Part shown: positions 1 to 64,000 of the stretch, piece after piece
Layout: every line of letters starts with the position of its first letter
How positions within the stretch are numbered: the stretch's first letter is position 1
Origin: a virus
Virus record (IMG/VR): IMGVR_UViG_3300037307_000721
DNA: 64,000 bases
Direction: 5' to 3' (one strand)
Made by a program: the position numbers and the translations under genes
The notes under the pieces: generated by a model
The model's input: only the letters and a program-made list of their open reading frames with translations
Told to the model about the DNA's origin: nothing
Database searches by the model: none

Positions 1-330
1 CGCGCAGGCGCGCGCAGGCGCGCGTGCGCGCGGGCGATCCCCCCAGAGATCGCGCACGCGCGCGGGCGCGTGCGCGCGGGCGCATGCGCGTGCGATCCCC
101 TCGAGTCCCAGAGATCGCGGGCGCACGCGCGCGCGGGCGCGCACGCATGCGCGCGGGCGCGATGGCACGCACCACGAACCACGGACCACCAGAGATCGCA
201 GGCGCGTGCGCGTGCGCGTGCGCGTGCGCGTGGCGCGTGCTCCGCGGGATCGCGGGCGCGCGATGGTCCGGGGCGTGCGGCGTGGCGCGGTCGTGCGGCG
301 TGTCTCGGACGCGCAGCGTGGCTCAGGCTA
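1..330. repeat. Low-complexity CG/TG-alternating non-coding region with (GCGCGT)x5 at 202-231 and CCAGAGATCGC x3 (43-53, 108-118, 189-199)
   Basis: Repeats read directly from sequence; ORFs here are Arg/Ala junk. Confidence 0.8.
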
Positions 331-437
331 GCTCGATGCAAGGATCGGACCAACTTGCGAAATGCGATTTTTTCGAGAAAAAACCGTCTGAAAGCTCAAC
401 GATTCTCGAAGTTTGTGAAATAGTTTCAAAAACCCGC

Positions 438-466
438 TTGACTTTTGCGGCGAATTTTGGGAAAAT
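438..466 (+). promoter_or_regulatory. Sigma70-like promoter TTGACT-N17-GAAAAT with upstream TGAAA-tag-TTTCA (416-428)
   Basis: AT-rich island directly upstream of RBS GGAGGA and ATG 521. Confidence 0.65.
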
Positions 467-520
467 GTTCTCATGCTTCACGGAACGATGGCAAACGCAG
501 CTAACCACGGAGGAACGGAC

Positions 521-1012
521 ATGACGACCCTGGCGACCCTGGCACTGTGCACCGTTGTTGCGTACCTGGTCTACCGCGCGCTGGACACCGGCGCCCCGGC
601 TGGCTGGTACCTCACCCTTCCGACCACCACCCCCCGCCCCGCTACCGTGCAGAGCGGCAACCCCTGCTGGGCCACCAGCGGGACCATCGAGTCGGACAAC
701 GCGAGCGTGGACCTGCGCGGCGCCTGGGCCACCCCGAGCGTGTGCGCGACGGTGCCCGTGGCCGCTGGCGAGCAGGCCCCGGCCCGTGCGGACGCGGCCG
801 CCTGGACCCTGGCGCTCCCCCGTGTGCAGGCCGTCGTCGGCGCCCTGTGCTTCCAGCTCGATGGGCAGGCCGTGAAGGTGTCCGAGTCGGACGCGGCGGG
901 TGCGTGGCAGGTGACGGACCGCTTCACGGACAAGGTGCTCGCGAGGGTGAGCGCGAAGATCGCATGCGGGCGCGATGGCCGTACCACCAAGCTCACGGCG
1001 GAGGTGCTCTGA
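521..1012 (+). CDS. Hypothetical protein with N-terminal membrane anchor/signal
   Basis: RBS GGAGGA, hydrophobic N-terminus (LATLALCTVVAYLVY), TGATG coupling to next gene. Confidence 0.75.
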   Translation: MTTLATLALCTVVAYLVYRALDTGAPAGWYLTLPTTTPRPATVQSGNPCWATSGTIESDNASVDLRGAWATPSVCATVPVAAGEQAPARADAAAWTLALPRVQAVVGALCFQLDGQAVKVSESDAAGAWQVTDRFTDKVLARVSAKIACGRDGRTTKLTAEVL

Positions 1013-2967
1013 TGGCCGCCACGTACCTGCGCTGCAAGTGCGACGCCCCGGTCCAGGCCCCGACCCGCACCGTGTTCATGCGCTGGGTCCAGGACTTCTA
1101 CGCCGCTAGCGGCATGGCCGCGCTGCTCGCCGGAGTGTGCGGGCGCACCGACCGCGAGGGTTGCTGGTGGGAGATCTCCGGCGACGACGACGGCGCCACC
1201 GAGCTGAGCATGCTGCGCGGTAGCGCGCGCAATACTGCCGGCGCCCTCGAGGCTGTGCTTCTGCCGTACCTGTGCATGGCCGCCGCGTCCGAGCTCCGCC
1301 ACGAGGACTGCTGCCACGGCGACCGCAAGGACGCCCTGTACGCGGCCATCAAGTGCTACAAGAGCGGCTGGGACTACCAGGCGCCCTGCCCCGACTGCGA
1401 CCCCGACGGCGCGCTCCGCTTCCTGCGCTACGCCTACGCCCTGTTCACCGAGTGCGACTGGGCGCAGGCGTACGGCGGCAAGGCGTGGGCGGCCATCGTC
1501 GAGGCGGCCATCGTGCGGCTCGAGCAGCGCTACCTGGAGCGCGGGCGCGCGATCCCGGCGGCCACGGCGCCCCGGACCGGCGACCGCTGCCCCTGCCACC
1601 AGCGCCTGTACGCCGACGCCTACGGCCCCAAGTGGGCGCTCCGCTGCCCCAACACGCAGGACAACGGCCCCGAGGTCAACGTGGTGCGCTTCTGCCGCAA
1701 GGTCGAGGTGTTCGCGGACTACGTGCTCGACCTGGAGCACAACACCGGGTCGTGCCTGAACAAGGGCTGGCTGCACGTGGACTTCGACGCGCTGCACACC
1801 TTCCAGGACATGAAGCGCAACGCCGACCCGATGGAGTGGGCCGGCGCCATGTACCCCCGCGTTGCGGCGCGCGTGCTGGCGCGGCGCCCGGCCCCGAGCT
1901 GGGCCGCGGCCCCGGTCAAGGCGAATGCGGCCATCGCACCCGCGTGCGATTGCACGACCACGGCCACCGTGTTCGGCACCACGCCCAAGGGCTCGGGCTA
2001 CGAGCTGACCGCGGACCCCTGCCCCAACGGTCAGGCCGTGGTCACGGGCAAGTACAACGGCGCCACCTGCGAGTGGCCGACCCTGGTGTGCGGCTCGATG
2101 GCCGCCGCGCAGGCGTACATGGACGGCCTGATGGCCGAGCTGGTGGCCAAGGGCACCTCGGCTGGCAAGGCGTGGCGCGCCAGCGTCAAGTGCCCCGCGT
2201 GCGGCAAGCTGAGCATGCAGGGCTACGCCTGCGACTGCTGCCCCACGGACGGCCCGGACGGGTCGGACCCGCTGAATCCCGAGGACTTCACGGAGTCCTC
2301 GGGATCGGGCGCCTGCGATCCCACGGCCAGCGCGACCTACTGCGCGGCGTGCGACGCGGACCCGTGCACCTGCACCAAGTCCATGACCCTGGACGTGCAG
2401 GGTTGCGAGGTGCAGATTACCGCGTACCACGGCCCCACCGAGGGTGCCCCGTGGCCGGGCAAGGTCGAGTTCAGCGCGGAAGCGCTGCCCGGCGAGTACG
2501 ACTTCAGCACGCCGAGCATTCACACGCAGGTCCGGTGCCCCTCGTGGGCGGACGCCAAGGCCCTGTGGGCGCACCTGACCACCAAGTTCGGCCAGGGCAA
2601 GTGCTGCCACCCGCTGCGCGCCACGCCGAGCAAGCTCCTGACCGTGTTCGGCAAGTACCAGTGGCCGCACGCGGGCGGTAGCGTCGTGCAGTCCCTGAGC
2701 GCGCTCCCGTCCGTGCTGGGGCTCGCGACCTGGAAGGACACCGTGGGCGGGGGCTGCAAGGCCACGGTCGAGCTGGGCGGCGCGCCCAAGTACATGGTGC
2801 TGGCGTCGCCGACCCCGGCCGGGGGCAAGGTGCTCGTGCTCGACCCGGACTCGATGAACGTGCTCGCCAAGTGCGAGGTCAAGGGCTCGATGGGCCAGGT
2901 CAAGGCCCTGGCCAAGACCACGGCGGCCAAGCTGGTGGACGGCGCGGCGCCCGCGGAGGTGCTCTAG
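1012..2967 (+). CDS. Large Cys-rich hypothetical phage protein (W-x3-YGGKAW ... DLEHNTG domain plus several CxxC clusters)
   Basis: RBS GGAGG, ATG overlapping upstream TGA, strong GC3 codon bias. Confidence 0.8.
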   Translation: MAATYLRCKCDAPVQAPTRTVFMRWVQDFYAASGMAALLAGVCGRTDREGCWWEISGDDDGATELSMLRGSARNTAGALEAVLLPYLCMAAASELRHEDCCHGDRKDALYAAIKCYKSGWDYQAPCPDCDPDGALRFLRYAYALFTECDWAQAYGGKAWAAIVEAAIVRLEQRYLERGRAIPAATAPRTGDRCPCHQRLYADAYGPKWALRCPNTQDNGPEVNVVRFCRKVEVFADYVLDLEHNTGSCLNKGWLHVDFDALHTFQDMKRNADPMEWAGAMYPRVAARVLARRPAPSWAAAPVKANAAIAPACDCTTTATVFGTTPKGSGYELTADPCPNGQAVVTGKYNGATCEWPTLVCGSMAAAQAYMDGLMAELVAKGTSAGKAWRASVKCPACGKLSMQGYACDCCPTDGPDGSDPLNPEDFTESSGSGACDPTASATYCAACDADPCTCTKSMTLDVQGCEVQITAYHGPTEGAPWPGKVEFSAEALPGEYDFSTPSIHTQVRCPSWADAKALWAHLTTKFGQGKCCHPLRATPSKLLTVFGKYQWPHAGGSVVQSLSALPSVLGLATWKDTVGGGCKATVELGGAPKYMVLASPTPAGGKVLVLDPDSMNVLAKCEVKGSMGQVKALAKTTAAKLVDGAAPAEVL

Positions 2968-3467
2968 TGGCAACGGTGCTTAACATCACGAACGGCAAGG
3001 GCTTTCGGTCGTGCACGCACGGGACCATCAAGCGGGTCGAACTGGACCCGGACGTGCCCGGCAAGCTGTACGGCGCAGCGGGCGCGTACCTGAAACCGCG
3101 CGACCTGGCCACCGTGGGCGCGCAGGTGTACGTGCCCCTGGCCGGTATCGCGCACGGCGCGGCGCACGGATTCCCGGGCACCGTGCTCAACTGGCGCATG
3201 CAGGACTACGGGTGCTGGTCGGCGGCCACGCTACGCAGGCGGGCGCGGCGCCTGGCCCAGCTCGTGCTCGACGGCTGGACCGTGGTGGTGGCTTGCCACG
3301 GCGGCCACGGACGCACGGGCACCGTGCTCGCAGCGGTCGCGGTCGAGCTGGGGATCGCGGGCGCGTGCTCGGACCCCGTGGCCTGGATTCGCGAGTGGTG
3401 CCCCTGCGCGGTCGAGGCTGAGGTGCAGGAGGACACGCTGGCCGCCCTCGCGTGGGGGCAGGAGTAG
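2967..3467 (+). CDS. Protein-tyrosine/dual-specificity phosphatase family protein
   Basis: CX5R loop VACHGGHGRTGT, C-terminal AVE-x3-Q; GTG start overlapping TAG, RBS GGAGG. Confidence 0.85.
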   Translation: MATVLNITNGKGFRSCTHGTIKRVELDPDVPGKLYGAAGAYLKPRDLATVGAQVYVPLAGIAHGAAHGFPGTVLNWRMQDYGCWSAATLRRRARRLAQLVLDGWTVVVACHGGHGRTGTVLAAVAVELGIAGACSDPVAWIREWCPCAVEAEVQEDTLAALAWGQE

Positions 3468-3470
3468 GCC

Positions 3471-3815
3471 ATGCGGACCACGCTCCTAGCGCTCGTGCTC
3501 GTGCTCGTGCCCGTGACCCCGGCCGAGCGCGCGCTCCGCGCGCGAATGCTCGGACCCGGGGCCAGGCGATACGCTACCCGACCCGTGCGACACGCGGCGC
3601 GGGTCGGGTGCGACGGGCAGCGGGGCACGGGGCACGGCCCCGGCCCCGGCCCTGGGGGCTCCAGCCGGTCAGCCGGCGCGGGGCAGCCGGGCTTTCAGGG
3701 GCAGCCGGGCTTTCAGCCGCGGGAAGGTTCCAAGTCCGGAGCGCAAACCGGACTCGCGGGATCGATACCCGCTCGCGGCACCGATGGCAACGCACAGGAG
3801 GAATGCCATGAGTAG
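3471..3815 (+). CDS. Possible small secreted low-complexity protein (GQPGFQ x2)
   Basis: RBS GGAG, hydrophobic N-terminus; remainder low complexity. Confidence 0.4.
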   Translation: MRTTLLALVLVLVPVTPAERALRARMLGPGARRYATRPVRHAARVGCDGQRGTGHGPGPGPGGSSRSAGAGQPGFQGQPGFQPREGSKSGAQTGLAGSIPARGTDGNAQEECHE

Positions 3816-4938
3816 CGCAGCGACGACGAATTCTGGAACGATTACGGTAACATTGCCCGAGTCCCTGGGATCGTGGACGGGCACGATCCACGCGGCTATC
3901 GCGATCTTGAACCGCCCGGCCGCTGGCGTGTACGGGTTGCGGCTCAAGTCCGTGCTCGAGTCGCACCCCGAGGTCAAGCTCCAGACCGCGGACCTGGACG
4001 CGCTGTTGACGGCGGCGCAGGCGCTCGGCGAGCGGCTCGTGCGGCTGGCCTGGTGGTCCAACCCGCAGCACGACGCGGGCTGGCAGTCGCGCGCGGTCAA
4101 CGCGGCGCGGGCGCTGCTCGCCAGCGCTGGCACGTCAACCCCCGTTCGGTCCGAGCTGGAAGCGCGCGTGCGCGACGGCGAGCGCGTGGTGAACATGAGC
4201 GCGTCCGGCGGCGCGAAGCGCTGCGCGGCTGAGTGGCGCAGGCTGAGCGCGGAGGCGAGCACCGAGGGCACCCCGCTGAGCTGGAAGGAGCACGCGCCCC
4301 GGCTGCGCGCGGCCGTGTGGCAGGCGATGGGCCTGGCGCAGTCGCGGCGCGTGGCCGAGCTCGACGAGGAGTGCGAGTCGCCGCGCCCCTGGACGCCTGG
4401 CGCCCCGCCCCCGTGCGGCGGCATCACGTCCGGCGAGCTGGCGAAGCGCGACCCGCGCGAGATCGCGGGATGCTTCCCGGTGCCTGACCCCGTGCACGCG
4501 ACCCGCGCGGCGTACAAGGCGAAGCACGAGCGCAAGGCGCACTACCAGCGCGTGCGCGCGGCGCGCATGAAGCGCGAGCGCGCGGCCACCGTGGCCTGGC
4601 TCGCGGCCAACAAAAAGACGCGCGCGAGGGTCGAGCTGGCCCCGTGCGATGGCTCGTGCACGGACCCCCGGCGGACCGAGGACCACGCGGCGCACGTCGT
4701 GGCCTGGCGCGCGGAGCAGGCGAGGATCGCGCGGCGCGCGAAGCAGGCGCGCGGCGCCGTGGACTGGCGCGACCCGGGCTTGCGCGACTTCGAGGGCAAC
4801 CCCCGCCCGGCGCGCCCCGTGTGCTCGTGCTGCAACATGAGGCTCCCGCTCCGGCTGGTCGCGGGCGATACCGTCGCCCCCGAGGTCGAGTGCCCCGCCT
4901 GCAACGCGCTGCTGCTGCTGCTGCTGCTGCTGTCCTAG
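3808..4938 (+). CDS. Hypothetical protein with C-terminal Zn ribbon (CSCC...CPAC) and poly-Leu tail
   Basis: RBS AGGAGG, codon bias. Confidence 0.75.
   Translation: MSSAATTNSGTITVTLPESLGSWTGTIHAAIAILNRPAAGVYGLRLKSVLESHPEVKLQTADLDALLTAAQALGERLVRLAWWSNPQHDAGWQSRAVNAARALLASAGTSTPVRSELEARVRDGERVVNMSASGGAKRCAAEWRRLSAEASTEGTPLSWKEHAPRLRAAVWQAMGLAQSRRVAELDEECESPRPWTPGAPPPCGGITSGELAKRDPREIAGCFPVPDPVHATRAAYKAKHERKAHYQRVRAARMKRERAATVAWLAANKKTRARVELAPCDGSCTDPRRTEDHAAHVVAWRAEQARIARRAKQARGAVDWRDPGLRDFEGNPRPARPVCSCCNMRLPLRLVAGDTVAPEVECPACNALLLLLLLLS
4909..4932 (+). repeat. (CTG)8 trinucleotide repeat
   Basis: Read directly. Confidence 0.95.
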
Positions 4939-5247
4939 TTCCCGCCCCTTCCCCCCGCAAGCTTTAACTCCCTGAATTCAAAGCGCATTTCGCCCGAGCG
5001 ACGCATCGCGGCGCGCGCTATCCCATTGATTAGAATCAGGTTTTCGCTGCGACGCGCTAGGATGCGTTTTAAGCGCGTTAAACTTTGCGCGAGGGTCAAG
5101 ATACCGGGGCAAGCTGAAAAACGCCCTGGCGAGGCTTCCAGGGGCCTTGCGCGCGAAGTTTTGCGGGAACCTGAGACGCGATTTCTCGCGTGCGCGCGAT
5201 CCCCGGGGCCTGGATTCTCTCGGGCGTTGTTGCGGATTCTCACGCGG

Positions 5248-5288
5248 GCGCGATGGTTTAGCTGGGGGTTTCGCGCGATGGTTTAGCT
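5248..5288. repeat. 16-bp direct repeat GCGCGATGGTTTAGCT x2 (5248-5263, 5273-5288)
   Basis: Read directly; intergenic. Confidence 0.9.
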
Positions 5289-5355
5289 CGGGGCGCCCGG
5301 ATTTCGGGGCTCCGGCGTAGCTCCGGAGCGTAGCGTAGCGTGGTACGAAAATTGT

Positions 5356-5415
5356 TTGAAATTTCAAGGCTTTGCGAAAAAGGGTTGACTTCGCAAAACT
5401 TTGTGTCAAAATGTT
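5356..5415 (+). promoter_or_regulatory. Sigma70-like promoter (TTGACT 5385-5390, CAAAAT 5407-5412) with palindrome TTGAAATTTCAA and inverted repeat TTTGCGAA-N11-TTCGCAAA
   Basis: AT-rich island similar to the 416-466 promoter. Confidence 0.65.
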
Positions 5416-5599
5416 TGAAAATTCGCAAAACTTCGCGCCCCGCGATGCACCCGTGCTGGCGGGTCGTGCACCTCAACCGAGCATAGGGCTCGGCCTCCGG
5501 TGCGTTGCCATCGTTCCTCCGGTACGGGGGCATCGCGGAGCGCGAAGGAGTAGCGAGATCACGCGCGGGGCTACGGCCCAGAAAGGACAGGAGTTGAAC

Positions 5600-6109
5600 A
5601 TGGCCAAGGAACCCAAGAGCTACGCGGACAAGCTCGCCGACAAGATCGAGCAGGCCCAGCTCGGCGCGGACGCCTGGGAGCACCCGGACTTCCGCTCCGC
5701 CACCAAGCGCAGCACCAAGGCCAAGAAGGCGCAGGCGCGCGAGATCGCGCGCGAGGACATGACCGAGGACTGCCAGTTCGCCATCGCGCGCAAGCTCTCG
5801 ATGGCCAAGGAGATCGCGCGCGAGGTCAAGGCGCACCCCGAGAACCTGGCCGTGCTCGACCCCGCCAGCGCCAAGGCCAAGGCCACCGAGTCCGAGGCCA
5901 AGGCCAAGGCGAAGGAGCTGGCCAAGGCCAACAAGGCGCTCGAGGCCAAGCTGGCCGCGCTCGTGACCGCGCTCCAGACCGGCACCGTCACCAAGAAGGT
6001 CAAGGCCATCGTGGCCGCCGCGTCGTGCGCGGAGTCCGCGCCCGAGGCCAGCACCAGCACCCCCACCCCGAGCGCGGAGTCGGCCACCAGCCAGGAGGCC
6101 GGCAACTAG
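5600..6109 (+). CDS. Lys/Ala-rich helical hypothetical protein
   Basis: RBS AGGAG, very strong codon bias. Confidence 0.85.
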   Translation: MAKEPKSYADKLADKIEQAQLGADAWEHPDFRSATKRSTKAKKAQAREIAREDMTEDCQFAIARKLSMAKEIAREVKAHPENLAVLDPASAKAKATESEAKAKAKELAKANKALEAKLAALVTALQTGTVTKKVKAIVAAASCAESAPEASTSTPTPSAESATSQEAGN

Positions 6110-6128
6110 GATCGCACGCACGCGCAAA

Positions 6129-6201
6129 CCCCCGAAATGGCGCGGCCATGTGCCGCGTCATAGCGCCGGCTGGACCCCGGCGCCTGATGATGGGAGCCTA
6201 G
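6129..6201 (+). ncRNA. Type II hammerhead ribozyme (predicted cleavage 3' of A6162)
   Basis: Core in correct order: CCCCC-GAAA-stem III (6137-6146/6152-6161)-UA-stem I (6163-6169/6177-6183)-CUGAUGA (6184-6190)-UGGG; stem II short. Confidence 0.8.
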
Positions 6202-6205
6202 CGCC

Positions 6206-7132
6206 ATGACCACGATCACCAAGGCGGACATCAAGCACGCCAAGATGCTCCTCGACGCGGACCCCGTGCCCCCGTCCGAGAGCAGCTTGGTGCCCGTGCT
6301 TGACGCGCGCGGCGAACCGACCGGGGAGATGATCTCCGGCGGGGAGCTGCTCGCGCGCCTGGACGTGGCGCGGCTGGCCGAGGCGGACCTGCTCGCGCGG
6401 CGCGCGGCGCAGGTTCGCGCGGACGCGCGCGATCCCGAGCTGGGGGTCGAGGGGCACGAGCTGGCCGCCGCCCTCGAGTGGCGCGACCGCGCGGCGGCGC
6501 TGCGCGAAACGGTGGCATCGTTCGCGAAGGATCGCGAGGACTTCCGGCGCGGGCGCGGTCGCTGGCGCCCGCTGTCCGTGCACGGGCCGGCCCGGGCGTT
6601 CGCGTCCGGCGTCGAGCTGTCGCCCACGGACTACTGCGTGTGCTCCGCGTGCGGCGTGCGGCGCGGGTTGGACAGCGAGGGCACGGTGCACGGCAAGTAC
6701 CGCCTGAGCAAGCGGGCGCCGGCGCAGCACTGCGCGGGCGTGTTCAAGCGAGAGTGGTCGGCGCCGGAGCGCTCGGAGCGCTTCGCGGTCGCGGCGGCGC
6801 GCGAGGCTGGCCGCCGGATGGCGCAGGAGTCCGGGTCCTCGGTCGAGTACGTGGACGTGCGCGATGCGAGCGGTACTTGGCTGCGCACCGAGGCGCGCGC
6901 GGAGGTGGGGTACGAGCTGGTGCTCCGCGCGGAGGAGCAGCTGCGCCCGGCCAAGGTGCCCGGCCCGGGCGGTATCGTGGAGCGCGGCGAGGCGCGGCAG
7001 ATCGCCCGCGCGGAGCGCGCCGCGGACGTGGCGTGGGCCTTGCGGCGTACCGAGGCGCGTGCTCGGCTGGAGGATCGTAAGGCGGGTCGAAAGAACCACG
7101 GCAAGCGAGGAGGTAGACGCGGCGGGCGGTAG
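6206..7132 (+). CDS. Hypothetical protein with CSAC...HC Zn-binding motif
   Basis: RBS GGGAG, codon bias. Confidence 0.8.
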   Translation: MTTITKADIKHAKMLLDADPVPPSESSLVPVLDARGEPTGEMISGGELLARLDVARLAEADLLARRAAQVRADARDPELGVEGHELAAALEWRDRAAALRETVASFAKDREDFRRGRGRWRPLSVHGPARAFASGVELSPTDYCVCSACGVRRGLDSEGTVHGKYRLSKRAPAQHCAGVFKREWSAPERSERFAVAAAREAGRRMAQESGSSVEYVDVRDASGTWLRTEARAEVGYELVLRAEEQLRPAKVPGPGGIVERGEARQIARAERAADVAWALRRTEARARLEDRKAGRKNHGKRGGRRGGR

Positions 7133-7314
7133 CGCCCGCTTTCCGGCGCGCATACTTGGCGTGGCGCGCCCCAACAACCTGGTGATGTCGCGCTCCTGCT
7201 CGTGAACAGTGCACGGGTTCAGTGCAGCGTGGCCAGTCTGTGCGCCGAAGCATGGGTGAATTGCGCCCGTGTGCCAGGTGCTAACAGTCCGAAACGATAG
7301 GACAAGTCTGCAAA

Positions 7315-7447
7315 GTGCCCAAGTGTGCCTTTGGTGTGCCTCATGTGCACGCGATAGGGCACGTTTCGGCACGCCCGAGCACGGGTTTGGCACGCCCGAG
7401 CACGGGTAAGGGCACACCAGGGCACACCCCGAGCACACGACTGGCAC
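7315..7447. repeat. Helically phased GTGC(C)/(G)GCAC array with orientation switch at GTGCAC 7345-7350; includes GGCACGCCCGAGCACGGGT x2
   Basis: GCAC at 7347, 7359, 7369, 7379, 7390, 7400, 7412, 7422, 7433, 7444; GTGC at 7315, 7325, 7336, 7345. Confidence 0.85.
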
Positions 7448-7487
7448 ATCGCGCGGCATCACCCCGAAACCGCAAAGGAAACTGGCA

Positions 7488-8513
7488 ATGCGAGTGAGCA
7501 TGGCGGCAAGCAACTATGGCCCGGTCCGCAACCTGGACCACCTGGGCGCGGCCAGACCGCGGCGCCTGAGCATGCGCGAGGCCATCGAGGCGCGCGCGAA
7601 GCAGGCGCAGGCGCTCGTGACGGCGCGCGCCGAGTGCGAGTGCGCGGCGACGCGCGAGCGCGAGCGCGCGGAGGCGGAGCGCGCAGCCGAGCTGGCCGCG
7701 GAGCTGCGAGCCGAGCGCGAGCTGGCCCGCTTCCAGCGCCAGCTGGACGCCGAGGCGCGCCAGGACGACCGGCGCGTGGCCCGCATCCTGCGCGAGTTCA
7801 CCCGCGAGCTGGACCGCCAGGCCAAGCGCGAGCGCAACGCGGCGCGGCGCAAGGCGCGGCGCGAGCGCGCCCGCCGGCACCGCGAGTACCTCGCCCGCGA
7901 GGCGCGGCGCGCGGCGGCCAGGCGCAAGCGCTACTCCCTGGTGTGGCGCGGGTCGCAGCCCCCGGCGTGGGCGGGTACCCCGGCCACGCAGCCGAGCGCG
8001 CGCAGCCGGGACCTGACCCCGCAGCCGGCCCCCAAGCCGGACACCCTGACCGCCACCGTGGCCGAGTACATCGCCGCCAGCGAGCGCGCGTGCGCGGCCC
8101 TGCTCCCGCTGCTCGACGCCTGCGAGCCCGAGCTCGAGACCAGGCGCTTCGACCCCGAGGACTACACCAACCCCGACCGCGGAGCCTACTCGGGCTCCGC
8201 CCTGGAGGTGAGGCACATGGACCGGGACGACCTGGACCTGTACGACGAGACGCAGCGCGACGAGCTGGCCTGGGTGTACCTCGGCCACAACGCCGTCGTG
8301 CGCCCGACCCACGCCTCGGTCGCGGCGCAGGCCCTGGGAGCCTGCCCGCCCGAGCTGGAGGCGCGGACCGACTGGGCCGCCCTCGAGGCCACCTGCAACG
8401 TGCGCATCCCCGAGGGCGCGGCGCCCGGGAGCCTGACCCCGGAGCGCGCCCGCGAGTTGATGCGCGTGGGCTCCGCGCCCGCTCAGCCGGCCAAGCCCGA
8501 GCTGCGCTTCTAG
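7488..8513 (+). CDS. Hypothetical protein, N-terminal charged coiled coil
   Basis: RBS AAGGA, codon bias. Confidence 0.8.
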   Translation: MRVSMAASNYGPVRNLDHLGAARPRRLSMREAIEARAKQAQALVTARAECECAATRERERAEAERAAELAAELRAERELARFQRQLDAEARQDDRRVARILREFTRELDRQAKRERNAARRKARRERARRHREYLAREARRAAARRKRYSLVWRGSQPPAWAGTPATQPSARSRDLTPQPAPKPDTLTATVAEYIAASERACAALLPLLDACEPELETRRFDPEDYTNPDRGAYSGSALEVRHMDRDDLDLYDETQRDELAWVYLGHNAVVRPTHASVAAQALGACPPELEARTDWAALEATCNVRIPEGAAPGSLTPERARELMRVGSAPAQPAKPELRF

Positions 8514-8528
8514 GAACACCAAGAACAG

Positions 8529-8626
8529 CCAGCGCCACCAGGCGAGGACCGGAGGTGCAGCCATGCCACCAGCCTGGGGAAAGCCCAGGCGGCCGGACCG
8601 AGCCGGTCCTGGCCTGGTGGCGCTGG
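8529..8626 (+). ncRNA. Candidate structured intergenic RNA (multi-way junction)
   Basis: 14-bp perfect stem 8529-8542/8613-8626, 8-bp stem 8545-8552/8603-8610, GCCTGGG/CCCAGGC hairpin 8572-8590. Confidence 0.55.
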
Positions 8627-8645
8627 CGCATCCGGAGGAACGACC

Positions 8646-8927
8646 ATGCTGACCGCCCTGACCATCATCATCCTGCTCGCCGCCGGCGTGGCCGGCTGGG
8701 GCATGTACCTGCACAGCCAGGCGACCGCGCGGCGGCGCGTCGCCCTGCGCGAGAAGCTCAACCGCCTGGCCGGCGACGGCCCGGGCCTGGCCATGGCGCG
8801 CTTCCAGCGCAGCCTGGAGCGCGCCCGGAGCGAGGAAGCCCTGCGCGCCCGTGGCATCACCCCGGGCGTGGCCCGGGTCCAGCTCGAGCTCGACTCGGCC
8901 GAGTGGGAGAGTAGCCGTGCGCGGTGA
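8646..8927 (+). CDS. Small single-pass membrane protein
   Basis: RBS GGAGGA; N-terminal TM segment. Confidence 0.8.
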   Translation: MLTALTIIILLAAGVAGWGMYLHSQATARRRVALREKLNRLAGDGPGLAMARFQRSLERARSEEALRARGITPGVARVQLELDSAEWESSRAR

Positions 8928-9147
8928 CACCCTGCCCAGAAGCGATACCAGGTGTGGTCCCGAGGCCGTGAGCCCGGAGCCCCCGGCACGCGGCGCGGAA
9001 CAGCCGGCGCCGAGCGAGCTGCGCTCGTTCTGCGAGGCCGTGCAGGAGCTGGCCAGCCGCGACTCGCACAGCCGGCCCCGCTTCGAGCGCATGCTGCTCG
9101 AGTGGGCTCGGTCGCTGCACAACCGCCTGCCCGTGAGCGCGTCATGA
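8917..9147 (+). CDS. Hypothetical protein
   Basis: GTG start after GGGAG, ATGA coupling. Confidence 0.55.
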   Translation: MRGDTLPRSDTRCGPEAVSPEPPARGAEQPAPSELRSFCEAVQELASRDSHSRPRFERMLLEWARSLHNRLPVSAS

Positions 9148-9461
9148 TCCGCACCAGCCTGCTCGTCCTGGGAATGCTGCTCGGCCTGAGCCTAGCCGCC
9201 GGCTGGGCCACGGCCAAGCCGCGTAGCAACTGGGCCAGACACGAGGCGGTCTGCCTGCGCGGCGAGATCGCCGTGTGCGCGCAGCCGGTCAGCCAGCGCT
9301 CGCCCGTGGCCGTCCGACCCTACCGGGTCCAGGGCAGCCGGACCTGGCGCGTGGCCTTCGACATCGAAACCGGCGCGGCGGGAGCCGCGCCCATCTGCTC
9401 GTGCAGCCGGACAGCCGACCGCTCCTCGGTCGTGCTGACCTGCACCTGCACCGGGAGGTAG
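9144..9461 (+). CDS. Small secreted Cys-containing protein
   Basis: Signal peptide (MIRTSLLVLGMLLGLSLAAGWATA), six Cys. Confidence 0.7.
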   Translation: MIRTSLLVLGMLLGLSLAAGWATAKPRSNWARHEAVCLRGEIAVCAQPVSQRSPVAVRPYRVQGSRTWRVAFDIETGAAGAAPICSCSRTADRSSVVLTCTCTGR

Positions 9462-9465
9462 GACC

Positions 9466-9675
9466 ATGAAGACCAAGGCCAACGTCGCAGCCGCGCCGTG
9501 CAAGTGCTCGAGGAGCGCAGCCGGCGAGATCAAGGTGGGGATCGTCGAGCCGGCCCTGGGCCTGCGCCCGGCGCGCATGGTCTGGCTGTCCGCGAACGAG
9601 GTCATCGCCCGCTTCGGCGTCGAGCGCGGCGCCGAGCTGGTCGCCCGGGCTCGCGAGTCCGTCGAGAGCACATAG
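9466..9675 (+). CDS. Hypothetical protein
   Basis: RBS GGAGG/AGGA, codon bias. Confidence 0.7.
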   Translation: MKTKANVAAAPCKCSRSAAGEIKVGIVEPALGLRPARMVWLSANEVIARFGVERGAELVARARESVEST

Positions 9676-9677
9676 CC

Positions 9678-10538
9678 ATGCGAATCATCCGGAACACGCG
9701 CGGAATGAAGTGGGCTGAGCGGGCCTGGGATCCCGTGGTGGGCTGCACCAAGATCAGCCCGGGCTGCAAGAACTGCATGGCGGAGCAGTCGGTGTGCCGC
9801 TGGAACAACGTCCTGTATCCGCCGGGCTTCCACCCGACCGAGTACCCGGACGAGCTGCTCGTGCCGGCACGCGACAAGACCCCACGCAACATACTGGTCG
9901 CGCCGCTCGGCGACCTGTTCCACAAGGACGTCTCGTCGCGCTTCATTCGCCGGGTCATGCGCGTGATGCGAGACACGCCGTGGCACACCTACTACCTACT
10001 GACCAAGCGGGCTGAGCGGATGCACGACCTGCTTTCCTCGCTGAACTTCTGGCCCTTGCCGAACGTGCGAATCGGCACGTCGACCGAGAACCAAGAGTGG
10101 TACGATCGGCGCATCGCTTCGCTCGTAACAACGCCGGTGCATCACAGCTCGTTCCGCTACCTGTCGTGCGAGCCATTGCTCGGGCCCATCGAGCTGGGCG
10201 AGCGCGTGCGGGACATAGGCTGGGTGATCTGTGGTTGCGAGCGCGGTCGCGGCTCGCGCTTGGCAGACGCCGCCTGGTTCGCGGAGCTCAAGCGCCAGTG
10301 CCAGGCAGCCGGCGTCCCGGTCTACCACCACAGGTCCCACGACATCCAGGACTTCAACCGTCCGGGCTGGCTGTGGCAGCGCGCCAAGGCGAACGTGAGC
10401 GCGGCCCCGTGCTCCTGCGAGAACGGCCTGAGCCTGACGTTGCACGTCCCGGAACGCCTGGCGAAGTCGCGCAAAGCCGTGGCCAAAGCCCTCGCCGCCG
10501 CGCGCCCCGACGAGTTCATCAAGCTGCTCGTGCCGTAA
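9678..10538 (+). CDS. DUF5131 (phage Gp37/Gp68) family radical-SAM-like protein
   Basis: WDPVVGCTKISPGCKNCMAE, LLTKRAERM, IGTSTENQ, LSCEPLLG, WVICGCE. Confidence 0.9.
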   Translation: MRIIRNTRGMKWAERAWDPVVGCTKISPGCKNCMAEQSVCRWNNVLYPPGFHPTEYPDELLVPARDKTPRNILVAPLGDLFHKDVSSRFIRRVMRVMRDTPWHTYYLLTKRAERMHDLLSSLNFWPLPNVRIGTSTENQEWYDRRIASLVTTPVHHSSFRYLSCEPLLGPIELGERVRDIGWVICGCERGRGSRLADAAWFAELKRQCQAAGVPVYHHRSHDIQDFNRPGWLWQRAKANVSAAPCSCENGLSLTLHVPERLAKSRKAVAKALAAARPDEFIKLLVP

Positions 10539-10542
10539 GTTC

Positions 10543-10595
10543 TTGACGGTGCGCAACTCAACCTGTATCATGGAAGGCGGGTTGGGAGGGAGGCA
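10543..10595 (+). promoter_or_regulatory. Promoter TTGACG-N17-TATCAT followed by G-run tract
   Basis: Near-consensus boxes; shares layout with 48458 and 57580. Confidence 0.75.
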
Positions 10596-10637
10596 TGTTG
10601 TTGTAGGCTATGCCCCTCTCGCAGCCGCTCCCCGCTC

Positions 10638-10943
10638 ATGAACATCGGCCCCATGCTCGAGGCGCTGCCCGAGCTCCTGCCCTTGCCGTGGCGCAACGGG
10701 ATCTGCGAGGTCAGCCGGGAGCAGGCGCGGCAGCTGCTGCGCAGCCTGGCGCCAGGTGCAGGATTCCCTCGGCCGGGTTGGGAGGTCTGCCTGGTGGTGG
10801 AGGAGTCTGGAAGCTGGCGCAGCTCGGTCTGGCTGGTGAACCAGGCGCATCCGGCGAACCTGGAGTTCATCCTGGGGCTGGGCGTTGCCAAGAGCCCCTT
10901 CTACCTGCGCCTCGACTGGCGCAGCATCGTGAGGTTCACATGA
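10638..10943 (+). CDS. Hypothetical protein
   Basis: Codon bias; ATGA coupling. Confidence 0.65.
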   Translation: MNIGPMLEALPELLPLPWRNGICEVSREQARQLLRSLAPGAGFPRPGWEVCLVVEESGSWRSSVWLVNQAHPANLEFILGLGVAKSPFYLRLDWRSIVRFT

Positions 10944-11389
10944 TGACCAGCAAGAGCAAGCACCCCTTCGACTCGGCGCCGCTCGGCACGCCGGCCCTCG
11001 AGGTCTGCGCGGCCTGCGGTCAGGAGACGGGCAGCGTACTGCTCAAGACGCGGGGGCGCATCGGCGGCCAGGACTACTCGGGTCCACACCACGTGGCGAT
11101 GGAATCGTCGCGCTGCGAGTTCTGCCGCTTCCTCGAGATCTGGTGCGCGTCCGAGAAGCACGACCCCAAGACCATGGGCAAGGTCGGGGCGGCCAAGATC
11201 GTCGAGGGCAGCGGCGCGAGCGAGCGCCTGGTCGCGTTCGTGCCCTTCACCGAGCACGAGGACCTGAACAAGACGCTCGCCGATGGCACGCCGTTCACGT
11301 TCCAGCACGGCATGGTCATCAGGGCGTCGCGCGACGGCGACGACTCGACCCGCTTCAGCCTGGTCGAGATCGTCAAGCCGGGCGTGTGA
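10940..11389 (+). CDS. Hypothetical protein with CxxC...CxxC Zn motif
   Basis: RBS GAGG, ATGA overlap. Confidence 0.8.
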   Translation: MMTSKSKHPFDSAPLGTPALEVCAACGQETGSVLLKTRGRIGGQDYSGPHHVAMESSRCEFCRFLEIWCASEKHDPKTMGKVGAAKIVEGSGASERLVAFVPFTEHEDLNKTLADGTPFTFQHGMVIRASRDGDDSTRFSLVEIVKPGV

Positions 11390-11392
11390 CTT

Positions 11393-11842
11393 GTGGCGCT
11401 CAGACCGTCCACCGTGGCGCGCCGGCTGGCGCGACTGCACGAGGCACACGAGCAGCGCATCGAGGCCCTGGCCGCGAAGGCGCGCGCCGAGATCGTCATC
11501 CCGTTCTGCGACCGGCATGGCGTGTGGTTCGTGTCCGGGATGGGCGTGTGGTCCTTCGAGAAGCTGCTCGGCAAGCCCATCAAGCCCGGCGAGCCCGGCG
11601 AGCCCGGGGACCGGATCACCAGCCTGGACTGGGACCAGTTCATGGACGAGGGCTTCGCCGCGACCGACTCCGAGTTCCCCGAGGACCGGGAGTGGGTGGA
11701 GCAGCGACGCCCGCCGGAGGGCTACGCAGCCGTCCGCGAAGTCGTCGAGCTCGAGGTGCCAGGAACCCAAGCCTGGGGCGGAGTGACCGGAACGCTCGGC
11801 CTCTACATGGAGGATTACAAGCCATGCTCACCGACGGACTGA
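11393..11842 (+). CDS. Hypothetical protein
   Basis: GTG start, codon bias. Confidence 0.7.
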   Translation: MALRPSTVARRLARLHEAHEQRIEALAAKARAEIVIPFCDRHGVWFVSGMGVWSFEKLLGKPIKPGEPGEPGDRITSLDWDQFMDEGFAATDSEFPEDREWVEQRRPPEGYAAVREVVELEVPGTQAWGGVTGTLGLYMEDYKPCSPTD

Positions 11843-12156
11843 TCAGCCAGGTGCAAGTCGCAACTGGAACATTGGAAGCAACCTTGACACTTCTGCTCGT
11901 CTCGGCCATGCTGCTCATCGGAGGGGCCGTGATGATCGGCCTGGTGGGCTACGCCCAGAGCTGCATCGCCTGGCGCTGGGTGGACTGGCAGGAGGACCGG
12001 CGAGACGAGCACCGCTACTACCTGCTGGACGCCCTGCGCAGGATGCAGGGCCTCGGGCTCAGCCCACACGTCATCATCCGGCTGGCCCTCCACGAGGCGC
12101 AGCAGCGCAGCACGTTACCCTCCGCCAGGGGCTGGCTGTTCGCCAAGTCGCAGTGA
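11824..12156 (+). CDS. Hypothetical membrane protein
   Basis: RBS GGAGG, long hydrophobic segment. Confidence 0.65.
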   Translation: MLTDGLISQVQVATGTLEATLTLLLVSAMLLIGGAVMIGLVGYAQSCIAWRWVDWQEDRRDEHRYYLLDALRRMQGLGLSPHVIIRLALHEAQQRSTLPSARGWLFAKSQ

Positions 12157-12196
12157 CGATAAGGCGGGTGCTGGAATCATTGGGTTTTTCGAGGGA

Positions 12197-12245
12197 GCTA
12201 AGTACTTGATCTCGATCATCGCTGGAGCGTAACAAGTACTTGTTA
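12197..12245. promoter_or_regulatory. Operator-like 16-bp perfect palindrome TAACAAGTACTTGTTA (12230-12245) with second AAGTACTT core at 12200-12207
   Basis: AT-rich intergenic gap; read directly. Confidence 0.6.
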
Positions 12246-12314
12246 TCACACGTCAACCCCCGTGAAATTCCCTTACCTTCCACGAAAACTCGAGATCTCT
12301 AGGAGTACAAGCTC

Positions 12315-12881
12315 ATGGTCGGTATGCCCAGCAGCATAGACCAAGCCGTCGCAGCGGTAGCCCCCATCATCGAGCACGCCCAGCGCATCCTGGAGCGGTG
12401 CCGCGAGGACGGCGACTTCCCGCCGACCTTCTTCGTGTTCACGGCGCACCGCGGCGTGGACATCATCGGCATGGAGTGGGAGAGCCCGGACGCCAAGGAC
12501 CGCGCCGCGGTCGCCATGCGCCTGATGGCCGTGGCCGCCCAGCCGCTCGGCCTGTGGGGCGTCATGCTCATCACGGACAGCCGGGTGTGGGAGGTCAACG
12601 TCAACCAGATCGCGGCGGCCACCGGTCGCACCGTGGAGTGGGTCGAGCAGCTGCTCCGGGACGAGCCGGACGAGATCCGCCGGTTCGTCAAGCCGACCGA
12701 CTGCCTGCTCGTCTCGCTCGAGACCTACCTCGGCGACTACCAGGTGCAGCTCAAGTACGACCGCCTCGAGGATGGCCGGGTCGCCTGGCACGCGCCGGAC
12801 GTCAAGCCCCCGAGCCAGCAGAGCGAGGGCCGCTTCGTGAACATCCTGCCGCCGCTGCCCAGCACGGGAGCTCAGGCATGA
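12315..12881 (+). CDS. Hypothetical protein
   Basis: RBS AGGAG, codon bias. Confidence 0.8.
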   Translation: MVGMPSSIDQAVAAVAPIIEHAQRILERCREDGDFPPTFFVFTAHRGVDIIGMEWESPDAKDRAAVAMRLMAVAAQPLGLWGVMLITDSRVWEVNVNQIAAATGRTVEWVEQLLRDEPDEIRRFVKPTDCLLVSLETYLGDYQVQLKYDRLEDGRVAWHAPDVKPPSQQSEGRFVNILPPLPSTGAQA

Positions 12882-13144
12882 GCCGGAGCCTGTACGGCGG
12901 GGGCTGCTCGTTCGGCCCGGGCATCGAGGTCTCGATGGGCGAGGTCCACAAGGGCTTCGCCGGCACCTGGTGGCGCCACGACGTGGTGCGCCTGCACGGC
13001 CAGGAGATCGGCCGCTTCCAGGTGCGTCGGCTCTGGCACGGCAAGCGGATCGGGCACCGCATCGAGTGCATCACGCTCGACATGGGCAGCGCCGCCGTGA
13101 TGGGAGCCCAGCTCGACTGGCTCGTGCGGAGGGCGCAGCCATGA
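12878..13144 (+). CDS. Hypothetical protein
   Basis: ATGA coupling. Confidence 0.7.
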   Translation: MSRSLYGGGCSFGPGIEVSMGEVHKGFAGTWWRHDVVRLHGQEIGRFQVRRLWHGKRIGHRIECITLDMGSAAVMGAQLDWLVRRAQP

Positions 13145-13332
13145 TGAGCAACAAGCGCTGCCGCGAGATCCTCGCAAAGCACGAGCTGCCCGAGCCGCCA
13201 GCCGGCGAGCTCACCGACGTGCGGTGGATGGCCTACGGCAACGAGTGGTACATCGAGATGGTGGGCGGCTGGGTGTACTGGCTCGACCCCCGCGACCGAA
13301 CCTGGAAGCGCACGATAGGAATCCACCCATGA
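13141..13332 (+). CDS. Hypothetical protein
   Basis: RBS GGAGG, ATGA coupling. Confidence 0.7.
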   Translation: MMSNKRCREILAKHELPEPPAGELTDVRWMAYGNEWYIEMVGGWVYWLDPRDRTWKRTIGIHP

Positions 13333-13703
13333 GCGGCTTGCTCCCCATCACCCCGCAGCTCGTCCGGGTCAAGCTCTGGCGTGCGCAGGTCGGGCAGGTC
13401 GAGGGCGTGGACGTCAGCCGGAAGTCGGCCGGCCCCCTCGGCCTGCCCTTCGCCCCGCCCTGGGACCTGGTGATGGGCTCGAAGCAGGGGCGCATCGACT
13501 GGACCGAGTACCGCGGGCGCTACCTGCAACAGCTCGTTGCCATCGGGAGCGGGCCGGTCGCCGCCCTGCACGAGGAGGGCGTGCGCCAAGGCGGCGAGCT
13601 CTGCCTGCTCTGCTACTGCCGGGACGGCGCGCGTTGCCACACGACGCTGCTCATCGAGTACCTGGCCATGTGCTACCTGATGCACTTCGAGGTGAAGCTG
13701 TGA
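13329..13703 (+). CDS. DUF488-like protein
   Basis: APPWDL...W-x-EY-x2-RY...LCLLCYC-x5-CH layout. Confidence 0.7.
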   Translation: MSGLLPITPQLVRVKLWRAQVGQVEGVDVSRKSAGPLGLPFAPPWDLVMGSKQGRIDWTEYRGRYLQQLVAIGSGPVAALHEEGVRQGGELCLLCYCRDGARCHTTLLIEYLAMCYLMHFEVKL

Positions 13704-13924
13704 GCGACGAGCACTGCTACTGGACGATCGACGGCGTGCCGGCGTGCTCGAGCCCCCACACCTGGGGGCCGGACATCGACCCGCCGTTCGCCTGCGCCGG
13801 CTCGAGGCGCGTGCTCGAGCGCATGGTGCAGCGCTTCGAGGTCTTGCGCCCGGGGCACGTGGTGGAGATCAAGCCGGGGCGCTGCCCGGAGGGCGGCCTC
13901 GGCCGCGAGGGGAAGTGGTCATGA
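13700..13924 (+). CDS. Hypothetical protein
   Basis: GTGA coupling, RBS GAGG. Confidence 0.7.
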   Translation: MSDEHCYWTIDGVPACSSPHTWGPDIDPPFACAGSRRVLERMVQRFEVLRPGHVVEIKPGRCPEGGLGREGKWS

Positions 13925-14493
13925 CCAGCAAGTACGACCCCGAGCACGAGCCCGAGAAGTACTGGGCCATCAGCTGGCTCTGCGAGGCGTGCTTCGCCGA
14001 GGGCGACAACGCCGAGTGGCAGCTCGCCGAGGGCAAGTGCCCCAAGTGCGGGAGCGAGAAGGTCGGGCGCACGGCGTCCGTGCTCAGGCACGTGCAGACC
14101 GGGGAGATCATCTGGGGCGGGGACTACTGGTGCGACTGCTGCGCCGACTCGCTGCTGCCCGGCGTGCTCTTCCCGTGGGACGAGGACGTCGGCCACGCCG
14201 GCGTCGAGAAGTGCGACACCTGCCAGATCTACCAGTACGACGACGACGCAGCCGCGGCGCTCGCTAAGCTGCTCGGCCCGGAGTACGAGGTGCATTCGTA
14301 CCAGGTGTTCGAAGACCCGAATGCGGCGGGCGCGTTCCGCTTCGCCGTCTTCCCAGCCGGCCCGGGCAAGGCGCCGCTCACGTTCGACGAGGGGCGCGCG
14401 CTCTGGTACCGGGTGGCCGAGAGCCGGATCAAGCCCAAGCCGACACTGCCCGTGCGGCGTCTGCCTGAGCTCAAGGCTCGGACCAAGGAGTAG
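13921..14493 (+). CDS. Hypothetical Cys-rich (Zn-ribbon) protein
   Basis: Multiple CxxC; ATGA coupling. Confidence 0.75.
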   Translation: MTSKYDPEHEPEKYWAISWLCEACFAEGDNAEWQLAEGKCPKCGSEKVGRTASVLRHVQTGEIIWGGDYWCDCCADSLLPGVLFPWDEDVGHAGVEKCDTCQIYQYDDDAAAALAKLLGPEYEVHSYQVFEDPNAAGAFRFAVFPAGPGKAPLTFDEGRALWYRVAESRIKPKPTLPVRRLPELKARTKE

Positions 14494-14497
14494 AGCC

Positions 14498-14794
14498 ATG
14501 CCGTGCGACACCCGCTACATCCAGGAGCAGCAGCGCAAGGAGCGCGAGGCCGCGCTCGCCGAGCTCCAGCGCCAGATCCAGCAGGGCAAGATCATCCTGG
14601 AGAAGGCGCCCAACGGGCAGGTCCGCATCCGCAACTGGGGCGAGACGGTGACCGCGAAGTCCGGCTGGCACGAGAGCTGTGTGCTCGACAAGATTGCTCG
14701 GTCGGGCAACTGGCTCATCAAGGCCAAGCTCAAGGCACTGGGTATCGACGCGAAAGCATTGATAGAACAGCACGCGGCCAACCACAGGCGTTGA
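14498..14794 (+). CDS. Small MPCDT-type protein, probable partner of the AAA+ ATPase; 3' end recoded by HNH cassette
   Basis: RBS AAGGAG; codon usage changes after ~14690; paralogous tail at 15819-15935. Confidence 0.8.
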   Translation: MPCDTRYIQEQQRKEREAALAELQRQIQQGKIILEKAPNGQVRIRNWGETVTAKSGWHESCVLDKIARSGNWLIKAKLKALGIDAKALIEQHAANHRR

Positions 14795-14821
14795 CATAGC
14801 AACCGACTTTCACGTACTGTA
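14792..14821 (+). promoter_or_regulatory. Promoter TTGACA-N18-TACTGT built on the upstream stop codon
   Basis: Read directly. Confidence 0.6.
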
Positions 14822-14833
14822 TCAGTATGCGAG

Positions 14834-14992
14834 ATGGCCATGACGAAGAAGCGCGACGACGAGAAAGCATTGCCGGTCTGTCATTGCGAACGTTGCGGAC
14901 ACGACTGGCGCCAGCGCAAGCCGGGCAAGCCGGTGCGCTGCCCCCGTTGCGGAAGTCCCTACTGGCAGACGCGGCCTCGCTCGCCACGTTGA
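14834..14992 (+). CDS. 52-aa Zn-ribbon protein (CERCGHDW...RCPRCGSPYW); below ORF-track cutoff
   Basis: Translated by hand; CxxC-x17-CxxC. Confidence 0.75.
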   Translation: MAMTKKRDDEKALPVCHCERCGHDWRQRKPGKPVRCPRCGSPYWQTRPRSPR

Positions 14993-15822
14993 GAGCACAG
15001 GTGCTTGCGCGACGTGGGCTCGCGCTCGAACCATGGTTCTGGCGGCAAGTGCAGAGGCGCGGCGAGTGCTGGTTGTTCCGACCAGATGGCAAAGGCGATC
15101 GATACAGCCGCGTGTATGTAGACACCGGCGATGATCCAACCAGCATGCCGGCGCATCGATTGGCCTATGCCCTGGTCTACGGCCCGGTGCCGGTCGAATT
15201 GTACGTCTGCCACGAGTGCAATGTGAAGCGCTGCGTGCGCCCTAGCCATCTCTACTTGGCAACAGCGCGGCAAAACACATTGGATGCGCTTCGTGACGGT
15301 CTCATGCCACACGGCGAGTCGCATGGCATGGCGCGCCTGACACTCAAGCAAGTGCGCTGGGTGCGACGGATGTACAACATCGGTGAATTGAGCACGGTTG
15401 GGCTAGCCGAGAAGTTGGGGACCACACATGGCGTGATCTCCAACATTCTGCGTGGCGTGACTTGGGCTTTCGACTTGCAAACCGATGGGCATGCGGATCG
15501 TCGTGTTTCGAGCTTCGCGCCGCGGCGAAAAATCGATCCCGAGCGCAAGCTCTTGGCTGCGCAACTTTACCTCGGTGGACTCCGAGCCGCCGAGGTAGCC
15601 GAGGAGCTCGACGAATCCGAAGGGCTCGTGAAGACGTGGCTGCGCGATGTGGGTGCTAGAAAGGACCGTTGGGCGAAGCCTGATGAGCTCGTGCTGGCCG
15701 AGCGGCTGTATTGGGCTGGCGTAAGCACCAACGAGATCGGCCGGCGCTTGGCGCGCAGCCAGGGCACGATCAAGTATTGGGTATTCATCCACGGATGGAA
15801 ACGGCGGAAGGCGGATCGGTGA
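14989..15822 (+). CDS. HNH endonuclease with C-terminal HTH-like repeats
   Basis: FWRQV..CW..AHRLAY..VCHECN..CVRPSHL..N; TTG start overlapping upstream TGA (start uncertain). Confidence 0.85.
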   Translation: MRAQVLARRGLALEPWFWRQVQRRGECWLFRPDGKGDRYSRVYVDTGDDPTSMPAHRLAYALVYGPVPVELYVCHECNVKRCVRPSHLYLATARQNTLDALRDGLMPHGESHGMARLTLKQVRWVRRMYNIGELSTVGLAEKLGTTHGVISNILRGVTWAFDLQTDGHADRRVSSFAPRRKIDPERKLLAAQLYLGGLRAAEVAEELDESEGLVKTWLRDVGARKDRWAKPDELVLAERLYWAGVSTNEIGRRLARSQGTIKYWVFIHGWKRRKADR

Positions 15823-15935
15823 CCATTACCTTCAGGTGTGGCACGTGGCTCGCGAAGCAGCGGCTCGAGGCCATGCTCAAGCCGTTGGGCATGAAGCCGA
15901 AGGACCTCATCGCCGCCCACGGACACGAGCACTAG
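15819..15935 (+). pseudogene. Stranded original 3' end of the 14498 gene
   Basis: RCGTWLAKQRLEAMLKPLGMKPKDLIAAHGHEH aligns with RSGNWLIKAKLKALGIDAKALIEQHAANH. Confidence 0.75.
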
Positions 15936-15938
15936 GAC

Positions 15939-16241
15939 ATGGCCATGGACCTGCACATTCATCGACAGCGGCACACGAAGTGGAACTCCTGGTGGCTGCT
16001 CGACGCCAAGGGTATCCCCCTTTGCCGAGTCTGCCCGGAGTGCCTTGCCGCAGCCCGGGCGCAATACGCCCCCGAGGTTCTCGGGGAACGTGGCCGGTAC
16101 GAAGACCTGGTCGCGCGGACTGTCGCCGTTCATCCTTGGACCCTGCGAGCTCTGGGGCGGGCGCGTCTCGAAGAACATGGAGAACGCCTGGCAATACTCC
16201 AAGGTCTACGGCGAGTTCCTGCGCCCCCGGGTGCCGGGTGA
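15939..16241 (+). CDS. Small phage protein (WLLDAKGIPLCRVCPEC); 3' half probably read-through
   Basis: RBS AGGA; N-terminal half looks like a real phage domain. Confidence 0.55.
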   Translation: MAMDLHIHRQRHTKWNSWWLLDAKGIPLCRVCPECLAAARAQYAPEVLGERGRYEDLVARTVAVHPWTLRALGRARLEEHGERLAILQGLRRVPAPPGAG

Positions 16242-16650
16242 CTCGCTCGGGCCACACGACATGGGCATGGCCATCGACCTACCTCGTTGGCTTGAGTGGG
16301 CCACGGCTGGCTGGGCCAAGTCGCGGGCCGATCGCTACCCGATGGGCAGGGGCAGGACGCCGGCCTTCTCCTACTGGGACGGCATGCACTTCGGCTACAT
16401 CGAGGCGCGAGCCAAGATCTACGTACCGCTCTATTGGAATGCTGCGCGTGGAACCGACGCCTGGCAGCTTCTCGTTGGCGCGTGCCGGGTGGCAGAGAGC
16501 GCGAGGCAGGACCTCGTGCTGCGCGACTTCGACGGCTACGACCACCGGGCGCTGGGCATGTCGCTGATCGACGTGCTCAACAGCCCAGGTCGCAAGATGG
16601 GCCATGCCTTCGTGCTGGCCATGATGCTCAAGGAGCTGGGGATCGAATGA
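16090..16650 (+). CDS. Hypothetical protein, LSPF...ENAWQYSKVY family (DUF6939/NADAR-like, tentative)
   Basis: LSPFILGP, NMENAWQYSKVY, RYPMG, YIEAR..IYVPLY, DFDG, GHAFVL; GTG start uncertain. Confidence 0.7.
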   Translation: MAGTKTWSRGLSPFILGPCELWGGRVSKNMENAWQYSKVYGEFLRPRVPGDSLGPHDMGMAIDLPRWLEWATAGWAKSRADRYPMGRGRTPAFSYWDGMHFGYIEARAKIYVPLYWNAARGTDAWQLLVGACRVAESARQDLVLRDFDGYDHRALGMSLIDVLNSPGRKMGHAFVLAMMLKELGIE

Positions 16651-16823
16651 GCCCGGAAACCGACTACTGGGAAGAGGACCCGGACTATCCGGTCGCCGAC
16701 TGGAAGTACGAAGTCGCCAACGGCAACACCAGAATGGGCTACTGGGAGTGGGTCGAGTGCAACCGAGACGGGGAAGCGGCCGATGAGGCCGAGTCCGAGT
16801 CCGCGATCGGGGATCAGCCATGA
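16647..16823 (+). CDS. Small acidic phage protein (DWKYEVANGNTRMGYWEWV)
   Basis: ATGA coupling on both sides. Confidence 0.75.
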   Translation: MSPETDYWEEDPDYPVADWKYEVANGNTRMGYWEWVECNRDGEAADEAESESAIGDQP

Positions 16824-18388
16824 ACGCACAGAACAAACAGCAGGAGCTGCTGAACCTGCTCAAGGCGAAGTTCACATTGCTGTATCTCGTGACGGGCGAG
16901 GAGCGCCGGGCGCAGGCCGCGGCCATCGCCGTGGCCGAGGCCCTGAAGATGGACGCCTACCTCTGGTCCATCACGGGCGGCATGCTCAAGGTGGGCGACA
17001 AGGAGCCGGCACCCTGCGACGATCCGATGGCCGCGCTCATGTTCATCCAGGAGGCCAAGGGCCGCGGGCTCTTCGTGCTCCGGGACTTCGACCCGTTCAT
17101 CGAGCAGGGCGGCGCGAACGTCGCCAACATCCGCAAGCTCAGGGAGCTCGCGGACGAGCTCGCCAACGCGAAGAAGGCCGACGCCCGAGCCATCGTCATC
17201 CTGAGTCCGAAGCTGGTGCTGCCGGATTCGCTCCGCGCCACGACGGTTGTCATCGAGTGGCCGCTCCCGGACAAGGAGGAGTTGCGGTCGACCGCCGAGG
17301 CGGTGGTGAGCAGCCTGCCAGCCGACCTCAAGGTGGAGCTTCCGAAGGAGCCAGCCGCGCTGGCCAGCCTCATCACCGAGGTCTCCACCGCATCGCAGGG
17401 GCTGACGCTGATCGAGGCGCAGAACGCTTTCGCCTTGTCGGCGATCAAGCACAAGACCATCAAGCCGGGCGAGGTCTCCTCCTACAAGGAGCAGGCTGTC
17501 ACCAAGAGCGGACTTCTCGAGTGGCGCAGGCCCAAGGGTGGATTCGATCGGGTCGCCGGCTTGCTCGTGATGCGGCAGTGGTTGGTCGAGCGCCGCGAGG
17601 GTTTCAGCGAGGAAGCTCGCAAGTACCGTCTCGATACGCCGAAGGGTGTCCTCTGCACAGGCGTGCCTGGCTGTGGCAAGTCCGCCATGGCCGACGCAGC
17701 AGCCTTCGAGTGGGGTGTTCCACTCCTCGGCTGGGATGTCGGCAAGACCTTCGGCAAGTACCAGGGGCAGACCGAGGACCAGACACGGCAGGTCATCGCC
17801 ACGGCCGAGGCGGTGGCCCCCTGCATTCTTCGCGTGGATGAAATCGAGAAGGGCTTCTCGGGCATGGGAGGATCGGGCGATGCGGACGGCGGCTCGTCCA
17901 ATCGCATGTTCTCCACATTCCTGACCTGGATGCAGGAGAAGACTTCGCCGGTCTTCGTGTTCGCCACGGCGAACGACGCGGACAAGCTGCCCGCCGAGCT
18001 GCTCCGCAAGGGCCGCTTCTCGGAGGTCTTCTTCGTCGACCTGCCGAACGAGGAGGAGCGCGAGGGTATCTGGCGCGTGCACATCGGACTTCGCGGTCGC
18101 GACCCTGAGAAGTTCGATCTGGCCGAGCTGGTCGCGGTGTCCGACAGCATGAGCGGAGCCGAAATCGAAGGTACGTTGGTCGACGCGATGTTCGCCGCCT
18201 TCGCGCGCAAGGAGGAGATCGCCACGCAGCACATCCTCGAGGCCGCCAAGAACACCGTGCCGCTCAACAAGATGGCGCCCGAGCGCATCGAGAAGGTGCG
18301 ATCGTGGGCCAAGGGCAGAGCACGCCTGGCCTCGGCCCCGGTCGTCGCCAAGAGGCCCGCCAGCGACAGGTTCAGCGAGCTCGCTTGA
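16820..18388 (+). CDS. AAA+ ATPase, Ycf46/SpoVK-like
   Basis: Walker A GVPGCGKS, Walker B LRVDEIEK, SRH FATAN...ELLRKGRFSEVFFVDLP; degenerate N-terminal AAA domain. Confidence 0.93.
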   Translation: MNAQNKQQELLNLLKAKFTLLYLVTGEERRAQAAAIAVAEALKMDAYLWSITGGMLKVGDKEPAPCDDPMAALMFIQEAKGRGLFVLRDFDPFIEQGGANVANIRKLRELADELANAKKADARAIVILSPKLVLPDSLRATTVVIEWPLPDKEELRSTAEAVVSSLPADLKVELPKEPAALASLITEVSTASQGLTLIEAQNAFALSAIKHKTIKPGEVSSYKEQAVTKSGLLEWRRPKGGFDRVAGLLVMRQWLVERREGFSEEARKYRLDTPKGVLCTGVPGCGKSAMADAAAFEWGVPLLGWDVGKTFGKYQGQTEDQTRQVIATAEAVAPCILRVDEIEKGFSGMGGSGDADGGSSNRMFSTFLTWMQEKTSPVFVFATANDADKLPAELLRKGRFSEVFFVDLPNEEEREGIWRVHIGLRGRDPEKFDLAELVAVSDSMSGAEIEGTLVDAMFAAFARKEEIATQHILEAAKNTVPLNKMAPERIEKVRSWAKGRARLASAPVVAKRPASDRFSELA

Positions 18389-18421
18389 CAGGATGATTTA
18401 CCTTCTCCAGACTAGCTAGTC

Positions 18422-19006
18422 ATGGGAAGGAAAAGACCAAGCGAGTTCAAGTGCAAGAAGTGCGGCGGCCCATGGACCAAGGATAGCGCCAAGGGGCTCT
18501 GCGCCAGGTGCTACCATCGCGCATGGGTCGCGGCCAACCGCGAGCGGGACAGGGCGCACAAGAGCGCGCACTACGAGCGCGGCAAGCGCGCGGGCCTGCC
18601 CGCGCAGCAGCGAGACAAGCGCTACTTTGACGGCAAGCGCGCCCGCGCCGTCGAGCGCGATGGCTCACGCTGCGCGAAATGTGGGCGTAAGGTGCGCACG
18701 AAGGGCAGCTTGATCGTCCATCACAAGGACGGTCGTGGGCGTGGATGCGCGCAGCCAAACAATCGGCTGAGCAACCTGGAGACAGTCTGCCGCCGATGCC
18801 ATCCGTCACAGCACAAGTTGCGTCGGTGGTCACGGCAGCATGATGCCTGCCGGATCTGCGGCAGAGAAGATCGCAAGCACAATGCACACGGCCTCTGCGT
18901 CGCGTGCTACAGCCGCCTAGAGTATCAAGGCGAGCTCGCAACCTTCATCGAGCGAGGTACAGAATGTCCGGCAACGAGAAGAAGACCGCCATCCAGAAGG
19001 GCCTGA
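18422..19006 (+). CDS. HNH endonuclease with Zn-finger arms
   Basis: RCAKCG...LIVHHKDG...NNRLSNLETVCRRCH; lower GC; upstream TTGACA on AAA stop codon. Confidence 0.85.
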   Translation: MGRKRPSEFKCKKCGGPWTKDSAKGLCARCYHRAWVAANRERDRAHKSAHYERGKRAGLPAQQRDKRYFDGKRARAVERDGSRCAKCGRKVRTKGSLIVHHKDGRGRGCAQPNNRLSNLETVCRRCHPSQHKLRRWSRQHDACRICGREDRKHNAHGLCVACYSRLEYQGELATFIERGTECPATRRRPPSRRA

Positions 19007-20184
19007 CCATCGCGGGGCAGCACCTGTTCGGCGATGTCAACAAGGACCGCCGCGAGCGCCTGAAGAAGGCCGGCGCCGTGTACGACTCAAAGGGGAACAC
19101 CTGGGTCTGCCCGAACGAGCAGGTCTACCAGGCCTTCACCGTCGAGCTCAAGATCGGCCAGCCCGTCGTGGCCGCGCCCCCGCCGGGCGCCAAGCCGGTC
19201 CAGCCCGCGCTGCCCCAGCCGGCCAGCCCGCCGCCGGCCAGCCTGCCCGTCGTCAAGCTCGTGCCGAAGCCGGCCGAGCCGCAGCCGGCAGCCGTCCCGG
19301 CCGCCCAGCCGGTCGAGGCGCAGCCGCAGGAGCCGCAGGGCCTGGCGCTGGTGCAGGGCAAGAAGATCCTGCAGATCCCGCCCTCCTACATCGTGGTGCA
19401 GGAGGTCAAGGTCCAGGGCGACATCCGCTACACGCACCTCGACGAGGAGAACAGCTCGTCCGAGGACTCGGATGGGACCAAGGTGGCCAAGACCAAGCGC
19501 ACCACCGAGACCGTCATCAAGGACCCGGAGGAGTTCCAGCGGGCGCGCTACATGGCGGGCCAGCTCCGCGGCTCCGTGCGCAAGCTCGGCCAGGTGCTCC
19601 AGTCGGGCGTCATCCTGGTGCCCGTGGCCAAGGAGAAGGAGCTCGACGAGGCCATCTCCACCAGCCGCACCGAGGCGACGTCCTTCAACCGCGAGGCCAA
19701 GCACCACTTCGTGCGGGTCTCGATGCTCAAGAGCTTGATCACCACCGACGCCGAGGCCGCGGCCAGGGACATCGCCTGGAAGTTGCAGGAGACGATGGCC
19801 GAGCTCAAGACCGCGCTCGAGCAGTGCGACGTCGAGCGCATCAAGAGCATCACCGACAACGCCAAAACCCTGACCCGCATCATCCCGGCCCGGGAGGCGA
19901 ACCAGCTCAGCGCCGCGCTCGCCAACGCGAACGCCACGCGCAAGTACATCCAGGACGAGCTCAAGAAGAAGGGCAAGCAGATCGAGGACGTCCAGGCCGA
20001 GGTCCGCCGGACCAGCCTCGGCCCGGTCGAGAGCGCCCGCATGATGTTCTTGGAATATGCCGCGCCCGTAGAAATGGAGTACGCCGGAGCGACCGACGTC
20101 GAGCGCTTCGCCGAGATGGACTCGCAGGAACCGCAAGCGGCGACGTCCGCCGTCGCTGTGAATGGGGACCGGTTCGACCTGTAG
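18964..20184 (+). CDS. Helical partner of the AAA+ ATPase (DUF3150-like, tentative) with Pro/Ala/Gln linker
   Basis: RBS GAGGT; TETVIKDPEEFQRA...FN...ARMMFLE helical domain. Confidence 0.8.
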   Translation: MSGNEKKTAIQKGLTIAGQHLFGDVNKDRRERLKKAGAVYDSKGNTWVCPNEQVYQAFTVELKIGQPVVAAPPPGAKPVQPALPQPASPPPASLPVVKLVPKPAEPQPAAVPAAQPVEAQPQEPQGLALVQGKKILQIPPSYIVVQEVKVQGDIRYTHLDEENSSSEDSDGTKVAKTKRTTETVIKDPEEFQRARYMAGQLRGSVRKLGQVLQSGVILVPVAKEKELDEAISTSRTEATSFNREAKHHFVRVSMLKSLITTDAEAAARDIAWKLQETMAELKTALEQCDVERIKSITDNAKTLTRIIPAREANQLSAALANANATRKYIQDELKKKGKQIEDVQAEVRRTSLGPVESARMMFLEYAAPVEMEYAGATDVERFAEMDSQEPQAATSAVAVNGDRFDL

Positions 20185-20247
20185 TTCGCGCACCAGCTTG
20201 CAATTCCGCACTTGCCTCGGAATATGTTCCTGGATACACTGGTCAGT

Positions 20248-21117
20248 ATGCCACAGGACATCTTCAAGTGCAAGAGCTGCGGAAGTCCCAACATGAAGGG
20301 GCGGGCGAGGGGCCTCTGCCGACGGTGCTACCTGGCCGACTACAAGCGATGCAACGCCGCGCGCTTGAGGGCGCGACAGAAGGAATACGCCGAGGGTTGG
20401 TACCGACGGAACGCACGGCAGAAGCGCGCGAGCGTGCTCGCCTATCGCACCGGAGGCAACCGGGAGCGAGCATTGGAACGGGCTGGCTATCGCTGCGAGA
20501 AGTGCGGCGAGCGCCGGCATCGCCTGTTGGGCGTGTGGCATCTGGACGGACGCAACTGGCGGCACGAGCAGCCCAACCACGCGATCGGGAACCTGATCGT
20601 ACTGTGCCGTCACTGCGCTCCGATCATCTTGCTTCGCCATGGCTGGAGCGACGAGCCGGGTTGCTATCCACGGTGCCTGAACTGCGAGCGAATCGACCGG
20701 TCGCACATGGCGCACGGCCTCTGCACCGCCTGCTACCAACGCCTGGGTTCATCTCAGCGGTTGTTCATCCGCGAGGTCCGGGCGGAGGACGCAAGCGAGG
20801 CCGACCGTGCGCGGTTCTGGCAGCACGTGGATCGTCGCAGCTCCGCGCCGTGCTGGCTATGGACCGCCTCTGGCACCGATGGGGGCTATGGCTATGCGAG
20901 GGCAGGGCGCGTCAGGGTGCTGGCGCACAGACTTTCTTTCGCATTGGCGAACGGGGCGGCCGAGCAGAACGTGCTGGTGTGTCACTCGTGCGACACGCCG
21001 GAGTGCGTGAACCCCGCGCACCTCTTCGCCGCCACATCGGAAGACAACATCCAGGATGCCATTCGCAAGGGACGCATGCGTTGGCAACGAAAGGATCAAC
21101 CCGATGACCATCCGTGA
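20248..21117 (+). CDS. Double-domain HNH endonuclease
   Basis: N-half paralogous to 18422 HNH; C-half RFWQHV..CWLWT..AHRL..CHSCDTPECVNPAHL..N. Confidence 0.85.
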   Translation: MPQDIFKCKSCGSPNMKGRARGLCRRCYLADYKRCNAARLRARQKEYAEGWYRRNARQKRASVLAYRTGGNRERALERAGYRCEKCGERRHRLLGVWHLDGRNWRHEQPNHAIGNLIVLCRHCAPIILLRHGWSDEPGCYPRCLNCERIDRSHMAHGLCTACYQRLGSSQRLFIREVRAEDASEADRARFWQHVDRRSSAPCWLWTASGTDGGYGYARAGRVRVLAHRLSFALANGAAEQNVLVCHSCDTPECVNPAHLFAATSEDNIQDAIRKGRMRWQRKDQPDDHP

Positions 21118-21289
21118 AGCCATCGAGCGGCTTGAAGCCCTGCGCCTCGAGTCGCCGCTCGGCGAGGGCACTGTGCTCGCCGTCTGCCTGCTCGACTCGG
21201 AATTGCCCTACGTCGAGGTGAAGGACATTCGCCTCGAGCGCAGCGACGACGGCGCGCTGGTTGTCATCGACGCGCCGGAGCCGAGGTGA
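21104..21289 (+). CDS. Hypothetical protein
   Basis: RBS AAGGA. Confidence 0.65.
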   Translation: MTIREAIERLEALRLESPLGEGTVLAVCLLDSELPYVEVKDIRLERSDDGALVVIDAPEPR

Positions 21290-21687
21290 ACATGAGTACT
21301 CGCTGCGACGCACGCACCGGCAGCGGAGAGCGCTGCCGGTGCAAGATCAGCCGGGACCACGGAACGGTCTGGGCCGAGGCGCCCGGCTGGCTCGGGCCGG
21401 AGCGCCTCGTGCTCTGCGACAACCACCGTCGTATGCTTCAGCGCGGCGGGTACCTGATCGACAGGCACGGCCGCGGCTGGCGCGCGCACTTCGTGGACGC
21501 CAGCCGCGCTCACTACTACCTGGTGCCAGCACGGTGCAAGGCGCGCATGCCTGGCGCCTTCACGGAGGGAACCCCGCAGCCAGCCGTGCCCCACGGCCGG
21601 TGCGGCTTGAACCTCGGGCACGATGGGCCGCACACGCTGCTTGCCGAGAGCGGGGCGCCCTGGTTCGGCAAGGGCGACAGCGACTAG
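21286..21687 (+). CDS. Hypothetical Cys/His-rich protein
   Basis: GTGA coupling; start may be ATG 21292. Confidence 0.7.
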   Translation: MNMSTRCDARTGSGERCRCKISRDHGTVWAEAPGWLGPERLVLCDNHRRMLQRGGYLIDRHGRGWRAHFVDASRAHYYLVPARCKARMPGAFTEGTPQPAVPHGRCGLNLGHDGPHTLLAESGAPWFGKGDSD

Positions 21688-21691
21688 GGCC

Positions 21692-21720
21692 TTGCGAAAA
21701 TCACGCGAGTAGGATATGCT
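21692..21720 (+). promoter_or_regulatory. Promoter TTGCGA-N17-TATGCT
   Basis: Intergenic, upstream of RBS GGGAGG. Confidence 0.65.
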
Positions 21721-21748
21721 TTCCTGCCCGCTGCGGGAGGGTGCGAGC

Positions 21749-22006
21749 ATGGGCTATCAGCCGCGAGATCGCTTCGACCTCAAGAGCTTGCTCATCATTG
21801 TGGGCGTGGGCCTGGTCGTGCTCTTCATCATCGGGGCCATGGCGACGATGTTCTACCGCGAGGCCACCGACCCGTGCCGGTGCACCGAGCGCAAGTGCTG
21901 GACGGTCATCGGCATGACGACCGACGAGAAGGGCTACGGCCACACGACCAGCCACGTCGAGTGCCGGTGCCTCAAGAAGTGGTGTCCGGCGGAGGCGTGC
22001 AAATGA
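21749..22006 (+). CDS. Small membrane protein with Cys-rich C-terminus
   Basis: TM helix plus six Cys. Confidence 0.75.
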   Translation: MGYQPRDRFDLKSLLIIVGVGLVVLFIIGAMATMFYREATDPCRCTERKCWTVIGMTTDEKGYGHTTSHVECRCLKKWCPAEACK

Positions 22007-22269
22007 CCGAGGGCGAGAAGCTGGTGTGGGCCGCGGCCTACGCTACCAAGTACATGGAGAACATGCAGCCGTCGCGCATTCCGAAGGAGTGCCTCGTGCC
22101 GAGCGGTGACAAGAAGTGGCACGAGTGGGAGCAGAGCCAGGTGGCGAATGCCATCGAGCACGCTTCCTGCGCGGTGCGCTACATGCGCGAGGCCCAGACC
22201 AGGGTGCGCGAGGGCTGGGGTCCGGGGAGCGAGACGTACCTCATGCTCGAGGAGATGCTGCTCAGATGA
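22003..22269 (+). CDS. Hypothetical protein
   Basis: RBS GGAGG, ATGA coupling. Confidence 0.75.
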   Translation: MTEGEKLVWAAAYATKYMENMQPSRIPKECLVPSGDKKWHEWEQSQVANAIEHASCAVRYMREAQTRVREGWGPGSETYLMLEEMLLR

Positions 22270-23036
22270 GACGCAACAGCACACTGCCGAAGCGCTGGGA
22301 GCAGGAGGGCTGGGTTGACCTCTGCTCCGACGTCAACTGGGAGGACTACCACGGGATGTGGGGCAAGAAAGGCCCGGACGGCGCGTGGTACGTCCTGAAG
22401 TTCACCAACATGATCGACGCCGCCGGCGAGCGCGGGGCCAAGGAGATGGGCATTCGCTACGAGTGCGCGCTCGTGCGGGTCGACCTCGCCGCGCTGCCAG
22501 CCGAGAAGAAGTTCGCGACGCTCCGGGAGTTCTCCGGCTGGGAGCGCCAGGACGACGAGGCGCGCGAGCAGACCATCGTCTACGGGCTGGCGAGCTCGGG
22601 CTGCGCCGCTCCGCTCCACGAGGAGCAGGACTGGAACTACCCGGCCCGGGTGCGCGCGGCAGCCAAGCGCGAGGCCGATGCCATCATGAACGACTACGAC
22701 CGGCGCGAGAGCCTGCTCGACCGGCCATTCAACGCCATCGGCACCACGGCCCGTGAGGTCGGACAGGACGACCTGCTCGCCGGCCTGCGCCGGCACGCGG
22801 TGAATCCGCAAGCCGAGCCGGACCCGAAGAAGGACCTGATGCTCCGGTTGCAGACCGCGCCGATCAAGCAGGTCAAGCAGCGCGACCTGACGGGCGAGTG
22901 CTTCCTGGTCCAGATCTATGGCACGTCGTACTGCGCCCAGTGCGAGGCCAAGGACACGCCGGACTGCGGCGGCCAGGAGATCCGCAAGACCGGCAAGAAC
23001 GAGAAGGGCCTCGAGGTCGGAAGGACGGGACTCTGA
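22266..23036 (+). CDS. Hypothetical protein, C-terminal CxxC-x7-C
   Basis: ATGA coupling, codon bias. Confidence 0.8.
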   Translation: MRRNSTLPKRWEQEGWVDLCSDVNWEDYHGMWGKKGPDGAWYVLKFTNMIDAAGERGAKEMGIRYECALVRVDLAALPAEKKFATLREFSGWERQDDEAREQTIVYGLASSGCAAPLHEEQDWNYPARVRAAAKREADAIMNDYDRRESLLDRPFNAIGTTAREVGQDDLLAGLRRHAVNPQAEPDPKKDLMLRLQTAPIKQVKQRDLTGECFLVQIYGTSYCAQCEAKDTPDCGGQEIRKTGKNEKGLEVGRTGL

Positions 23037-23268
23037 TGCGATTCGTGCGGCTTCACGATGACGGGGGCTACCCGGTCTTCATCAACCCGGAGGCGGTCGA
23101 GCGCGTGGTCCGGCGCGGCACTCGCGGTGGGGCTCCGTCGTCTACGTGACCGGCCAGCCGGTCCACGTGGAGGAGCCGCCCGAGGAGGCCGCGCGGATCA
23201 TCGAGGAGCGGACGCCCTGGCGCGATGTGCCCCCGACGAAGATGCCAAGCCACGGAGCACCGCGATGA
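23036..23268 (+). pseudogene. Small phage gene with apparent frameshift at G run 23129-23132
   Basis: MRFVRLHDDGGYPVFINPEAVERVV continues in another frame as GSVVYVTGQPVHVEEPPEEAARII, ending in ATGA overlap. Confidence 0.7.
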
Positions 23269-23716
23269 GCGACTATCCCGAGCACGAGAAGCTCAAGAAG
23301 ATCCAGGAACGGAGCCAGGCCTGCGGCGAGTTCCTCGAGTGGCTTCAGGACGAGAAGAACTTGGTCCTCTGCCACCGGCCCGACTTCGAGACCGAGGAGG
23401 ATGAAGAGGACCAGGAGGGCGAGTACTTCCCCGCACCGATCAGCAAGATGCGCCTGCTCGCCGAGTTCTTCGACATCGACCTGGACAAGCTCGAGGACGA
23501 GAAGCAGGCGATCCTCGGGCGATCCTCGAGGAGCAGCGCCGGCTGAACGAGCCCCGGCCCTACGCCGTCTACTCGTTCTCCGAGGAGCTGTGGTGGTCGA
23601 ACGAGCTCGGCTGGGGAACGCTCGAGCTGGCCACGAAGTTCACGGACGACGAACGGCTATCGCTGCACCTGCCCATCGGCGGGACTTGGGTGCGCGTCCA
23701 AGCGAGGGAGCCATGA
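23265..23716 (+). pseudogene. Phage gene frameshifted by 11-bp tandem duplication (23507-23528)
   Basis: Removing one GGCGATCCTCG copy gives an open frame to TGA 23714-23716, coupled to the next ATG. Confidence 0.75.
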
Positions 23717-23904
23717 GCAAACGCACCATCAACGACGAGGACCGCAGGCTCTGGGTCCTCAACGACGAGGGCCTCTACAACCTGATGCGCGACAGCCGCC
23801 TCGGCACGCGCGAGTTCATTCGCCAGAACCGCAAGCTCATCGACGAGGTCATCGGCAACGTGAGCTCCGGCGCACGCCGGCAGCACTACCTGGTCTACGG
23901 GTAG
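23713..23904 (+). CDS. Small phage protein (WVLNDEGLYN)
   Basis: RBS GGGAG. Confidence 0.75.
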   Translation: MSKRTINDEDRRLWVLNDEGLYNLMRDSRLGTREFIRQNRKLIDEVIGNVSSGARRQHYLVYG

Positions 23905-23917
23905 AAAGGACCGGACC

Positions 23918-24739
23918 ATGAAGCGCATCTACATCCCCAAGGTGGGCGAGAAGGTCAAGCTCCGCCTGCCCGAGCACTACTTCGAGCTCGACGCCGGCGC
24001 CCAGGAGTTCCGAGCGCGGCAGCAGAAGATCTACGACGAGTGCCGCGCCTCGCTGCAGCGAGGCCTCATCACCGAGGCGCAGCACGACGAGGTGCGCAAG
24101 AAGGCGAGCGACGAGGTGCACGCCGAGTACGCCGAGTACCGGCGCACGCACGACGTGCCCGACCTCTGGGCCTGGTTCGAGGTGCTCGAGATCAAGCAGA
24201 CCAGCTTGCTCCAGCGGCCCGAGGAGCGCCCCGACTACTGGATCAGGCTCAAGCACGTGTGCCGCGCCGTCAACGCGCCCGAGCCGGCCTGGGTGGGCGA
24301 GGTTCGCTCGGACTGGATCGAGCCCCCGCTCGGCTGGAAGCCGACCTACGAGATGCTGTGCAAGGACCGGAAGCAGGCCGACAAGGTGGTCAGCGATTGG
24401 TTCAAGCGCGGCATCGTGGTCTGGTCCAATCACGACCTGGGCTCAAGTGGCTGCGGTGGCAGCGCCTTTACGCCGGCAGACCTCGGGACGGACTCGGTGG
24501 CCTCGCCGCACTGGCGCTTCACTGGCGTGCCGACCGAGGTGATCGCCGCCGAGGACTGCCCGAAGGTCTTCACGATCAAGGTCTATGAGGAGTGGGAGCC
24601 GTCGCTCCCCGAGGGCAGGAAGGCACGCGACGAGGAGATCCGCCGGCTCCGGGAGTCCGGCGTCGAGGTGCAGTACCACAAGCGCCACAAGATGTGGCTG
24701 GCCTCCAGGGAGACCCTGGTCTACCAGCCGGGAGCCTGA
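23918..24739 (+). CDS. Hypothetical protein
   Basis: RBS AAAGGA. Confidence 0.8.
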   Translation: MKRIYIPKVGEKVKLRLPEHYFELDAGAQEFRARQQKIYDECRASLQRGLITEAQHDEVRKKASDEVHAEYAEYRRTHDVPDLWAWFEVLEIKQTSLLQRPEERPDYWIRLKHVCRAVNAPEPAWVGEVRSDWIEPPLGWKPTYEMLCKDRKQADKVVSDWFKRGIVVWSNHDLGSSGCGGSAFTPADLGTDSVASPHWRFTGVPTEVIAAEDCPKVFTIKVYEEWEPSLPEGRKARDEEIRRLRESGVEVQYHKRHKMWLASRETLVYQPGA

Positions 24740-24742
24740 GCC

Positions 24743-24931
24743 ATGACCAAGGAGGAGCTAGCCAAGTACGCCGTGGACCACGACCTCGCGCACGTCCTGG
24801 ACGAAGAGGTGCACGACGCGAAGTCCGAAGAGGCCGCGAACATCAACAACGCCGGACCCGAGTCGCAGATCGACTTCCTGCTCGAGTCAGGCTACTCGCT
24901 CGACCGAATCGAGCAGATCCTGAGGGACTGA
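24743..24931 (+). CDS. Small acidic protein
   Basis: RBS GGGAG. Confidence 0.7.
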   Translation: MTKEELAKYAVDHDLAHVLDEEVHDAKSEEAANINNAGPESQIDFLLESGYSLDRIEQILRD

Positions 24932-24935
24932 GACC

Positions 24936-25640
24936 ATGGCGACCAACAACAAGAACCAGCGGCTCGGAGTCAAGGCGCTCGAGGAGCGCGTGGAGAAGCT
25001 GCGAGCGGAGCTCGCCGGCGTGGCCGACGAGATCGCCCAGCTCGAGAAGGACCGGGCCGATGACATGCTGCTCTGCCAGCGCGCCCTCGACGCCGCGCAC
25101 TCGCAGCACGCGCTCGCTCTCGACAACAAGGCCAAGGCCCTGGCCGCGGCCGAGGACACCGAGCGCAAGGGCAACGCGCTCATCGCCGCCGGGCGCAAGC
25201 TCCTGACCGAGGCCGCCGAGCAGCGCGTCGAGGCCGAGAAGCTCGACTTGCAGCTCGAGCCGGTGCGCGCGGCGGAGCGCCTGACCCGCGAGCGCCAGGA
25301 GCACTGGAAGAACGAGCTCGCCCGCATCCAGAGCTCGGCCACTCGGCGCAAGCGCGCCCAGCTCGAGCAGGCCCTGGCCAAGCTGGAGCGCCGCGTGGCG
25401 CGCAAGGTGACCGAGCCCGAGGTCGCCTCCGGCCCGGTCCCCATCGTGCCGCGCAATACCGGGACGGGGCGCATCGAGGGCTTCGGCAAGGTCATCGCCG
25501 AGCAGCCGATGGCGGTGCTCGCCGGGCTGCTCGCCGGCGCGCAGAAGCCCACGCCGCGGCTCGTCCCGGCGCCGGACCCCGAGCCCGAGGCTCAGCCCGA
25601 GGAGCAGGCCAAGGAGCAGCCCGATGCCAAGCAGCCGTAA
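24936..25640 (+). CDS. Coiled-coil protein
   Basis: Helical E/K/A/L composition. Confidence 0.8.
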   Translation: MATNNKNQRLGVKALEERVEKLRAELAGVADEIAQLEKDRADDMLLCQRALDAAHSQHALALDNKAKALAAAEDTERKGNALIAAGRKLLTEAAEQRVEAEKLDLQLEPVRAAERLTRERQEHWKNELARIQSSATRRKRAQLEQALAKLERRVARKVTEPEVASGPVPIVPRNTGTGRIEGFGKVIAEQPMAVLAGLLAGAQKPTPRLVPAPDPEPEAQPEEQAKEQPDAKQP

Positions 25641-25863
25641 GTTCTACCGCACGGTCTTCACCGTGGAAGTGCTGAGCGAGGAAGAGCCCGAACCCGTCGA
25701 CCTCGAGGTGCTCAACCAGCAGATCACGGACGGCCCGTGGTCCGGGGTGGTCACGAAGGGCAAATCCGAGGAGATCGGCGGCGCACGAATGGCCGAGCTT
25801 CTGCAAGAGCAGGGCTCCGACCCCGGCTTCTTCGAGCTGACCGATGACGGGGAGGACGTATGA
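25624..25863 (+). CDS. Hypothetical protein
   Basis: RBS AAGGAG. Confidence 0.75.
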   Translation: MPSSRKFYRTVFTVEVLSEEEPEPVDLEVLNQQITDGPWSGVVTKGKSEEIGGARMAELLQEQGSDPGFFELTDDGEDV

Positions 25864-26375
25864 GCGACTTCAAGACCACGTGCCCCAGGTGCAAGGCCGC
25901 GCCAGAGGACGCGATGCTCGAGGTGGTATCGGGCATCTTCCGAGCCCGGGCCATGTACCTGCAGCCGGACGGCTTCGCGACGATGCACGCGAAACAGTTC
26001 GACACCGACGAGGAGCAGGTCTACTGCCACGCCTGCGAGCAGACCATGTCGCTCGGCGAGTGTCTCGACGACGAGATGAACGACGAGCCAGACGAGCAGG
26101 AGCCCAAGCAGATCTGCCCGCGCTGCCAGCAATACCTAGACGGCACTGGAAGCTGTCGCGTCTGCCAGTACCCAGCCGCGGCGCCTCCGGGTTTCTCCGT
26201 CGAGCAATGGCAGGCCGTGGAGAAGCTCGTCGAGAAGCTGCCAGACGAGCAGGAGGTGGCAGGTGCAGCCGAGCGGATCAGCACGGCCATCGACCACATC
26301 CTGACCGACACGAACACGCCGAGTCGGGTGCTCGCCGCGGCGCTGCGCCAGCTCGCGAAGGAGCTCGGAGGATGA
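25860..26375 (+). CDS. Zn-ribbon protein (several CxxC)
   Basis: RBS GGAGG, ATGA coupling. Confidence 0.75.
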   Translation: MSDFKTTCPRCKAAPEDAMLEVVSGIFRARAMYLQPDGFATMHAKQFDTDEEQVYCHACEQTMSLGECLDDEMNDEPDEQEPKQICPRCQQYLDGTGSCRVCQYPAAAPPGFSVEQWQAVEKLVEKLPDEQEVAGAAERISTAIDHILTDTNTPSRVLAAALRQLAKELGG

Positions 26376-26536
26376 GGCGCTGGGGAGCCATCGGCATGTC
26401 TGCCCTGATGATGGTCTGGGCGGGCTTCAACCTGTGCGCGAGGCCCGGGCACAAGACGGCCTGGTACATCGCCGGCCTGGTCGTGGGCCTCGTCATCTTC
26501 CTCGTGGAGCTCACGATCAAGGCGGAGGACCGATGA
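26372..26536 (+). CDS. Small two-TM membrane protein
   Basis: Two hydrophobic segments; ATGA coupling. Confidence 0.65.
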   Translation: MRRWGAIGMSALMMVWAGFNLCARPGHKTAWYIAGLVVGLVIFLVELTIKAEDR

Positions 26537-26925
26537 ACACCTGGCGGGTCAAGCTCTTCTGCGTGTCCGAGGACGGCTCGCGCCGTCTCATGCACAAGGG
26601 CGTCTTCTACGCCGACACCGAGGCGGACGCACGCGAGTGCGCCACGGACGCCTGGTGGGACATGCGGCTGGAAGCGGCCGGCTGCTCACCGGACTTCGAG
26701 GTCCAGCCGGTCTGCGACAATGACGATCTCACCGTCTGCACGCGGTGCGGGGCGTGGATGGAGCGATCCACGGGCAGGCACTTCGTGATCGAGGACGGTG
26801 AGAGCCCGAAGCTGATCCAGTCCTGCGAAGGCGGGAACGACCACCCGCCCGAGGACATCTGCCCGTTCTGCCTCGCGACCAGGGACTACTGCGAGTGCGA
26901 GGAGATGGGAGGAGAGAACGCATGA
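26533..26925 (+). CDS. Hypothetical Cys-rich protein
   Basis: RBS GGAGG. Confidence 0.75.
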   Translation: MNTWRVKLFCVSEDGSRRLMHKGVFYADTEADARECATDAWWDMRLEAAGCSPDFEVQPVCDNDDLTVCTRCGAWMERSTGRHFVIEDGESPKLIQSCEGGNDHPPEDICPFCLATRDYCECEEMGGENA

Positions 26926-27191
26926 GCCAGCAGATCATCATCGCCTGGATGCAGAAGGGCGACAACGACAGCATCTTCACCCTGGGCTGGAACAACGGCC
27001 AGGGGCCGACGCGCGTCTACGACAAGGACCGCTACGACGCGCGCCTCGACATGGGCCGCGACCGCGACCGCGACGGCCCGCTGCCCTGCTTCGCGAACTA
27101 CCGCGAGGCCATGGCCTGGATGCTCGCCAACCGCGGCGAGCAGTGCCAGGTGACAGTGCCCGCGGCGATGCGGCTGGGGCTGGTGGCCTGA
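26922..27191 (+). CDS. Hypothetical protein
   Basis: RBS GGAGGAG. Confidence 0.75.
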   Translation: MSQQIIIAWMQKGDNDSIFTLGWNNGQGPTRVYDKDRYDARLDMGRDRDRDGPLPCFANYREAMAWMLANRGEQCQVTVPAAMRLGLVA

Positions 27192-27448
27192 TGCGCGCAG
27201 CCGAGATCATCGAGACCGTGATGCGCGCCCTGCCGTGCTGCGACCAGGTGCGCGGGCTGCACATCGTCCGGGACGAGGTGAAGGAGCACGAGGAGGACGC
27301 CCTCGTCCGCTTCACCTGGCGTGGCGATACGTTGAGCGTGAGCAGCGACCTTCGGGTGGAACAGGTGCAGGGGAGCATGTGCGCCACAAGCAACCTGGCC
27401 ATCCTCTTCGAGGCCCTGCTTCGCCGGGCATTCCTGAGCAAGGACTAG
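27191..27448 (+). CDS. Hypothetical protein
   Basis: TGATG coupling. Confidence 0.7.
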   Translation: MRAAEIIETVMRALPCCDQVRGLHIVRDEVKEHEEDALVRFTWRGDTLSVSSDLRVEQVQGSMCATSNLAILFEALLRRAFLSKD

Positions 27449-27452
27449 GGCG

Positions 27453-27905
27453 ATGCGCTTCCACGTCGTGAGTCGGGAGGAGGCCTGCCGGTGGAACCCG
27501 GTGGGCAAGCCGCACGTCATCATCTCGGTCACCTCGCCACCGGATCCGGAGGCGGAGGTCAAGCAGAACGAGCACACGCGCGGCGTGCTTCGTCTCGGCT
27601 TTCACGACTTGGACCAGGAGCCCGGGCCGATCTTCCGCAAGGTCTACGGCGAGCCGGTCATGTTCACCGAGGAGATGGCCAGGGCCATCGACTCGTTCGT
27701 GGCTCAGCATGCCGCGGACATCGAGACCGTGATCGTGCACTGCGACGCCGGACACTCTCGCTCGCCGGCCATCGCCGCGGCACTGGCGCATCGCTACAAC
27801 GAGCCGAGCGTGAACGACTGGTTCTTCAAGCATCGGACGCCAAACCGCTTCGTCTACCGCACGCTCCTCGAGGTGCTGATGGACGAGGGGACGAGGAAGT
27901 CATGA
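27453..27905 (+). CDS. Predicted protein-tyrosine/dual-specificity phosphatase
   Basis: HVIISVT, LRLGFHD (general-acid Asp), VIVHCDAGHSRSPAIA, PN-x2-VY. Confidence 0.88.
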   Translation: MRFHVVSREEACRWNPVGKPHVIISVTSPPDPEAEVKQNEHTRGVLRLGFHDLDQEPGPIFRKVYGEPVMFTEEMARAIDSFVAQHAADIETVIVHCDAGHSRSPAIAAALAHRYNEPSVNDWFFKHRTPNRFVYRTLLEVLMDEGTRKS

Positions 27906-27976
27906 AGGTTCGCATCGAGCAAGACGACAACCCGATGAACCCCCGCGAGGAGTTCGACAACCTGGAGATCTGTTGA
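27902..27976 (+). pseudogene. Stranded original 5' end of the 28538 gene
   Basis: MKVRIEQDDNPMNPREEFDNL matches KIVRDENPLNPREEFDHL; native RBS and ATGA coupling. Confidence 0.8.
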
Positions 27977-28620
27977 CCGATTCGGCAACTTGTGTAAGCC
28001 TTTGCACTAGGTTGTCGAACCGGAGGTCGGAAGTGAACAGGAAGACCAAGCGCGGAACGACCGCGACGCGCAATCGTGCGAAGGCGAAGGCTTGGCGCGA
28101 CGCCAATCCCGACAAGGTGCAAGCCTATGAAGAGCGTCGCGCAGAGAAAAAGCGGGCCTACACACGCGCTTGGAACGCTGCGCACAAAGAGCAGAGGCTC
28201 AGCTACTGGCGAGAGTACTATCGAACGCATCCTGAGCGGCGCGCGTACTACAACGAGCGCGGGAAGGCCAGGCGGCGACAACGCGAGCATGCACTGCGAT
28301 TGCGCGTGTTGGCCCATTACGGATCAGTCTGCGCCTGCTGCCAGGAGTCGACACTCGAGTTCCTGACAATCGATCACATCGAGGGCGGCGGTGTGCAGCA
28401 CAGGAAGGGCATACCCAGCGGGAACATCTACCGTTGGCTAGAAGCCAACGGTTACCCAGCAGGATTCCGCGTCCTGTGCATGAACTGCAACTGGGCCACG
28501 CGGTGGGAAGAGACCTGTCCGCACCAGAGAGACACAAGTGCCAAACGCCAAAATAGTCCGAGACGAAAACCCGTTGAATCCTCGTGAAGAGTTTGATCAT
28601 CTTGGGACAATGGTCTGCCT
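27965..28620 (+). mobile_element. HNH homing-endonuclease cassette 4 (HNH + replacement 5' gene end)
   Basis: Lower-GC segment between two versions of one N-terminus; boundaries approximate. Confidence 0.8.
28033..28587 (+). CDS. HNH endonuclease
   Basis: CACCQE..FLTIDHIEGGG...VLCMNCN; RBS GGAGG before GTG. Confidence 0.85.
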   Translation: MNRKTKRGTTATRNRAKAKAWRDANPDKVQAYEERRAEKKRAYTRAWNAAHKEQRLSYWREYYRTHPERRAYYNERGKARRRQREHALRLRVLAHYGSVCACCQESTLEFLTIDHIEGGGVQHRKGIPSGNIYRWLEANGYPAGFRVLCMNCNWATRWEETCPHQRDTSAKRQNSPRRKPVESS

Positions 28621-29080
28621 GCACAAGCGGTACGAGCTGGGCGACGAGCACACCATCAAGGCCGACGACTTCATCTGCTGGGAGTCCATCGAGAAGCACC
28701 TGCGCGAGAAGCTCGGAGCCGTCGTGGTGCTACCGCTCTACCTGTTCGACCACAGCGGCATCACCATGAGCACCGACTCGTCCGGGTTCCGCGCGGCCGA
28801 TTCCGCCGGCTGGGACTGGGGCCAGGTCGGCTTCATCTACGCCACCCGGGAGGCCGTGCTCGCGAACTTCATGAAGAAGCGCCTCAGCAAGGCCATGCTC
28901 GAGCAGACCGCGGCCGTGCTGGTATCCGAGGTGGAGGTCTACGACCAGTACCTCCAGGGCGACGTGTGGGGCTACATCATCGAGGACGACGCGGGCAACG
29001 TGGTCGACTCCTGCTGGGGATTCTTCGGAGAGCAGTACGCCAAGGAGGAGGCTGCGCTCGCACTACAGGGCGCCGGCTGA
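28538..29080 (+). CDS. Conserved mobile-element protein (NPRE.FD.LG...DHSGI...GQVGFIY...DSCWGFFG) with recoded 5' end
   Basis: GTG start inside HNH 3' end. Confidence 0.8.
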   Translation: MPNAKIVRDENPLNPREEFDHLGTMVCLHKRYELGDEHTIKADDFICWESIEKHLREKLGAVVVLPLYLFDHSGITMSTDSSGFRAADSAGWDWGQVGFIYATREAVLANFMKKRLSKAMLEQTAAVLVSEVEVYDQYLQGDVWGYIIEDDAGNVVDSCWGFFGEQYAKEEAALALQGAG

Positions 29081-29110
29081 CAGCGGCGCGGCGTCCACAG
29101 GAGGTGGGAC

Positions 29111-29347
29111 ATGGGCGACGAGAGGGAGAGGATCCTGTCATGGGGCCGCAAGCTGTTTCCGTGCGTGACCAGGGCCGAGCCGTGGGAGAAGGGCTGCGCG
29201 CCGCCCAGAGCGACACGTGGCTGCCGGGCGTACCGGCTCTTCACCGACGACTTCAACTGCATGGCCGTGGCGTTCATCGACCCGTGGAACCTGATGCCCT
29301 GGTTCCAGCCGACGGGCGCCACGGAGATGCCGAGACCGCAAGGCTGA
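29111..29347 (+). CDS. Hypothetical protein
   Basis: RBS GGAGGT. Confidence 0.65.
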   Translation: MGDERERILSWGRKLFPCVTRAEPWEKGCAPPRATRGCRAYRLFTDDFNCMAVAFIDPWNLMPWFQPTGATEMPRPQG

Positions 29348-29352
29348 GACCG

Positions 29353-29628
29353 ATGGCGAAGAAGGACGTCGTGCAGGTTCCGATCACGTGCTGCAACCAG
29401 TGCCGGCACTGCAAGCAGGAGAAGTACTACACCGCGGACTCGTACGAGGACGTCACCGCCTGGAACTGCACGCACCCGGACCTAGGGGGCGCGAAGAACC
29501 CGACGTCCTCAGCTCGGGGCTCTTGGGTCTCACCGCCTGGGATCGGCAGACTGGACTGGAACGATCCGAAGCCAGCCATCCCGAGCTGGTGCCCGTTCCG
29601 CAAGAAGAGCAGGAGCAAGAAGTCATGA
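29353..29628 (+). CDS. Small Cys-rich protein
   Basis: CCNQCRHC...C...WCP. Confidence 0.7.
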   Translation: MAKKDVVQVPITCCNQCRHCKQEKYYTADSYEDVTAWNCTHPDLGGAKNPTSSARGSWVSPPGIGRLDWNDPKPAIPSWCPFRKKSRSKKS

Positions 29629-30311
29629 CCATCTGGTTCACAGCCGACACGCACTTCGGCCACAAGAACATCTGCGAGCTGGCGCAGCGCCCGTTCCGGT
29701 CCGCCGAGGAGCACGACGCGGTGCTCATCAGCAACTGGAACGAGCTCGTGCAGCCGCAGGACACGGTCTACCACCTGGGCGACTTCGCCCTGGCCAAGCG
29801 CGACTACATGCTCGAGGTGCGACGCAAGCTCCATGGCGACATCTGCATCCTGCTCGGCAACCACGACTCGGAGATCGAGAAGCCGGCCGTGCGCGACCAG
29901 TTCCACTTCGTCAAGGACCTCTACTTCTTCAAGCAGAAGGTGGAGGGACGCGAGGACAAGGTGCGCATCCACCTGTGCCACTACCCGATGGTGCACTGGT
30001 GCGAGTCGCACCATGGCACCTGGCACCTGCACGGGCACTGCCACGGCGAGCTGCCGGACGACCCGACGCTGCTCCGAATCGACATCGGCGTGGACTGCAA
30101 CGGCTTCCAGCCAGTCAGGCTCGAGAACGTCATCGCCATCATGGAGAACCGGATCCTGAAGGGAGCCGGGCCGCAGCGCCGGCACGCCCCCAAGTGCGTA
30201 CGTTGCGGCAGCCCGCTGGACGCTGGGCGCTGCACCGACAGCACGTGCCCCTTCTCGGACTGCGCACAAGACGACCAGCGCGGCTGGGTCGGGCACCCGG
30301 ACAAGCCATGA
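29625..30311 (+). CDS. Calcineurin-like metallophosphoesterase
   Basis: ADTHFGH, LGDF, GNHD, CHYP, HGHCH motifs. Confidence 0.92.
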   Translation: MTIWFTADTHFGHKNICELAQRPFRSAEEHDAVLISNWNELVQPQDTVYHLGDFALAKRDYMLEVRRKLHGDICILLGNHDSEIEKPAVRDQFHFVKDLYFFKQKVEGREDKVRIHLCHYPMVHWCESHHGTWHLHGHCHGELPDDPTLLRIDIGVDCNGFQPVRLENVIAIMENRILKGAGPQRRHAPKCVRCGSPLDAGRCTDSTCPFSDCAQDDQRGWVGHPDKP

Positions 30312-30514
30312 CCGGCCATGTGGTCAAGACCGACGACGACGGCTTCGTCGTCGAGCTCTGGGAAGGCGACCGCAAGGTCTCGCTCTACTCGGACGGGCAC
30401 ATACTCTACGTGTCCGAGGAGGGCATCACCGACAAGGAAGATGCCTCGGCGAAGGACATGGCCGAGGCGCTTCGCTGGCTGCTGGAACCCAGCAGAGAGA
30501 GGAACAAACCATGA
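30308..30514 (+). CDS. Hypothetical protein
   Basis: ATGA coupling. Confidence 0.7.
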   Translation: MTGHVVKTDDDGFVVELWEGDRKVSLYSDGHILYVSEEGITDKEDASAKDMAEALRWLLEPSRERNKP

Positions 30515-32055
30515 TGCCCCAGCTCAGCCAGGACGAGCTCAAGCACTACAAGGCGACGCGCGAGACGCTGCCCGCGCACCAGACGACCTACCACCGGTCG
30601 GAGACGACCAAGGCGCACCTGACCACCCTGCGCAAGCTCTGGCGCAAGGGCAAGGCCTTCTTCGTGACCGGCGTGGTGAACGCGCCCTACGACGGGTGCT
30701 TCCACGAGCCGAACATCTGGCTCGTCACGCCGCCCGGATGCGAGGAGTACGAGAGCCTGAACGCGCAGTGGCCGACCGAGTACCCGGCCGGACGCGCGGC
30801 GCCGATGAAGGACCAGCAGGAGCGCGAGGGCGAGCTTCACTCCGCGGCCTGGCGCCTGCAGTACGACGCCTGCACGGCGCTGCGCGAGATGGTCGAGCGG
30901 GCCGAGTCCGTGGGCATGGGCGAGGCGCATCCGATCCGCGTGCTTCTCGAGAAGCTCATCGCCGCCCGGATGGACGACCAGTTCTGCTCGCTTCTCTCGG
31001 ACGAGCTGTGGTCGCTGCACGCCGCGCTCCTCGAGCTCGGGCCCGAGGCCGAGCAGCTCGAGCTTTTCGCGGGCTTCCAGCTCGTGCTCGACCTGCAGCC
31101 GCTCATCGCCGAGGCGCACAAGGCGCTCAAGCGCCAGCGCGCGGCGCTCGAGAAGAAGTACCCGGCGCTGCCGCGGCGGCCGGACTCCGTCGTCTGGCCG
31201 CTCTACGCATCCGGCCAGGGCGTCGCCGTCGACGTCATCCAGAGCTTCTCCGAGCTCGTCGACTGGCTCGCCGGGGACGGGTTGCCCAAGGACCGCGAGT
31301 CCAGGCACACCAAGTCCTGGTCGCACTGGGGCACGTTCGATTCGTTCGAGGTGCATCCCTGGGGGCCGGTCTCCGAGTTCCCGCCGATCGAGCACTACTG
31401 GGGCCACGCGATCCAGGTGGCGCAGGAGAAGTACGAGCTCGACCTGCCCTGGCTCTGCGCCAAGTGCGGGCACGAGGTCAAGGGCAAGGACGAGTCGGAC
31501 TGCGCCCCGCACTACACCGGCTACCGGGGCAACGGCGGCATCGGCGTCTTCATGGAGGGCGGCCTGTGCGACGAGTGCTTCGACGCTGGCTGCTGCGACG
31601 CCTGCCGCAACCACGGCGGCGAGGACCACGACATCTACGACCCGGAGGTCGCCGACTGCGGTGCCTCACTCTGCGAGTGGCACACCGAGGCGCTGCTCAA
31701 GGACGCGCTCTTCGGCACGGAGGAAGCCATCGACCTCATCGAGTCGATGGACCGCACCGAGTGCCTGGACCTCGAGCTGATCTCGACCTGCCCCAGCCAG
31801 CCCGTGCTGCCCGGGGTCGAGATGGAGCCGATCGTCCGGTTCGTGCTCTGCCGCCGAGTCGATCTCGAGGGACCGCCCGACGAGTACGGTCCGAACTGGA
31901 CGTCCCGGCCGATCGAGGGCCTGACCTTCGAGGAGGACCTCATCGAAGAGCGCGCCAGCGACATGGATCTCGAGGGCGTCGCGCGCAACTCCCGCTGGCC
32001 GCGTGGCCTGACCCTGCTCGCCGGGCACGTCAGCCGCGTCATCAAGGAGGCCTAG
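30511..32055 (+). CDS. Large multi-domain hypothetical protein with Cys-rich segment
   Basis: RBS GAGG, strong codon bias. Confidence 0.85.
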   Translation: MMPQLSQDELKHYKATRETLPAHQTTYHRSETTKAHLTTLRKLWRKGKAFFVTGVVNAPYDGCFHEPNIWLVTPPGCEEYESLNAQWPTEYPAGRAAPMKDQQEREGELHSAAWRLQYDACTALREMVERAESVGMGEAHPIRVLLEKLIAARMDDQFCSLLSDELWSLHAALLELGPEAEQLELFAGFQLVLDLQPLIAEAHKALKRQRAALEKKYPALPRRPDSVVWPLYASGQGVAVDVIQSFSELVDWLAGDGLPKDRESRHTKSWSHWGTFDSFEVHPWGPVSEFPPIEHYWGHAIQVAQEKYELDLPWLCAKCGHEVKGKDESDCAPHYTGYRGNGGIGVFMEGGLCDECFDAGCCDACRNHGGEDHDIYDPEVADCGASLCEWHTEALLKDALFGTEEAIDLIESMDRTECLDLELISTCPSQPVLPGVEMEPIVRFVLCRRVDLEGPPDEYGPNWTSRPIEGLTFEEDLIEERASDMDLEGVARNSRWPRGLTLLAGHVSRVIKEA

Positions 32056-32056
32056 G

Positions 32057-32392
32057 ATGGCACCGACCCTGATCGAGCAGGGCGCGAAGATGATGCTCAA
32101 GAACCGGACGGAGCGCATGCTCCACCTGCTCGAGCTCGACGCGCCGGACCTCATCCTGTGCGAGGAGGCCGCCATGATCTTCAAGGCGGCCTGCTCGCTC
32201 AGCCCGGAGCTTGCCGGCGCGGCCATGGCCAAGTCGCTGCGCGAGCGGCACGCCCGGGAGAAGCAGATCTGCCTGAACTGCTTCGACGCCCAGATCCACG
32301 CGGACATGACCGAGATCTGCGACGAGTGCAACGAGCAGATCCGCGCCGAACAGGAAGAGAACGACGACGGCTACGGAGACGTCGACAACTAG
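32057..32392 (+). CDS. Hypothetical protein, C-terminal CxxC...CxxC
   Basis: RBS GGAGG. Confidence 0.75.
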   Translation: MAPTLIEQGAKMMLKNRTERMLHLLELDAPDLILCEEAAMIFKAACSLSPELAGAAMAKSLRERHAREKQICLNCFDAQIHADMTEICDECNEQIRAEQEENDDGYGDVDN

Positions 32393-32393
32393 C

Positions 32394-32666
32394 ATGTTCG
32401 TCTTCGAGACCACGTGCGTGCACTCGACCTACGAGCTCATCAGCTCGATGGTCGATGGCGCCAAACAAATCACGTACCGGACGATGCTCAAGCACTGTCC
32501 GGACATGCTCGAGTTCGCCGATGGGCTTGGCTATCGCAGGCGCGCTCCGGAGCTCACGCTCAAGCGGGACTGGGCGGTGAGCTACTGGAAAAGCACCTAC
32601 GGCGGCCGGCCCTGCTACTACTTCTGCTGGTCGGGCATCGAGCACATCTGGGTGAAAGCGGACTGA
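32394..32666 (+). CDS. Hypothetical phage protein (VSYWKSTY.GRPCYY..WSGIEHIW)
   Basis: Codon bias. Confidence 0.75.
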   Translation: MFVFETTCVHSTYELISSMVDGAKQITYRTMLKHCPDMLEFADGLGYRRRAPELTLKRDWAVSYWKSTYGGRPCYYFCWSGIEHIWVKAD

Positions 32667-32669
32667 CCC

Positions 32670-33248
32670 ATGGCCACGATGTCCATCAAGCAGCTCAAGG
32701 AGCGCGCGGTCGCGCTCTGGAGCAAGACCACGAAGGCCTTCTGCTGCACCCGGCCGCGCATCGACACCGACTACGACATCAGCCGGGACGAGATCATCGG
32801 CACGTGCCGGAGCTGCCGGAAGCAGGTCTTTCGCCTGCGCTCCGAGGAGATCGTCGCGCAGACCCCGGAGTCCGCCCGCAGCGACAAGGAGCGTTCGCGG
32901 GCTCGGCGCGGCGACCCGGTCGTGCGCGCTGCGCAGAAGCGCCTCGGCGTGCCCGCCGATGGCATCGTGGGACCGCAGACGCTCAAGAAGATCCAGGCCG
33001 AGGTGGCCGAGCGCGACCGCATCATTCGGGAGCGCGCTGAGAATCCCAAGCTCCAGAAGCGCTCGAAGCAGCTCGCCGAGATGGTGAGCACGGGCGTGCT
33101 CACGATGGACCAAGCCCGGGCGCTCTACGAGGACGAGGCCAAGAACGTGATGGGGCCACCTCGCGAGGAGCCCAAGAAGGCCAAAAAGCCGGACGCCGCG
33201 ACCACGGCGATCGACACCAACCGATTCGCCAACCTGGAGGATGACTGA
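32670..33248 (+). CDS. Mosaic protein with Zn motif and peptidoglycan-binding-like segment
   Basis: VRAAQKRLGVPADGIVGPQTLKKI resembles PG_binding_1. Confidence 0.7.
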   Translation: MATMSIKQLKERAVALWSKTTKAFCCTRPRIDTDYDISRDEIIGTCRSCRKQVFRLRSEEIVAQTPESARSDKERSRARRGDPVVRAAQKRLGVPADGIVGPQTLKKIQAEVAERDRIIRERAENPKLQKRSKQLAEMVSTGVLTMDQARALYEDEAKNVMGPPREEPKKAKKPDAATTAIDTNRFANLEDD

Positions 33249-33477
33249 CATGGACGAGCTCTGGGAGCGCAACGACATCCAGTTCGTCCGGTTGCTGGCC
33301 GAGATCCGAGCCGTCGGGCTGACCAGCGAGCAGCTCAAGGACCTGCGAGCCAGCATGGACTGCACCACGGACGAGATCTGCGACATCCTCGAAAGAGCCG
33401 AGGACATCTTCGAGGGCGTCAAGGAGCACGCGCCGGAGGTGCTCCCGACCTGCTACGTCTGCGGAGGTGGGCGATGA
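33241..33477 (+). CDS. Hypothetical phage protein (W..NDIQF.RLLAEI)
   Basis: RBS GGAGG. Confidence 0.75.
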   Translation: MTDMDELWERNDIQFVRLLAEIRAVGLTSEQLKDLRASMDCTTDEICDILERAEDIFEGVKEHAPEVLPTCYVCGGGR

Positions 33478-33788
33478 AGGACGAGCATCCGATGGTGACC
33501 TTCACCAAGAGCCTGGAGGCCCTGGCCGAGAACACCGTGGAGATCATGGTGCGCAAGGTGGGCGAGGCCGAGCTGCGCAACCTGCAGCGTGAGGAGCACG
33601 ATGCCTGGCGCAAGCTCTGCTTCATGCTCAAGACCCGCGGCGTCGTCACCGAGGTGGACCTGAACTCTCCGGTCGGACAGTGCCTGAGCCCCAGGTCGCC
33701 CGGCCAGGACCTGCTGAACGCCATCCGTGGCTGGTGCGAGCTCCGCGTGGACCTCGAGAAGGCCGCGCTCGGAAGGGTGCGCAAGTGA
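33474..33788 (+). CDS. Hypothetical protein
   Basis: RBS GGAGGT. Confidence 0.75.
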   Translation: MKDEHPMVTFTKSLEALAENTVEIMVRKVGEAELRNLQREEHDAWRKLCFMLKTRGVVTEVDLNSPVGQCLSPRSPGQDLLNAIRGWCELRVDLEKAALGRVRK

Positions 33789-34261
33789 AGGACAAGCTCA
33801 ACCACAACGTGCGGCCGCGCTACACCTGCGGCTCGCCCGCTGCAGTCAGCCAGTTCGTGGCCGACACCGTGGCAATCGAGGAGAAGCGCGGCTACGAGCG
33901 CGCGCTCACCGGCATTTTCGGCGAGGACGAGCAGCGCAAGGCCAAGCGCCTGGGCCTTCGGGGCATCGTCGAGAAGGTGCTCGGCGAGAAGAAGCGCGAC
34001 AAGCGACCCGGTCTGATGGTCTATGACCTCCTGACCGGCGAGACCTACTGGCGTCCGCTTCGGGACGGCCGCGGCAATCCGCGCGAACCGGACCCGGACG
34101 TGCACCACGACCACCACATCGACGAGGACACGATCCGCTTCACGACCTCCGGGGCCGGCGCGGACTACGTGCGCATCCTCGCCGAGTGCATCAAGTGCGG
34201 AGCGACCGGCAAGTCCGCACCGATCCAGCTCCACTTCGAGGAAGAGGAGTGCGACGGATGA
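33785..34261 (+). CDS. Hypothetical protein
   Basis: GTGA coupling. Confidence 0.7.
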   Translation: MKDKLNHNVRPRYTCGSPAAVSQFVADTVAIEEKRGYERALTGIFGEDEQRKAKRLGLRGIVEKVLGEKKRDKRPGLMVYDLLTGETYWRPLRDGRGNPREPDPDVHHDHHIDEDTIRFTTSGAGADYVRILAECIKCGATGKSAPIQLHFEEEECDG

Positions 34262-34461
34262 AGGTTCGCATCGAGATCGACATGGAGAACGACGCCTTTC
34301 GGCCACCCGGTCGGATGCGCGAGCTGAAGCGCGTCATGGACACGGCGCGCGAGCACGTGGCCGAGCTCTGGCTGCAGGTCAAGGGCCGGAAGGTCGGAGC
34401 CGACAAGAAGCTCATGGACATCAACGGCAACTCCGTGGGCTTCGTGTCGGTCGAGCCATGA
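34258..34461 (+). CDS. Small phage protein (IEIDMENDAF...DINGNSVG)
   Basis: RBS GAGGAG. Confidence 0.75.
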   Translation: MKVRIEIDMENDAFRPPGRMRELKRVMDTAREHVAELWLQVKGRKVGADKKLMDINGNSVGFVSVEP

Positions 34462-34667
34462 ACCTCTACCTGGAAGCGCGGCCGGGCGAGTACGAGCGCA
34501 AGCTCAAGCCCGGCGAGCTCGTCCGAGCCGGCGACGTCATGGTCTACAACCACGGGCAGAGCCGTGTCCTGGTTCGTCGCTGCAAGTACGACCCGGGCTG
34601 CTGCGTGGACCACGTCGTCACGTCGAGCGAGGACTTCCGGAGAATCGAAAAGGATCCGCAACCATGA
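34458..34667 (+). CDS. Hypothetical protein
   Basis: ATGA coupling. Confidence 0.65.
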   Translation: MNLYLEARPGEYERKLKPGELVRAGDVMVYNHGQSRVLVRRCKYDPGCCVDHVVTSSEDFRRIEKDPQP

Positions 34668-34939
34668 AGCGTTGGAAGACGTCGCTGCTCATGCCCGCGC
34701 GCCGCGTGCCGGAGGTCGCAAGGTGTCTCGCCGCCCGCGCGGAAGACATCGCGTGCAAGTACCAACAGGCGCACTCACAGGACTTCGAGATTGAGATCGT
34801 GCAAGTGGTGCGCCGTCCACGCAGCGTGCTCGTCGCCGTCGAGAGCCAGCAGGACATCGCGGTGAACCTGGTGTCAGACGCCATCATGGCGTGCCTGCCG
34901 GACGACTGCCACGACGTGAAGGTCCCCTACTGGAGCTGA
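34664..34939 (+). CDS. Hypothetical protein
   Basis: RBS AAGGA. Confidence 0.65.
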   Translation: MKRWKTSLLMPARRVPEVARCLAARAEDIACKYQQAHSQDFEIEIVQVVRRPRSVLVAVESQQDIAVNLVSDAIMACLPDDCHDVKVPYWS

Positions 34940-34941
34940 CC

Positions 34942-35175
34942 ATGAGTCTGCCACTCGAGATCGTCCAGTCGCAGATCGAGAAGCACGCGGTCACGACCGT
35001 GACGCTGAACTACTACCCGGGCGCGCACTGGGACATCGAGGTCAAGACCATCGACGGGAAGGTCGTGCGCCTCGAGCCGGAGCGCCACTGGGGCCTGCTC
35101 TTCTCGCGAGCGCTCAACGCTCTCGACACGATGCCCAGTCCGAACCTGGAGAACCTGAGAGCGCCCAAGCCATGA
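34942..35175 (+). CDS. Hypothetical protein
   Basis: RBS GGAG. Confidence 0.7.
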   Translation: MSLPLEIVQSQIEKHAVTTVTLNYYPGAHWDIEVKTIDGKVVRLEPERHWGLLFSRALNALDTMPSPNLENLRAPKP

Positions 35176-35540
35176 ACGGACTCGACCCCGAGCTCGCCGC
35201 CTTCCTGCGCTTCGAGCACTATCAGAAGTACGAGGCGCTCGCCCAGAAGCTGGGCATCGAGAAGCTCAAGACCGCGGTCATGTTCGCCCTGGGCCTGTGC
35301 TGCCACGCCGACCCAGTGGCGTACTTGCGCGAGCAGCTGCGCCTGGACCGTGCGCTCAACCGCATTCCGCTCCGCCAGTGGGACGCGCAGGAACCCAGGG
35401 TGCGAGCGCTTCTCCGCCGTGCCGGCGGGGGAGTCATGTCGTCCTGCGAATCCGTCTGCGTGCTCAAGCACGTGGCCACGCATCACGTCGTCGGAGAGTC
35501 GGCCCCGGAGCCGGCGCCCGACCCAAGGAGAAAACCATGA
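35172..35540 (+). CDS. Hypothetical phage protein (LN.IPLRQWD...SESVCVLKHVA)
   Basis: ATGA coupling. Confidence 0.75.
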   Translation: MNGLDPELAAFLRFEHYQKYEALAQKLGIEKLKTAVMFALGLCCHADPVAYLREQLRLDRALNRIPLRQWDAQEPRVRALLRRAGGGVMSSCESVCVLKHVATHHVVGESAPEPAPDPRRKP

Positions 35541-35785
35541 AGACGCCCGAGGAACTCAGCCGCGAGGAGCTCGTCCAGATCGTCGGCGGTGTCCAGCAGG
35601 TGCTGTGGCTGGACCACGTCGAGGGCCAGGGGTTCTGCTTCGTCCCCGACAAGGAGTGGGAGTCCGACACCATCGAGCACGTCGCTCAAGTGCTGGCCGA
35701 CCACGACCTGCGGCCGAGCGGCACCACGCCGTTCGAGAACCAGCCCGAGGCCGACCGCGAGGTCGACCCCTCGGATGTGGGCTGA
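35537..35785 (+). CDS. Hypothetical protein
   Basis: RBS AAGGAG. Confidence 0.75.
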   Translation: MKTPEELSREELVQIVGGVQQVLWLDHVEGQGFCFVPDKEWESDTIEHVAQVLADHDLRPSGTTPFENQPEADREVDPSDVG

Positions 35786-35897
35786 CCTCCTCGCGCTGCT
35801 CGTCGCCTGCGTCGTCTTCGCCTGCTACGCGACGGTGATCGAGATGTACGCCGACTGGTGGCGCGAGAAGCACCCGAAGAAGGAGCGAGAACCATGA
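35775..35897 (+). CDS. Small single-TM protein
   Basis: Hydrophobic N-terminus; ATGA coupling. Confidence 0.55.
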   Translation: MWADLLALLVACVVFACYATVIEMYADWWREKHPKKEREP

Positions 35898-36274
35898 TCG
35901 TCGTCGTGGCCGTGATGGGCGAGTGCTGCACCCGTCCACACCTCAAGGTCGTCGAAGTGCCGAACAGCGGCCCGGACCGCGCCGTCACCATCGCCAAGCG
36001 CTACCTCGAGTTCGCCGACGAGGGCTGGGAGCCGAACGATGCCATCGTCGTCCCGGATGGCGAGATGGAACCGCCCGACTACACCGTCCCCGAGAACGAG
36101 CTCATCGGCTGGGGTCTGGAGCCGGGCGACGAGGTGAAGTGGAACGACCCGGACGAGGGCCGATGCAGCCGCATCCTCAAGGTCAAGAGCGTGGAATTTC
36201 TCGGCGAGAGCGCCATCAGCATCATGGAAGAGGATGGCTCGGTCGTCGAGTGCTACGCACGGGAGCTCGCATGA
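35894..36274 (+). CDS. Hypothetical protein
   Basis: RBS AAGGAG. Confidence 0.75.
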   Translation: MIVVVAVMGECCTRPHLKVVEVPNSGPDRAVTIAKRYLEFADEGWEPNDAIVVPDGEMEPPDYTVPENELIGWGLEPGDEVKWNDPDEGRCSRILKVKSVEFLGESAISIMEEDGSVVECYARELA

Positions 36275-36429
36275 AGGTCAAGTGCCAAAACTGCGGATGG
36301 ACTGGCCCGCAGGCCAAGTGCAAGGAGATCAAACATCTCACCCAGCGCGTGGCGGTGGGCGAGCCAATGCCCGCCGGTGAGTGCCCGAAGTGTGGCGCGC
36401 TCTGCCACCCGGTGGAGAAAGAGCGGTAA
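36271..36429 (+). CDS. Small Zn-ribbon protein (CQNCGW...PAGECPKCGAL)
   Basis: CxxC pairs. Confidence 0.75.
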   Translation: MKVKCQNCGWTGPQAKCKEIKHLTQRVAVGEPMPAGECPKCGALCHPVEKER

Positions 36430-36432
36430 GCC

Positions 36433-36963
36433 GTGAGCGTGAAGGTGTGGGCCCTCCTGGTGGGGCCCGAGGACGTGACGACGCGGGACGGCAAGACCGT
36501 GGGCAAGACGCCCGAGGTCGAGCGCGACATGGCGCACGCCGACATGGTCGTGTTCCTGGTGAACGACGACGTGGTCACCTGGGTCAAGAAGCCGAAGATG
36601 CCCAAGCCCGAGCCCGTTGCCAAGGCCGTGGCCACGCAACGCTTCGCCGAGCTCGAGACCACGATCGAAGAGGAGCCGAGGAAGGCACCCGCTCCGGTAC
36701 CGGTGACGCAGGCCAAGCCGGTCGTCACGCAGAGCCAGCCCGCGACCGCACCGACCTGGCGTCGCTTCGAGTGCGTCCGCGGGACCTCGAACAAGTTCTG
36801 GGAGATCACTCTCCAGGGCTCGAAGTACACAACGCGCTGGGGCCGCATCGGGACCGACGGCTCCGTCACGGTCAAGGAGTGGGGCTCGGACTACGAGGCC
36901 CGCTGCGAGTACCGGAAGATCATCGACTCCAAGCTGGCCAAGGGATACCGGGAGATCCGGTAG
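36433..36963 (+). CDS. WGR-domain protein
   Basis: SNKFWEI...TRWGRIGT.G...KLAKGY. Confidence 0.88.
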   Translation: MSVKVWALLVGPEDVTTRDGKTVGKTPEVERDMAHADMVVFLVNDDVVTWVKKPKMPKPEPVAKAVATQRFAELETTIEEEPRKAPAPVPVTQAKPVVTQSQPATAPTWRRFECVRGTSNKFWEITLQGSKYTTRWGRIGTDGSVTVKEWGSDYEARCEYRKIIDSKLAKGYREIR

Positions 36964-36977
36964 AAAGGACAAGCACG

Positions 36978-37220
36978 ATGGACGAGACCGAGGGAACGCG
37001 CAGGGTCATGCAAGCCGTGGTCAACGCCGACGCCGAGGAGCGCAAGGCGACCGAGGAGAAGTACGGACAGGTCTGGGACACGCAGGAGCTCGGACGCGAC
37101 TTCGAGGTGCTCGGCTTCGCCGCGCCCTTCGTGGTGGTCAAGCGCAAGGCGGATGGGGTGAAGGGCTCGCTCATGTTCCAGCACAGCCCGCGCTACTACT
37201 TCAGCTTCACGCCGGCCTAG
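36978..37220 (+). CDS. Conserved small phage protein (FEVLGFAAPFVVVKRK.DG.KGSL.FQHSPR)
   Basis: RBS AAAGGA. Confidence 0.8.
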   Translation: MDETEGTRRVMQAVVNADAEERKATEEKYGQVWDTQELGRDFEVLGFAAPFVVVKRKADGVKGSLMFQHSPRYYFSFTPA

Positions 37221-37222
37221 CC

Positions 37223-37462
37223 ATGGCCGGACGCGACAAGACCGCCGGCGAGAGCCGGCTCAAGAAGGTCCTTGCCCTGCTCAACGGCGCATTCGTCATC
37301 CTGGCTGAGCCGGCGAACGAAGAGGGCGAGGAGTGGATCGGGCTCAGCTTCATGCTCAAGACCGGCGAGGAAGTCTCCTTCGTCGTGGCACGCGACGATG
37401 AGAGCAACGGCCCGGGCGCGCTGCTCGGGCTGTGGGACTTCGCCAGAAAGCACGGGATCTGA
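37223..37462 (+). CDS. Small phage protein (RDDE.NGPGAL)
   Basis: Codon bias. Confidence 0.75.
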   Translation: MAGRDKTAGESRLKKVLALLNGAFVILAEPANEEGEEWIGLSFMLKTGEEVSFVVARDDESNGPGALLGLWDFARKHGI

Positions 37463-38247
37463 TGACGCAGCTCTGGGACCTGACCGGTGAGAAGAAGCTC
37501 ATCGGGGACTCGGACGAAGGCATCGAGCTCGTCGACGACGGGACCAAGGTGTCGGAGAACGGCTTCCCGCTCGACCTGTCCTCGCTCATCCAGCGCTTTC
37601 GCGACAAGGAGGACAAGCTCGAGGACGAGGTGCAGTTCTTCTCGCGAAACACCGAGCTCGTGGCCAGCCCGAAGGGCTTGGTCGAAGTCCCTCGGCGCCG
37701 GACCAAGCGCTACGAGAAGCTCGGTAGGGCACCGGTGGTCGGTCTGAAAGAGGGCGTCGACCTCGAGAAGATTCCGCACCGCGAGTGCACGCCGCGGGTC
37801 AAGGCCGAGAAGATGATGAGCCCGGAGAGCCGGCTCAAGCGAAGAGAGCAGGGACTCGAGCCTGGTCCGGAGCTCGAAGAGGACGGTCCCTACAACGCGC
37901 TGGGCGTGCCCTACGACATGCTCAAGGACCAGGACGAGCCGCCCTCGCCACCGCCCGAGCCAGAGTACGAGATCACCGCGGACTGCGGATGGCTCTCGCC
38001 GGACGGCAAGTTCTACCGCTGCGCCTACATGGAGCACATCTCGCTGGCCATCCGGCTGGGCATGGACGAGGTGCGCCTCGAGAAGCTCGGCTGGGTCAAG
38101 GTGCAAGAGAACAAGTTCTGGGGCGACCTACTCTGCGAGGGCGGCGAGCGCGCCAAGGTCACGCAGAAGCAGCGCGACCTGGTCTTCGACTATTGCACCA
38201 AGAATGGCCTCCAGCTCCCAAGCTGGATGGCTCCCGAGGAGGACTGA
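37462..38247 (+). CDS. Hypothetical protein, C-terminal GWLSPDGKFY..EH domain
   Basis: TGATG coupling. Confidence 0.75.
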   Translation: MTQLWDLTGEKKLIGDSDEGIELVDDGTKVSENGFPLDLSSLIQRFRDKEDKLEDEVQFFSRNTELVASPKGLVEVPRRRTKRYEKLGRAPVVGLKEGVDLEKIPHRECTPRVKAEKMMSPESRLKRREQGLEPGPELEEDGPYNALGVPYDMLKDQDEPPSPPPEPEYEITADCGWLSPDGKFYRCAYMEHISLAIRLGMDEVRLEKLGWVKVQENKFWGDLLCEGGERAKVTQKQRDLVFDYCTKNGLQLPSWMAPEED

Positions 38248-38249
38248 TC

Positions 38250-38927
38250 ATGGGCGAGCGCTACAATCCACTGGCCGAGGGCCACGTCGAGCCCGCCGGC
38301 AAGGACGCGAAGGGCCGCCAGACCTGGACGCTGACGGTGGAAGGCCTTCGCCAGCAGGCCATGGTTGAGGACGAGCTCCGCAACCTGGGCTATGTGCAGA
38401 ACGAGGCCGGCCTGTGGGTGCACGACCCGCAAGCTCGCGAGGAGCTCGGCCTCGAGGCGCTTGCCATGGAGGAGTACGAGCGGCTGCTCGGCAAGACCGT
38501 GCGCGTGAACCAGTTGCTTGGCTACACGAACCGCGACTTCTCCGAGGAGAAATCCGGGGACTTCGTGGTGCGCATCGACGCAACGCCACGCAGCGACGTC
38601 TTGCGCTGGGTCGACGACTGGCTCGACCCGGTCTACAACGTGACCGTCCTCGAGGCCAACGGCCTGCCCGGCCGAAGCCCGCTGCGCAGCTGTTGGATCT
38701 ACGGCAAGTCGTACCACCGAGGCGTGGCGCACGAGACTCAGCCGGGGTCGATCGCGGAAGAGATCTGTCAGCACGAGCCGGACATCGACACGCTGGCTTT
38801 GCCGCACGACCTGCACCCCGAGACGCACGATGGGCGCATCGAGTTCGTCATCGACGTGGTGTGCTCGAAGTGCGGCACGTCCGGGTCCTTCGCGGTGACG
38901 GTGAGCCCCGAAGACATCAACTGGTGA
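38250..38927 (+). CDS. Hypothetical multi-domain protein
   Basis: RBS GAGGAGG. Confidence 0.75.
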   Translation: MGERYNPLAEGHVEPAGKDAKGRQTWTLTVEGLRQQAMVEDELRNLGYVQNEAGLWVHDPQAREELGLEALAMEEYERLLGKTVRVNQLLGYTNRDFSEEKSGDFVVRIDATPRSDVLRWVDDWLDPVYNVTVLEANGLPGRSPLRSCWIYGKSYHRGVAHETQPGSIAEEICQHEPDIDTLALPHDLHPETHDGRIEFVIDVVCSKCGTSGSFAVTVSPEDINW

Positions 38928-38940
38928 GGTTTCCTCACAC

Positions 38941-39315
38941 GTGACGAAGATCTCAACCACCCAAGAGAAGCGCGTCGGCCAGCTGCGCAAGTCCTTCCTC
39001 GAGTTCCATCGGGCGAACCCGTGGGTCTACGAGCGGCTCGTCGAGCTCTGCTTTGAGCTCAAGAGCAAGGGCTTCAAGAAGTACTCGATGCGGACACTGG
39101 TCGCGGTGCTTCGCTTCGAATGGGACCTCAAGACCGGTGGCCAGACCGTGATCCTGGCGAGCGGCGAGCCCCGTCGCGTGAAGCTGAACGACCACCACAC
39201 GGCCTACTATGCCCGCTACTTCGTGGCGCAGTACCCGGAGTTCCGGGACTTCTTCGAGTTCCGGACTGCCGAAGGAGATGAGGACTTCTCCTTCATGAAT
39301 GAGATGGAGCCATGA
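38941..39315 (+). CDS. Conserved phage protein (FH..NP.VY...LRFEW...KLNDHH.AYYAR)
   Basis: GTG start after GAGGT; small hairpin 38926-38940. Confidence 0.75.
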   Translation: MTKISTTQEKRVGQLRKSFLEFHRANPWVYERLVELCFELKSKGFKKYSMRTLVAVLRFEWDLKTGGQTVILASGEPRRVKLNDHHTAYYARYFVAQYPEFRDFFEFRTAEGDEDFSFMNEMEP

Positions 39316-39836
39316 CCAAGCTGCTCAAGCACTTCATCCTCCGCGTCTGGACCGACGGCGGAGAGCACTACCAGGCGCCCGACTACTTCCGGGTGTCGCT
39401 GTCCGCCGAGGACCTCGAGCGGTACCTCGGCATCTACGGCATCGTCCTCGAGCTCGAGGAGCGCATGAAGGGCGAGCCCAGGGACAAGCTGCTCGACTTC
39501 CACTTCCTCGCCTGCTGGGACTACCGGGCAAGCTTCTTCGGCCGGCCCGACGTGAACGAGCAGGACCAGGAGCGGCTCGAGGCCCTGCTCGACCACGCCG
39601 ACAACGAGGAGTGCGTGGAGATCTCCGGCGACGACGCGCTCTTCATCGACAGCCTGATGGAGGACCACGAGGGCTTCGAGGAGGGCGGCTTCCAGCGCAT
39701 GGACTACGTCTACGCTCGCTTCGACAAGGACGGTCTGCACTGGGAGGGATGCGTCAAGCACTGCGACTACCAGGTCTCGACGGCCCGCCTGCCCTGGAAG
39801 GCACTCGGTGTCGAGGGAGAGCCGGTGAAGGAATGA
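39312..39836 (+). CDS. Acidic hypothetical protein
   Basis: ATGA coupling. Confidence 0.75.
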   Translation: MTKLLKHFILRVWTDGGEHYQAPDYFRVSLSAEDLERYLGIYGIVLELEERMKGEPRDKLLDFHFLACWDYRASFFGRPDVNEQDQERLEALLDHADNEECVEISGDDALFIDSLMEDHEGFEEGGFQRMDYVYARFDKDGLHWEGCVKHCDYQVSTARLPWKALGVEGEPVKE

Positions 39837-40138
39837 AGACCGTCGTCCAGCTCGAGGCCTCGACGTCCTACTACGAAGGCGACGACGGCACCTTCGATCG
39901 CCCGGCGGCGCTCTTCGAGTGGCCCGAGCCGCTCGACTATCCACCGCTCCAGCCGCGAATGACCCTGCGGCTCGGCGGCGAGGCGAGCTACCACGCGGCC
40001 AAGGCCATCGTCGAGCCCGACGGCTCGCAGAGCATCCTGTGCCGGTGCAATCTGGGGTACAACCGGTACCGGTCGGTGGCCATCCCGGCCATGCAGAAGA
40101 AGGGGTGGAAGCTCATCCGCGAGTACGAGGAACGATGA
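39833..40138 (+). CDS. Hypothetical protein
   Basis: ATGA coupling. Confidence 0.7.
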   Translation: MKTVVQLEASTSYYEGDDGTFDRPAALFEWPEPLDYPPLQPRMTLRLGGEASYHAAKAIVEPDGSQSILCRCNLGYNRYRSVAIPAMQKKGWKLIREYEER

Positions 40139-40455
40139 ACGACCTGCTCGACAACCGACCGCGTCGGATCGTCAAGCTCGCAGCCGGCCTGGTCAAGTCC
40201 AACGTGCCCAAGTACTGGCTCGAGTGGGACGAGAAGGGCATCTGGGAGCTCAAGGCCAAGGAGCTCCTCGAGGACACCGCCGAGGCAGTGCGAGAGAAGG
40301 GCCTGACGCCGGAGCAGGTGGACAAAGAGCTCGCCGAGTACCTGGGCTACCTGGCGCTCACAGCTGCCCTCGCCGTGGCGAAGAAGGAGAAGGCCAATGC
40401 ACTGGCCGCGCGTCAAGTACGAGCTGACCGACGAGGACGTCGAGCTCGCCGATGA
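40135..40455 (+). CDS. Hypothetical protein
   Basis: RBS GAGGA. Confidence 0.65.
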   Translation: MNDLLDNRPRRIVKLAAGLVKSNVPKYWLEWDEKGIWELKAKELLEDTAEAVREKGLTPEQVDKELAEYLGYLALTAALAVAKKEKANALAARQVRADRRGRRARR

Positions 40456-40819
40456 CATCGCCCACGAGGCACGCAGCCTGTACGAGGTCATCGTGCAGGT
40501 GCTCGCCAAGTGCGGCTGGCATCAGGACTTCGCCACCCAGGAGTGGCGCGTCGAGCAGCGCCGCGAGGGCGAGTTCGGCGAGGAGCTCCGACGGCCGATC
40601 GCGATCTCGCACCATGCCCTCGAGTACATGGGCAGAGGTCCGGTGGACCGGGTGTGCGAGCAACTGAGCAACATCCGCGCCGGGCGCGAGGCGGCCATCG
40701 TCGGCCACGCCTGGCTGCTTCTGCCAAGCATCATCAAGGAAGGCAAGTCGAGATCGGCATGGGACATGGCCCTCGAGATCTCGCGGCTTCTGAACACACC
40801 GAGGAGAAATCGACCATGA
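40397..40819 (+). CDS. Hypothetical protein
   Basis: RBS AGGAG. Confidence 0.7.
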   Translation: MHWPRVKYELTDEDVELADDIAHEARSLYEVIVQVLAKCGWHQDFATQEWRVEQRREGEFGEELRRPIAISHHALEYMGRGPVDRVCEQLSNIRAGREAAIVGHAWLLLPSIIKEGKSRSAWDMALEISRLLNTPRRNRP

Positions 40820-41487
40820 TCGACCTGTCCTGCCCGCTCTGCGGAGCCGAACCGGGCAAGGCCCAGCTCGCCTGCCCCTGTTGCAAGCGCCCGCTGGACC
40901 CCGAGTGGGAACCGGATCTCGCCATGCTCAGCGTGGAGAAGGTCCACTGCCAGGCATGCCGGGCCACGTTCCCGAGCTACCTCATGGGCTCCGAGGAGCG
41001 CGCCATCGTCGAGGGCGTGCGCAAGGCGCTCAAGGACCAGGACGAGGGACGGAACGCGGGCTGCTGGCCGCTCGTGTCGTTCGGCTGGAAGGATGCTGAC
41101 CTGGATGCCGAGGGCTGCACGGGGATCAAGGCCATCATTGGCGCCAAGGAGGACCGACTCATCCTGGCCATCGGCGGGCACAAGACCTTCGTCGCCTCGG
41201 ACTGCCTCGATACCGACGACGAGGAGAAGCGTGCGGCCTTCGACGAGGCCATGAGAGAGATCGTCTGCTCGACGGGCTACCCCTCGGAGTGGACCGGCGA
41301 CGACTGGTGCTCGTCCTGGTCCGGCTTCGTGGCGCTGCCCATCGTCATGAAGGACGGCAAGCCGGACTTCGAGGCCACCGCGACGCGCATCATCTCCGAC
41401 TCCGAGCAAGCCTGCCGGGCCTTCGAGGAGGCCATGGCGCACGCCAGCGAGGCGGCGAATGAGCTCTACGAGGAGATGAGCAAGTAG
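40816..41487 (+). CDS. Hypothetical protein with N-terminal Zn ribbons
   Basis: RBS GAGGAG; three CxxC. Confidence 0.8.
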   Translation: MIDLSCPLCGAEPGKAQLACPCCKRPLDPEWEPDLAMLSVEKVHCQACRATFPSYLMGSEERAIVEGVRKALKDQDEGRNAGCWPLVSFGWKDADLDAEGCTGIKAIIGAKEDRLILAIGGHKTFVASDCLDTDDEEKRAAFDEAMREIVCSTGYPSEWTGDDWCSSWSGFVALPIVMKDGKPDFEATATRIISDSEQACRAFEEAMAHASEAANELYEEMSK

Positions 41488-41516
41488 TATGATCGGCCTC
41501 GACAAGGAGGCTCATC

Positions 41517-41912
41517 ATGCTTTGGTGGCTCATCGGACTCGCGGTGGTTGGCGCACCGCTGACCCTGATACTGCACGAGCTGGCGCACTGCATCACCGTG
41601 TGGATGGCGCACGGGTGGATCACGAGCTTCAAGCCGTGGCCGCACAAGGTCGATGGACGATTCTACTTCGGCCGAATGACCTACTCGGGCTGCGCGCCCA
41701 ACGAGCGGGCGTTCACGATCGCACCGCTTCTCAAGGCGATCTCGCTGGCCGGCCTATGGACGATTCTGGGCCTGATCTTCTGGCCCCTGTTCGTCCTGAC
41801 CGGCTGGGAGCTCACGGACATCATCAACTGGGTGCAGGGCTACATCCGTAGCAGCCCCAACGACGGCGGGCGCTTCCGCCGCGCAGGAGCTGCCAGCCCT
41901 CGGATTGCATGA
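41517..41912 (+). CDS. Small membrane zinc metalloprotease, M50/site-2-protease-like
   Basis: HELAH in TM helix, IAP motif, C-terminal P-N-D-G; RBS GGAGG. Confidence 0.7.
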   Translation: MLWWLIGLAVVGAPLTLILHELAHCITVWMAHGWITSFKPWPHKVDGRFYFGRMTYSGCAPNERAFTIAPLLKAISLAGLWTILGLIFWPLFVLTGWELTDIINWVQGYIRSSPNDGGRFRRAGAASPRIA

Positions 41913-43126
41913 CCAAGACACCGATCATCAAGCTCATCAAGATCCCAGAGCTCAGCTACCCATGGACGGGCGAAAGCTTGCGCCTCATCCGGTTCCCGGA
42001 TGCGCGCCCACTCCGAGAGAAGCCGCTCGACCGCTTCTTCCGGCTGCAAGGCTTCCTCATGTGGGCGGCGAACAAGGCCGACGACCCGCGCGACCGCTCG
42101 GTCTACAGCCAGCTCTGGAGCCTGGCCCGGGACGCTCGCATCTTCGAGATCCCGTCCGAGCTCTACATGGCCCTCTACACGCAGGCCGAACGGCACACGT
42201 GCCGGCTGTTCTGCGGGCAGCCTGATCTGCCGGACAAGTCCTCTCGCGAGGACATCCAGATGTACAGCGACAAGCTGGCCTCGCTCTCGATGGGCATGAA
42301 CCTGCCGGAGCAGCTGCCATTCCAGATCTTCTACTTCGGCTACACCGTGCCCATGGTCGTGCCGCAGGCACTCGAGATGGTCTACCACCTCGACACGGCC
42401 GAGCGAAAGCCGTACACTCGCGAGAATGACGAGCCCGCACTTCTGTGCGGCCACCTCTTCATCCCGGGCGGCGAGGTCTGGGGCCTGTTCGTCTCGATCA
42501 AGCTGAAGGACCTCGAGGACAAGGGCAGCTACTCGGTCACGCCGCAGCTCATGAACCATCGCTGGTACCACCCGGTGTCCATGCAACCCTGGGTGTTGCC
42601 AGCCCTCGTCGAGTGGATCAACGAACACAAGACCGTGGTCGAGGAGGTGCGTGGACGATTCAGCCACCGGCGAACGACACAGAAGTTTGCCAAGCAGATG
42701 AAGGTGCCCAAGCTGGCGCCGCCTCCGTACTACGCGGTCTACCTGAAGAACCTGGTCATCGAGGAGACGGCGAAGCAGGCCATGGCCTCGGCGGTCAGGA
42801 AACACATCGACTGGCAACACCGGTGGACGGTGCGAGGGCACTTCATGGTTCGCGTCAAGCGCGGCCCACTGCCACTCGATCCGAAACTCGAGGCCGAGCT
42901 GCGCAAGCGCAAGTACCGCATCTACACCCTGGAGAAGCTCGACGCCGAGACCTCGGCAATGCTCCAGTCACGCGGCGTCAAGAACAAGTCGCTCACCGAG
43001 TGGATGGCCGTGCTCGTGTCCTGGCGCAAGGATCACGTCAAGGGACCCGAGGACAAGCCGCTCATCCCCTCGGTGCGAAAGGTCAAGGAAGGCGAATGCA
43101 CCGGACCAAGAATGGACGAGCCGTAG
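41909..43126 (+). CDS. Conserved phage protein (HRW.VRGH...W..DH.KGP)
   Basis: C-terminal motif, codon bias. Confidence 0.8.
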   Translation: MTKTPIIKLIKIPELSYPWTGESLRLIRFPDARPLREKPLDRFFRLQGFLMWAANKADDPRDRSVYSQLWSLARDARIFEIPSELYMALYTQAERHTCRLFCGQPDLPDKSSREDIQMYSDKLASLSMGMNLPEQLPFQIFYFGYTVPMVVPQALEMVYHLDTAERKPYTRENDEPALLCGHLFIPGGEVWGLFVSIKLKDLEDKGSYSVTPQLMNHRWYHPVSMQPWVLPALVEWINEHKTVVEEVRGRFSHRRTTQKFAKQMKVPKLAPPPYYAVYLKNLVIEETAKQAMASAVRKHIDWQHRWTVRGHFMVRVKRGPLPLDPKLEAELRKRKYRIYTLEKLDAETSAMLQSRGVKNKSLTEWMAVLVSWRKDHVKGPEDKPLIPSVRKVKEGECTGPRMDEP

Positions 43127-43671
43127 TCCGCATCCAGGGCCACGGGCGCATGCAGGCAACTCCCTACCTGCGCAAGTGGTTCCCAAGACTGCCGCAGGTG
43201 GAGCCCGACCTGCGCCTGGCGGTGGACCTCGGCTGCGGCAACGGGCGCAACTCGGAGTACCTCAGAGCGCGCGGCTACGACGTGCACTCCTACGACCTGG
43301 AGCCGGACTACGCCCACGCGCAGCCCTGGAGGGCCGGCCAGCGCCTGCCCTACTCGAACGAGTTCGTGAGCCTGGTCCTCTGCCAGTACGTGCTCATGTT
43401 CCTCACGGATGTTGAGATCGCCTGCACGCTGAACGAGCTCAATCGCATCGTGCGCCCCGAGGGGCACATCATCATCGAGCTCCAGAGCGGTGTCTGCGCG
43501 AGTAGGACCGTCAACCTCGACCGAGTGCTGGGCTACCTCGCCGGCGCCGGGGCATGGAATCAGAACGGGTGCGAGTGGGCCACGGTGCACTTCGCGAAGG
43601 AGTGCTGCATCCTCGAAAAAAGGAGCCTGATTCAAGACGGGATAGACTTGATCGTGTCCGATCGCGTATAA
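43096..43671 (+). CDS. Class I SAM-dependent methyltransferase
   Basis: AVDLGCGNGRNS motif I, SYD, LCQYVLMFL, V.PEG. Confidence 0.85.
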   Translation: MHRTKNGRAVVRIQGHGRMQATPYLRKWFPRLPQVEPDLRLAVDLGCGNGRNSEYLRARGYDVHSYDLEPDYAHAQPWRAGQRLPYSNEFVSLVLCQYVLMFLTDVEIACTLNELNRIVRPEGHIIIELQSGVCASRTVNLDRVLGYLAGAGAWNQNGCEWATVHFAKECCILEKRSLIQDGIDLIVSDRV

Positions 43672-43672
43672 T
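43643..43672 (+). promoter_or_regulatory. Promoter TAGACT-N18-TATAAT
   Basis: Perfect -10 box containing the upstream stop TAA. Confidence 0.65.
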
Positions 43673-43692
43673 CAGCTCCGGGAGGTACTTCC

Positions 43693-44085
43693 ATGGCCCA
43701 CACCGAAGTGACCGTCACCGAGCTGACCTACAACGGTCGGACGATTGGTGTTGCAACTACCACGATCAGCCGTCTGGGGCAAGATTCACCGGACGAAGAC
43801 GACCAGGTTGCCGTGCAGGTCGAGCTGGCTCTACCGGAGGCGAGCGAGAACGCGCCGCAGACGCTGCACCCCGAGCTCCAGTTCGGGGAGCGCGTCGAGG
43901 TGTTCGGCAGCGACTTGACCGCGAACTGGAGCTCCATCTCCGGGCGCGTGGCGCGCACCCAGGACTACAAGGGCACGGACTACACCACGCTCTTCGCGAC
44001 GGCGTCGGCCTACGCCAGCACGGAGCTCGCCAAGCTCACGGATGCGCTCGCCGCACGGGAGGCCGCCCTTGTTGCAGCAGGTTGA
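43693..44085 (+). CDS. Acidic Thr-rich hypothetical protein with its own promoter
   Basis: RBS GGAGGT. Confidence 0.8.
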   Translation: MAHTEVTVTELTYNGRTIGVATTTISRLGQDSPDEDDQVAVQVELALPEASENAPQTLHPELQFGERVEVFGSDLTANWSSISGRVARTQDYKGTDYTTLFATASAYASTELAKLTDALAAREAALVAAG

Positions 44086-44086
44086 C

Positions 44087-44365
44087 ATGGCCGGGGAGCG
44101 CCCCGGCCTCTTCCTGCTCTACGATGGATTCTGGGATCCGGGGGAGGCCGTCAAGCATCGCAATCTGGGGTGCCCGCTCTACGACGAGTGCCTGAACGCT
44201 GCATTGGCCGCCAGCAAGGAAGCGGCCGGCAAGCGGCGGAGCCGGCACTCGTGGAAACTGGAGAACTCGGGACGGACCTGGATATGCGACCCGAAGTGCC
44301 CGCACCGCGGAGCGCGTGATAACTACGCAATCGAGATCCTGAAGAGCTCGCATCGCGACGAGTAG
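44087..44365 (+). CDS. Small Cys-containing protein (RNLGCPLYDECL)
   Basis: Codon bias. Confidence 0.65.
   Translation: MAGERPGLFLLYDGFWDPGEAVKHRNLGCPLYDECLNAALAASKEAAGKRRSRHSWKLENSGRTWICDPKCPHRGARDNYAIEILKSSHRDE
44089..44115 (+). terminator. Possible terminator/attenuator hairpin GGCCGGGG-AGCG-CCCCGGCC
   Basis: 8-bp stem followed by TCTTCCT; weak U-tract, lies within next gene start. Confidence 0.35.
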
Positions 44366-44378
44366 GAAGGGAGCTGGT

Positions 44379-44906
44379 ATGCCGAAGGTCGTGCTGCCAG
44401 AGCGGCAGCGCCTGGCACTGCTCTACCTGCTCGAGCACCCCGACGATGACGTGCTCATCGACGACATCGCTCGAGTCATTCGGGACACCAAGCCGCTAGC
44501 GCGGACCGCCATGCGAGCCCTGGTCGAAAAAGGCCTGGCGCGCGAGACCAAGTTCAAGGGCATGGTGCACAGCTTCCATGCGCCGCACATGAGCCCGCAC
44601 AAGTCCTATCGCCCCACGGCGAAGGCGAAACGCAGTCAGATCGAGACGGCTGCGACCGTCTCGGGAAAGGAACGTACGATGCCAACGAAGGCTCCGCGGC
44701 ACAGGACCGCGGCGAGCAGAAACGCCGCGGTCGAGACCGCGCTCCTGGAGTTCGTGGATGCCATCGAATCCACGGGAGGCGTGATGCGCAACCCAACCTG
44801 GTCCGGACACTTCGTGCCCAAAGCCGACGAGGACTGGATCGACCTGGGCGAAGCGTACATGGGGGCCTGCAAGGCCCTCGACAGAAAGCCGAAGGTGGAA
44901 GCATGA
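44379..44906 (+). CDS. Protein with N-terminal winged-helix-like segment
   Basis: LALLYLLEH..IDDIARVI...MRALVEKGL. Confidence 0.65.
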   Translation: MPKVVLPERQRLALLYLLEHPDDDVLIDDIARVIRDTKPLARTAMRALVEKGLARETKFKGMVHSFHAPHMSPHKSYRPTAKAKRSQIETAATVSGKERTMPTKAPRHRTAASRNAAVETALLEFVDAIESTGGVMRNPTWSGHFVPKADEDWIDLGEAYMGACKALDRKPKVEA

Positions 44907-45301
44907 AGTTCGAAGTCACCTGGAAACGAGACATCGTGGCGGAGTACGCCGCGGACGCAGCGGCGCAGGCGGTGCAGCGCCTGAACGGCGAGGACCCCGA
45001 GGACTTCGTGTTCCTCGTCAAGCCGAAGAAGCAGGGCGCGCACCGGGTCAAGGTCACGGTGGACCCGAAGCGCAAGACCGAGCAGGCGAAAGCCGACGTC
45101 GAGCCCGACAAGATCCTCGAGGACATCTTCCAGGCGGCCAAGGCGCACGGCGAGGAGAGTGAGCCCGAGCACGAGGTGGGCGACCTCCAGGAGGCGCTGT
45201 CGATCGCCTGGGCCAAGCTGAGCCCCGAGGCCAAGCGCGAGGTCCACGCGGAACTCGCCAACGGAACGATCTTCACCTGGATGGAGATCGACGAGGAGTA
45301 G
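44903..45301 (+). CDS. Hypothetical protein (HEVGDLQEAL)
   Basis: ATGA coupling. Confidence 0.75.
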   Translation: MKFEVTWKRDIVAEYAADAAAQAVQRLNGEDPEDFVFLVKPKKQGAHRVKVTVDPKRKTEQAKADVEPDKILEDIFQAAKAHGEESEPEHEVGDLQEALSIAWAKLSPEAKREVHAELANGTIFTWMEIDEE

Positions 45302-45655
45302 ATGGCCAAGGACAAGGGACCCATCAAGGCCGTGCCATCGTTCGGCTTCCTGCCGCGCGATGGGCACGAGAAACTATACAAGCTCGAGGAGCGCGCGCAC
45401 GAGATGCTCTCGGCGGTGGCCACGCATCGCAAGGACGCCTACGCCGAGGACTATTGGAACTGCGCCGTCCCCGAGGTCCTTCACAACGTGCTGGACATGT
45501 ACCAACCGAGCTCGGTGAAGCCGGCCGTCCTGCAGTGGATCCGGCGCGAGCTCGACCCCATACTCCAGCGCTTCTCCGAGCACCCCGATTGGGAGCTGCT
45601 CGACGAGCTCAAGATGATCGTCGCCGACATCGAGAGTCGGTTCGAAAGGAAGTAG
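45302..45655 (+). CDS. Hypothetical protein
   Basis: RBS GAGGAG. Confidence 0.75.
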   Translation: MAKDKGPIKAVPSFGFLPRDGHEKLYKLEERAHEMLSAVATHRKDAYAEDYWNCAVPEVLHNVLDMYQPSSVKPAVLQWIRRELDPILQRFSEHPDWELLDELKMIVADIESRFERK

Positions 45656-45657
45656 CC

Positions 45658-46032
45658 ATGTCGCTCAACTACGACCTGACCAAGATCAAGGACTTCAAGC
45701 AGCTCTACGTCTGCGAGGAGAACGAGCAGGAGGAGACCCAGCTCGACTCCACGACCGAGCGCATCATCTTCCTCGCCATGGAAGTCGACCTCGGGGAGAT
45801 CACCGAGAAGAACGTGGACGAGTGGCTCGTGCGCCTCGAGATGATGCGCATGGTGGGCTGGGCACCCAGGACGCCCATCACCCGCGCCGACATCGAGCGC
45901 CACATCGGGCTGCGCACCAACGTCGCGCCGAAGTCGCGCTCTCAGTACAAGACCAAGCTCGCCAAGCACATCGAGCGCGAGGCCGAGGACGCGGTGAAGC
46001 GTGCCAAGCGAAACACCGCCCAAGCCGCCTAG
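45658..46032 (+). CDS. Conserved phage protein (ITEKN..EW..R...HIGL.TNV)
   Basis: RBS AAAGGA. Confidence 0.8.
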   Translation: MSLNYDLTKIKDFKQLYVCEENEQEETQLDSTTERIIFLAMEVDLGEITEKNVDEWLVRLEMMRMVGWAPRTPITRADIERHIGLRTNVAPKSRSQYKTKLAKHIEREAEDAVKRAKRNTAQAA

Positions 46033-46387
46033 CTTCACCTGCCCGCGCTGCGGCACGGTCTCGTACCACCCGAAAGACGTCATCTACGGCTACTGTGGCG
46101 CGTGCCACGACTTCACGCGGATGCAGATCGTCGACTATCTGGACATCGAAACGTCGCAACTCGGCTTCCGCCGACGTGAGGACTGGCCGGAGCTGCGCAA
46201 GTCGATGGAGGAAATCTCCGAGATCATCCGCCAGTCGGGAGCTATCGTCATGCTCCACGGGCACAACCTGTTTCGCTCGGTGCACGGCTACGAACCGCCG
46301 GCGGACCACCGCTTCTCGCTCGCCGAAATCGACGAGCTCTGCAAGCGATACCTCGAGATGCACAAGGACAAGAAGGAGAAGCCATGA
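46001..46387 (+). CDS. Protein with N-terminal FTCPRCG...YCGACH Zn motif
   Basis: Motif; GTG start uncertain. Confidence 0.7.
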   Translation: MPSETPPKPPSFTCPRCGTVSYHPKDVIYGYCGACHDFTRMQIVDYLDIETSQLGFRRREDWPELRKSMEEISEIIRQSGAIVMLHGHNLFRSVHGYEPPADHRFSLAEIDELCKRYLEMHKDKKEKP

Positions 46388-46815
46388 GCGGTGAGAACAT
46401 GAACGTGGCGGAGCTCTATCGCCAGCTCTGCCTCGCCGCGAACGAGTACAGCTCGTTCCGCTGCAACATGGTGAGCTCGCCTGTGGTGACCCCACAGCAG
46501 ATCGAGCTCGCCATCAAGAAGGCCGACCGCGTGGTCGCCTTCCTGCGCATGCTCCAGGCCCGGCAGAAGCTCGAGGCCGCCAGCGTGCCCGAGGTCGCGG
46601 CGCCGCCCCAGCCCGCGCCGCCCGCGCCGCCGCCGGTCGCTCCGGTCTACCCGGACGGCACGGTGCTCGGCATTGGCAAGGACGGCCTGCCTCCGGGCGC
46701 GCCGCCCTGCTCGGCCTGGGAGTGCTCCGGCTGCCACGAGATCCTCTGGGTCATCGGCGCCACGCGCCCGGTGCGCTGCCCCTGCTGCGGGGTGGCCTTC
46801 CAGTTCCCAGGCTGA
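46384..46815 (+). CDS. Hypothetical protein, Pro linker and C-terminal Zn ribbon
   Basis: RBS AGGAG. Confidence 0.75.
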   Translation: MSGENMNVAELYRQLCLAANEYSSFRCNMVSSPVVTPQQIELAIKKADRVVAFLRMLQARQKLEAASVPEVAAPPQPAPPAPPPVAPVYPDGTVLGIGKDGLPPGAPPCSAWECSGCHEILWVIGATRPVRCPCCGVAFQFPG

Positions 46816-46818
46816 ACC

Positions 46819-47178
46819 ATGCACCAGATCAAGGTGCCGGCCACCTGGACCGACGACTGCCAGGGCAAGAAGGACTACGACGGGGAGCTCATCGCCATCT
46901 CCACCAGGTACTGGCCGCGGGGCGGAGGCTACTCGATGTTCGACTCGAGCAGCCGTGCCTGGGAGGAGAACGAGGACAGGCCCGGGATCGGCCCACACGC
47001 GCACACCGCCATCCTGGTCCGTGGTCCCGAGGACGAGTACTACGAGCTCGTCTCGGCCGAGTTCCACGGCGAGACCTTCGAGGAGGTCGCAAAACAGGTG
47101 GAGGCCTGGGCGCAGAAGACGTACAACCGCATCATCAAGCTACTCGTCGGCGAGTTCGGCGAGCTGAAGGAGCCCTGA
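46819..47178 (+). CDS. Hypothetical protein
   Basis: Codon bias. Confidence 0.75.
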   Translation: MHQIKVPATWTDDCQGKKDYDGELIAISTRYWPRGGGYSMFDSSSRAWEENEDRPGIGPHAHTAILVRGPEDEYYELVSAEFHGETFEEVAKQVEAWAQKTYNRIIKLLVGEFGELKEP

Positions 47179-47573
47179 TGGACCCGATGAAGATGCTCCA
47201 GGCGATGGAGGCGAAGACGGCCGAGCGCCTGAAGGCCGAGTGCCAGCTGCCCGCCTTCATCCTCGCGTTCCTGCGCGTGCTCGAGGACAAGGGCGTGCTG
47301 ACCGGCGGCGACATCACGCGCATCTACAGCCTGTCCGAGACGGGCGCTGGGATGTTCTTCACCCTGTTCGAGTCGAGCATCCTCGCCGCCGATCTCACGG
47401 AGGGCGACCCCGAGGACGAGGCCAAGGGCAAGATGCTTGCGCTCAAGATCCTCGAGTCAGGGCGCTGGTTGCTCAAGCAGCCCATCGACCCGCGCATGCG
47501 GACTCAGCTCGAGGAGGCCCTGCGCGAGAGCGAGCTCGCCGCCGAGGAAGCCGCGAAGAACGAGGACGGCTGA
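47178..47573 (+). CDS. Hypothetical protein
   Basis: RBS AAGGAG, TGATG coupling. Confidence 0.75.
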   Translation: MDPMKMLQAMEAKTAERLKAECQLPAFILAFLRVLEDKGVLTGGDITRIYSLSETGAGMFFTLFESSILAADLTEGDPEDEAKGKMLALKILESGRWLLKQPIDPRMRTQLEEALRESELAAEEAAKNEDG

Positions 47574-47923
47574 TGCGCGGCTACCGAGGGCAGAAGGGCA
47601 CGAGCTTCAACTTCAACTCGGACTTCTCTGGCGACCTCATCCTCGAGACCAGAGAGGAACCGGAGCTGCACGAGCTCGTCATCCCGAGCTCGTGCGGCAC
47701 GCCGCAGTACCGCTACTGGCGGGTCAAGGTACCGGCGTCGGACGTCTGGGAGCTCGTGCTGACTCGTCTGGCGCATCGCGCCGTGAGCATGCTGGAGGAC
47801 GACCATGGGCTCGTCGAGATCATCGCCGAAGCCGCCATCCGGTTCCTCGACCACTCCGGAGGCAAGCTCCTCCGGCGGCTCCTTCTCGTCCCAGACCATG
47901 TCCCGGATGCTGGAGATCGCTGA
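47573..47923 (+). CDS. Hypothetical protein (FNFNSDFSGD)
   Basis: TGATG coupling. Confidence 0.7.
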   Translation: MRGYRGQKGTSFNFNSDFSGDLILETREEPELHELVIPSSCGTPQYRYWRVKVPASDVWELVLTRLAHRAVSMLEDDHGLVEIIAEAAIRFLDHSGGKLLRRLLLVPDHVPDAGDR

Positions 47924-48053
47924 GGACCTCTACGACGAGGACCAGTGCTCGTTGGGCCTGCGCCACTGGAAGCGCGAGGAGCTCGAGGACTACGTGCGCC
48001 GAGCGGCCGAGCTCGCCGAGCTTGTCCTCGAGCACTACACTGGGCCAAAGTGA
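47898..48053 (+). CDS. Small hypothetical protein
   Basis: Codon bias. Confidence 0.55.
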   Translation: MSRMLEIAEDLYDEDQCSLGLRHWKREELEDYVRRAAELAELVLEHYTGPK

Positions 48054-48102
48054 CTGGACAAGCACATGCCGATCTGTCTACCTGGTAGCCATAGGAGATC
48101 AG

Positions 48103-48363
48103 ATGCAGACGGCTTGTCCAAACTGTCACGAACGCGGCGGACTCCGAGTCGATTCGATTCTGGAGGAGGGACCACAGGTCTATGACAAACCCTACGTCAG
48201 ATGCGAGCTCTGCCACTGGATCGGAACGCTCCGAGAGCTTGTCGCCGGACGCTTACTCCGATCCGGTGCGCGAGTTCGAAGAGCGCTTGCCCTCCAAGGC
48301 CATCAGGCTGGAGCTCCAGGCCATCGAAACGATCCTCCTGGCCCTGCTCCCACTCGATCCTGA
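48103..48363 (+). CDS. Small Zn-ribbon protein (CPNC...CELC); 3' part doubtful
   Basis: RBS AGGAG; overlaps 48182 ORF. Confidence 0.5.
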   Translation: MQTACPNCHERGGLRVDSILEEGPQVYDKPYVRCELCHWIGTLRELVAGRLLRSGARVRRALALQGHQAGAPGHRNDPPGPAPTRS

Positions 48364-48454
48364 GCAGAGCCGGCGCGCCATCCAGTACGCCATCGACTAC
48401 TACCACCTCGACGAGCGGAAGAAACGCCCGCTGGAAGAGGCGGTTAGAAGATGA
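48182..48454 (+). CDS. Hypothetical protein
   Basis: C-terminal two-thirds with native codon bias. Confidence 0.6.
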   Translation: MTNPTSDASSATGSERSESLSPDAYSDPVREFEERLPSKAIRLELQAIETILLALLPLDPEQSRRAIQYAIDYYHLDERKKRPLEEAVRR

Positions 48455-48457
48455 TTC

Positions 48458-48517
48458 TTGACGAGCCCTCCGCACCCACGTAGCCTGGATGGCGGGTGGG
48501 CGGGACGAACAGATTGG
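48458..48517 (+). promoter_or_regulatory. Promoter TTGACG-N17-TAGCCT followed by GGCGGGTGGGCGGG
   Basis: Matches 10543 and 57580. Confidence 0.75.
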
Positions 48518-48523
48518 TATGCT

Positions 48524-48784
48524 ATGCCCTCTGAGCCGCTGAAGCAGATCTACCTGGCCGAGCTGCGTCGGGGCAGAAGCGACCGCGCCGTCCTGGCGAA
48601 GGGCGCCTTCGACACCGCGATAGGGCTCGGCCATGAAGTCCTGTGCATCGTGTGCGGAGGCCTGATTCGCTCGCTGGACGGGTCGTTCTTCCTGTTCCTC
48701 GAGCACCCCAAGAAGGGAGAGCTGGTGGCCATGGCCTGCAGCGACATCTGCCTGCGGCGGGCCAGGGCCCACGGCATCCCATGA
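48524..48784 (+). CDS. Hypothetical protein (CIVC...CSDIC)
   Basis: Follows promoter. Confidence 0.7.
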   Translation: MPSEPLKQIYLAELRRGRSDRAVLAKGAFDTAIGLGHEVLCIVCGGLIRSLDGSFFLFLEHPKKGELVAMACSDICLRRARAHGIP

Positions 48785-49287
48785 GGTACAGCATGAAGCG
48801 AAAGCCAAGCATGAACAGCCTGGGCGCCGCGCTCCAGGGCTTCGGCGACCCGGAGGTTCCGGGCTCCGAGGAGCTCCGGCAGCTCATCATGAATTGCGTC
48901 ACGGCCGCCAACGGAGGCGACGAGAACGACTACCGCGTGGCCGAGATCATCGAGGGCCTCCTCGAGTCCTACCTGGCAGCCTGCGCCATGGAGGATGACG
49001 AGGACGAGGACGAGCTCAACACCCTGGACTTCGCCGAGGCCGAGCGCCTGTTCCTCGCCAGCTACGCGACCGCCTACGCGCAGTCGACCGGCCAGCGTCC
49101 CGAACAGGTCGAGTCGGGCGGATGGCCCGAGTTCCTGCCCGAGAGCGGAAGGTACACCCGAGAGCTCGTCATCGACCTGGGGCGACTCGTGGGCTTCCTC
49201 GACGTGCAGCGCTTCCGTGCGCTGCAGAGCTTCTTCATCGACGAGGAGCGCCGCAAGGCCAGGATGCAGCAACTCAGCGCGGAGTGA
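48781..49287 (+). CDS. Acidic hypothetical protein
   Basis: Codon bias; start may be 48793 or 48811. Confidence 0.75.
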   Translation: MRYSMKRKPSMNSLGAALQGFGDPEVPGSEELRQLIMNCVTAANGGDENDYRVAEIIEGLLESYLAACAMEDDEDEDELNTLDFAEAERLFLASYATAYAQSTGQRPEQVESGGWPEFLPESGRYTRELVIDLGRLVGFLDVQRFRALQSFFIDEERRKARMQQLSAE

Positions 49288-49293
49288 TCGAAG

Positions 49294-49593
49294 ATGGCCG
49301 AGCCAGAGCTCGCCGACGTCTACTACGTGGAGGAAGCCGGCGAGCTCAAGCTCGAACACTGCGACCTCTTTGTCTGCCTGCACTTCTCTCGCACGCTCAG
49401 CACCAAAGCCAAGGTCAAGCGCAGGTCGGACGACAAGCTCCTCGCCTACAGGATGAAGGACGCCCTGTCGACGAGCGAGCTCGAGGAAGAAAGCTTTGCC
49501 AAGCCTGGCCGAGGGCGACCGCCCAAGAACAAGGAAGCGGAGCTGGCGCTGGATTCTGATCCTGCCCCTGCTCTTCTGCTCGACGACCTGTAG
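49294..49593 (+). CDS. Hypothetical protein with AT-hook-like PGRGRP
   Basis: RBS GGAG. Confidence 0.65.
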   Translation: MAEPELADVYYVEEAGELKLEHCDLFVCLHFSRTLSTKAKVKRRSDDKLLAYRMKDALSTSELEEESFAKPGRGRPPKNKEAELALDSDPAPALLLDDL

Positions 49594-49777
49594 CGAGTGC
49601 GGCGACGGCCGCTTCTGCTACCGCTACTGCCAAGAACAACTGGGACCGAGGGCCGATGTCCAGGAGGGCATCGAGATCAGCGGCGACGGCCAGCACTGCA
49701 TCTGCAAGGTGGCCGTGAAGCTGCCGGCCCAGCCCAAGGCAGAGGCCCCGGACCCCAAAGCGCAGGCGCCGAAGTAG
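49496..49777 (+). CDS. Possible secreted Cys-rich protein (start uncertain)
   Basis: WRWILILPLLFC signal-like segment, six Cys. Confidence 0.55.
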   Translation: MPSLAEGDRPRTRKRSWRWILILPLLFCSTTCSECGDGRFCYRYCQEQLGPRADVQEGIEISGDGQHCICKVAVKLPAQPKAEAPDPKAQAPK

Positions 49778-49801
49778 CTCCTGCGAGAGAGGTACAGAGC
49801 C

Positions 49802-50212
49802 ATGGCGAAAGTGAAACCCATCAGACCCCCGCTGACCTTCGTGAACTGGGAGGTCGGCGTGGACCTGCGGCATCTCGGTTGGAACCGCAGGGACCTCGAG
49901 AAGATCGCCCGCAAGTACAAGCTGCGCGACGGGCAGGCGGTCATCTTCTTCAACAACGCTCGCGACTTCGGCGGCTCGGGCTCGCACACGCCCAAGGCCC
50001 GGATCGTCTGGCAGTGCAACGGCCAGGTCCTCTCGCTCATCCCCGCGGTGGACGAGGGCGCGAAGCAGGTGAGCTACCAGCTGCTCCTGAACGAGTGGCT
50101 GCGCGCCACCTTCTCCTGCCCGGGCAACCTGGTCGAGGCCATGAACGGCTTCGACACGTCGCTCGAGCGCAGGCTCGCGGCTCGTCAGGCCGCGGTCAAG
50201 AGGGCCAGCTGA
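49802..50212 (+). CDS. Hypothetical protein
   Basis: RBS GAGGT. Confidence 0.8.
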   Translation: MAKVKPIRPPLTFVNWEVGVDLRHLGWNRRDLEKIARKYKLRDGQAVIFFNNARDFGGSGSHTPKARIVWQCNGQVLSLIPAVDEGAKQVSYQLLLNEWLRATFSCPGNLVEAMNGFDTSLERRLAARQAAVKRAS

Positions 50213-50565
50213 TGGCCTGGAAGCGCGCCAAGGGCAACGGCCGGCTCTTCTCCGAGAAGCAGAAGGACCGCATGGTCCAGATGGTGCTCGACGGCAAGAG
50301 CAAGGCCGAGGTCATCAAGGAGGTCGGTTGCCACCGCTCGTGCCTGGACTACATCCTGGTCGAGCGGTTCGGCACGCCCACGGTCAAGCCGGGCATGAAG
50401 CCGAAGGGCGCCAAGAAGATCGACGTCGAGGAGACCGGGCCGGCGCTCGACGAGGGTGAGCGTGACTACCTGCTCTGGGCACTTCGAGGGGCGCTCAACA
50501 AGGTCGGGGGCGCGAGCTATGTCGACCGGCTCATCGCCGACATCCGGGATGGCCGACTGGATTGA
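50212..50565 (+). CDS. HTH DNA-binding protein
   Basis: FSEKQK..MVQMVLDGKSKAEVIKEVGCHRSCL. Confidence 0.75.
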   Translation: MAWKRAKGNGRLFSEKQKDRMVQMVLDGKSKAEVIKEVGCHRSCLDYILVERFGTPTVKPGMKPKGAKKIDVEETGPALDEGERDYLLWALRGALNKVGGASYVDRLIADIRDGRLD

Positions 50566-51352
50566 GCCTCCGCCGCGCCCCTGCGTGGGCTGCAGCTACT
50601 GCTGCAAGGTGGCGCCCTGCATCCCGGGCTTCCTGGTCTACGGGCCGGGCAAGCCCTGTGGGGCCCTGCGCTGGGACGCCCGGGGCGGGCGCTACCTCTG
50701 CGGCGTCGTGCTCGACGAGCCGGAGCGCACCCGAGACAAGCTGAAGGAGCAGATGGCCATCGGCGCCGGCTGCTCGTCGCCGCTCTTCAACGAGGAGCGA
50801 GAGAGGATGATTCAGATGACACGCGGCAAGATCAAGGACACGCACGCCGGGGTCAGGCTCGTGGAACGCCTCGACGGGGTCGTCTCGCTCGAGGAGCTGC
50901 GCAAGCGCCTCACGGACGGGGACGTCGAGTACCTGCGCCGCCAGTCGGTGACGCGCTCGCTCTGCCGAACCGCGGCCCCGGATGGCACCTGGGTCTACAT
51001 GGTGGTGAATCGCAAGACGAAGAGCATCATCACCATCCTGACTCAGGAGCTCGCCGAGGAGCTCTACAGGCAGATCGGCCGAGACCCACGGGAGCTCAAG
51101 CTCGTCCCGCCCGACCTCAAGCAATGCCAGGGTGAGAAGCGCGAGGGAGGCCCGTACTCCTTCATGACGCTCGGGCCAATCCCGCCCCTGAAGCGCTGCA
51201 CGAACGCGCCGACCGTCGTCGTGCGCGAGACCAAGCCGGCCGAGGACGGACTGCAGGGTTCGATGTCGCTCTGCGACGAGTGCCTCGAGGCCTTTCGGAA
51301 GCAGAACCCGCACGCCAGCTACAGCGTGAAGGAGATCAAGCGCGATGGGTAG
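50549..51352 (+). CDS. Three-module protein: CxxCxxCC cluster + HAxxRxxER domain + Zn ribbon
   Basis: CVGCSYCC; THAGVRLVER; C...C...CDEC. Confidence 0.75.
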   Translation: MADWIEPPPRPCVGCSYCCKVAPCIPGFLVYGPGKPCGALRWDARGGRYLCGVVLDEPERTRDKLKEQMAIGAGCSSPLFNEERERMIQMTRGKIKDTHAGVRLVERLDGVVSLEELRKRLTDGDVEYLRRQSVTRSLCRTAAPDGTWVYMVVNRKTKSIITILTQELAEELYRQIGRDPRELKLVPPDLKQCQGEKREGGPYSFMTLGPIPPLKRCTNAPTVVVRETKPAEDGLQGSMSLCDECLEAFRKQNPHASYSVKEIKRDG

Positions 51353-52130
51353 CATCCAGATCGAAGGCATCCTCATCAGCAAGAACCGCAAGACGGGCTG
51401 CTCCATCAACGTCGACCAGTGCACGCCCACCCCGTGGTGCCGGCCGCACTGCTACCGCTGTTTCCGCGACGAGGTCATCATCGCCGAGAAGGGCTGGGAC
51501 ACGACGCCGAACTCGGGGCCCATCACCTGGCGCACGCAGCGCGAGTCCTACAAGCGCAACGAGCGAGCCATCATGCTGGCCGGCCAGGAGGGCAGGCTCG
51601 ACACCGCGGCCGCGCTCATCGCATGTCGGCTGAAGGACCCGGACCCGCTGCGCGGCAACGGCACGGGCGACCTGTTCCCCGAGCTCTGCGAGCTCTACGC
51701 CCGCATCGCGTTCCACGGCAAGCCGGTGTTCCTCTTCTCGCGCCGGCCGGCCATGATCCGCGAGCTCCTCGACGTCTGCGATGGGTTGGAGCTCGATCCG
51801 GCGAAGCGGCCGTTCGTCCTGGGGTCCATCGACCCCTCGACCACGCTCTGCGAATGCCACCAGCTCGTCGAGGCCACGGCAGCGATCAACGGGCGCCCGG
51901 TGCTGGCCTACGCTACGGACAAGGGCGGAGGCATGGGCTGCGGCGAGGTTCGGGCGCATCGCTTCAGCCAGTACATCCAGGTGGTCTTCGGCTACCACAC
52001 GAACTTCATCAAGACCGTGATTCCGCATCCGCTGGCCTGCCCAGCAACCAACGGGCGGCCAATCCACTGCCGCGAATGCCGAAAATGTTTCGGACTTGAC
52101 CAGGACACTCCAACGGTTCGACAATGTTAG
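51345..52130 (+). CDS. GP88-like (radical-SAM-derived) phage protein with recoded 3' end
   Basis: N.KTG.S..CTPT..C..HCY, LRGNGTGD, FLFSR, SID, CPAT..C..C..C. Confidence 0.7.
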   Translation: MGSIQIEGILISKNRKTGCSINVDQCTPTPWCRPHCYRCFRDEVIIAEKGWDTTPNSGPITWRTQRESYKRNERAIMLAGQEGRLDTAAALIACRLKDPDPLRGNGTGDLFPELCELYARIAFHGKPVFLFSRRPAMIRELLDVCDGLELDPAKRPFVLGSIDPSTTLCECHQLVEATAAINGRPVLAYATDKGGGMGCGEVRAHRFSQYIQVVFGYHTNFIKTVIPHPLACPATNGRPIHCRECRKCFGLDQDTPTVRQC

Positions 52131-52827
52131 TATCGTTGTCATGCCACAAGGAGTGCCCATGGGAAAGTACTCGGTGCGCTGCCGCGCGTGCGGCGCGCGA
52201 TTGGGTGCGATCACCGCCGCGCACGTTCGCGGACACGGAATGACTCTAGTCGCCTACATGCGCCGTTTCGGCGGCCCGCTAACCGCCGAGCTTGTGCGCC
52301 AGAGTCGAGGAAGAGCCAAGTCGCCGGAGCAGCGAAAATCGCTAGCCGAACGATTCTGGGAGAAGGTATCGCGTGGGGCTGAGGACGAGTGCTGGCTGTG
52401 GACCGGCGCCGGGGCTCGCACGAGCCGCTACGGCAACCTGATCCGCCCCGACGGCCAACACGCGCAGGCGCATCGCGTGGCGTGGGAGTTGGCGCATGGG
52501 CCCGTGCCTGACGGATTGCAGGTACTCCACACTTGCGATCATGGACTATGCGTCAATCCTGCTCACCTGTTTCTTGGAACGCAGCTCGACAACGTGTTGG
52601 ATATGGAACGCAAGGGCCGCCACGGGCGCGGCTACCAACTGGCACCTGGCTGCCGCCAAGGCGAGTGCAATGGCAATGCCAAGCTCACGGAGAAGCAGGT
52701 GCGACTGGCTAAGCAACTGGCGGCGCGTGGCATGCGCCCGTGCGACATACAAGAGCGGACAGGCATCAAGAAGAACACGCTGTTTCACATTCTGAGCGGA
52801 CGCCAGTGGACGCATGTCGAACCATGA
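52020..52827 (+). mobile_element. HNH homing-endonuclease cassette 5 (replacement 3' gene end + HNH)
   Basis: Lower GC; two versions of the gene tail flank the HNH; boundaries approximate. Confidence 0.85.
52141..52827 (+). CDS. HNH endonuclease with N-terminal C2H2-like motif and C-terminal HTH
   Basis: RFWEKV..CWLWTG..AHRVAWEL..HTCD..CVNPAHLFLGTQLDN. Confidence 0.9.
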   Translation: MPQGVPMGKYSVRCRACGARLGAITAAHVRGHGMTLVAYMRRFGGPLTAELVRQSRGRAKSPEQRKSLAERFWEKVSRGAEDECWLWTGAGARTSRYGNLIRPDGQHAQAHRVAWELAHGPVPDGLQVLHTCDHGLCVNPAHLFLGTQLDNVLDMERKGRHGRGYQLAPGCRQGECNGNAKLTEKQVRLAKQLAARGMRPCDIQERTGIKKNTLFHILSGRQWTHVEP

Positions 52828-52900
52828 GAAGGAGTGCCCCGCGACGGCCGGACAGCACGTCAAGTGCACCGAGTGCCGGCGCTGCTTCGGGCCGGAATGA
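52823..52900 (+). pseudogene. Stranded original 3' end of the GP88-like gene
   Basis: HEKECPATAGQHVKCTECRRCFGPE* vs HPLACPATNGRPIHCRECRKCFGLD. Confidence 0.85.
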
Positions 52901-52956
52901 GCTTGATCTATCCCATGCCCTAGCGGCAGAATGTCCTCGAGGTATAGGAGAAAGCC

Positions 52957-53262
52957 ATGAAGAAGATCGAGGGACTCAACAGCAAAGAGCAGGTGCTTCT
53001 CAACGTCTTCGCCGACGGGAAGGAGCACACCATCCGCGAGCTCAAGAAGCTCTTCCTCCACGAAGCGGCGGCCCGTCTGGCCGGGCACTACAAGGGCTGG
53101 GGCAAGAAGGATGTCGACGCCACGGCCCAGAGCTACGTGCGCAACTCCCTGCGCAAGCTCGTCGCGCAGGAGTGGATCGAGCTCGTCGGGCGCGGGACCT
53201 ACAAGCGCACCGACAAGGCCGCCGACCGGTTCCGCCGGCTGAAGCAGAAGAAGGCCGCCTGA
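52957..53262 (+). CDS. Winged-helix-like DNA-binding protein
   Basis: RBS AGGAG; VRNSLRKLV..WIE..GRGTY. Confidence 0.75.
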   Translation: MKKIEGLNSKEQVLLNVFADGKEHTIRELKKLFLHEAAARLAGHYKGWGKKDVDATAQSYVRNSLRKLVAQEWIELVGRGTYKRTDKAADRFRRLKQKKAA

Positions 53263-53263
53263 C

Positions 53264-53588
53264 GTGCTGATCTACAAGTACGTCCTCGAGAAGAAGTACG
53301 GAGAGCAGACGATCGAGATGCCCTACATCTCGGTGCCCATCTCGTTCGGCCTGGACCCGCAGGGGCAGCTCTGCGTCTGGTGCCTGGTCGACACCTCGCA
53401 GCCCAAGACGCACGGGGGCGCGACGGACAACACTCGTCCACCGCTTCTTCGTGGGCCTGACGGGGCACGAGGGGCCGAGCCTCCCACTCGACGTCCTGCG
53501 CCGGGCGACGACATTCCTCGGCACGGTGAACGACGGCGGCTACATGCTGCACGGCTTCTACATGGGGTTCGAGCAGCCGAAGGCATAG
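53264..53588 (+). pseudogene. Small phage gene (IYKY.L...W.LVD...GTV) with apparent extra base in G run 53414-53418
   Basis: Removing one G restores ...TTLVHRFFVGLTGH...FLGTV..MLHGF to TAG 53586-53588. Confidence 0.7.
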
Positions 53589-53661
53589 GGCAAGAACGCA
53601 CCTCCCCCTTGCGCTGAAACCAGGTGGTTTGAGCGAGGGCCTGACCCTACACGAATTCAGC

Positions 53662-53690
53662 TCGACATGGCAAGCGAAAAAGTGTAGAGT
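53662..53690 (+). promoter_or_regulatory. Possible promoter TCGACA-N17-TAGAGT
   Basis: AT-rich gap before 53700. Confidence 0.5.
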
Positions 53691-53699
53691 GTTTTTCCC

Positions 53700-54029
53700 A
53701 TGGACCTCACCGTGAACCAGAGCAACATCTCGTTCCCCGAGACCGTGACGGTGGACGGCTTGCGCTGCTTCGTCCTGCAGTGGACACCCATCCTCGGCGA
53801 CGGCATGCCCTGGCCCATCTTCTGGGACGTGCGCGTCGAAGAGAACTTCGAGAAGCACCGGGTCTGGGTGTGCGGCGCCATCTCCATGCGCATGTGGGCC
53901 CAGTTGCGCGACTCGCTCGGCTGGGACGCGCAGGAGGTCAAGGAGCGCCTGCGCCAACACCTGCTCAACCGGATGCCTCTCGGCCTGGGCTGGGACGTGC
54001 AGATCATCGTCGCGGACCCGCCGGCATGA
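53700..54029 (+). CDS. Hypothetical protein
   Basis: Codon bias. Confidence 0.7.
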   Translation: MDLTVNQSNISFPETVTVDGLRCFVLQWTPILGDGMPWPIFWDVRVEENFEKHRVWVCGAISMRMWAQLRDSLGWDAQEVKERLRQHLLNRMPLGLGWDVQIIVADPPA

Positions 54030-54235
54030 TGAGCCAGGACGAGCGGATGAACCGAGAGGCGAATGCGTTCGCCCGGGCGCTGCTCATGCCAGCGGACCTC
54101 CTGCGCAACGAGATCGCCAAGCGCGGCGGCAAGGTCACGTCGCAGATGCTCGTCGAGCTCGCCGAGCTGTTCTGCGTCGAAGAGCACCAGATGACCATTC
54201 GTCTCATCGAACTGGAGATGATCAAAGCACCATGA
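54026..54235 (+). CDS. C-terminal fragment of ImmA/IrrE (DUF955) family, no HExxH
   Basis: NREANAFARALLMP...LAELFCV...IRL. Confidence 0.7.
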   Translation: MMSQDERMNREANAFARALLMPADLLRNEIAKRGGKVTSQMLVELAELFCVEEHQMTIRLIELEMIKAP

Positions 54236-54861
54236 CCATCGTCGAGAAAGGCATGAAGCTCGACGTCCAGGACGTCAAGAGCCACCAGGTGGAGAAGCTG
54301 CACTTCCGCTTTCGCGGCTTCGGGTGGATGAACGTCTTCCTCGACGACATGGGCAAGCACGGCACCTACAACGCCGGCGAGCTCGCCATCCATTCGGACT
54401 GGGGAAGCTGGGCCTACACCTGGACGGGCATCCCCGAGCACGAGACGCTGCGCCAGTTCTTGTGCACGGCCGGCAACGACTACCTCGCGCGCAAGCTGCT
54501 GGGCGGGCAGGACGTGGAGGAGTGGGACTCGGAGGCCACGAAGGAGGCGCTCCGCAAGTACATCAACGAGGAGTGCCCCGAGGAGGGCTATGAGCGCAGG
54601 ACCTTCTCCGGGCACACGAAGACCGTGCTCAAGAAGGCTCTGCTCGAGTTCCTCGAGGGCTGCGACTGGGACAACGGGCTCACGCTCTGGGTCGAGCGCA
54701 TGGATAGCGACCTATGCGACTTCCTCAACGGTGAGCCCTGGGAGCACGTCGTGCACAAGCCGACGACCACGTATCTCGTGCTGACCGAGGGCCTGCTCCC
54801 GGCGCTGAAGGACTACCTGAAGGAGCAGGAGGCCAAGCCCAAGCTGGAGTCGGTGCCATGA
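54232..54861 (+). CDS. Conserved phage protein (I.SDWG.W.Y.W...FL...DYLA.KL)
   Basis: ATGA coupling. Confidence 0.8.
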   Translation: MTIVEKGMKLDVQDVKSHQVEKLHFRFRGFGWMNVFLDDMGKHGTYNAGELAIHSDWGSWAYTWTGIPEHETLRQFLCTAGNDYLARKLLGGQDVEEWDSEATKEALRKYINEECPEEGYERRTFSGHTKTVLKKALLEFLEGCDWDNGLTLWVERMDSDLCDFLNGEPWEHVVHKPTTTYLVLTEGLLPALKDYLKEQEAKPKLESVP

Positions 54862-55118
54862 CCGCTCAGCGCGTCGAGGAGCACGTCGGTTGGGTCATGA
54901 CCCTGGACGAGACGGCCTGCGTCGATGGCGAGCCGTGTCGGCTCTACTTGACACCGGACGGTCTACTGACGCCCGACATTGAGCAGGCCGAGTTCATCCC
55001 GGACGTGACCGACCACCGCGGCCAGGCGTTCTTCTTTCCGAACGACCCGCGGAAGAGGTTCACCTGTCTCAAGGTCATGCGCGTTCTGACCATCACGCAG
55101 AAGACGGAGCTCCTCTGA
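54858..55118 (+). CDS. Hypothetical protein
   Basis: ATGA coupling. Confidence 0.7.
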   Translation: MTAQRVEEHVGWVMTLDETACVDGEPCRLYLTPDGLLTPDIEQAEFIPDVTDHRGQAFFFPNDPRKRFTCLKVMRVLTITQKTELL

Positions 55119-55417
55119 TGGCCGAAGAGCACTTCGCCGAGACCTATCCGGTCTGCCCGCACTGCGGCCACGTCGACCGCGACTGGTGGGACGTGTCTCC
55201 GTCACGGCGCGTGGAGGAGGACGCCGAATGGGAGACCGAGTGCGGCACGTGCGAACAGACCTACATCGTGAGGGTGCGCGTGAGCATCTCGTTCGACACG
55301 TGCGTCCCGAAGAGCCCGAGCTGGGTCTGTGACGAGTGCGGCGAGCACGTGCTCGAGTCGGACGAGCACAAGTGCTGGCGGACAGGCCTGGTGATCAAGA
55401 GGCCAGGGCTGGAGTGA
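55118..55417 (+). CDS. Zn-ribbon protein (CPHCG..CGTC..CDEC)
   Basis: TGATG coupling. Confidence 0.75.
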   Translation: MAEEHFAETYPVCPHCGHVDRDWWDVSPSRRVEEDAEWETECGTCEQTYIVRVRVSISFDTCVPKSPSWVCDECGEHVLESDEHKCWRTGLVIKRPGLE

Positions 55418-55421
55418 TGCC

Positions 55422-56300
55422 TTGCGCCGAGGAACGATCATCGAGCTCACCAAGGCTGATCGCGACCTCGAGTGCGCCTACGTCGGTCAGAGAGCGAAGG
55501 TCTGGCGCGTCTATGAAGACGGGTCGCTGTATGTCGAGCTGAAGTGCGGGCACCCCTACAACATCCCCGCAGGAAACCCGAACGGACACTACAAGATCAT
55601 CTCGGAGCCGGCTGATGAGGAGACGATTCGGCCGACCAGAAAGGAAAAGAAGATGCCTCGCAAGACGCAACTGAAGGGAACCGCGAACGTGGCGCCGACG
55701 GCGGCCACCGAGCCGAAGCAGGCCGTGATCCCGGACAGCCGGGGAGTCATCCCCGTGCAGGGCTACGAGGAGCAGGTCAAGCAGTTCAAGACCAACCTCC
55801 GCTTCCACGAGCAGCTCGGCAAGACGGTCGAGGAGGGCAAGGGCTTCTTCCGGAACCTGACCAAGCAGGTGCTCGAGAGCGTCTCGGGCGACGTGCACCG
55901 GGTCGAGTTCCTCGCCGAGGACGGCTCCGCCGTTCCCGTGACGCTGCCCGACCTCTCGAAGGCCGGCAACCGCACGCTGCTCAAGCCCGACCTCTACGCC
56001 GCCGCGACCAAGCTCGGCGTGTCCGTCGAGGAGCTCGGCGTGACCGAGACCGAGACCTCCGTCGTGCTGACCGGCGCGATGGCGCAGTGGTTCATCGACT
56101 CGGTGCTCCAGCCGAACTACGTGGCCACCGGGCAGCCGATCCCCGAGGGCATCGAGCAGAAGACGGCGACGCGCCTCTCCGAGGCTGGCATCGAGAAGCT
56201 GCGCGAGATGGCCAAGTCGGCCAAGACCACGCAGGAGCGCGAGGCCGCGAAGCTCATCCTCGAGAACGGCAGCAAGGCCGCGCAGGTCACCGCGAAGTGA
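55422..56300 (+). CDS. Hypothetical protein; strong internal start at ATG 55653
   Basis: RBS AAGGA before 55653; codon bias strong after it. Confidence 0.7.
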   Translation: MRRGTIIELTKADRDLECAYVGQRAKVWRVYEDGSLYVELKCGHPYNIPAGNPNGHYKIISEPADEETIRPTRKEKKMPRKTQLKGTANVAPTAATEPKQAVIPDSRGVIPVQGYEEQVKQFKTNLRFHEQLGKTVEEGKGFFRNLTKQVLESVSGDVHRVEFLAEDGSAVPVTLPDLSKAGNRTLLKPDLYAAATKLGVSVEELGVTETETSVVLTGAMAQWFIDSVLQPNYVATGQPIPEGIEQKTATRLSEAGIEKLREMAKSAKTTQEREAAKLILENGSKAAQVTAK

Positions 56301-56734
56301 CCGAGTACCTGCTCCCCTTCGACTTCCGGAACGTCCGCGAGCCGGAGGAGCTGCCTTCGCACAAGGCAGCTCCTCCGCCGCCCTTTGAGCCCGGCGAGTA
56401 CCTGCTGCAGATCAAGATGGTACTGGTCCGCAAGCGAGAAGGCCGCGCGGACCTGGTGGACTTCATCAGCATGGTGATGGAGGGCCCGGGTCGCGGCATG
56501 AAGTTCGCCGGTCGAGAGATGCACGACGGCATCCAGGCCACCATGATGGGCGCGCCCTGGTTCCTGCAGCTCTTCTACGCCTGCTTCGGCCGGCGCTCGA
56601 CCAAGTGGCGCATGACCCACTATCGGGGCGTCTGGGACCCTTCGAAGTTGATCGGTCGCTTCTACCGTGCGACGGTGCGGATTCAGGATGGCTACGTCAT
56701 CGTCACCGACCGTCGAGGTGCCAAGGATGGATGA
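56297..56734 (+). CDS. DUF669-like putative ssDNA-binding (OB-fold) protein
   Basis: PGEYLLQI...EGP.RG.KF...W.L..F...LIGR...ATV pattern. Confidence 0.5.
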   Translation: MTEYLLPFDFRNVREPEELPSHKAAPPPPFEPGEYLLQIKMVLVRKREGRADLVDFISMVMEGPGRGMKFAGREMHDGIQATMMGAPWFLQLFYACFGRRSTKWRMTHYRGVWDPSKLIGRFYRATVRIQDGYVIVTDRRGAKDG

Positions 56735-57017
56735 GCCACTCGACAAGCTCACGCTGAGCGACTTGCTCAGCACGGCGCCGAGGCCTGAGATCGCCGCGGC
56801 GACTCTGCTGGGCGGCGCCGTGCGTGGACACCAGGGCGCGAAGTGCGCCATTTGCGGCACGGTCATGCGCGACCTCGGCGAGGACCGGCGCATGGGCGTG
56901 ACCGTCCTCTTCTTCGAGATGCCCGACGACCCCGAGAGCAGCTTCTTCTCCATCGCCTGTAGCGAGCTCTGTCGCGAGCGGGCAATGCGCGCCAGGGGCT
57001 GGAGTCACAAGCCATGA
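56727..57017 (+). CDS. Hypothetical protein (CAIC...CSELC)
   Basis: RBS GAGGT/AAGGA. Confidence 0.7.
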   Translation: MDEPLDKLTLSDLLSTAPRPEIAAATLLGGAVRGHQGAKCAICGTVMRDLGEDRRMGVTVLFFEMPDDPESSFFSIACSELCRERAMRARGWSHKP

Positions 57018-57325
57018 CGTGGACCGGTGGCCCGCCGGGCTACTGGCTCACTCGAGGAGGTCCCGTGCTCATCACGCAGATGAGCAATGAGCACCTTCTC
57101 AACGCCGTGGCCCGCTGGGCGAGGAAGGCCCAGGAGCTGGGCACGACGGACGAGATGCTGCGTCACCCGAAGTGGCGGGAGCTCTGCGAGGAAGGCTTCA
57201 AGCGCGTCCTGCCCATGGGGCTCGTGGGCGCAGAGCCGACCAAGCCCGACCTCGACCCGGTCCAGGTTGACCGGTTCGGCAACCTGGAGACGGACGATGA
57301 TCAAGGCGATCCTGAGCAACGATGA
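57014..57325 (+). CDS. Small phage protein (W.T..G...I..MS.EHL.N)
   Basis: ATGA coupling. Confidence 0.75.
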   Translation: MTWTGGPPGYWLTRGGPVLITQMSNEHLLNAVARWARKAQELGTTDEMLRHPKWRELCEEGFKRVLPMGLVGAEPTKPDLDPVQVDRFGNLETDDDQGDPEQR

Positions 57326-57527
57326 CGGCAGCCAGATGTTGCTCCTCGGCCTGTCGAAGACGAACATGGACAAGCTGCTCGAAGGCCTACCCATCGCCGT
57401 CGACATCACGGTGAACGGCGCGCACCTGCGCATCGGCATCGTCGGCGGCGAGACCGAGGAAGCCATCATCGCTGAGCTGCGGCGGCACTTTCCGCAGCTG
57501 CACGGTCGCCCCGACCTGCTGCACTGA
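57297..57527 (+). CDS. Small phage protein (LLGLS..NM..L..G.PI)
   Basis: RBS GGAG. Confidence 0.75.
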   Translation: MIKAILSNDDGSQMLLLGLSKTNMDKLLEGLPIAVDITVNGAHLRIGIVGGETEEAIIAELRRHFPQLHGRPDLLH

Positions 57528-57579
57528 AACCCGATTCGGCCCGAATCGCATTTGTCGGATTTCGACAGGTAGATAATTC

Positions 57580-57638
57580 TTGACAACCGCGCATAGCAAC
57601 CTGTAGCCTGGACGGCAGGGCGGGTGGGCAGCAGATTG
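57580..57638 (+). promoter_or_regulatory. Promoter TTGACA-N18-TAGCCT followed by GGCAGGGCGGGTGGG
   Basis: Matches 10543 and 48458; two hairpins upstream (57532-57569). Confidence 0.75.
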
Positions 57639-57663
57639 CTGTGCATTGCCAGCTGGAGGATTC

Positions 57664-57918
57664 ATGATGCCCCTGTTCGACAAGAAAGAGCACGACAAGG
57701 ATCAGAAGAGCTACGAGGGCCGGCAGCACGCGCTCGAGCTCCTGCAGGACACCTGCGTAAAGGGCGGTGTCTGCGCCGCTTGCGGCGCCTCTGCGGGGAT
57801 GTACCTCTCGGGGCTCGCCACGCGCGGCCTGGGCTACGACAAGAAGCGCTTCCTCGAGCTCGCCGCCGAGGTGTGGGAGGACCTGGAGCGCCAGAACCGC
57901 GAGAACCCGGTCAACTGA
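57664..57918 (+). CDS. Hypothetical protein
   Basis: RBS GGAGG. Confidence 0.75.
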   Translation: MMPLFDKKEHDKDQKSYEGRQHALELLQDTCVKGGVCAACGASAGMYLSGLATRGLGYDKKRFLELAAEVWEDLERQNRENPVN

Positions 57919-58277
57919 TGGCGCGCAAGAAGCATCCCTGGGGCAAGCTCGAGTTGGCGGACCTCGGCGGCCTCCTGCACACGGCGCTTCGCAAGGCCTG
58001 CGACAGCCGGACCTCTGGCCTCGCCTGGAACGCGATCGGCGCCATCGAGAAGGGCTGGACGCGCTACCTCGAGGACTGCTTGCCGCACGTGCAGAAGGCG
58101 CGGAACGGACTCGAGCTGCTGGATGCACTGCATCGGCACACCGACGTCAGCATCATGGCGGAGCTCAAGAAGCGCGAGCACCAGGACCTGCTCGTGCGCC
58201 TCGCGCTGGCCCAACTCTCGATGAGCGATTGGCTCGGCATCGTCTACTTCTTCGAGCACGTGGGGGGCCTGCGATGA
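57918..58277 (+). CDS. Hypothetical protein
   Basis: TGATG coupling. Confidence 0.75.
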   Translation: MARKKHPWGKLELADLGGLLHTALRKACDSRTSGLAWNAIGAIEKGWTRYLEDCLPHVQKARNGLELLDALHRHTDVSIMAELKKREHQDLLVRLALAQLSMSDWLGIVYFFEHVGGLR

Positions 58278-58513
58278 GCAAGAAGCCGAACGAGTTCTAC
58301 GTCCAGTGCGAGCTGCGGCGGGTCAACGGGCAGATCGACATGGCCTGGATCCCGGAGCAGTACGCTCGCAAGGGCAAGTTCCTTCGCATCCGCAACCACG
58401 GCAAGTGGGAGAACGGATGGGAGGTCACCGCGGTCTACTCGCGCAAGCACGCGGACGAGGTGCTCGAGAACGAGCGCCTCTACCTCGTGCAGCGCGAGGC
58501 CTCCGACATCTGA
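58274..58513 (+). CDS. Small phage protein (QCEL...AWIP..YA.KG...W.V..VY)
   Basis: ATGA coupling. Confidence 0.75.
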   Translation: MSKKPNEFYVQCELRRVNGQIDMAWIPEQYARKGKFLRIRNHGKWENGWEVTAVYSRKHADEVLENERLYLVQREASDI

Positions 58514-58524
58514 GGTCTTGAGCC

Positions 58525-59358
58525 ATGCGAATCGACGTCGAGACGGGCGCCTTCTGGGCGACCATCGTCGGCTCGGAGGGAGAGCTTGACCAGGTCGTCG
58601 GCAAGCTGCGCGAGTTCGCCGCCGAGCTCGCGCCGAGCGGCCAGGCCCGGTCCCTCTGCCTCCGCACGCCTGGGCACCTTCGGGTGCCCGCCGGCGCGGT
58701 GCTCCTGCTGGAGGACCGGCCCGGGGTCCTGAGCGCCCGGGGCTCGGAGCTGGCCGAAGCCGGAGCCAAGCACCTCGAGGCCGCGGGTCTCCTTCGGGAC
58801 TACCAGGCCCGCGCGGTCGGGGCTGCCCTGACCGCACCCCTGGGCCGCGCCACGGTGGACGTGGTGATGGGCGGCGGCAAGACCCGCATCGCGGCCGCCC
58901 TGGCCGCGGTGGCCCAGGCGGTGGGTGGCTTCGGGGCCTGGCTGTACCTGGTCCAGAACGGGGAGCTCGCGCGCCAGGCGGAGGCCGAGATCGCCGAGCT
59001 GCTGCCCATGATGGCCGCGCGCCTCGGCGGACCGCCGGCCCAGGTGACGGCCACCACCTACTCCGGCATCAAGAAGCTGCCGAGCAAGCACTTCGCCGGC
59101 GTCATCGTGGACGAGTGCCACCTGCTGCCGGCGCCAACTCGCTGCCTGCCCTTCGCGCTGGTCAAGGCGACCTGGCGCATCGGATTGTCTGGGACACTCC
59201 TGGACAGGACGGATACGAAGAACGCGCTAATCATTGCGCTGCTTGGCCCACGGGTGTGCGAGGTGAAGATTCCCGAGCTCGAAGAGCAGGAGCACCTCGC
59301 GCGCGGCCGCGTCCAGGTTCTTCGCTATGACCATCGGCTGAAGCGCCTTGTCTCGTAG
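58525..59358 (+). CDS. SF2 helicase, N-terminal RecA1 half
   Basis: LRDYQ, motif I MGGGKT, motif II VIVDECH, motif III GLSGT. Confidence 0.9.
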   Translation: MRIDVETGAFWATIVGSEGELDQVVGKLREFAAELAPSGQARSLCLRTPGHLRVPAGAVLLLEDRPGVLSARGSELAEAGAKHLEAAGLLRDYQARAVGAALTAPLGRATVDVVMGGGKTRIAAALAAVAQAVGGFGAWLYLVQNGELARQAEAEIAELLPMMAARLGGPPAQVTATTYSGIKKLPSKHFAGVIVDECHLLPAPTRCLPFALVKATWRIGLSGTLLDRTDTKNALIIALLGPRVCEVKIPELEEQEHLARGRVQVLRYDHRLKRLVS

Positions 59359-59445
59359 CTTCCAGCCGCGCTCCTCCAGGCACCCGACGAGTTTCGTGGA
59401 ACGTAAGGCTGTTTCCACCGATTCGTCTAATGATGTGGAGGACGT

Positions 59446-60228
59446 ATGATTAGGAGGTTACATTCCATGCACGACCGAGCCGGCAGAACGAAATACGACC
59501 GGCTCGTCGTCGAGGACCCTTACCGTACTGACGCGCTGTGTCGATTCATCGCAGATCTGGAACGTAAGGGCGAGTGGCCGGGCATCGTCTTCGTCCGCAA
59601 GCGGCGCCACGCGGAGCTCTTCGCGAAGGCGCTCAGCGCGGTCCTGGGCAAGCAGATCCCGGCGGTGACCTCGGCGGCGACCTCGCGCCAGGAGCGCGAG
59701 GCGCTGGCTGACCGCATGCGCCGGCGCGACCCGAGCCTGCCCGCGGCGGTCGCGACCGCCGTCTGGTCGACCGGCCTGAACGTCCCGAGCCTGTCCTGGG
59801 TCATGATGGCGGGGGCCGGCCAGGCGCCCATCGGCCTGAAGCAAAGCGCCGGCCGCGCGACCAGGCTCGCGGAGGAGAAGGCCGGCTACACCATCTACGA
59901 CGTCCAGGACGTCGGCCCGGGGCTCGAGTGGGCTCAGGAGCAGGCCGCCCAGCGGATGCGGCACTACGCGGCGGCTGGCTTCGCGGTGGACGAGGTTCGA
60001 CCGCAGGGCGAGGAGCTGGACGACGAAGACGCGATGGCCCTGGCCGACCTGCTCGCCCTCGAGGACCAACTGCCAGCCGCATCGGGGGGCGCGCGCGCCC
60101 CGCCTGTGGACGACCGGACGCAGCGGGGCATGGAGATCGGCGGCAAGCTCGCTGGCTGGTTCTTGGCGCTCCTGGGCTTCGTCCTGTTCTTCATGCTCTA
60201 CGTGACCTGCGGACGCGCTTGCAAATAG
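59446..60228 (+). CDS. SF2 helicase, C-terminal RecA2 half, with C-terminal hydrophobic segment
   Basis: IVFVR...HA, VAT..WSTGLNVP, motif VI KQSAGRATR; own RBS GGAGG (alternative start 59468). Confidence 0.85.
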   Translation: MIRRLHSMHDRAGRTKYDRLVVEDPYRTDALCRFIADLERKGEWPGIVFVRKRRHAELFAKALSAVLGKQIPAVTSAATSRQEREALADRMRRRDPSLPAAVATAVWSTGLNVPSLSWVMMAGAGQAPIGLKQSAGRATRLAEEKAGYTIYDVQDVGPGLEWAQEQAAQRMRHYAAAGFAVDEVRPQGEELDDEDAMALADLLALEDQLPAASGGARAPPVDDRTQRGMEIGGKLAGWFLALLGFVLFFMLYVTCGRACK

Positions 60229-60247
60229 CGCGCACCCTCGCTATAAT
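60219..60247 (+). promoter_or_regulatory. Promoter TTGCAA-N17-TATAAT
   Basis: Perfect -10 box and spacing. Confidence 0.8.
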
Positions 60248-60305
60248 CAAACCCTCTCGAGCCGGCCAGCAACTGGCTCGACACAACTCGGGAAGGAGCG
60301 GGCGC

Positions 60306-62348
60306 ATGGACAAGCTCTATGTGTACAGGGCCCCGTGCCGCAAATCTTTACGTGTCAAGCCAGATGGCGAAAGCTTTGCGCTCGCCGAGCCCTGCCTTCC
60401 CTGCAACGTCGCGGAGGGCTCCGCGCTTCAGTGCTTGATCGACGCTTGCAAATCGTGCACAGTGCCGTCTTGCACAGTGGAGGGACAACCCATGAATCCT
60501 AGTTCACCTTCGAGTGGAGGCAATGGCGCTCCGAGCACGCTTCCGCGAATCTTTACGCCGCCGCCAGGGGCGCCCCAGGTCGCTCCCCAGGTCGCTCCGA
60601 GCTCGGCGCCGTTGCCGACCCCGGTGCTGCCCACGGCTGAGCCCCCGGCCGCCGCGGCACCCGACCCGGAGCCAGCGCCAGCGGTGGTCGAGCCGGCGCC
60701 CCAGCCGGTCGTCGAGCCCATGCCGGCCAGGCAGGTGCAGATCGTGGTACCGGGCTCGCCGATGGCGGCTGTCGCGGCGGCCGAGCCACCGGGTCAGCCG
60801 GTCGCGATGGATATGTCGCAACCTGAGCCTAAGGCGCAACCTGGAACACCCGCCGCCGCGCTCCTCACAGGCCTGCTTCGGGGCATGAGCGGGGGCGAGG
60901 AGTCGGTCGACGTGGACAAGGTGCTGGCCTCCATCCCAGGCCTGGCCGGCGGACCATCGGAGGGCGGCTTCTCCTGGCACACGCTCGAGCCCTGCATGCA
61001 GTGCTGGCAGAAGGCCTACCTCACGCACGTCCTCGGGCTGACGCCCAAGCAGAAGAGCCACGCGCTCGGCTTCGGCTCGGTCTATCACGCCTGCTGGGAG
61101 GTCTGGTACACCTCCGGTGGGCAGCGTCGCTACGACGAGCCCTGCGACGCGCTTCGGCAGGCCGGAGCGCCGAAGCTCGCCGGCGACGTGCAGCGCCTGG
61201 TCTACACCGAGCTCATGAAGTACGCCCAGGAGGAGGCGACTCGCTGGGACATCCGCGCCGTCGAGCAGAACGCCATCTACTGGGGCGAGCCCGAGCGGAT
61301 CAACGGCAAGCTCGTCCACCTGCCCTTCAGCTGTCGGCACGACTTGCTCATCGGCAAGCGCGACGAGGGCGCGGCTGTCGCTCCTCCGGGCCCCTGCCCC
61401 TCGGGCGTCTGGGTCGTCGACCGCAAGACCGCCTCGGCGCTCACCTACGACCTGACCAAGGGCTACGCGATGGATGGGCAGTTCCTGATGAACGCCCTGA
61501 TCTACACGCGCTCCGACGAGGTCGAGCGGTTCGGGCCCTTCCAGGGCATGATCTTCTCGGTCGCCGTCAAGCACAAGGAGCCCTCGGCGGAGAAGTCCTA
61601 CTTCCGCGTCGAGACCACCGTCGACGAGCCGACCATCGAGGAGTTCTACCGCGACGAGGTCCGGCCCTACGCCATCGAGCTCTACCGCCGGCTGACCTCC
61701 GAGGAATACCGGGCGAACCCGCGACTCTGGCCGAAGAATCGCTCCTCGTGCGTCGGTCGCTACGGCTGCTGCTGGTTCTTTGACATCTGCGACATCGGGG
61801 GCGAGAGCCTGATCGACGTGATGTTCGACTCGGACCCGAAGCGGATCTTCGACGTCGAGCGCCTGGCCGAACCGCCCACCGAGGTGAAGCGCGCGGCGCG
61901 CGCTGGCGACCCGAGCAAGCAGGCGGCCGAGGACGCGCGCAAGACCAAGGCTGAGCACAAGAAGCAGCTCGCCAAGGGCCTCTGCACGAAGTTCCGCGCG
62001 GCTGCCTTGCAGATGGAGCACTTCGCCCGCGGGCGATACCTGGTGCCCAACCACACGCGCAAGACGGTTCTCGACCAGCTGCTGCTCACCCTGCAGGGCC
62101 TGTGGCCCAACGAGACCTCGTTCGCCCTCGGCCCAGACGCCGATGGCAACCTGGACCCGGACGGACTCAACTTCGAGGTCACCGTCACCGAGAAGGGCCT
62201 CGCCTGGGTGTGGATGCAGCCGCCCGTCGAAGGCAAGAAGAAGCCGACAGCCGTCAAGGGCGTTCTCAACTACAAGATCATCGCGGAGGCTATCTGCCAG
62301 GACTGGTGGGACCTCAAGCACCTCGACCCTCGAAGCCCGGCCAAGTAG
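60306..62348 (+). CDS. PD-(D/E)XK nuclease (RecB/AddB/Cas4-like) with Pro-rich N-terminal linker
   Basis: SWHTL..C.QC, ALGFGS.YH, DLL...VVDRKT, Q..N, C..RYG.C.FFDIC. Confidence 0.85.
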   Translation: MDKLYVYRAPCRKSLRVKPDGESFALAEPCLPCNVAEGSALQCLIDACKSCTVPSCTVEGQPMNPSSPSSGGNGAPSTLPRIFTPPPGAPQVAPQVAPSSAPLPTPVLPTAEPPAAAAPDPEPAPAVVEPAPQPVVEPMPARQVQIVVPGSPMAAVAAAEPPGQPVAMDMSQPEPKAQPGTPAAALLTGLLRGMSGGEESVDVDKVLASIPGLAGGPSEGGFSWHTLEPCMQCWQKAYLTHVLGLTPKQKSHALGFGSVYHACWEVWYTSGGQRRYDEPCDALRQAGAPKLAGDVQRLVYTELMKYAQEEATRWDIRAVEQNAIYWGEPERINGKLVHLPFSCRHDLLIGKRDEGAAVAPPGPCPSGVWVVDRKTASALTYDLTKGYAMDGQFLMNALIYTRSDEVERFGPFQGMIFSVAVKHKEPSAEKSYFRVETTVDEPTIEEFYRDEVRPYAIELYRRLTSEEYRANPRLWPKNRSSCVGRYGCCWFFDICDIGGESLIDVMFDSDPKRIFDVERLAEPPTEVKRAARAGDPSKQAAEDARKTKAEHKKQLAKGLCTKFRAAALQMEHFARGRYLVPNHTRKTVLDQLLLTLQGLWPNETSFALGPDADGNLDPDGLNFEVTVTEKGLAWVWMQPPVEGKKKPTAVKGVLNYKIIAEAICQDWWDLKHLDPRSPAK

Positions 62349-62356
62349 GTGACTCG

Positions 62357-64000
62357 ATGTCCTACAGTCCAGAGCTACAGCACCTTCTCGACGGCCTGAA
62401 CGAGTACCAGGTCGCCGCCGTGAACATCGGCGGCGGCCTGGCCTCACTCGTCGGTGTGCCGGGGAGCGGCAAGACCAGAACCATCGTGGCCAGGATGGCA
62501 CGCATGGCCGAAGATGGCCTCGACCCCGACTACGTTCTGGCCATGACCTTCACGCGCGCAGCCGCGTCCGAGATGACGAGCCGACTCGACGCCCTCGGCG
62601 TTCGCAGTGCCAGGGTCGGCACCATCCACTCGGTGTGTCGGCAGATCGCCGCCGCCGAGACCGACCTGTTCGACCACGGCCGACTGGACGAGCGCAACAA
62701 GATGCAGCTCGAGCTGAAGAAGCTCCTCGGCGAGTTTCGTCGCAAGGGCAGCATCGCCAACCTGGGCGTCGACTTCGAGGGCGTATCGCGCTACGTCGAG
62801 GCGTGCAAGGCTTCGGGGCTCTGCTACATCGACGGCGATCCGCTCGGAATGAACAGCCAGGCGGAGAACCACCACCTGGAGCTGGGCAAGAAGTGGGCGC
62901 GCTCAGCTGGCGTCCACTCCAAGATGCTCTCCACGATCTACGTCGAGCTCGAGCGCCGGCGCGGCTCATTGGGCGTCTACGACTTCGACGACATGCTGCT
63001 CTGGGCCTGGATGAAGCTCATCGCCGACCCAGAGGCGCGACTGCGCTGGCGCCAGCGCTGGTCGCTCGTCATCGTCGACGAGGCGCAGGATTCGAACCCC
63101 GTCCAGTGGGACATCGCACGCATGCTGGTGGGTCTCGAGTCCTGCATCGACGGCGTGAGTCACCTCGCCTGCGCACCGAAGCGGGACGCCGAGTTCCACA
63201 ACCTGATGGTTGCCGGCGACCCCAGCCAGTCGATCTACCGCTGGCGCTCGGCTGAGCCGAATCTCTTCGTCGAGTTCGCGACCTCCAAGGACGTCGAGAG
63301 CCTGGTGCTGCCGCTCAACTATCGCTCGAACCAGAGCATCTGCTCGGTGGCCACCGGGTTGGTGCGCGAGAAGAAGTGGCACCTCGGCGGCGAGATCACT
63401 TCGACGAGCGGTCTCCTGCCGCCGACGGCGGTCAGCACCAAGCGCTATGACTCCGTAGAGGAAGAGGCCGAGGACATCGTCAGGAAGTGCATGGAGCTCG
63501 CCGAGGACGGCCGCGGCCTGCGCTCCTGCGCCGTGCTCTCGCGACTGCGAGTCGGGCTGGACCTCGTCGAGATCTCTTGCATCCGGCACCGCATCCGCTA
63601 CATCAAGCAGGCCGCCGGTTCCTTCTTCGAGAGCAAGGAGGTTCGCGACGTGCTGGCCTACTTGCGCGTCGCCGCCAACCTCGATCCGGATGGGACCTGG
63701 GCGCGGCACATCATCAACCGCCCGTTCCGCTACCTGGGCGCCAGCTACATCGGCAAGGCAGCGGCCTGGGCCGAGGCGCGCGGCATGTCCATCCTCGACG
63801 GGCTCGAGGCCTGCTCGGACGACATCAACTACAAGCAGCGGCAGGCCGTGCGCGACCTCTACTCCCTGCTGCAGAAGCTGAACCAGATCGCCGTCAAGGC
63901 CGAGGCTCGCTACCAGCAAGCCGAGCGCGAGCTGGCCGAACGCAAGGCCCGCGGCGAGGCCGGGTTGCCCGACGATCCGCTGGCCCTGCTGCACAGGGCG
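62357..64000 (+). CDS. uvrD: UvrD/PcrA/Rep-family SF1 helicase (truncated by window end; absent from ORF track)
   Basis: LNEYQ, GVPGSGKT, AMTFTRAAA.EM, GTIHS, DFDDML, VDEAQD, GDPSQSIYRWR, NYRS. Confidence 0.93.
   Translation, partial: MSYSPELQHLLDGLNEYQVAAVNIGGGLASLVGVPGSGKTRTIVARMARMAEDGLDPDYVLAMTFTRAAASEMTSRLDALGVRSARVGTIHSVCRQIAAAETDLFDHGRLDERNKMQLELKKLLGEFRRKGSIANLGVDFEGVSRYVEACKASGLCYIDGDPLGMNSQAENHHLELGKKWARSAGVHSKMLSTIYVELERRRGSLGVYDFDDMLLWAWMKLIADPEARLRWRQRWSLVIVDEAQDSNPVQWDIARMLVGLESCIDGVSHLACAPKRDAEFHNLMVAGDPSQSIYRWRSAEPNLFVEFATSKDVESLVLPLNYRSNQSICSVATGLVREKKWHLGGEITSTSGLLPPTAVSTKRYDSVEEEAEDIVRKCMELAEDGRGLRSCAVLSRLRVGLDLVEISCIRHRIRYIKQAAGSFFESKEVRDVLAYLRVAANLDPDGTWARHIINRPFRYLGASYIGKAAAWAEARGMSILDGLEACSDDINYKQRQAVRDLYSLLQKLNQIAVKAEARYQQAERELAERKARGEAGLPDDPLALLHRA

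Follow-up and report, generated by a model that had tools for sequence, protein, structure and literature searches.

Results

A short spacer between two phage genes

The window, by which we mean the whole 64,000-nt stretch of DNA analysed here (IMG/VR record IMGVR_UViG_3300037307_000721), is part of a 193.6-kb contig from a large uncultured phage. It has a G+C content of 67%, and nearly all of its genes lie on the + strand. We focused on a 96-nt intercistronic spacer between two + strand genes, located at 5600-6109 and 6206-7132. The upstream cistron, delimited by its translation and GC3 profile, encodes a 169-aa protein rich in Lys, Ala and Glu. The downstream cistron encodes a 308-aa protein (P0002) characterized by a conserved CxxC motif and an Arg/Gly-rich tail. 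The ATG at 6206 is the first in-frame start downstream of an in-frame TGA (6188-6190), and the N-terminus that begins at this ATG is conserved among homologues.

Searches of Pfam, PHROG and the ESM Atlas matched neither the 169-aa nor the 308-aa protein to a known family. The downstream protein has few relatives. Together with its homologues P0003-P0013, it forms a small protein family without annotation, whose conserved motifs are SFxKDRED, HGPARAF, CxxC and WxxPExSERFA, and whose Arg/Gly-rich C-terminal tail suggests nucleic-acid binding. The AlphaFold2 model of the 308-aa protein was poor (pLDDT 64.6, pTM 0.35) and too weak for a fold search. Two 806-aa ORFs were also checked as possible marks of a repeat or a wrapped genome, and proved to be neither.

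The 660 nt located 5′ of the 5600 gene (4939-5599) contain no convincing gene. A block at about 5340-5420 (GGTACGAAAA ... TTGAC ...), followed on its 3′ side by a GC-rich leader of about 190 nt, looks promoter-like and is conserved in two related contigs, L002 and L008. A consensus scan of the + strand identified a promoter-like site at 5385-5412 (TTGACT-16-CAAAAT, with TG before it), about 190 nt 5′ of the 5600 gene; L002 and L008 both retain its TTGAC block and the A-rich flank before it. This site is likely the start of the transcript that carries the ribozyme described below. No terminator-like site was called on the + strand between the promoter-like site and position 7600. Given the conserved promoter-like block ahead of the first gene and the lack of a terminator-like site between the two, the ribozyme is most likely transcribed within a two-gene (or longer) RNA.

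The spacer contains the parts of a type II hammerhead ribozyme

The first-pass annotation of this spacer had proposed a hammerhead with all core nucleotides in the right order, GAAA at 6134-6137, a 10-bp stem III, an AUA triplet at 6160-6162, a perfect 7-bp stem I, CUGAUGA at 6184-6190 and a stem II of only GGG/CCC with a U mismatch or bulge. Reading the sequence directly, we found every one of these elements in place, all on the + strand. The element opens with a run of Cs (6129-6133) that provides the 3′ side of the open stem II through pairing of three Cs with G6192-G6194. The core nucleotides G12, A13 and A14 (GAA, 6134-6136) follow; they align with the Rfam consensus and are invariant in 21 related copies, which are introduced below. 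The stem III hairpin (6137-6161) comprises 10 bp, from A6137-U6161 (A15.1-U16.1) through C6146-G6152, with a single G.U pair at 6140/6158 and the loop CAUGU (6147-6151). The A15.1-U16.1 pair, likewise invariant in the 21 copies, is directly followed by H17, here A6162. The Rfam alignment places the predicted scissile bond at 6162/6163.

The stem I hairpin (6163-6183) consists of seven perfect base pairs (6163-6169/6177-6183) closed by the loop CUGGACC (6170-6176). It leads into the second half of the core, C3 U4 G5 A6 U7 G8 A9 (CUGAUGA, 6184-6190). Thus, C3-A9 and G12 A13 A14 are all present in the window, and the core is identical in three related contigs (L001, L002 and L008). The pentamer GGGAG (6192-6196) contributes GGG as the 5′ strand of stem II and as a whole forms a Shine-Dalgarno (SD)-like element. 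In the pseudoknot typical of the class, loop I pairs with the 3′ tail, here AGCCUAG (6195-6201). The arrangement is the type II permutation, with loops closing stems I and III and stem II left open, and the Rfam alignment spans model positions 1-66.

Stem II amounts to three pairs between GGG (6192-6194) and the C run (6129-6133) in either of two registers. Depending on the register, U6191 either separates A9 from the first stem II pair or forms a U-C mismatch. The published search criterion for this class is a Watson-Crick pair at N10.1-N11.1 directly beside the core (PMC3088659); the window has U6191 there, readable either as an inserted U followed by a G-C pair or as a U-C mispair. U6191 is an insertion in the Rfam model. 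A nucleotide is present at this place in 13 of the 21 related copies, the best-scoring ones included, so the extra nucleotide after A9 appears to be a regular trait of these ribozymes and not a fault peculiar to this copy.

For 6129-6205, the minimum-free-energy prediction is the hammerhead fold itself (-34.6 kcal/mol), which is retained when longer flanks are included. The minimum-free-energy fold also adds an outer GCGC/GCGC helix (6122-6125 with 6201-6204), which lengthens the closure of stem II and reaches the base before the start codon. This helix is kept in L001, and GCC/GGC occurs at the matching places in L002. It may be real or a by-product of GC richness.

Covariance-model searches

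A search with Rfam hammerhead models had been suggested as a check of the first-pass assignment. When 231 nt around the element were searched, Rfam Hammerhead_II (RF02276) matched over its full length (model positions 1-66) with 32.5 bits and an E-value of 3.9e-5. The full-length match therefore bears out the assignment, but its score falls below the RF02276 gathering cut-off of 37 bits, which is an annotation cut-off and not a structural feature. The Rfam score is not decisive, because 32.5 bits alone would be convincing for one window and not over hundreds of thousands of windows. Rfam scans of the whole window, at both gathering and E-value thresholds, returned no hammerhead. This miss reflects a loss at the speed filters and not absence, because the 231-nt search found the hammerhead.

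We also built a covariance model, R1, from six other copies, with the window excluded. With filters off, R1 produced a single hit in the 64 kb on both strands, at 6129-6209 (43.6 bits, E-value 5.5e-9; next-best 15.3 bits); as a pattern derived from the window had yielded four of the six seeds, the core part of this score is partly circular, which does not apply to the stems.

Conservation at orthologous loci and in phage arrays

Contigs carrying the same gene pair were identified through the protein and not through the RNA. Four such contigs (L001, L002, L008 and L010) hold a type II hammerhead at the orthologous spacer, and in three the score exceeds the 37-bit cut-off. L001, whose protein is 84-85% identical to that of the window gene, scored 30.0 bits with RF02276 and thus lies below the cut-off like the window copy itself. 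L002 (56% identity) scored 44.6 bits, L008 (~35%) 51.7 bits and L010 (~28%) 44.9 bits. The upstream gene has a syntenic counterpart in L002, L008 and L010.

The first-pass annotation would have counted a lack of covariation in homologous intergenic regions against its reading. Covariation is present: stems I and III covary strongly around a fixed core. In the alignment of the five orthologues, 99% of pair cells are paired, compared with 69% in shuffles and 37-46% with partners slid, and none of 500 shuffles reached the observed pairing. Double-sided changes occur in 14 of the 21 pairs; by stem, they affect nine of ten pairs in stem III and five of eight model pairs in stem I. None of the three stem II pairs varies among the five orthologues, nor does the AGCC tail, and the core is fixed except in L010, where a C replaces the conserved U4. 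H17, for which A, C and U are all permitted, is C in L001, A in L002, C in L008 and C in L010. From the window to L001, the base of stem III changes from U-A to G-C and from G.U to U-A and gains one A-U pair, and C replaces A at H17. Throughout stem I, the core and stem II, a stretch of 36 nt, the two copies do not differ.

Further copies of the subclass were sought by scanning viral contigs for CCGAAA...CUGAYGA(N)GGGAGCC and then applying the covariance model. IMGVR_UViG_3300028840_005153 carries at least 11 copies in about 16 kb, arranged in arrays in its stretches L004 (four copies, L004 positions 479-4508) and L006 (seven copies, L006 positions 8259-10774). IMGVR_UViG_3300034980_000253 carries five copies, at positions 5294-9212 of its stretch L005. 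Another stretch from the viral contig scan (L007) was a chance match. A pattern scan of genome contigs returned 27 stretches, about the number estimated by chance, among which was one strong hammerhead (L013, 60 bits with R1). It lies at 7319-7390 of L013, a contig from a Gemmatimonadota metagenome-assembled genome; it belongs to the same subclass and stands 24 nt before a start codon with its own GAGGGAGA.

An alignment of 21 copies, including those of the phage arrays, had 95.6% of cells paired, with double changes in 19 of 26 pairs and in all eight stem I pairs; this alignment and that of the orthologues were both fitted to a model, which favours structure, and the slid controls remained at or below 51%. 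Stem II, too, covaries in other phage copies of this alignment, from C-G to U-A. The position of CUGAUGA is occupied by CUGAYGA or CUGAAGA in 20 of the 21 copies, the exception being CCGAUGA in L010.

The hammerhead is absent from two more distant homologous loci, L009 (judged over 43 nt of upstream sequence) and L038. At the same intercistronic position, L038 has a 13-bp hairpin (113-153) with a T-loop-like UUCGACU followed by CCA. The fold z-score of this hairpin is -3.7, and ARAGORN calls no tRNA there. It resembles a minihelix of a tRNA acceptor and T-arm, and may serve as a site for RNase P or tRNase Z; if so, RNA processing as such would seem to be under selection at that spot. A protein-based search of viral contigs found no further homologues, one of metagenome contigs returned only one already known contig, and a nucleotide search of a phage collection gave no match.

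Together, the RF02276 match, the three orthologues above the cut-off and the covariation of stems I and III uphold the first-pass identification; judged from sequence, 6129-6205 (+) is a genuine type II hammerhead. A chance arrangement of two GC-rich hairpins (such as those of a terminator or RNase III site) with GAAA and CUGAUGA on either side would agree with the ordinary fold energy of 6110-6215 for its composition (z -0.77), with the Rfam score under the cut-off and with the expectation of about one 32.5-bit hit by chance across hundreds of thousands of windows, but we give it almost no credence, since four contigs found through the protein hold the motif at the same place with three above the cut-off, the orthologous stems are rewritten around a fixed core, protein identities of 28-85% exclude the contigs as assembly copies of one sequence, and neither hairpin has a U run on its 3′ side or a terminator-like call, which rules out the terminator reading in particular.

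The window copy has a reduced candidate pseudoknot and an intact core

In most type II hammerheads, at least four pairs join loop I to the 3′ tail as a pseudoknot (PMC3088659). The first-pass annotation had proposed such a pseudoknot between CUGG and CUAG. CUGG (6170-6173) and CUAG (6198-6201) can indeed form 4 bp, one of them G.U; however, this register is shifted by one base relative to that of the class, and the interaction is weaker than in the relatives. In the class-typical register (UGGU/GCCA), the window keeps only 2 bp and L001 keeps 3, compared with 4-5 in L002, L008 and L010. These pairs scarcely vary, so covariation is uninformative about them. The difference lies in both partners: loop I of the window and L001 is CUGGACC instead of the class-typical GUGGUG, and the tail of the window has CCU instead of CCA. 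In a model type II hammerhead studied at 0.5 mM Mg2+, a shortened pseudoknot reduced the rate by a factor of 20 to over 100 (PMC3088659). Because its pseudoknot is reduced and such shortening is published to cost rate, the window copy may be slow in cleavage.

The C4 of L010 suggests that selection on catalysis may not be equally strict at every locus. The CCGAUGA in question (270-276) lies within an otherwise high-scoring copy (44.9 bits) on a single metagenome contig, and could be either a natural variant, tolerated or impaired, or an assembly error.

These observations raise the possibility of a decaying hammerhead, in which an active ancestor has become slow or inactive and the element is now kept for the ribosome-binding site in its 3′ part and for its RNA-stabilising hairpins. 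The Rfam scores of the window and L001, 12-21 bits below those of the other three orthologues, would agree with decay, as would the loss of most of the class-typical pseudoknot in these two copies, the core change of U4 to C in L010 and the drop in rate by orders of magnitude on pseudoknot loss in the model hammerhead (PMC3088659). Yet all 11 of 11 core positions are intact in the window and L001, as are A15.1-U16.1 and H17. The differences between these two copies, namely compensatory changes in stem III and an allowed change at H17 with the rest identical, are what one would expect if selection still maintains the fold. Moreover, a pseudoknot of 3-4 bp is still possible, and the extra U is common to high-scoring copies. 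We therefore consider decay improbable, and retain an active hammerhead as the preferred reading.

Stem II overlaps the ribosome-binding site of the downstream gene

The first-pass annotation had also remarked that the strand of stem II it took as the 3′ one overlaps the SD element GGGAG of the 6206 gene. This overlap is real and is kept in all five related loci. GGGAG (6192-6196) sits 9 nt before the ATG at 6206, and the spacing is 5-9 nt in each of the five orthologous loci, in all of which GGGAG is the only SD-like element before the start. The start codon follows the core by 15 nt in the window and by 9-15 nt across the window's clade. GGAG-type motifs also occur at -9 to -15 before many other window genes, which argues that the phage uses GGAG-type sites. 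Since GGGAGCC is also conserved in copies in which it does not serve as an SD, conservation of the motif is silent on translation; what is informative is that the spacing stays short in every locus and that no second SD is present. Stem II itself varies in length: the window copy and L001 have 3 bp, L008 has 4 bp, and L002 and L010 reach 5 bp, enough to pair every base of GGGAG. The point that sets this locus apart thus seems to be that a short stem II helix is also the ribosome-binding site of the next gene.

Structure modelling gave G6192-G6194 as mostly paired in the precursor and 6193-6195 as free in the 3′ product, in which G6192 and G6196 were paired with bases of the coding region. We also considered masking of the core by its tail and rejected it: the sole candidate pairing (6188-6192/6229-6233, in the coding region) is not kept in L001.

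These features bear on a reading in which translational control is the main role, the uncut fold hiding the SD or a ribosome blocking folding, and cleavage licensing translation of the 6206 gene. It would account for the placement of GGGAG in a stem II strand in five of five orthologues at 5-9 nt from the start with no other SD, and for the stem II of L002 and L010 (5 bp) spanning the whole of GGGAG, with 4 bp in L008. Other phage copies are followed by a start codon 24-77 nt after the core and have their own AGGAGG, which makes the compaction clade-specific; modelling frees most of the SD in the 3′ product; and translation in E. coli can be controlled by engineered hammerhead and twister constructs in which a ribozyme helix conceals the SD (PMC5052635). 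However, the conservation of GGGAGCC is explained by the ribozyme alone, the helix in the window is only 3 bp, there is neither a ligand-binding domain nor a conserved alternative fold, and the predicted UGAUG/CAUCA pairing of the 3′ product is not kept in L001. Unmasking of the SD may even be negligible, a 3-bp helix being a weak barrier to the ribosome. On balance, we regard translational control as the main role as doubtful, and favour cleavage of the two-gene transcript after A6162 as the most likely role of the element.

Discussion

We consider it likely that the spacer encodes an intercistronic type II hammerhead that cuts itself after A6162 and thereby uncouples two cistrons. In the proposed mechanism, the transcribed RNA would fold into a three-way junction of an open 3-bp stem II, a 10-bp stem III and a 7-bp stem I, and would cut itself after A6162. 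The upstream message would then end in the stem III hairpin with a 2′,3′-cyclic phosphate, and the downstream message would begin with a 5′-OH directly at the stem I hairpin, its start codon following 43 nt later. Going by hammerhead chemistry, the cut would thus separate the two cistrons, each capped by a hairpin, and leave a 5′-OH on the downstream RNA.

The effects of the cut on stability and translation, as we infer them, are as follows. 5′-OH and cyclic-phosphate ends, together with terminal hairpins, protect RNA against end-dependent RNases. The uncoupled messages would accordingly be stabilised by their terminal hairpins and end chemistry. Because after the cut only the 3-bp stem II and tertiary contacts would hold the fragments together, the CCC strand should leave, and release of the fragments would also unmask the ribosome-binding site.

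In ribozyme insulators (RiboJ-type hammerheads), cleavage gives the downstream mRNA a defined, hairpin-led 5′ end, whatever lies upstream. This is a synthetic-biology use; by analogy, the window element may play a natural insulating role.

Type II hammerheads between phage genes are already well known, and the window copy represents a sub-threshold case in one small clade of GC-rich phages. The class was described with a loop I/tail pseudoknot, a stem II down to 1-2 bp and clusters flanking single phage genes, and a viral hammerhead 13 nt before a start codon was reported in the same work (PMC3088659). In vivo cleavage has been shown for bacterial type II hammerheads near phage-like genes (PMC8782182). 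With the RF02276 class (Perreault et al. 2011, PMC3088659), the window element has in common the core, the permutation, a very short stem II, a possible loop I/tail pseudoknot with an AGCC(A) tail and an intergenic placement on the coding strand in phage. It differs from the class in its score below the cut-off, its reduced or shifted pseudoknot and the extra U after A9. Furthermore, it is a single copy in 64 kb and not part of a cluster, and its stem II doubles as the SD. The case also illustrates how true hammerheads in phage DNA rich in G+C escape curated cut-offs and speed filters.

HHphage of the haloviruses HF1/HF2 (PMC3088659) resembles the window element in being viral and in lying a few nt before a start codon (13 nt in HHphage) in a polycistronic transcript, and a 5′ end has been mapped near its cleavage site. 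However, HHphage comes from an archaeal virus, carries an insertion in its core and requires high salt, whereas the window element has the consensus core. Overlap with an SD is not reported for HHphage in PMC3088659, in contrast to the window element, which overlaps one.

The phage arrays share with the window the subclass CCCGAAA ... CUGAYGA(U)GGGAGCC, covarying stems and a position directly 5′ of genes. They hold about one ribozyme per small gene, spaced every 0.3-1.6 kb, and where starts were readable these lie about 30-48 nt after the core (77 nt in one case) with their own AAGGAGG. Across the arrays and L013 together, the start codon follows the core by 24-77 nt and has its own AGGAGG-type SD. 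The separate AGGAGG of the arrays is found 20-40 nt further on, whereas the window's clade has no separate SD. Engineered ribozyme switches of the hammerhead and twister types also pair the SD within a ribozyme helix from which cleavage frees it (PMC5052635). Those are designed devices with longer SD/anti-SD helices and usually an aptamer (PMC5052635), unlike the window's clade, in which the natural helix is 3-5 bp and no ligand domain is visible.

More speculatively, the hammerhead of this clade may have been compacted onto the ribosome-binding site such that self-cleavage is mechanically coupled to translation initiation, and an early ribosome could block the cut. We hold this to be unlikely on present evidence; if true, the coupling would mirror in nature what has been engineered in the devices whose SD is concealed within a ribozyme.

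The occurrence of type II hammerheads between phage genes was established by 2011. For their possible benefit to the phage, the locus described here offers a small and clean test case: an isolated ribozyme, two conserved genes and a ribosome-binding site inside a ribozyme helix. Its five natural variants differ in pseudoknot strength, in stem II length and in one core base. Comparison of these variants could tell whether phage hammerheads act by operon cutting alone or also set translation.

Follow-up and report, generated by a model that had tools for sequence, protein, structure and literature searches.

A probable intron-free, intein-free homing cassette that gives a phage gene a foreign 3' end and strands the native one

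The window analyzed here, a 64,000-nucleotide stretch of viral DNA, carries a small gene that is followed on the same strand by a low-GC spacer, a short ORF of zinc-ribbon type, an HNH_3-type endonuclease gene, a segment corresponding to the missing end of the small gene and, further downstream, an AAA+ ATPase gene (Table 1). The ORF of the small gene is kept whole by reading into a foreign tail, and the gene's own last 31 codons are displaced behind the HNH gene. The intervening cassette, consisting of the replacement tail, the spacer, the 52-codon zinc-ribbon ORF and the HNH_3 endonuclease gene with its helix-turn-helix modules, occupies about 1.15 kb (approximately 14687-15839), its junctions being placed by protein alignment and codon style only and accurate to a few codons.

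Table 1. Features of the small-gene locus, with positions in the window.
Feature	Position	Strand	Remarks
Small target gene	14498-14794	+	98 codons (98 aa); insertion of the cassette at codon 64
Native 5' part, codons 1-63	14498-14686	+	Presumed left homology arm; 94-95% identity to P0002/P0003; GC3 0.98, CAI 0.92
Foreign replacement tail, codons 64-98 and TGA	14687-14794	+	Read in frame from the native part; opens the cassette
Low-GC spacer	14795-14833	+	39 bases, GC 0.46
Zinc-ribbon ORF, 52 codons	14834-14992	+	Two Cys-x2-Cys pairs; frame differs from that of the HNH gene
HNH_3 homing-type endonuclease gene	14989-15822	+	Longest ORF 14827-15822; start probably TTG 14989 or GTG 15001
Right junction, six codons in the frame of the tail	15822-15839	+	Match neither tail type; relatives differ at nearly all positions
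Stranded native tail, codons 70-100 and TAG	15840-15935	+	Presumed right homology arm; starts at Gly70; stop TAG 15933-15935
Next native gene, start	15939-16100	+	ATG 3 bases past the stop of the stranded tail; end approximate; highest-GC3 frame until about 16050
AAA+ ATPase, conserved neighbour of the small gene	16820-18388	+	Pfam AAA, E 1.3e-26; PHROG 8638, E 6.7e-133

For the small protein of the window (P0001), seven close homologues were found, and a profile search yielded 51 representative clusters. Searches at the DNA and protein level against 50,697 phage records revealed relatives of neither the locus nor the small gene, and no relative of the gene was present in the bacterial and archaeal genome contigs scanned. 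A single distant relative (L001; 39%) was found in the viral contigs scanned, and two metagenome scans returned just 51% relatives (L002 and L003) and no empty site. Against Pfam, the small protein gives a sub-threshold match at most. An AlphaFold model built from 49 sequences (pLDDT 83) places residues 59-96 as three helices within the fold; when this model was compared with PDB folds, no match reached E 0.001. The predicted position of these helices would fit a gene that cannot simply be truncated. In addition, Gly, Trp, Lys, Leu and Ala residues and two His residues that are conserved family-wide are present both in the tail in use and in the stranded tail. From the intact ORF, the residues conserved in both tails and the three helices that the tail contributes to the modelled fold, we infer that the small gene is under selection.

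The pairing of the small gene with an AAA+ ATPase gene is also seen in L001, where the two genes are adjacent, and in L002, where one gene lies between them; the genes located between the small gene and the ATPase gene are not common to the window and L002. In the intervening region of the window (15939-16650), GC3 is at first highest in the frame that contains the ATG at 15939 and then, past a switch at about 16030-16070, in the frame of an ORF at 16045-16650. Both frames are open across the switch, and this could represent either a single frameshifted gene or a long overlap of two genes. Downstream of the ATPase gene, HNH-type genes at 18422-19006 and 20212-21117 flank a 426-codon gene, and the second of them has an HNH_3-like C-terminal half; HNH genes are thus concentrated in this module. 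In L002, a metagenomic phage related at 51%, the AAA+ ATPase gene (9260-12247) is interrupted within its ATPase domain by a LAGLIDADG intein (Pfam Intein_splicing and LAGLIDADG_3), so that a further class of homing element has also entered the module.

Comparison of the small protein with its relatives reveals a sharp change at codon 63. In the alignment, P0002 and P0003, its nearest relatives, share 60/63 and 59/63 residues with it over codons 1-63, whereas past codon 63 the identity to these two proteins is 46-50%, with matches at just 15 of 39 positions. P0002 and P0003 are proteins of 100 aa in which the ORF continues directly into a native-type tail, and they represent the uninterrupted allele. 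The tail in use in the window is four residues shorter than the native type and shows 60-63% identity to its counterparts in P0004 and P0006, proteins whose N-terminal parts are merely 56-62% identical to that of the window protein. This short tail type is hence found in a second lineage (P0004 and P0006), and, when P0004, P0006, P0007 and P0009 are compared, the nearest N-terminal relative of that lineage, P0007, is long-tailed.

The two tails also differ in codon style. GC3 and CAI are 0.74 and 0.49 in the tail in use and 0.70 and 0.48 in the HNH gene, as against 0.94 and 0.78 in the stranded tail and the still higher values of the native 5' part (Table 1). The codon style of the tail in use thus matches that of the HNH gene and the style of the stranded tail matches that of the phage, indicating that the tail in use is the foreign one. 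In maximum-likelihood trees evaluated by AU tests, for which the alignments are short (63 and 36 columns) and the clades were named after viewing the alignment, the N-part data reject a clade of P0001 with P0004/P0006 (p-AU 9e-5) and the tail data reject a clade of P0001 with P0002/P0003 (p-AU 0.003). In the tail tree, P0001 groups with P0004/P0006 (support 83/82). P0003 is the closest protein to the stranded tail, whose clade with P0002/P0003 is not rejected (p 0.12). These tests serve to support the identity values rather than as independent evidence.

The stranded tail is closely related to the C-terminal ends of the uninterrupted proteins: 27 of its 31 residues are identical to those of P0003 (z = 30 against shuffles), and its identity to P0002/P0003 is 72-84%. 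In local BLOSUM62 alignments to the C-terminal ends of six homologues, z ranges from 11 to 30, with 11 to 26 for the homologues other than P0003, and none of 2000 shuffles (0/2000) reaches the score. When the whole window was searched in six frames by tblastn with P0003, the match at 15840-15932 (E 6.6e-16) was the sole second copy. The stranded tail ends at the same residue as P0002, P0003 and P0005. The codons add up accordingly: 63 native codons, six missing codons and 31 stranded codons make 100, the length of P0002 and P0003, so that about six native codons (64-69) are absent from the locus. In the junction ahead of the tail, two of six codons end in A or T, compared with 1 of 31 codons of the stranded tail. 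Three contigs, originating from two collections (JGI/IMG and Logan), are on record for the small gene and likewise for the stranded tail, and this speaks against an assembly error.

These results bear on a first-pass annotation of this DNA, made from its letters, which had noted that the gene at 14498 ends in a tail with shifted codon usage and that a native tail follows the HNH gene at 15819-15935. The shift in codon usage is borne out by GC3 and CAI, and the alignment of both tails separates them as expected for an end replacement, the stranded one siding with P0002/P0003 and the current one with P0004/P0006. The native-codon tail is real as well, but it starts at 15840 and not at 15819. Uninterrupted relatives exist, the similarity of the stranded tail exceeds that of all shuffled controls, and the tail does not recur as a conserved stand-alone gene (see below).

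Within the cassette, a scan of the + strand revealed no consensus promoter or terminator. The zinc-ribbon ORF gives weak matches to zinc-ribbon families of Pfam only, all of them under the cut-offs. In 14834-14989, GC3 is 0.75 in the frame of this ORF and 0.60 in the frame of the HNH gene, and the TGA of the ORF overlaps the possible HNH start TTG 14989. With the version beginning at GTG 15001, the alignments of phage HNH homologues set in at residues 1-17. This alignment start and the higher GC3 of the zinc-ribbon frame suggest that two genes are read, the zinc-ribbon ORF and then the HNH gene. The zinc-ribbon ORF may be a second gene of the cassette or a former N-terminal domain that was split off by a frameshift. 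A 12-base direct repeat (11/12 identical) that contains ATGGCCATG is present at 14831-14842, where the zinc-ribbon ORF begins, and at 15936-15947, where the native gene immediately behind the stranded tail begins. This repeat may be due to chance or may be left over from the start of a gene located downstream in the donor. Apart from the repeat, the proteins of the zinc-ribbon ORF and of this native gene are unrelated, and the former is no copy of the latter.

The HNH ORF matches Pfam HNH_3 (PF13392) at 44.2 bits, with a cut-off (gathering score) of 24.8, and matches PHROG HNH families with E down to 1.8e-21. Its C-terminal region (residues 170-330) contains three to four helix-turn-helix modules of the Terminase_5, Sigma70_r4_2 and HTH_38 types. 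An HNH_3 domain combined with helix-turn-helix modules is typical of free-standing phage homing endonucleases, and this combination is counted in favor of a homing cassette. When the HNH motif is aligned to that of the HNH gene at 52096, the His and the final Asn are seen to be present, and the middle Asn of the usual Cys-Val-Asn-Pro is replaced by Arg. Judging from this substitution, the enzyme may be weakened, and its activity is uncertain. A comparison by sequence of the nuclease part with solved structures gave no match.

Other classes of mobile element were considered for the insertion and rejected. For group I and group II introns, no Rfam match was found in 14300-16300 at E up to 1. An intein is inconsistent with the stop codon and the change of frame between the small gene and the HNH gene, and no LAGLIDADG or intein domain is present. 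A transposon is likewise rejected, as there are neither terminal inverted repeats nor a target-site duplication.

Two further loci in the window carry comparable arrangements. The HNH protein described here is 37% identical over 155 aa (E 1e-23) to that encoded at 52096 and is unrelated to that at 27973, in agreement with the earlier assignment of this HNH and that at about 52 kb to one subfamily and of that at about 28 kb to a different one. In 52096-52900, a stranded tail behind the HNH gene shares a Cys-rich motif with the current end of the 51345-52130 gene (local score 84). In 27902-28620, the cassette replaces the start of a gene: a native stub of 24 codons (27902-27973), the ATG of which overlaps the stop of the upstream gene, agrees with the current start at 28538 at 12 of 18 residues. 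The first-pass annotation had regarded the replacement of gene ends as a general strategy in this DNA; on a brief re-check, the other two cassettes are real, but the one at about 28 kb replaces a start and not an end.

On these grounds, we consider it highly likely that a mobile cassette of about 1.15 kb has been inserted in the small gene at codon 64, keeping the ORF whole with a foreign end and stranding the native end. By analogy with known systems, the element is probably an intron-free and intein-free homing element that resembles the WHO elements of yeasts and the mobile ORFs of fungal mitochondria.

A different origin would be a one-off scar. In this case an ordinary free-standing HNH gene, situated downstream of the small gene in another phage, would have entered by a single illegitimate recombination that left the old tail behind by accident; this tail would be without a role, and the cassette would not move by homing as one unit. 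Phages are indeed known for free-standing HNH genes accompanied by co-conversion of flanking markers (PMC12724721), and neither a close homologue nor a second copy of the HNH gene was found elsewhere, either among 5.8 billion protein clusters or in viral contigs. Such a scar is nevertheless unlikely, given that the layout of replacement end, HNH gene and stranded native end occurs three times in the window with two HNH subfamilies, and that the stranded tail is intact and reaches exactly to the next gene, as expected of a homology arm.

The stranded tail might instead be a working small gene that provides the native C-terminal helices in trans. The gene caller's ORF containing it (P0051; ATG 15795 to TAG 15935, 46 codons) is open, has an ATG, shows no decay and is called as a gene on three contigs. 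These are, however, the same three contigs that carry the window's small gene, P0051 forms a singleton cluster, and among 1.84 billion representatives the only tail-alone protein is this ORF of the window itself. Moreover, its first 15 codons overlap the 3' end of the HNH gene and the non-native junction, and the host ORF already has a complete tail, which makes a function in trans very improbable. The stranded tail is untranslated as part of the small gene and is part of no conserved ORF. It is scarcely credible that the 3' end was duplicated locally in tandem, that the HNH gene inserted between the copies and that one copy then diverged in place: the two tails are homologous (13/34 identical residues), but they differ by a 4-residue indel and by a low DNA identity that speaks against a recent local duplication, and the translated tail has the codon usage of the HNH gene and not of the phage and is closer to the P0004/P0006 tails than to the stranded tail.

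For the homing cassette, a mechanism can be proposed by analogy. The HNH endonuclease would cut or nick a naive, native-type allele near codons 60-72, i.e., around the six lost codons, and, on co-infection, a genome with the cassette would provide the template for repair of the break. The 5' part of the small gene would serve as the left homology arm, and the stranded tail together with the downstream genes would serve as the right arm. The cassette allele would be immune, the sequence of the site being replaced by the diverged tail. Neither an intron nor an intein would be needed in this process.

Elements of similar organization have been described in organelle genomes. Mobile ORFs (mORFs) form gene hybrids in atp6 of Allomyces macrogynus and in atp6, atp9, cox2 and nad3 of Glomus sp. 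(Beaudet et al., 2013, PMC3630166, citing Paquin et al., 1994). As in the phage locus, an endonuclease ORF lies near the 3' end of the host gene together with a foreign, in-frame C-terminal piece, the native C-terminus is found downstream, and the native piece resembles close relatives, whereas the inserted piece is more divergent (PMC3630166). Unlike the phage element, mORFs encode LAGLIDADG or GIY-YIG endonucleases, reside in organelle genomes and in some cases are fused in frame with the host gene; the phage element has an HNH_3 nuclease with helix-turn-helix modules, encoded by a separate gene past the stop codon, and an extra zinc-ribbon ORF.

The WHO elements at FBA1 of Torulaspora and Lachancea yeasts (Coughlan et al., 2020, PMC7282813; Osborne et al., 2026, bioRxiv 10.64898/2026.08.13.744650) similarly combine an endonuclease gene with an alternative 3' part of an important host gene, and each integration replaces the 3' end of that gene without splicing. 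For WHO elements, the homing mechanism and allele-specific cleavage have been shown experimentally (PMC7282813; 10.64898/2026.08.13.744650), and for mitochondrial mORFs the mechanism has been proposed (PMC3630166). WHO proteins are LAGLIDADG and zinc-finger proteins derived from inteins and are encoded in a nuclear genome, in clusters of up to nine elements with several relics; in contrast, the phage element has one HNH gene and one relic and shares no homology with WHO. As its nuclease is of the HNH_3 type and contains no LAGLIDADG or intein domain, the phage element is an analogue of the WHO family and not a member by descent. As in end-replacing elements, the host ORF reads an alternative end, the native end is retained beyond the nuclease gene, and the inserted end is foreign while the relic matches close relatives.

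Phages themselves have systems of intronless homing, including SegF, SegG, SegB and MobE of T4 and the I-HmuI-like HNH genes of Skunavirus (PMC12724721, PMC2790892, PMC2988022). These resemble the present element in being free-standing phage endonuclease genes of HNH type, with co-conversion of the cleavage-resistant donor sequence that flanks them (PMC12724721). In these systems, however, the endonuclease genes lie between intact genes, and the recipient sequence is replaced without leaving a relic; in the window, the insertion is inside an ORF and the native end is kept as a relic. Our literature searches revealed no description, in phages, of stranded gene ends beside homing endonuclease genes.

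A more tentative extension of the homing model concerns the short tail type itself. It is possible, if doubtful, that this tail type is mobile and that HNH cassettes carried it into at least two diverged small-gene lineages, that of the window and that of P0004/P0006. The nearest N-terminal relatives of both short-tail lineages (P0002/P0003 and P0007, respectively) are all long-tailed. If this extension is correct, the tail dimorphism of the small-gene family would be a footprint of repeated end-replacing homing, a phage counterpart of the conflict between WHO elements and FBA1, and the AAA+ module would be a hotspot of such conflict, considering the HNH-type genes at 18422 and 20212 and the intein of L002.

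Homing elements are usually said to persist inside genes only as self-splicing introns or inteins. Bringing a spare gene end would be a third way for a homing element to reside inside a gene, one demonstrated in yeast and observed in fungal mitochondria. The kind of element is thus known from these fungal systems; what is new here is its occurrence in a phage, the HNH nuclease, the separate gene past the stop codon and the extra zinc-ribbon ORF. The locus offers a clear phage case with an HNH gene, a foreign end and a stranded native end. The presence of three such cassettes within 64 kb suggests that the strategy is common in large phages. End-replacing cassettes would explain orphan mini-ORFs and gene ends with odd codon usage in phage annotation, and they would mark genes that the phage probably cannot afford to lose. 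They would also provide natural pairs of cleavable and immune alleles for finding the target sites of HNH endonucleases.

Follow-up and report, generated by a model that had tools for sequence, protein, structure and literature searches.

The window, a 64,000-nucleotide stretch of viral DNA given as one strand, contains a run of same-strand features (Table 1) in which a dual-specificity-phosphatase-like gene is followed by a 24-codon ORF, a gene for an HNH homing endonuclease and the remainder of a gene of the phrog_6186 family, here called X. The phosphatase-like gene is the native left neighbour of X in the window phage, the HNH gene lies 21 codons into X, and X resumes from a second start of a different codon composition.

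Table 1. Features at the interrupted gene X, with positions in the window
Feature	Coordinates	Strand	Remarks
Dual-specificity-phosphatase-like gene, upstream	27453..27905	+	PF00782 DSPc E 1.5e-6 (below curated cut-off); phrog_5614 1.6e-19
Orphan stub	27902..27976	+	24 codons + TGA; native start of gene X
Putative left border of the cassette, 8-mer GAGATCTG	27965..27972	+	Also ends an unrelated upstream ORF in L042
Predicted RNA hairpin	27967..28028	+	17-bp stem 27981-28019 plus outer pairs
HNH homing-endonuclease gene	28033..28587	+	184 aa from GTG 28033; 204 aa from TTG 27973
Replacement (donor-type) 5′ end of X	28538..28630	+	GTG + ~30 codons, AT3-rich, common to L042
Right-hand recombination breakpoint inside X	28627..28633	+	Informative sites, Fisher p 7e-8
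Native body of X, phrog_6186 family	28631..29080	+	phrog_6186 2.9e-30; GC3 0.93

The resemblance of the 24-codon ORF to the start of X exceeds chance. Its native-type sequence extends from 27902 to 27964 or 27965, and beyond it the three final codons (GAG ATC TGT) and the stop lack homology to X. Among the 1349 six-frame segments of the window, the stub segment matches positions 2-23 of a profile built from 44 members of the family (E 5.4e-5), and over 27902-27965 it shows 81% nucleotide identity to the 5′ end of X in an uninterrupted homologue, L043, which upholds the original prediction that the native start of X survives as a 24-codon stub. The N-terminus MKxRIExDxDPxxPRxxFDNLG is common to all close X homologues. 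A six-frame self-comparison of the window, done blind and with a composition filter because the unfiltered output was dominated by low-complexity off-frame matches, paired 27890-27964 with 28529-28603 (E 1.5e-4), and just one further short duplication beside an HNH gene emerged from the whole window, at 52 kb. The native codons, ribosome binding site and ATGA coupling that had been ascribed to the stub are likewise present: the ATG at 27902 shares ATGA with the stop of the phosphatase-like gene, GAGGA lies at 27893-27897, four bases upstream of the ATG, and the GC content at third positions (GC3) is 0.90 in the stub, as against 0.93 in the body of X, 0.89 in the phosphatase-like gene, 0.74 in the HNH gene and 0.52 in the replacement end, the last value agreeing with the claim that the replacement is written in AT-richer codons.

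The HNH gene has an ORF of its own, out of frame with X, and a good start at GTG 28033 preceded by its own Shine-Dalgarno sequence (SD; GGAGG at 28022-28026); the TTG of the longer form overlaps the stop of the stub. Its product matches the phrog_2255 HNH endonuclease family (3e-7), finds no Pfam match even at an E-value of 1 and matches none of 5.8 billion proteins at more than 56% identity, while its relatives in viral_contigs comprise three loci only, all of them distant; it belongs to an uncharacterised HNH family. In an alignment of 14 sequences all 19 invariant columns are retained, including C100, C102, C103, D114, H115, C149, N151, C152, N153, C162 and H164, and the catalytic and zinc-binding residues, as judged from this alignment, are intact. 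A scan of 27700-29200 for sigma-70 promoters and plus-strand terminators returned neither.

X is presumably translated from GTG 28538, which is preceded by a weak SD-like AGAGAGA at 28526-28532 and lies in sparse predicted local RNA structure (-3 kcal/mol), and the protein predicted from this start begins (M)PNAKIVRDENPLNPR. This GTG had been described as following the HNH ORF; it in fact falls within the final 50 nt of that ORF, in a different frame. Against this start count the poor SD, the position within the HNH ORF and a public gene call that placed the start of X at Met25, giving 156 aa. The replaced part of X is needed, as it contains the invariant residues D9 and R16 together with the first beta-strand of the predicted fold (pLDDT 94.6). 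X has no Pfam family, a Foldseek search of the PDB reached a best E-value of 0.06, and a wide VIA-align structural search gave at best a Z of 6.2 over 50 residues. Its body is under purifying selection (dN 0.129, dS 0.444 and dN/dS ~0.29 relative to L043).

The description of the replacement end as recoded stands only in part. Over 14 gap-free codons the stub and the replacement are identical at 4, differ synonymously at 7 and non-synonymously at 3, and each of the 7 synonymous changes from stub to replacement exchanges a third-position G/C for A/T; the extreme N-terminus also differs, as does the length, by one codon. Because the replacement shares 93% nucleotide identity with the X start of a second contig, L042, over 28562-28630, as against 67% with L043, it is a diverged foreign allele with three amino-acid changes and not a synonymous rewrite. 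Part of its low GC3 could stem from the general tendency of sequences around start codons to avoid strong structure. Downstream of 28630 the affinity is reversed, with 76% nucleotide identity to L042 vs 83% to L043, and informative sites divide accordingly: to the left of the breakpoint 20 are L042-like and 2 L043-like, to the right 15 and 45. By this distribution the X gene is a mosaic, with the breakpoint as the end of a co-conversion tract. The native body had been placed from GTMVCLHKRY onwards; GTMVCLHKR is still donor-type, and the native body begins at ~28630, some ten codons further downstream. Two same-strand copies of a gene start 565 bp apart might also be expected from a local tandem duplication of the X start, with the HNH gene inserted later and the downstream copy diverging in place. 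Divergence in place, however, cannot produce an allele shared with a foreign contig, an opposite affinity in the body of X or a sharp breakpoint ten codons past the duplicated part, and we consider such a duplication extremely improbable.

The locus is polymorphic for the element among relatives. In L043 and L047/L048 X is uninterrupted and the element is absent, and the comparison with insertion-free homologues that had been proposed as a check finds, in L043 and L048, a stub-type start joined directly to the body of X. L042, a metagenomic contig of 1.6 kb and the only second copy of the cassette, was reached via protein search; in it the replacement-type start follows what is left of the 3′ end of the HNH gene, with the reading frame broken. 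This is the sole start available to X there; it comprises an ATG with a GAGG SD and has no stub upstream. The gene upstream also differs: its protein has no homologue in the window, and a word-index search of longer proteins found no usable homologues for it, an exhaustive search giving only repetitive proteins. In L042 the GC3 of X is 0.45 over codons 1-29, 0.67 over codons 30-50 and 0.86 over the remainder, an AT3-rich tract longer than that in the window, consistent with separate events that left tracts of unequal length in the two. Nucleotide searches (blastn of 27400-29100 against 50,697 phage records, and exact DNA patterns of the replacement end against viral_contigs and metagenome_contigs) returned no match, and none of the HNH relatives found is an intact donor, in which a replacement-type X lacking a stub would follow a complete HNH gene; this weighs against the reading preferred below. 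A further set of loci, L022-L037, was considered as interrupted X genes on account of tblastn spans of 740-780 nt and rejected, these being continuous ORFs with an internal insertion domain. The 93% identity to L042, the mosaic breakpoint and the uninterrupted homologues together confirm the prediction of an HNH cassette carrying a replacement 5′ end, and support the view that the cassette brought this end with it and orphaned the native start, with no intron involved.

A self-splicing intron containing the HNH ORF would account for the stub in a different manner, since splicing from 27964 to ~28604 would restore X from its native start, and with codon 21 (L) joined to GTMVCLHKRY the N-terminus would indeed fit the family perfectly. 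Phage group I introns often contain HNH ORFs. Against this, no Rfam intron family was matched at E-values up to 1 between 27000 and 30000, where cmscan of both strands returned only a chance ALIL match on the minus strand and no ribozyme core; the space left for such a core is merely ~56 nt before and ~60 nt after the HNH domain; and the 3′ flank has no excess of RNA structure (z -0.38). Furthermore, an intron should contain no host coding sequence, and the 3′ part of this interval encodes a complete, conserved, family-typical N-terminus that splicing leaves unexplained, the same sequence serving in L042 as the only gene start with no exon 1 upstream. We therefore hold an intron to be very unlikely. 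No more credible is an assembly chimera of two strain variants joined at the start of X, even though the window derives from a large contig that was probably assembled from a metagenome: the longest exact match between stub and replacement is 6 nt, far under any assembler k-mer, an unrelated second HNH locus in the window has the mirror structure, and the arrangement of stop, hairpin, SD and overlapping ORFs is continuous and coherent.

We propose that the locus holds a free-standing HNH homing-endonuclease gene that travels with flanking DNA, and that the stub is the product of one-sided illegitimate repair, a reading that we consider likely from comparison of the sequences. As in other free-standing homing-endonuclease genes, the catalytic motif is intact, presence is sporadic, a co-conversion tract adjoins the gene, and the gene is embedded in neither an intron nor an intein. 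In the home arrangement the endonuclease gene would lie directly upstream of X, with the tail of its ORF overlapping the X start. The enzyme would cut endonuclease-free X alleles within the conserved N-terminal motif, in the codons for NPREEFDNLG, and repair from an endonuclease-bearing genome would copy the HNH gene together with the first ~30 X codons of the donor, which should be immune to cutting because most of their third positions are unlike those of the GC3-rich native allele. In the lineage of the window phage, homology to the donor would have been available on the right of the break only, where crossover would have occurred at 28627-28633. Since a donor-type upstream gene is absent from the window phage, the left side would have been sealed by an illegitimate join close to or at the break, about 27964/5, and the different upstream contexts of the window and L042 provide the condition for such one-sided repair. 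The first 21 codons of the recipient, with their ribosome binding site and ATG, would thereby be stranded as a stub whose stop is supplied by the cassette, and the end of the stub is probably the site of the break. X would then be translated from GTG 28538 and the endonuclease from GTG 28033. The illegitimate join may also be ancestral, and may since have been inherited through ordinary two-sided homing.

The left edge of the cassette offers two features that may bear on how regularly this occurs. The 8-mer at the edge, GAGATCTG, recurs in L042 at the very end of the upstream ORF; at both loci it occupies the same reading frame and a stop codon follows directly. A common left border is suggested by this match, for which we roughly estimate a chance expectation of ~0.02; the sharing could nevertheless be fortuitous, and in L042 the 8-mer overlaps in part an acidic GAG/GAC repeat. 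Around the same position, the outer pairs of the predicted hairpin (GAUCU 27967-27971 with AGGUC 28024-28028, and CCG 27977-27979 with CGG 28021-28023) link the last stub codons to the SD region of the HNH gene. The minimum free energy of this fold is -29.3 kcal/mol (z -2.4), with 5 of 200 shuffles folding equally well. By pairing the HNH SD with the last stub codons the hairpin may couple translation of the HNH gene to that of the stub, and on the basis of the predicted fold we regard it as a candidate element of translational coupling or repression.

These features admit a model in which border, HNH gene and portable X start form an evolved, context-independent module for replacing a gene start, and are not a scar. 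The left border would supply an in-frame stop and an anti-SD hairpin, making HNH translation dependent on ribosomes arriving from the invaded ORF, and the portable X start would be kept unlike the native codons by the endonuclease itself, as drift towards the GC3-rich target would be cut. Such enforced divergence would explain why the replaced ends of both window cassettes, described below, are AT3-richer than the endonuclease genes. We think this model rather unlikely, and less likely again in its stricter form, an adapted, self-repairing unit of HNH gene, immune portable start and border (stop and anti-SD hairpin) that spreads regularly by landing inside X regardless of the upstream sequence, so that a stub is made every time and is no accident of repair. 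In its favour are the cassette's position behind two unrelated upstream genes, in the window and in L042, with GAGATCTG closing the upstream ORF in frame in both, the pairing of the left border with the HNH SD, and the third-position composition of the replaced ends. Opposed to it are the small number of cassette copies in the data (two only), the shortness of the 8-mer, the modest z-score of the hairpin and L042, whose lack of a stub implies that stubs are not made at every insertion. Moreover, ordinary intronless homing in which repair is now and then illegitimate would yield all of these observations too, and it remains our preferred reading.

The second HNH gene of the window, at 52 kb, belongs to a different family (PF13392), is unrelated to the first and has the mirror architecture, the 3′ end of its target gene, Y, being the end replaced. 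The original prediction had called the two loci mirror images, and the self-comparison, in finding both duplications, agrees. The 52 kb locus shows the same ladder of GC3 values as the cassette at 28 kb, and in both cassettes the replaced end is more AT3-rich than its own endonuclease gene (pooled Fisher p 0.0013), as would be expected from target-site immunity. No relatives of Y were found in viral_contigs.

Several known systems resemble the cassette in part. In phage T4 the mobA gene and the bypass cassette of gene 60 are reportedly a case in which an endonuclease gene moves with adjoining sequence that keeps the host gene functional. There the gene is split and ribosomes bypass a 50-nt gap, whereas in the window a duplicate gene start rescues X, and no bypass element like that of gene 60 was seen in the cassette. 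Closer is the intronless homing of free-standing endonucleases in T4-type phages (SegB, SegF, SegG, MobE), in which an endonuclease gene in or adjoining a conserved gene is present or absent among relatives, donor flanks are co-converted over tracts with variable ends, decayed copies occur and the endonuclease-bearing allele differs at the presumed target. One-sided events are known there also, and experiments on one-sided double-strand-break repair in T4 have shown that the non-homologous side is joined at microhomologies (Parker, Belisle and Belfort 1999, reviewed in PMC2988022). The window differs in that its enzyme is of an HNH family lacking a Pfam match and that the non-homologous join lies inside the target gene, which leaves a translatable 24-codon stub and makes X dependent on a start borne by the element. 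A limited literature collection contained no phage paper on a stranded 5′ stub beside a free-standing endonuclease gene.

A further close parallel lies in the mORF gene hybrids of fungal mitochondria, described for atp6 of Allomyces macrogynus and for atp6, atp9, cox2 and nad3 of Glomus sp. (PMC3630166), where an endonuclease ORF is likewise inserted with a foreign gene end and separates the native end from the rest of the gene. In the Glomus hybrids the native fragment is 91-98% identical in DNA to sister taxa and the inserted end 64-81%, the counterparts in the window being 81% for the stub and 67% for the replacement, and the inserted ends are far more divergent in DNA than in protein (PMC3630166). 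The fungal enzymes, however, are mitochondrial LAGLIDADG or GIY-YIG proteins whose ORFs frequently form in-frame fusions with the host gene, and the 3′ (C-terminal) end is replaced in all cases, whereas the window holds an HNH enzyme in a large phage, with the N-terminus replaced. With the 5′ end replaced, the element must itself supply a ribosome binding site and a start. The window cassette works like the fungal hybrids but does not belong to them; their direct 3′-end counterpart is the 52 kb locus.

The locus clearly exemplifies known homing-endonuclease biology in nature and is not a new kind of system, as its architecture follows from that biology and a 3′-end analogue has been published for fungal mitochondria. 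Its value lies in being a clean, well-delimited natural record of a single homing event, with a second contig in which the same element is seen decaying. Phage genes can evidently have their first codons and translation signals replaced by endonuclease cassettes, and gene callers will consequently mis-start such genes, as in the call of X from Met25. The stub also yields a specific target prediction for the enzyme, which would be useful for characterising this HNH family. Finally, with this locus and the one at 52 kb in a single window, it becomes possible to test whether immune alleles are kept from the codon optimum of the host by homing endonucleases.

We propose that the layout of this locus (27453-29080, plus strand; see table) is most likely that expected of a homing endonuclease acting by putative cleavage with co-conversion. 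Judged by homology, the stub is the genuine, native start of gene X, the phrog_6186-family gene that the HNH cassette interrupts. All close homologues of X begin MKxRIExDxDPxxPRxxFDNLGxMVC, the stub ORF begins MKVRIEQDDNPMNPREEFDNL, and a profile of 44 family members matches the stub frame among 1349 six-frame segments of the window (E 5.4e-5, profile positions 2-23). GC3 is high in the stub (0.90), the X body (0.93) and the phosphatase gene (0.89), lower in the HNH gene (0.74) and lower still over 28538-28624 (0.52), and the native codons, ribosome-binding site and ATGA coupling that the original prediction gave to the stub are all borne out. The comparison with an insertion-free homologue that it called for is provided by L043, a metagenomic contig with an uninterrupted X, whose 5′ end is 81% identical in DNA to 27902-27965 and whose product is 78% identical to window X. 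In the stub this homology ends after CTG G, at 27964/5, and is followed by GAG ATC TGT TGA.

Features of the gene X locus and of the mirror-image locus at 52 kb
Feature	Position	Strand	Remarks
Phosphatase-like gene	27453-27905	+	PF00782 at 1.5e-6, below curated cut-off; phrog_5614 at 1.6e-19
Stub, 24-codon ORF	27902-27976	+	ATG overlaps phosphatase stop (ATGA); GAGGA Shine-Dalgarno 4 bases upstream
Spacer, 56 nt	between stub and HNH endonuclease ORF	+	sequence
HNH endonuclease ORF	GTG 28033, stop at 28587	+	GGAGG at 28022-28026
Gene X, 180-codon ORF	GTG 28538 to 29080	+	phrog_6186 at 2.9e-30
Gene Y	51345-52130		AT3-rich 37-codon tail, GC3 0.54 vs body 0.94
HNH_3 gene, PF13392, C-terminal HTH	52159-52827		GC3 0.72
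Start-less native-style fragment	52823-52900		GC3 0.85; repeats Cys-rich C-terminal motif of Y

The second N-terminus of X, here called the replacement end, shares 14 gap-free codons with the stub, four identical, seven synonymous and three residue-changing; all seven synonymous differences replace a third-position G/C by A/T, and the extreme N-termini are unlike, one being longer by a codon. Its nature is settled by L042 (Logan SRR27723350, 1635 nt), a contig found through an X call from an internal Met, as in the window's own X; in L042, X begins MLKAKLVRDESPLNPREEFDHLGTMVCLHKRY, read from an ATG that a GAGG Shine-Dalgarno precedes. Over 28562-28630 the window shares 93% identity with L042 and 67% with L043, whereas over the remaining 139 codons of X the figures are 76% with L042 and 83% with L043. 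Where the two contigs disagree, the window agrees with L042 at 20 of the 22 sites as far as 28627 and with L043 at 45 of the 60 from 28633 on (Fisher p 7e-8 for the switch), and X is therefore a mosaic. On these alignments the replacement is a foreign allele and no rewrite of the native start, and conversion extends to 28627-28633, past HKRY. The core of the original prediction is thus supported with its boundaries corrected: the 5′ end it called recoded does have AT-richer codons, but as a diverged allele and not a re-spelling; the native body, placed at GTMVCLHKRY, begins about 10 codons further on; and the new GTG start lies at 28538 as proposed, but inside the endonuclease ORF, not after it.

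L042 has no stub, and little of the HNH coding sequence is left at its 270-400: the final ~70 nt, out of frame, and an island of 11 nt, evidently an endonuclease gene in decay. GC3 in its X is 0.45 over codons 1-29, 0.67 over codons 30-50 and 0.86 in the body, so that its AT3-rich patch extends further than that of the window and indicates that conversion took place separately; L042, too, is a recipient. Upstream of X it has 269 nt coding for an unrelated protein with an acidic tail, a homologue of which was looked for in the window and not found. At 27965-27972, directly past the point where homology ends, stands the 8-mer GAGATCTG, which in the same reading frame also closes this upstream ORF immediately ahead of its stop. 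By our rough estimate a match of this kind has a chance probability of ~0.02, which makes it suggestive; a source for the 8-mer was looked for and not found. The neighbours of X in L043 and L042 have homologues at 26895-27191, 34664-34936 and 38703-39665 of the window, displaced by 1-10 kb, which shows that the accessory genes around X are mosaic in this group of related phages.

In the model, a free-standing homing endonuclease residing just upstream of X would cut endonuclease-free X alleles inside the conserved N-terminal motif, and repair from an endonuclease-bearing genome would copy the endonuclease gene together with adjoining donor codons. As the upstream neighbours differ (phosphatase in the window, acidic protein in L042), homology would exist only on the X side, and the other side would be joined illegitimately via microhomology. 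One-sided homing with such a join has been demonstrated in T4 (Parker et al. 1999, as cited in PMC2988022). The stub would then be recipient DNA from the gene start to the break, placing the break, and hence the probable cleavage region, near 27964/5. The join may instead have been made in an ancestor and then passed down by ordinary homing. In mechanism this is, on our reading, the intronless homing with co-conversion of the T4 Seg and Mob endonucleases, here with one-sided illegitimate repair added. A self-splicing intron is rejected, in keeping with the original cassette reading: a search of 27000-30000 with a cut-off of E 1 matched no Rfam intron family, RNA structure in the 3′ flank is not in excess (z -0.38), the intron would enclose a conserved, family-typical N-terminus, and in L042 the replacement-type N-terminus is the sole available start, the upstream sequence being that of the unrelated protein.

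Aligned with 13 relatives, the window HNH protein retains every one of the 19 invariant columns, among them two Cys clusters, Asp-His, the Asn residues and the terminal CPH. Family members stop 2-10 residues past CPHQ, and the 20-residue tail of the window protein is therefore read-through into the X start. It matches phrog_2255 (HNH endonuclease) at 3e-7 and no Pfam model even at E 1, and has no relative above 56% identity among 5.8 billion proteins, the window's own entry aside. A longer form from TTG 27973 would overlap the stop of the stub. For 27967-28028 a long hairpin is predicted (-29.3 kcal/mol, z -2.4), its outer pairs joining GAUCU and CCG of the stub end to CGG and AGGUC of the endonuclease Shine-Dalgarno region; ribosomes completing the stub would free the ribosome-binding site of the endonuclease, making the hairpin a possible element of translational coupling or repression. 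Translation of homing endonucleases is known to be repressed in T4 (PMC2988022). Elsewhere the window carries two paralogous PF01844-type HNH genes on the plus strand, 1.3 kb apart (18446-18919 and 20263-20745; 42% identity, E 6e-33).

Compared with L043, the body of X shows purifying selection (dN 0.129, dS 0.444), and the X structure is predicted with high confidence (pLDDT 94.6). A public gene call begins at Met25, and a protein started there would be missing conserved core, since the replaced part holds the first strand of the model (residues 3-8) as well as invariant D9 and R16. Translation from GTG 28538 is plausible, with a weak SD-like AGAGAGA as its only such signal. X belongs to a large family, with over 1200 relatives among phages and metagenomes; it matches no Pfam family, and a PDB fold search gave no convincing match. 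Some homologues on large phage contigs (L025 3959-4852; L005 3932-4924) contain an additional internal domain, ~90-130 residues long, inserted after the N-terminal motif and ahead of the LPLYLxDHSG core; they were rejected as interrupted genes, their ORFs being continuous.

In architecture the locus is the 5′-end counterpart of the mORF gene hybrids of fungal mitochondria (Allomyces atp6; Glomus atp6, atp9, cox2 and nad3), in which a foreign C-terminus moves with the endonuclease ORF and the native one is stranded, native pieces being 91-98% identical to sister taxa and inserted ones 64-81% (PMC3630166). No description of a stranded 5′ stub in a phage was found in the literature searched. The architecture is instructive and well delimited, and would be unsurprising to a specialist as known homing biology.

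A composition-filtered, blind six-frame self-comparison of the window returned only two short same-strand duplications flanking an HNH gene, the stub/replacement pair (E 1.5e-4) and 52026-52094 vs 52823-52891 (E 4e-6). The second is, as originally noted, the mirror image of the first: the 3′ end of gene Y is replaced and the native fragment stranded past the PF13392 gene, the two Y ends sharing 61% DNA identity. Both loci run from host body through replaced end and endonuclease gene to stranded native end, in one direction or the other, with the same GC3 ladder, and their HNH families are unrelated. Each replaced end exceeds the accompanying endonuclease gene in AT3 (p 0.026 and 0.031; pooled p 0.0013), which a lower-GC donor by itself does not predict. 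The weak structure predicted around the X start (-3 kcal/mol) may contribute to the low GC3 there. Were the immune allele kept divergent from its GC3-rich target, or from the recombinable stub, the AT3 excess would follow.
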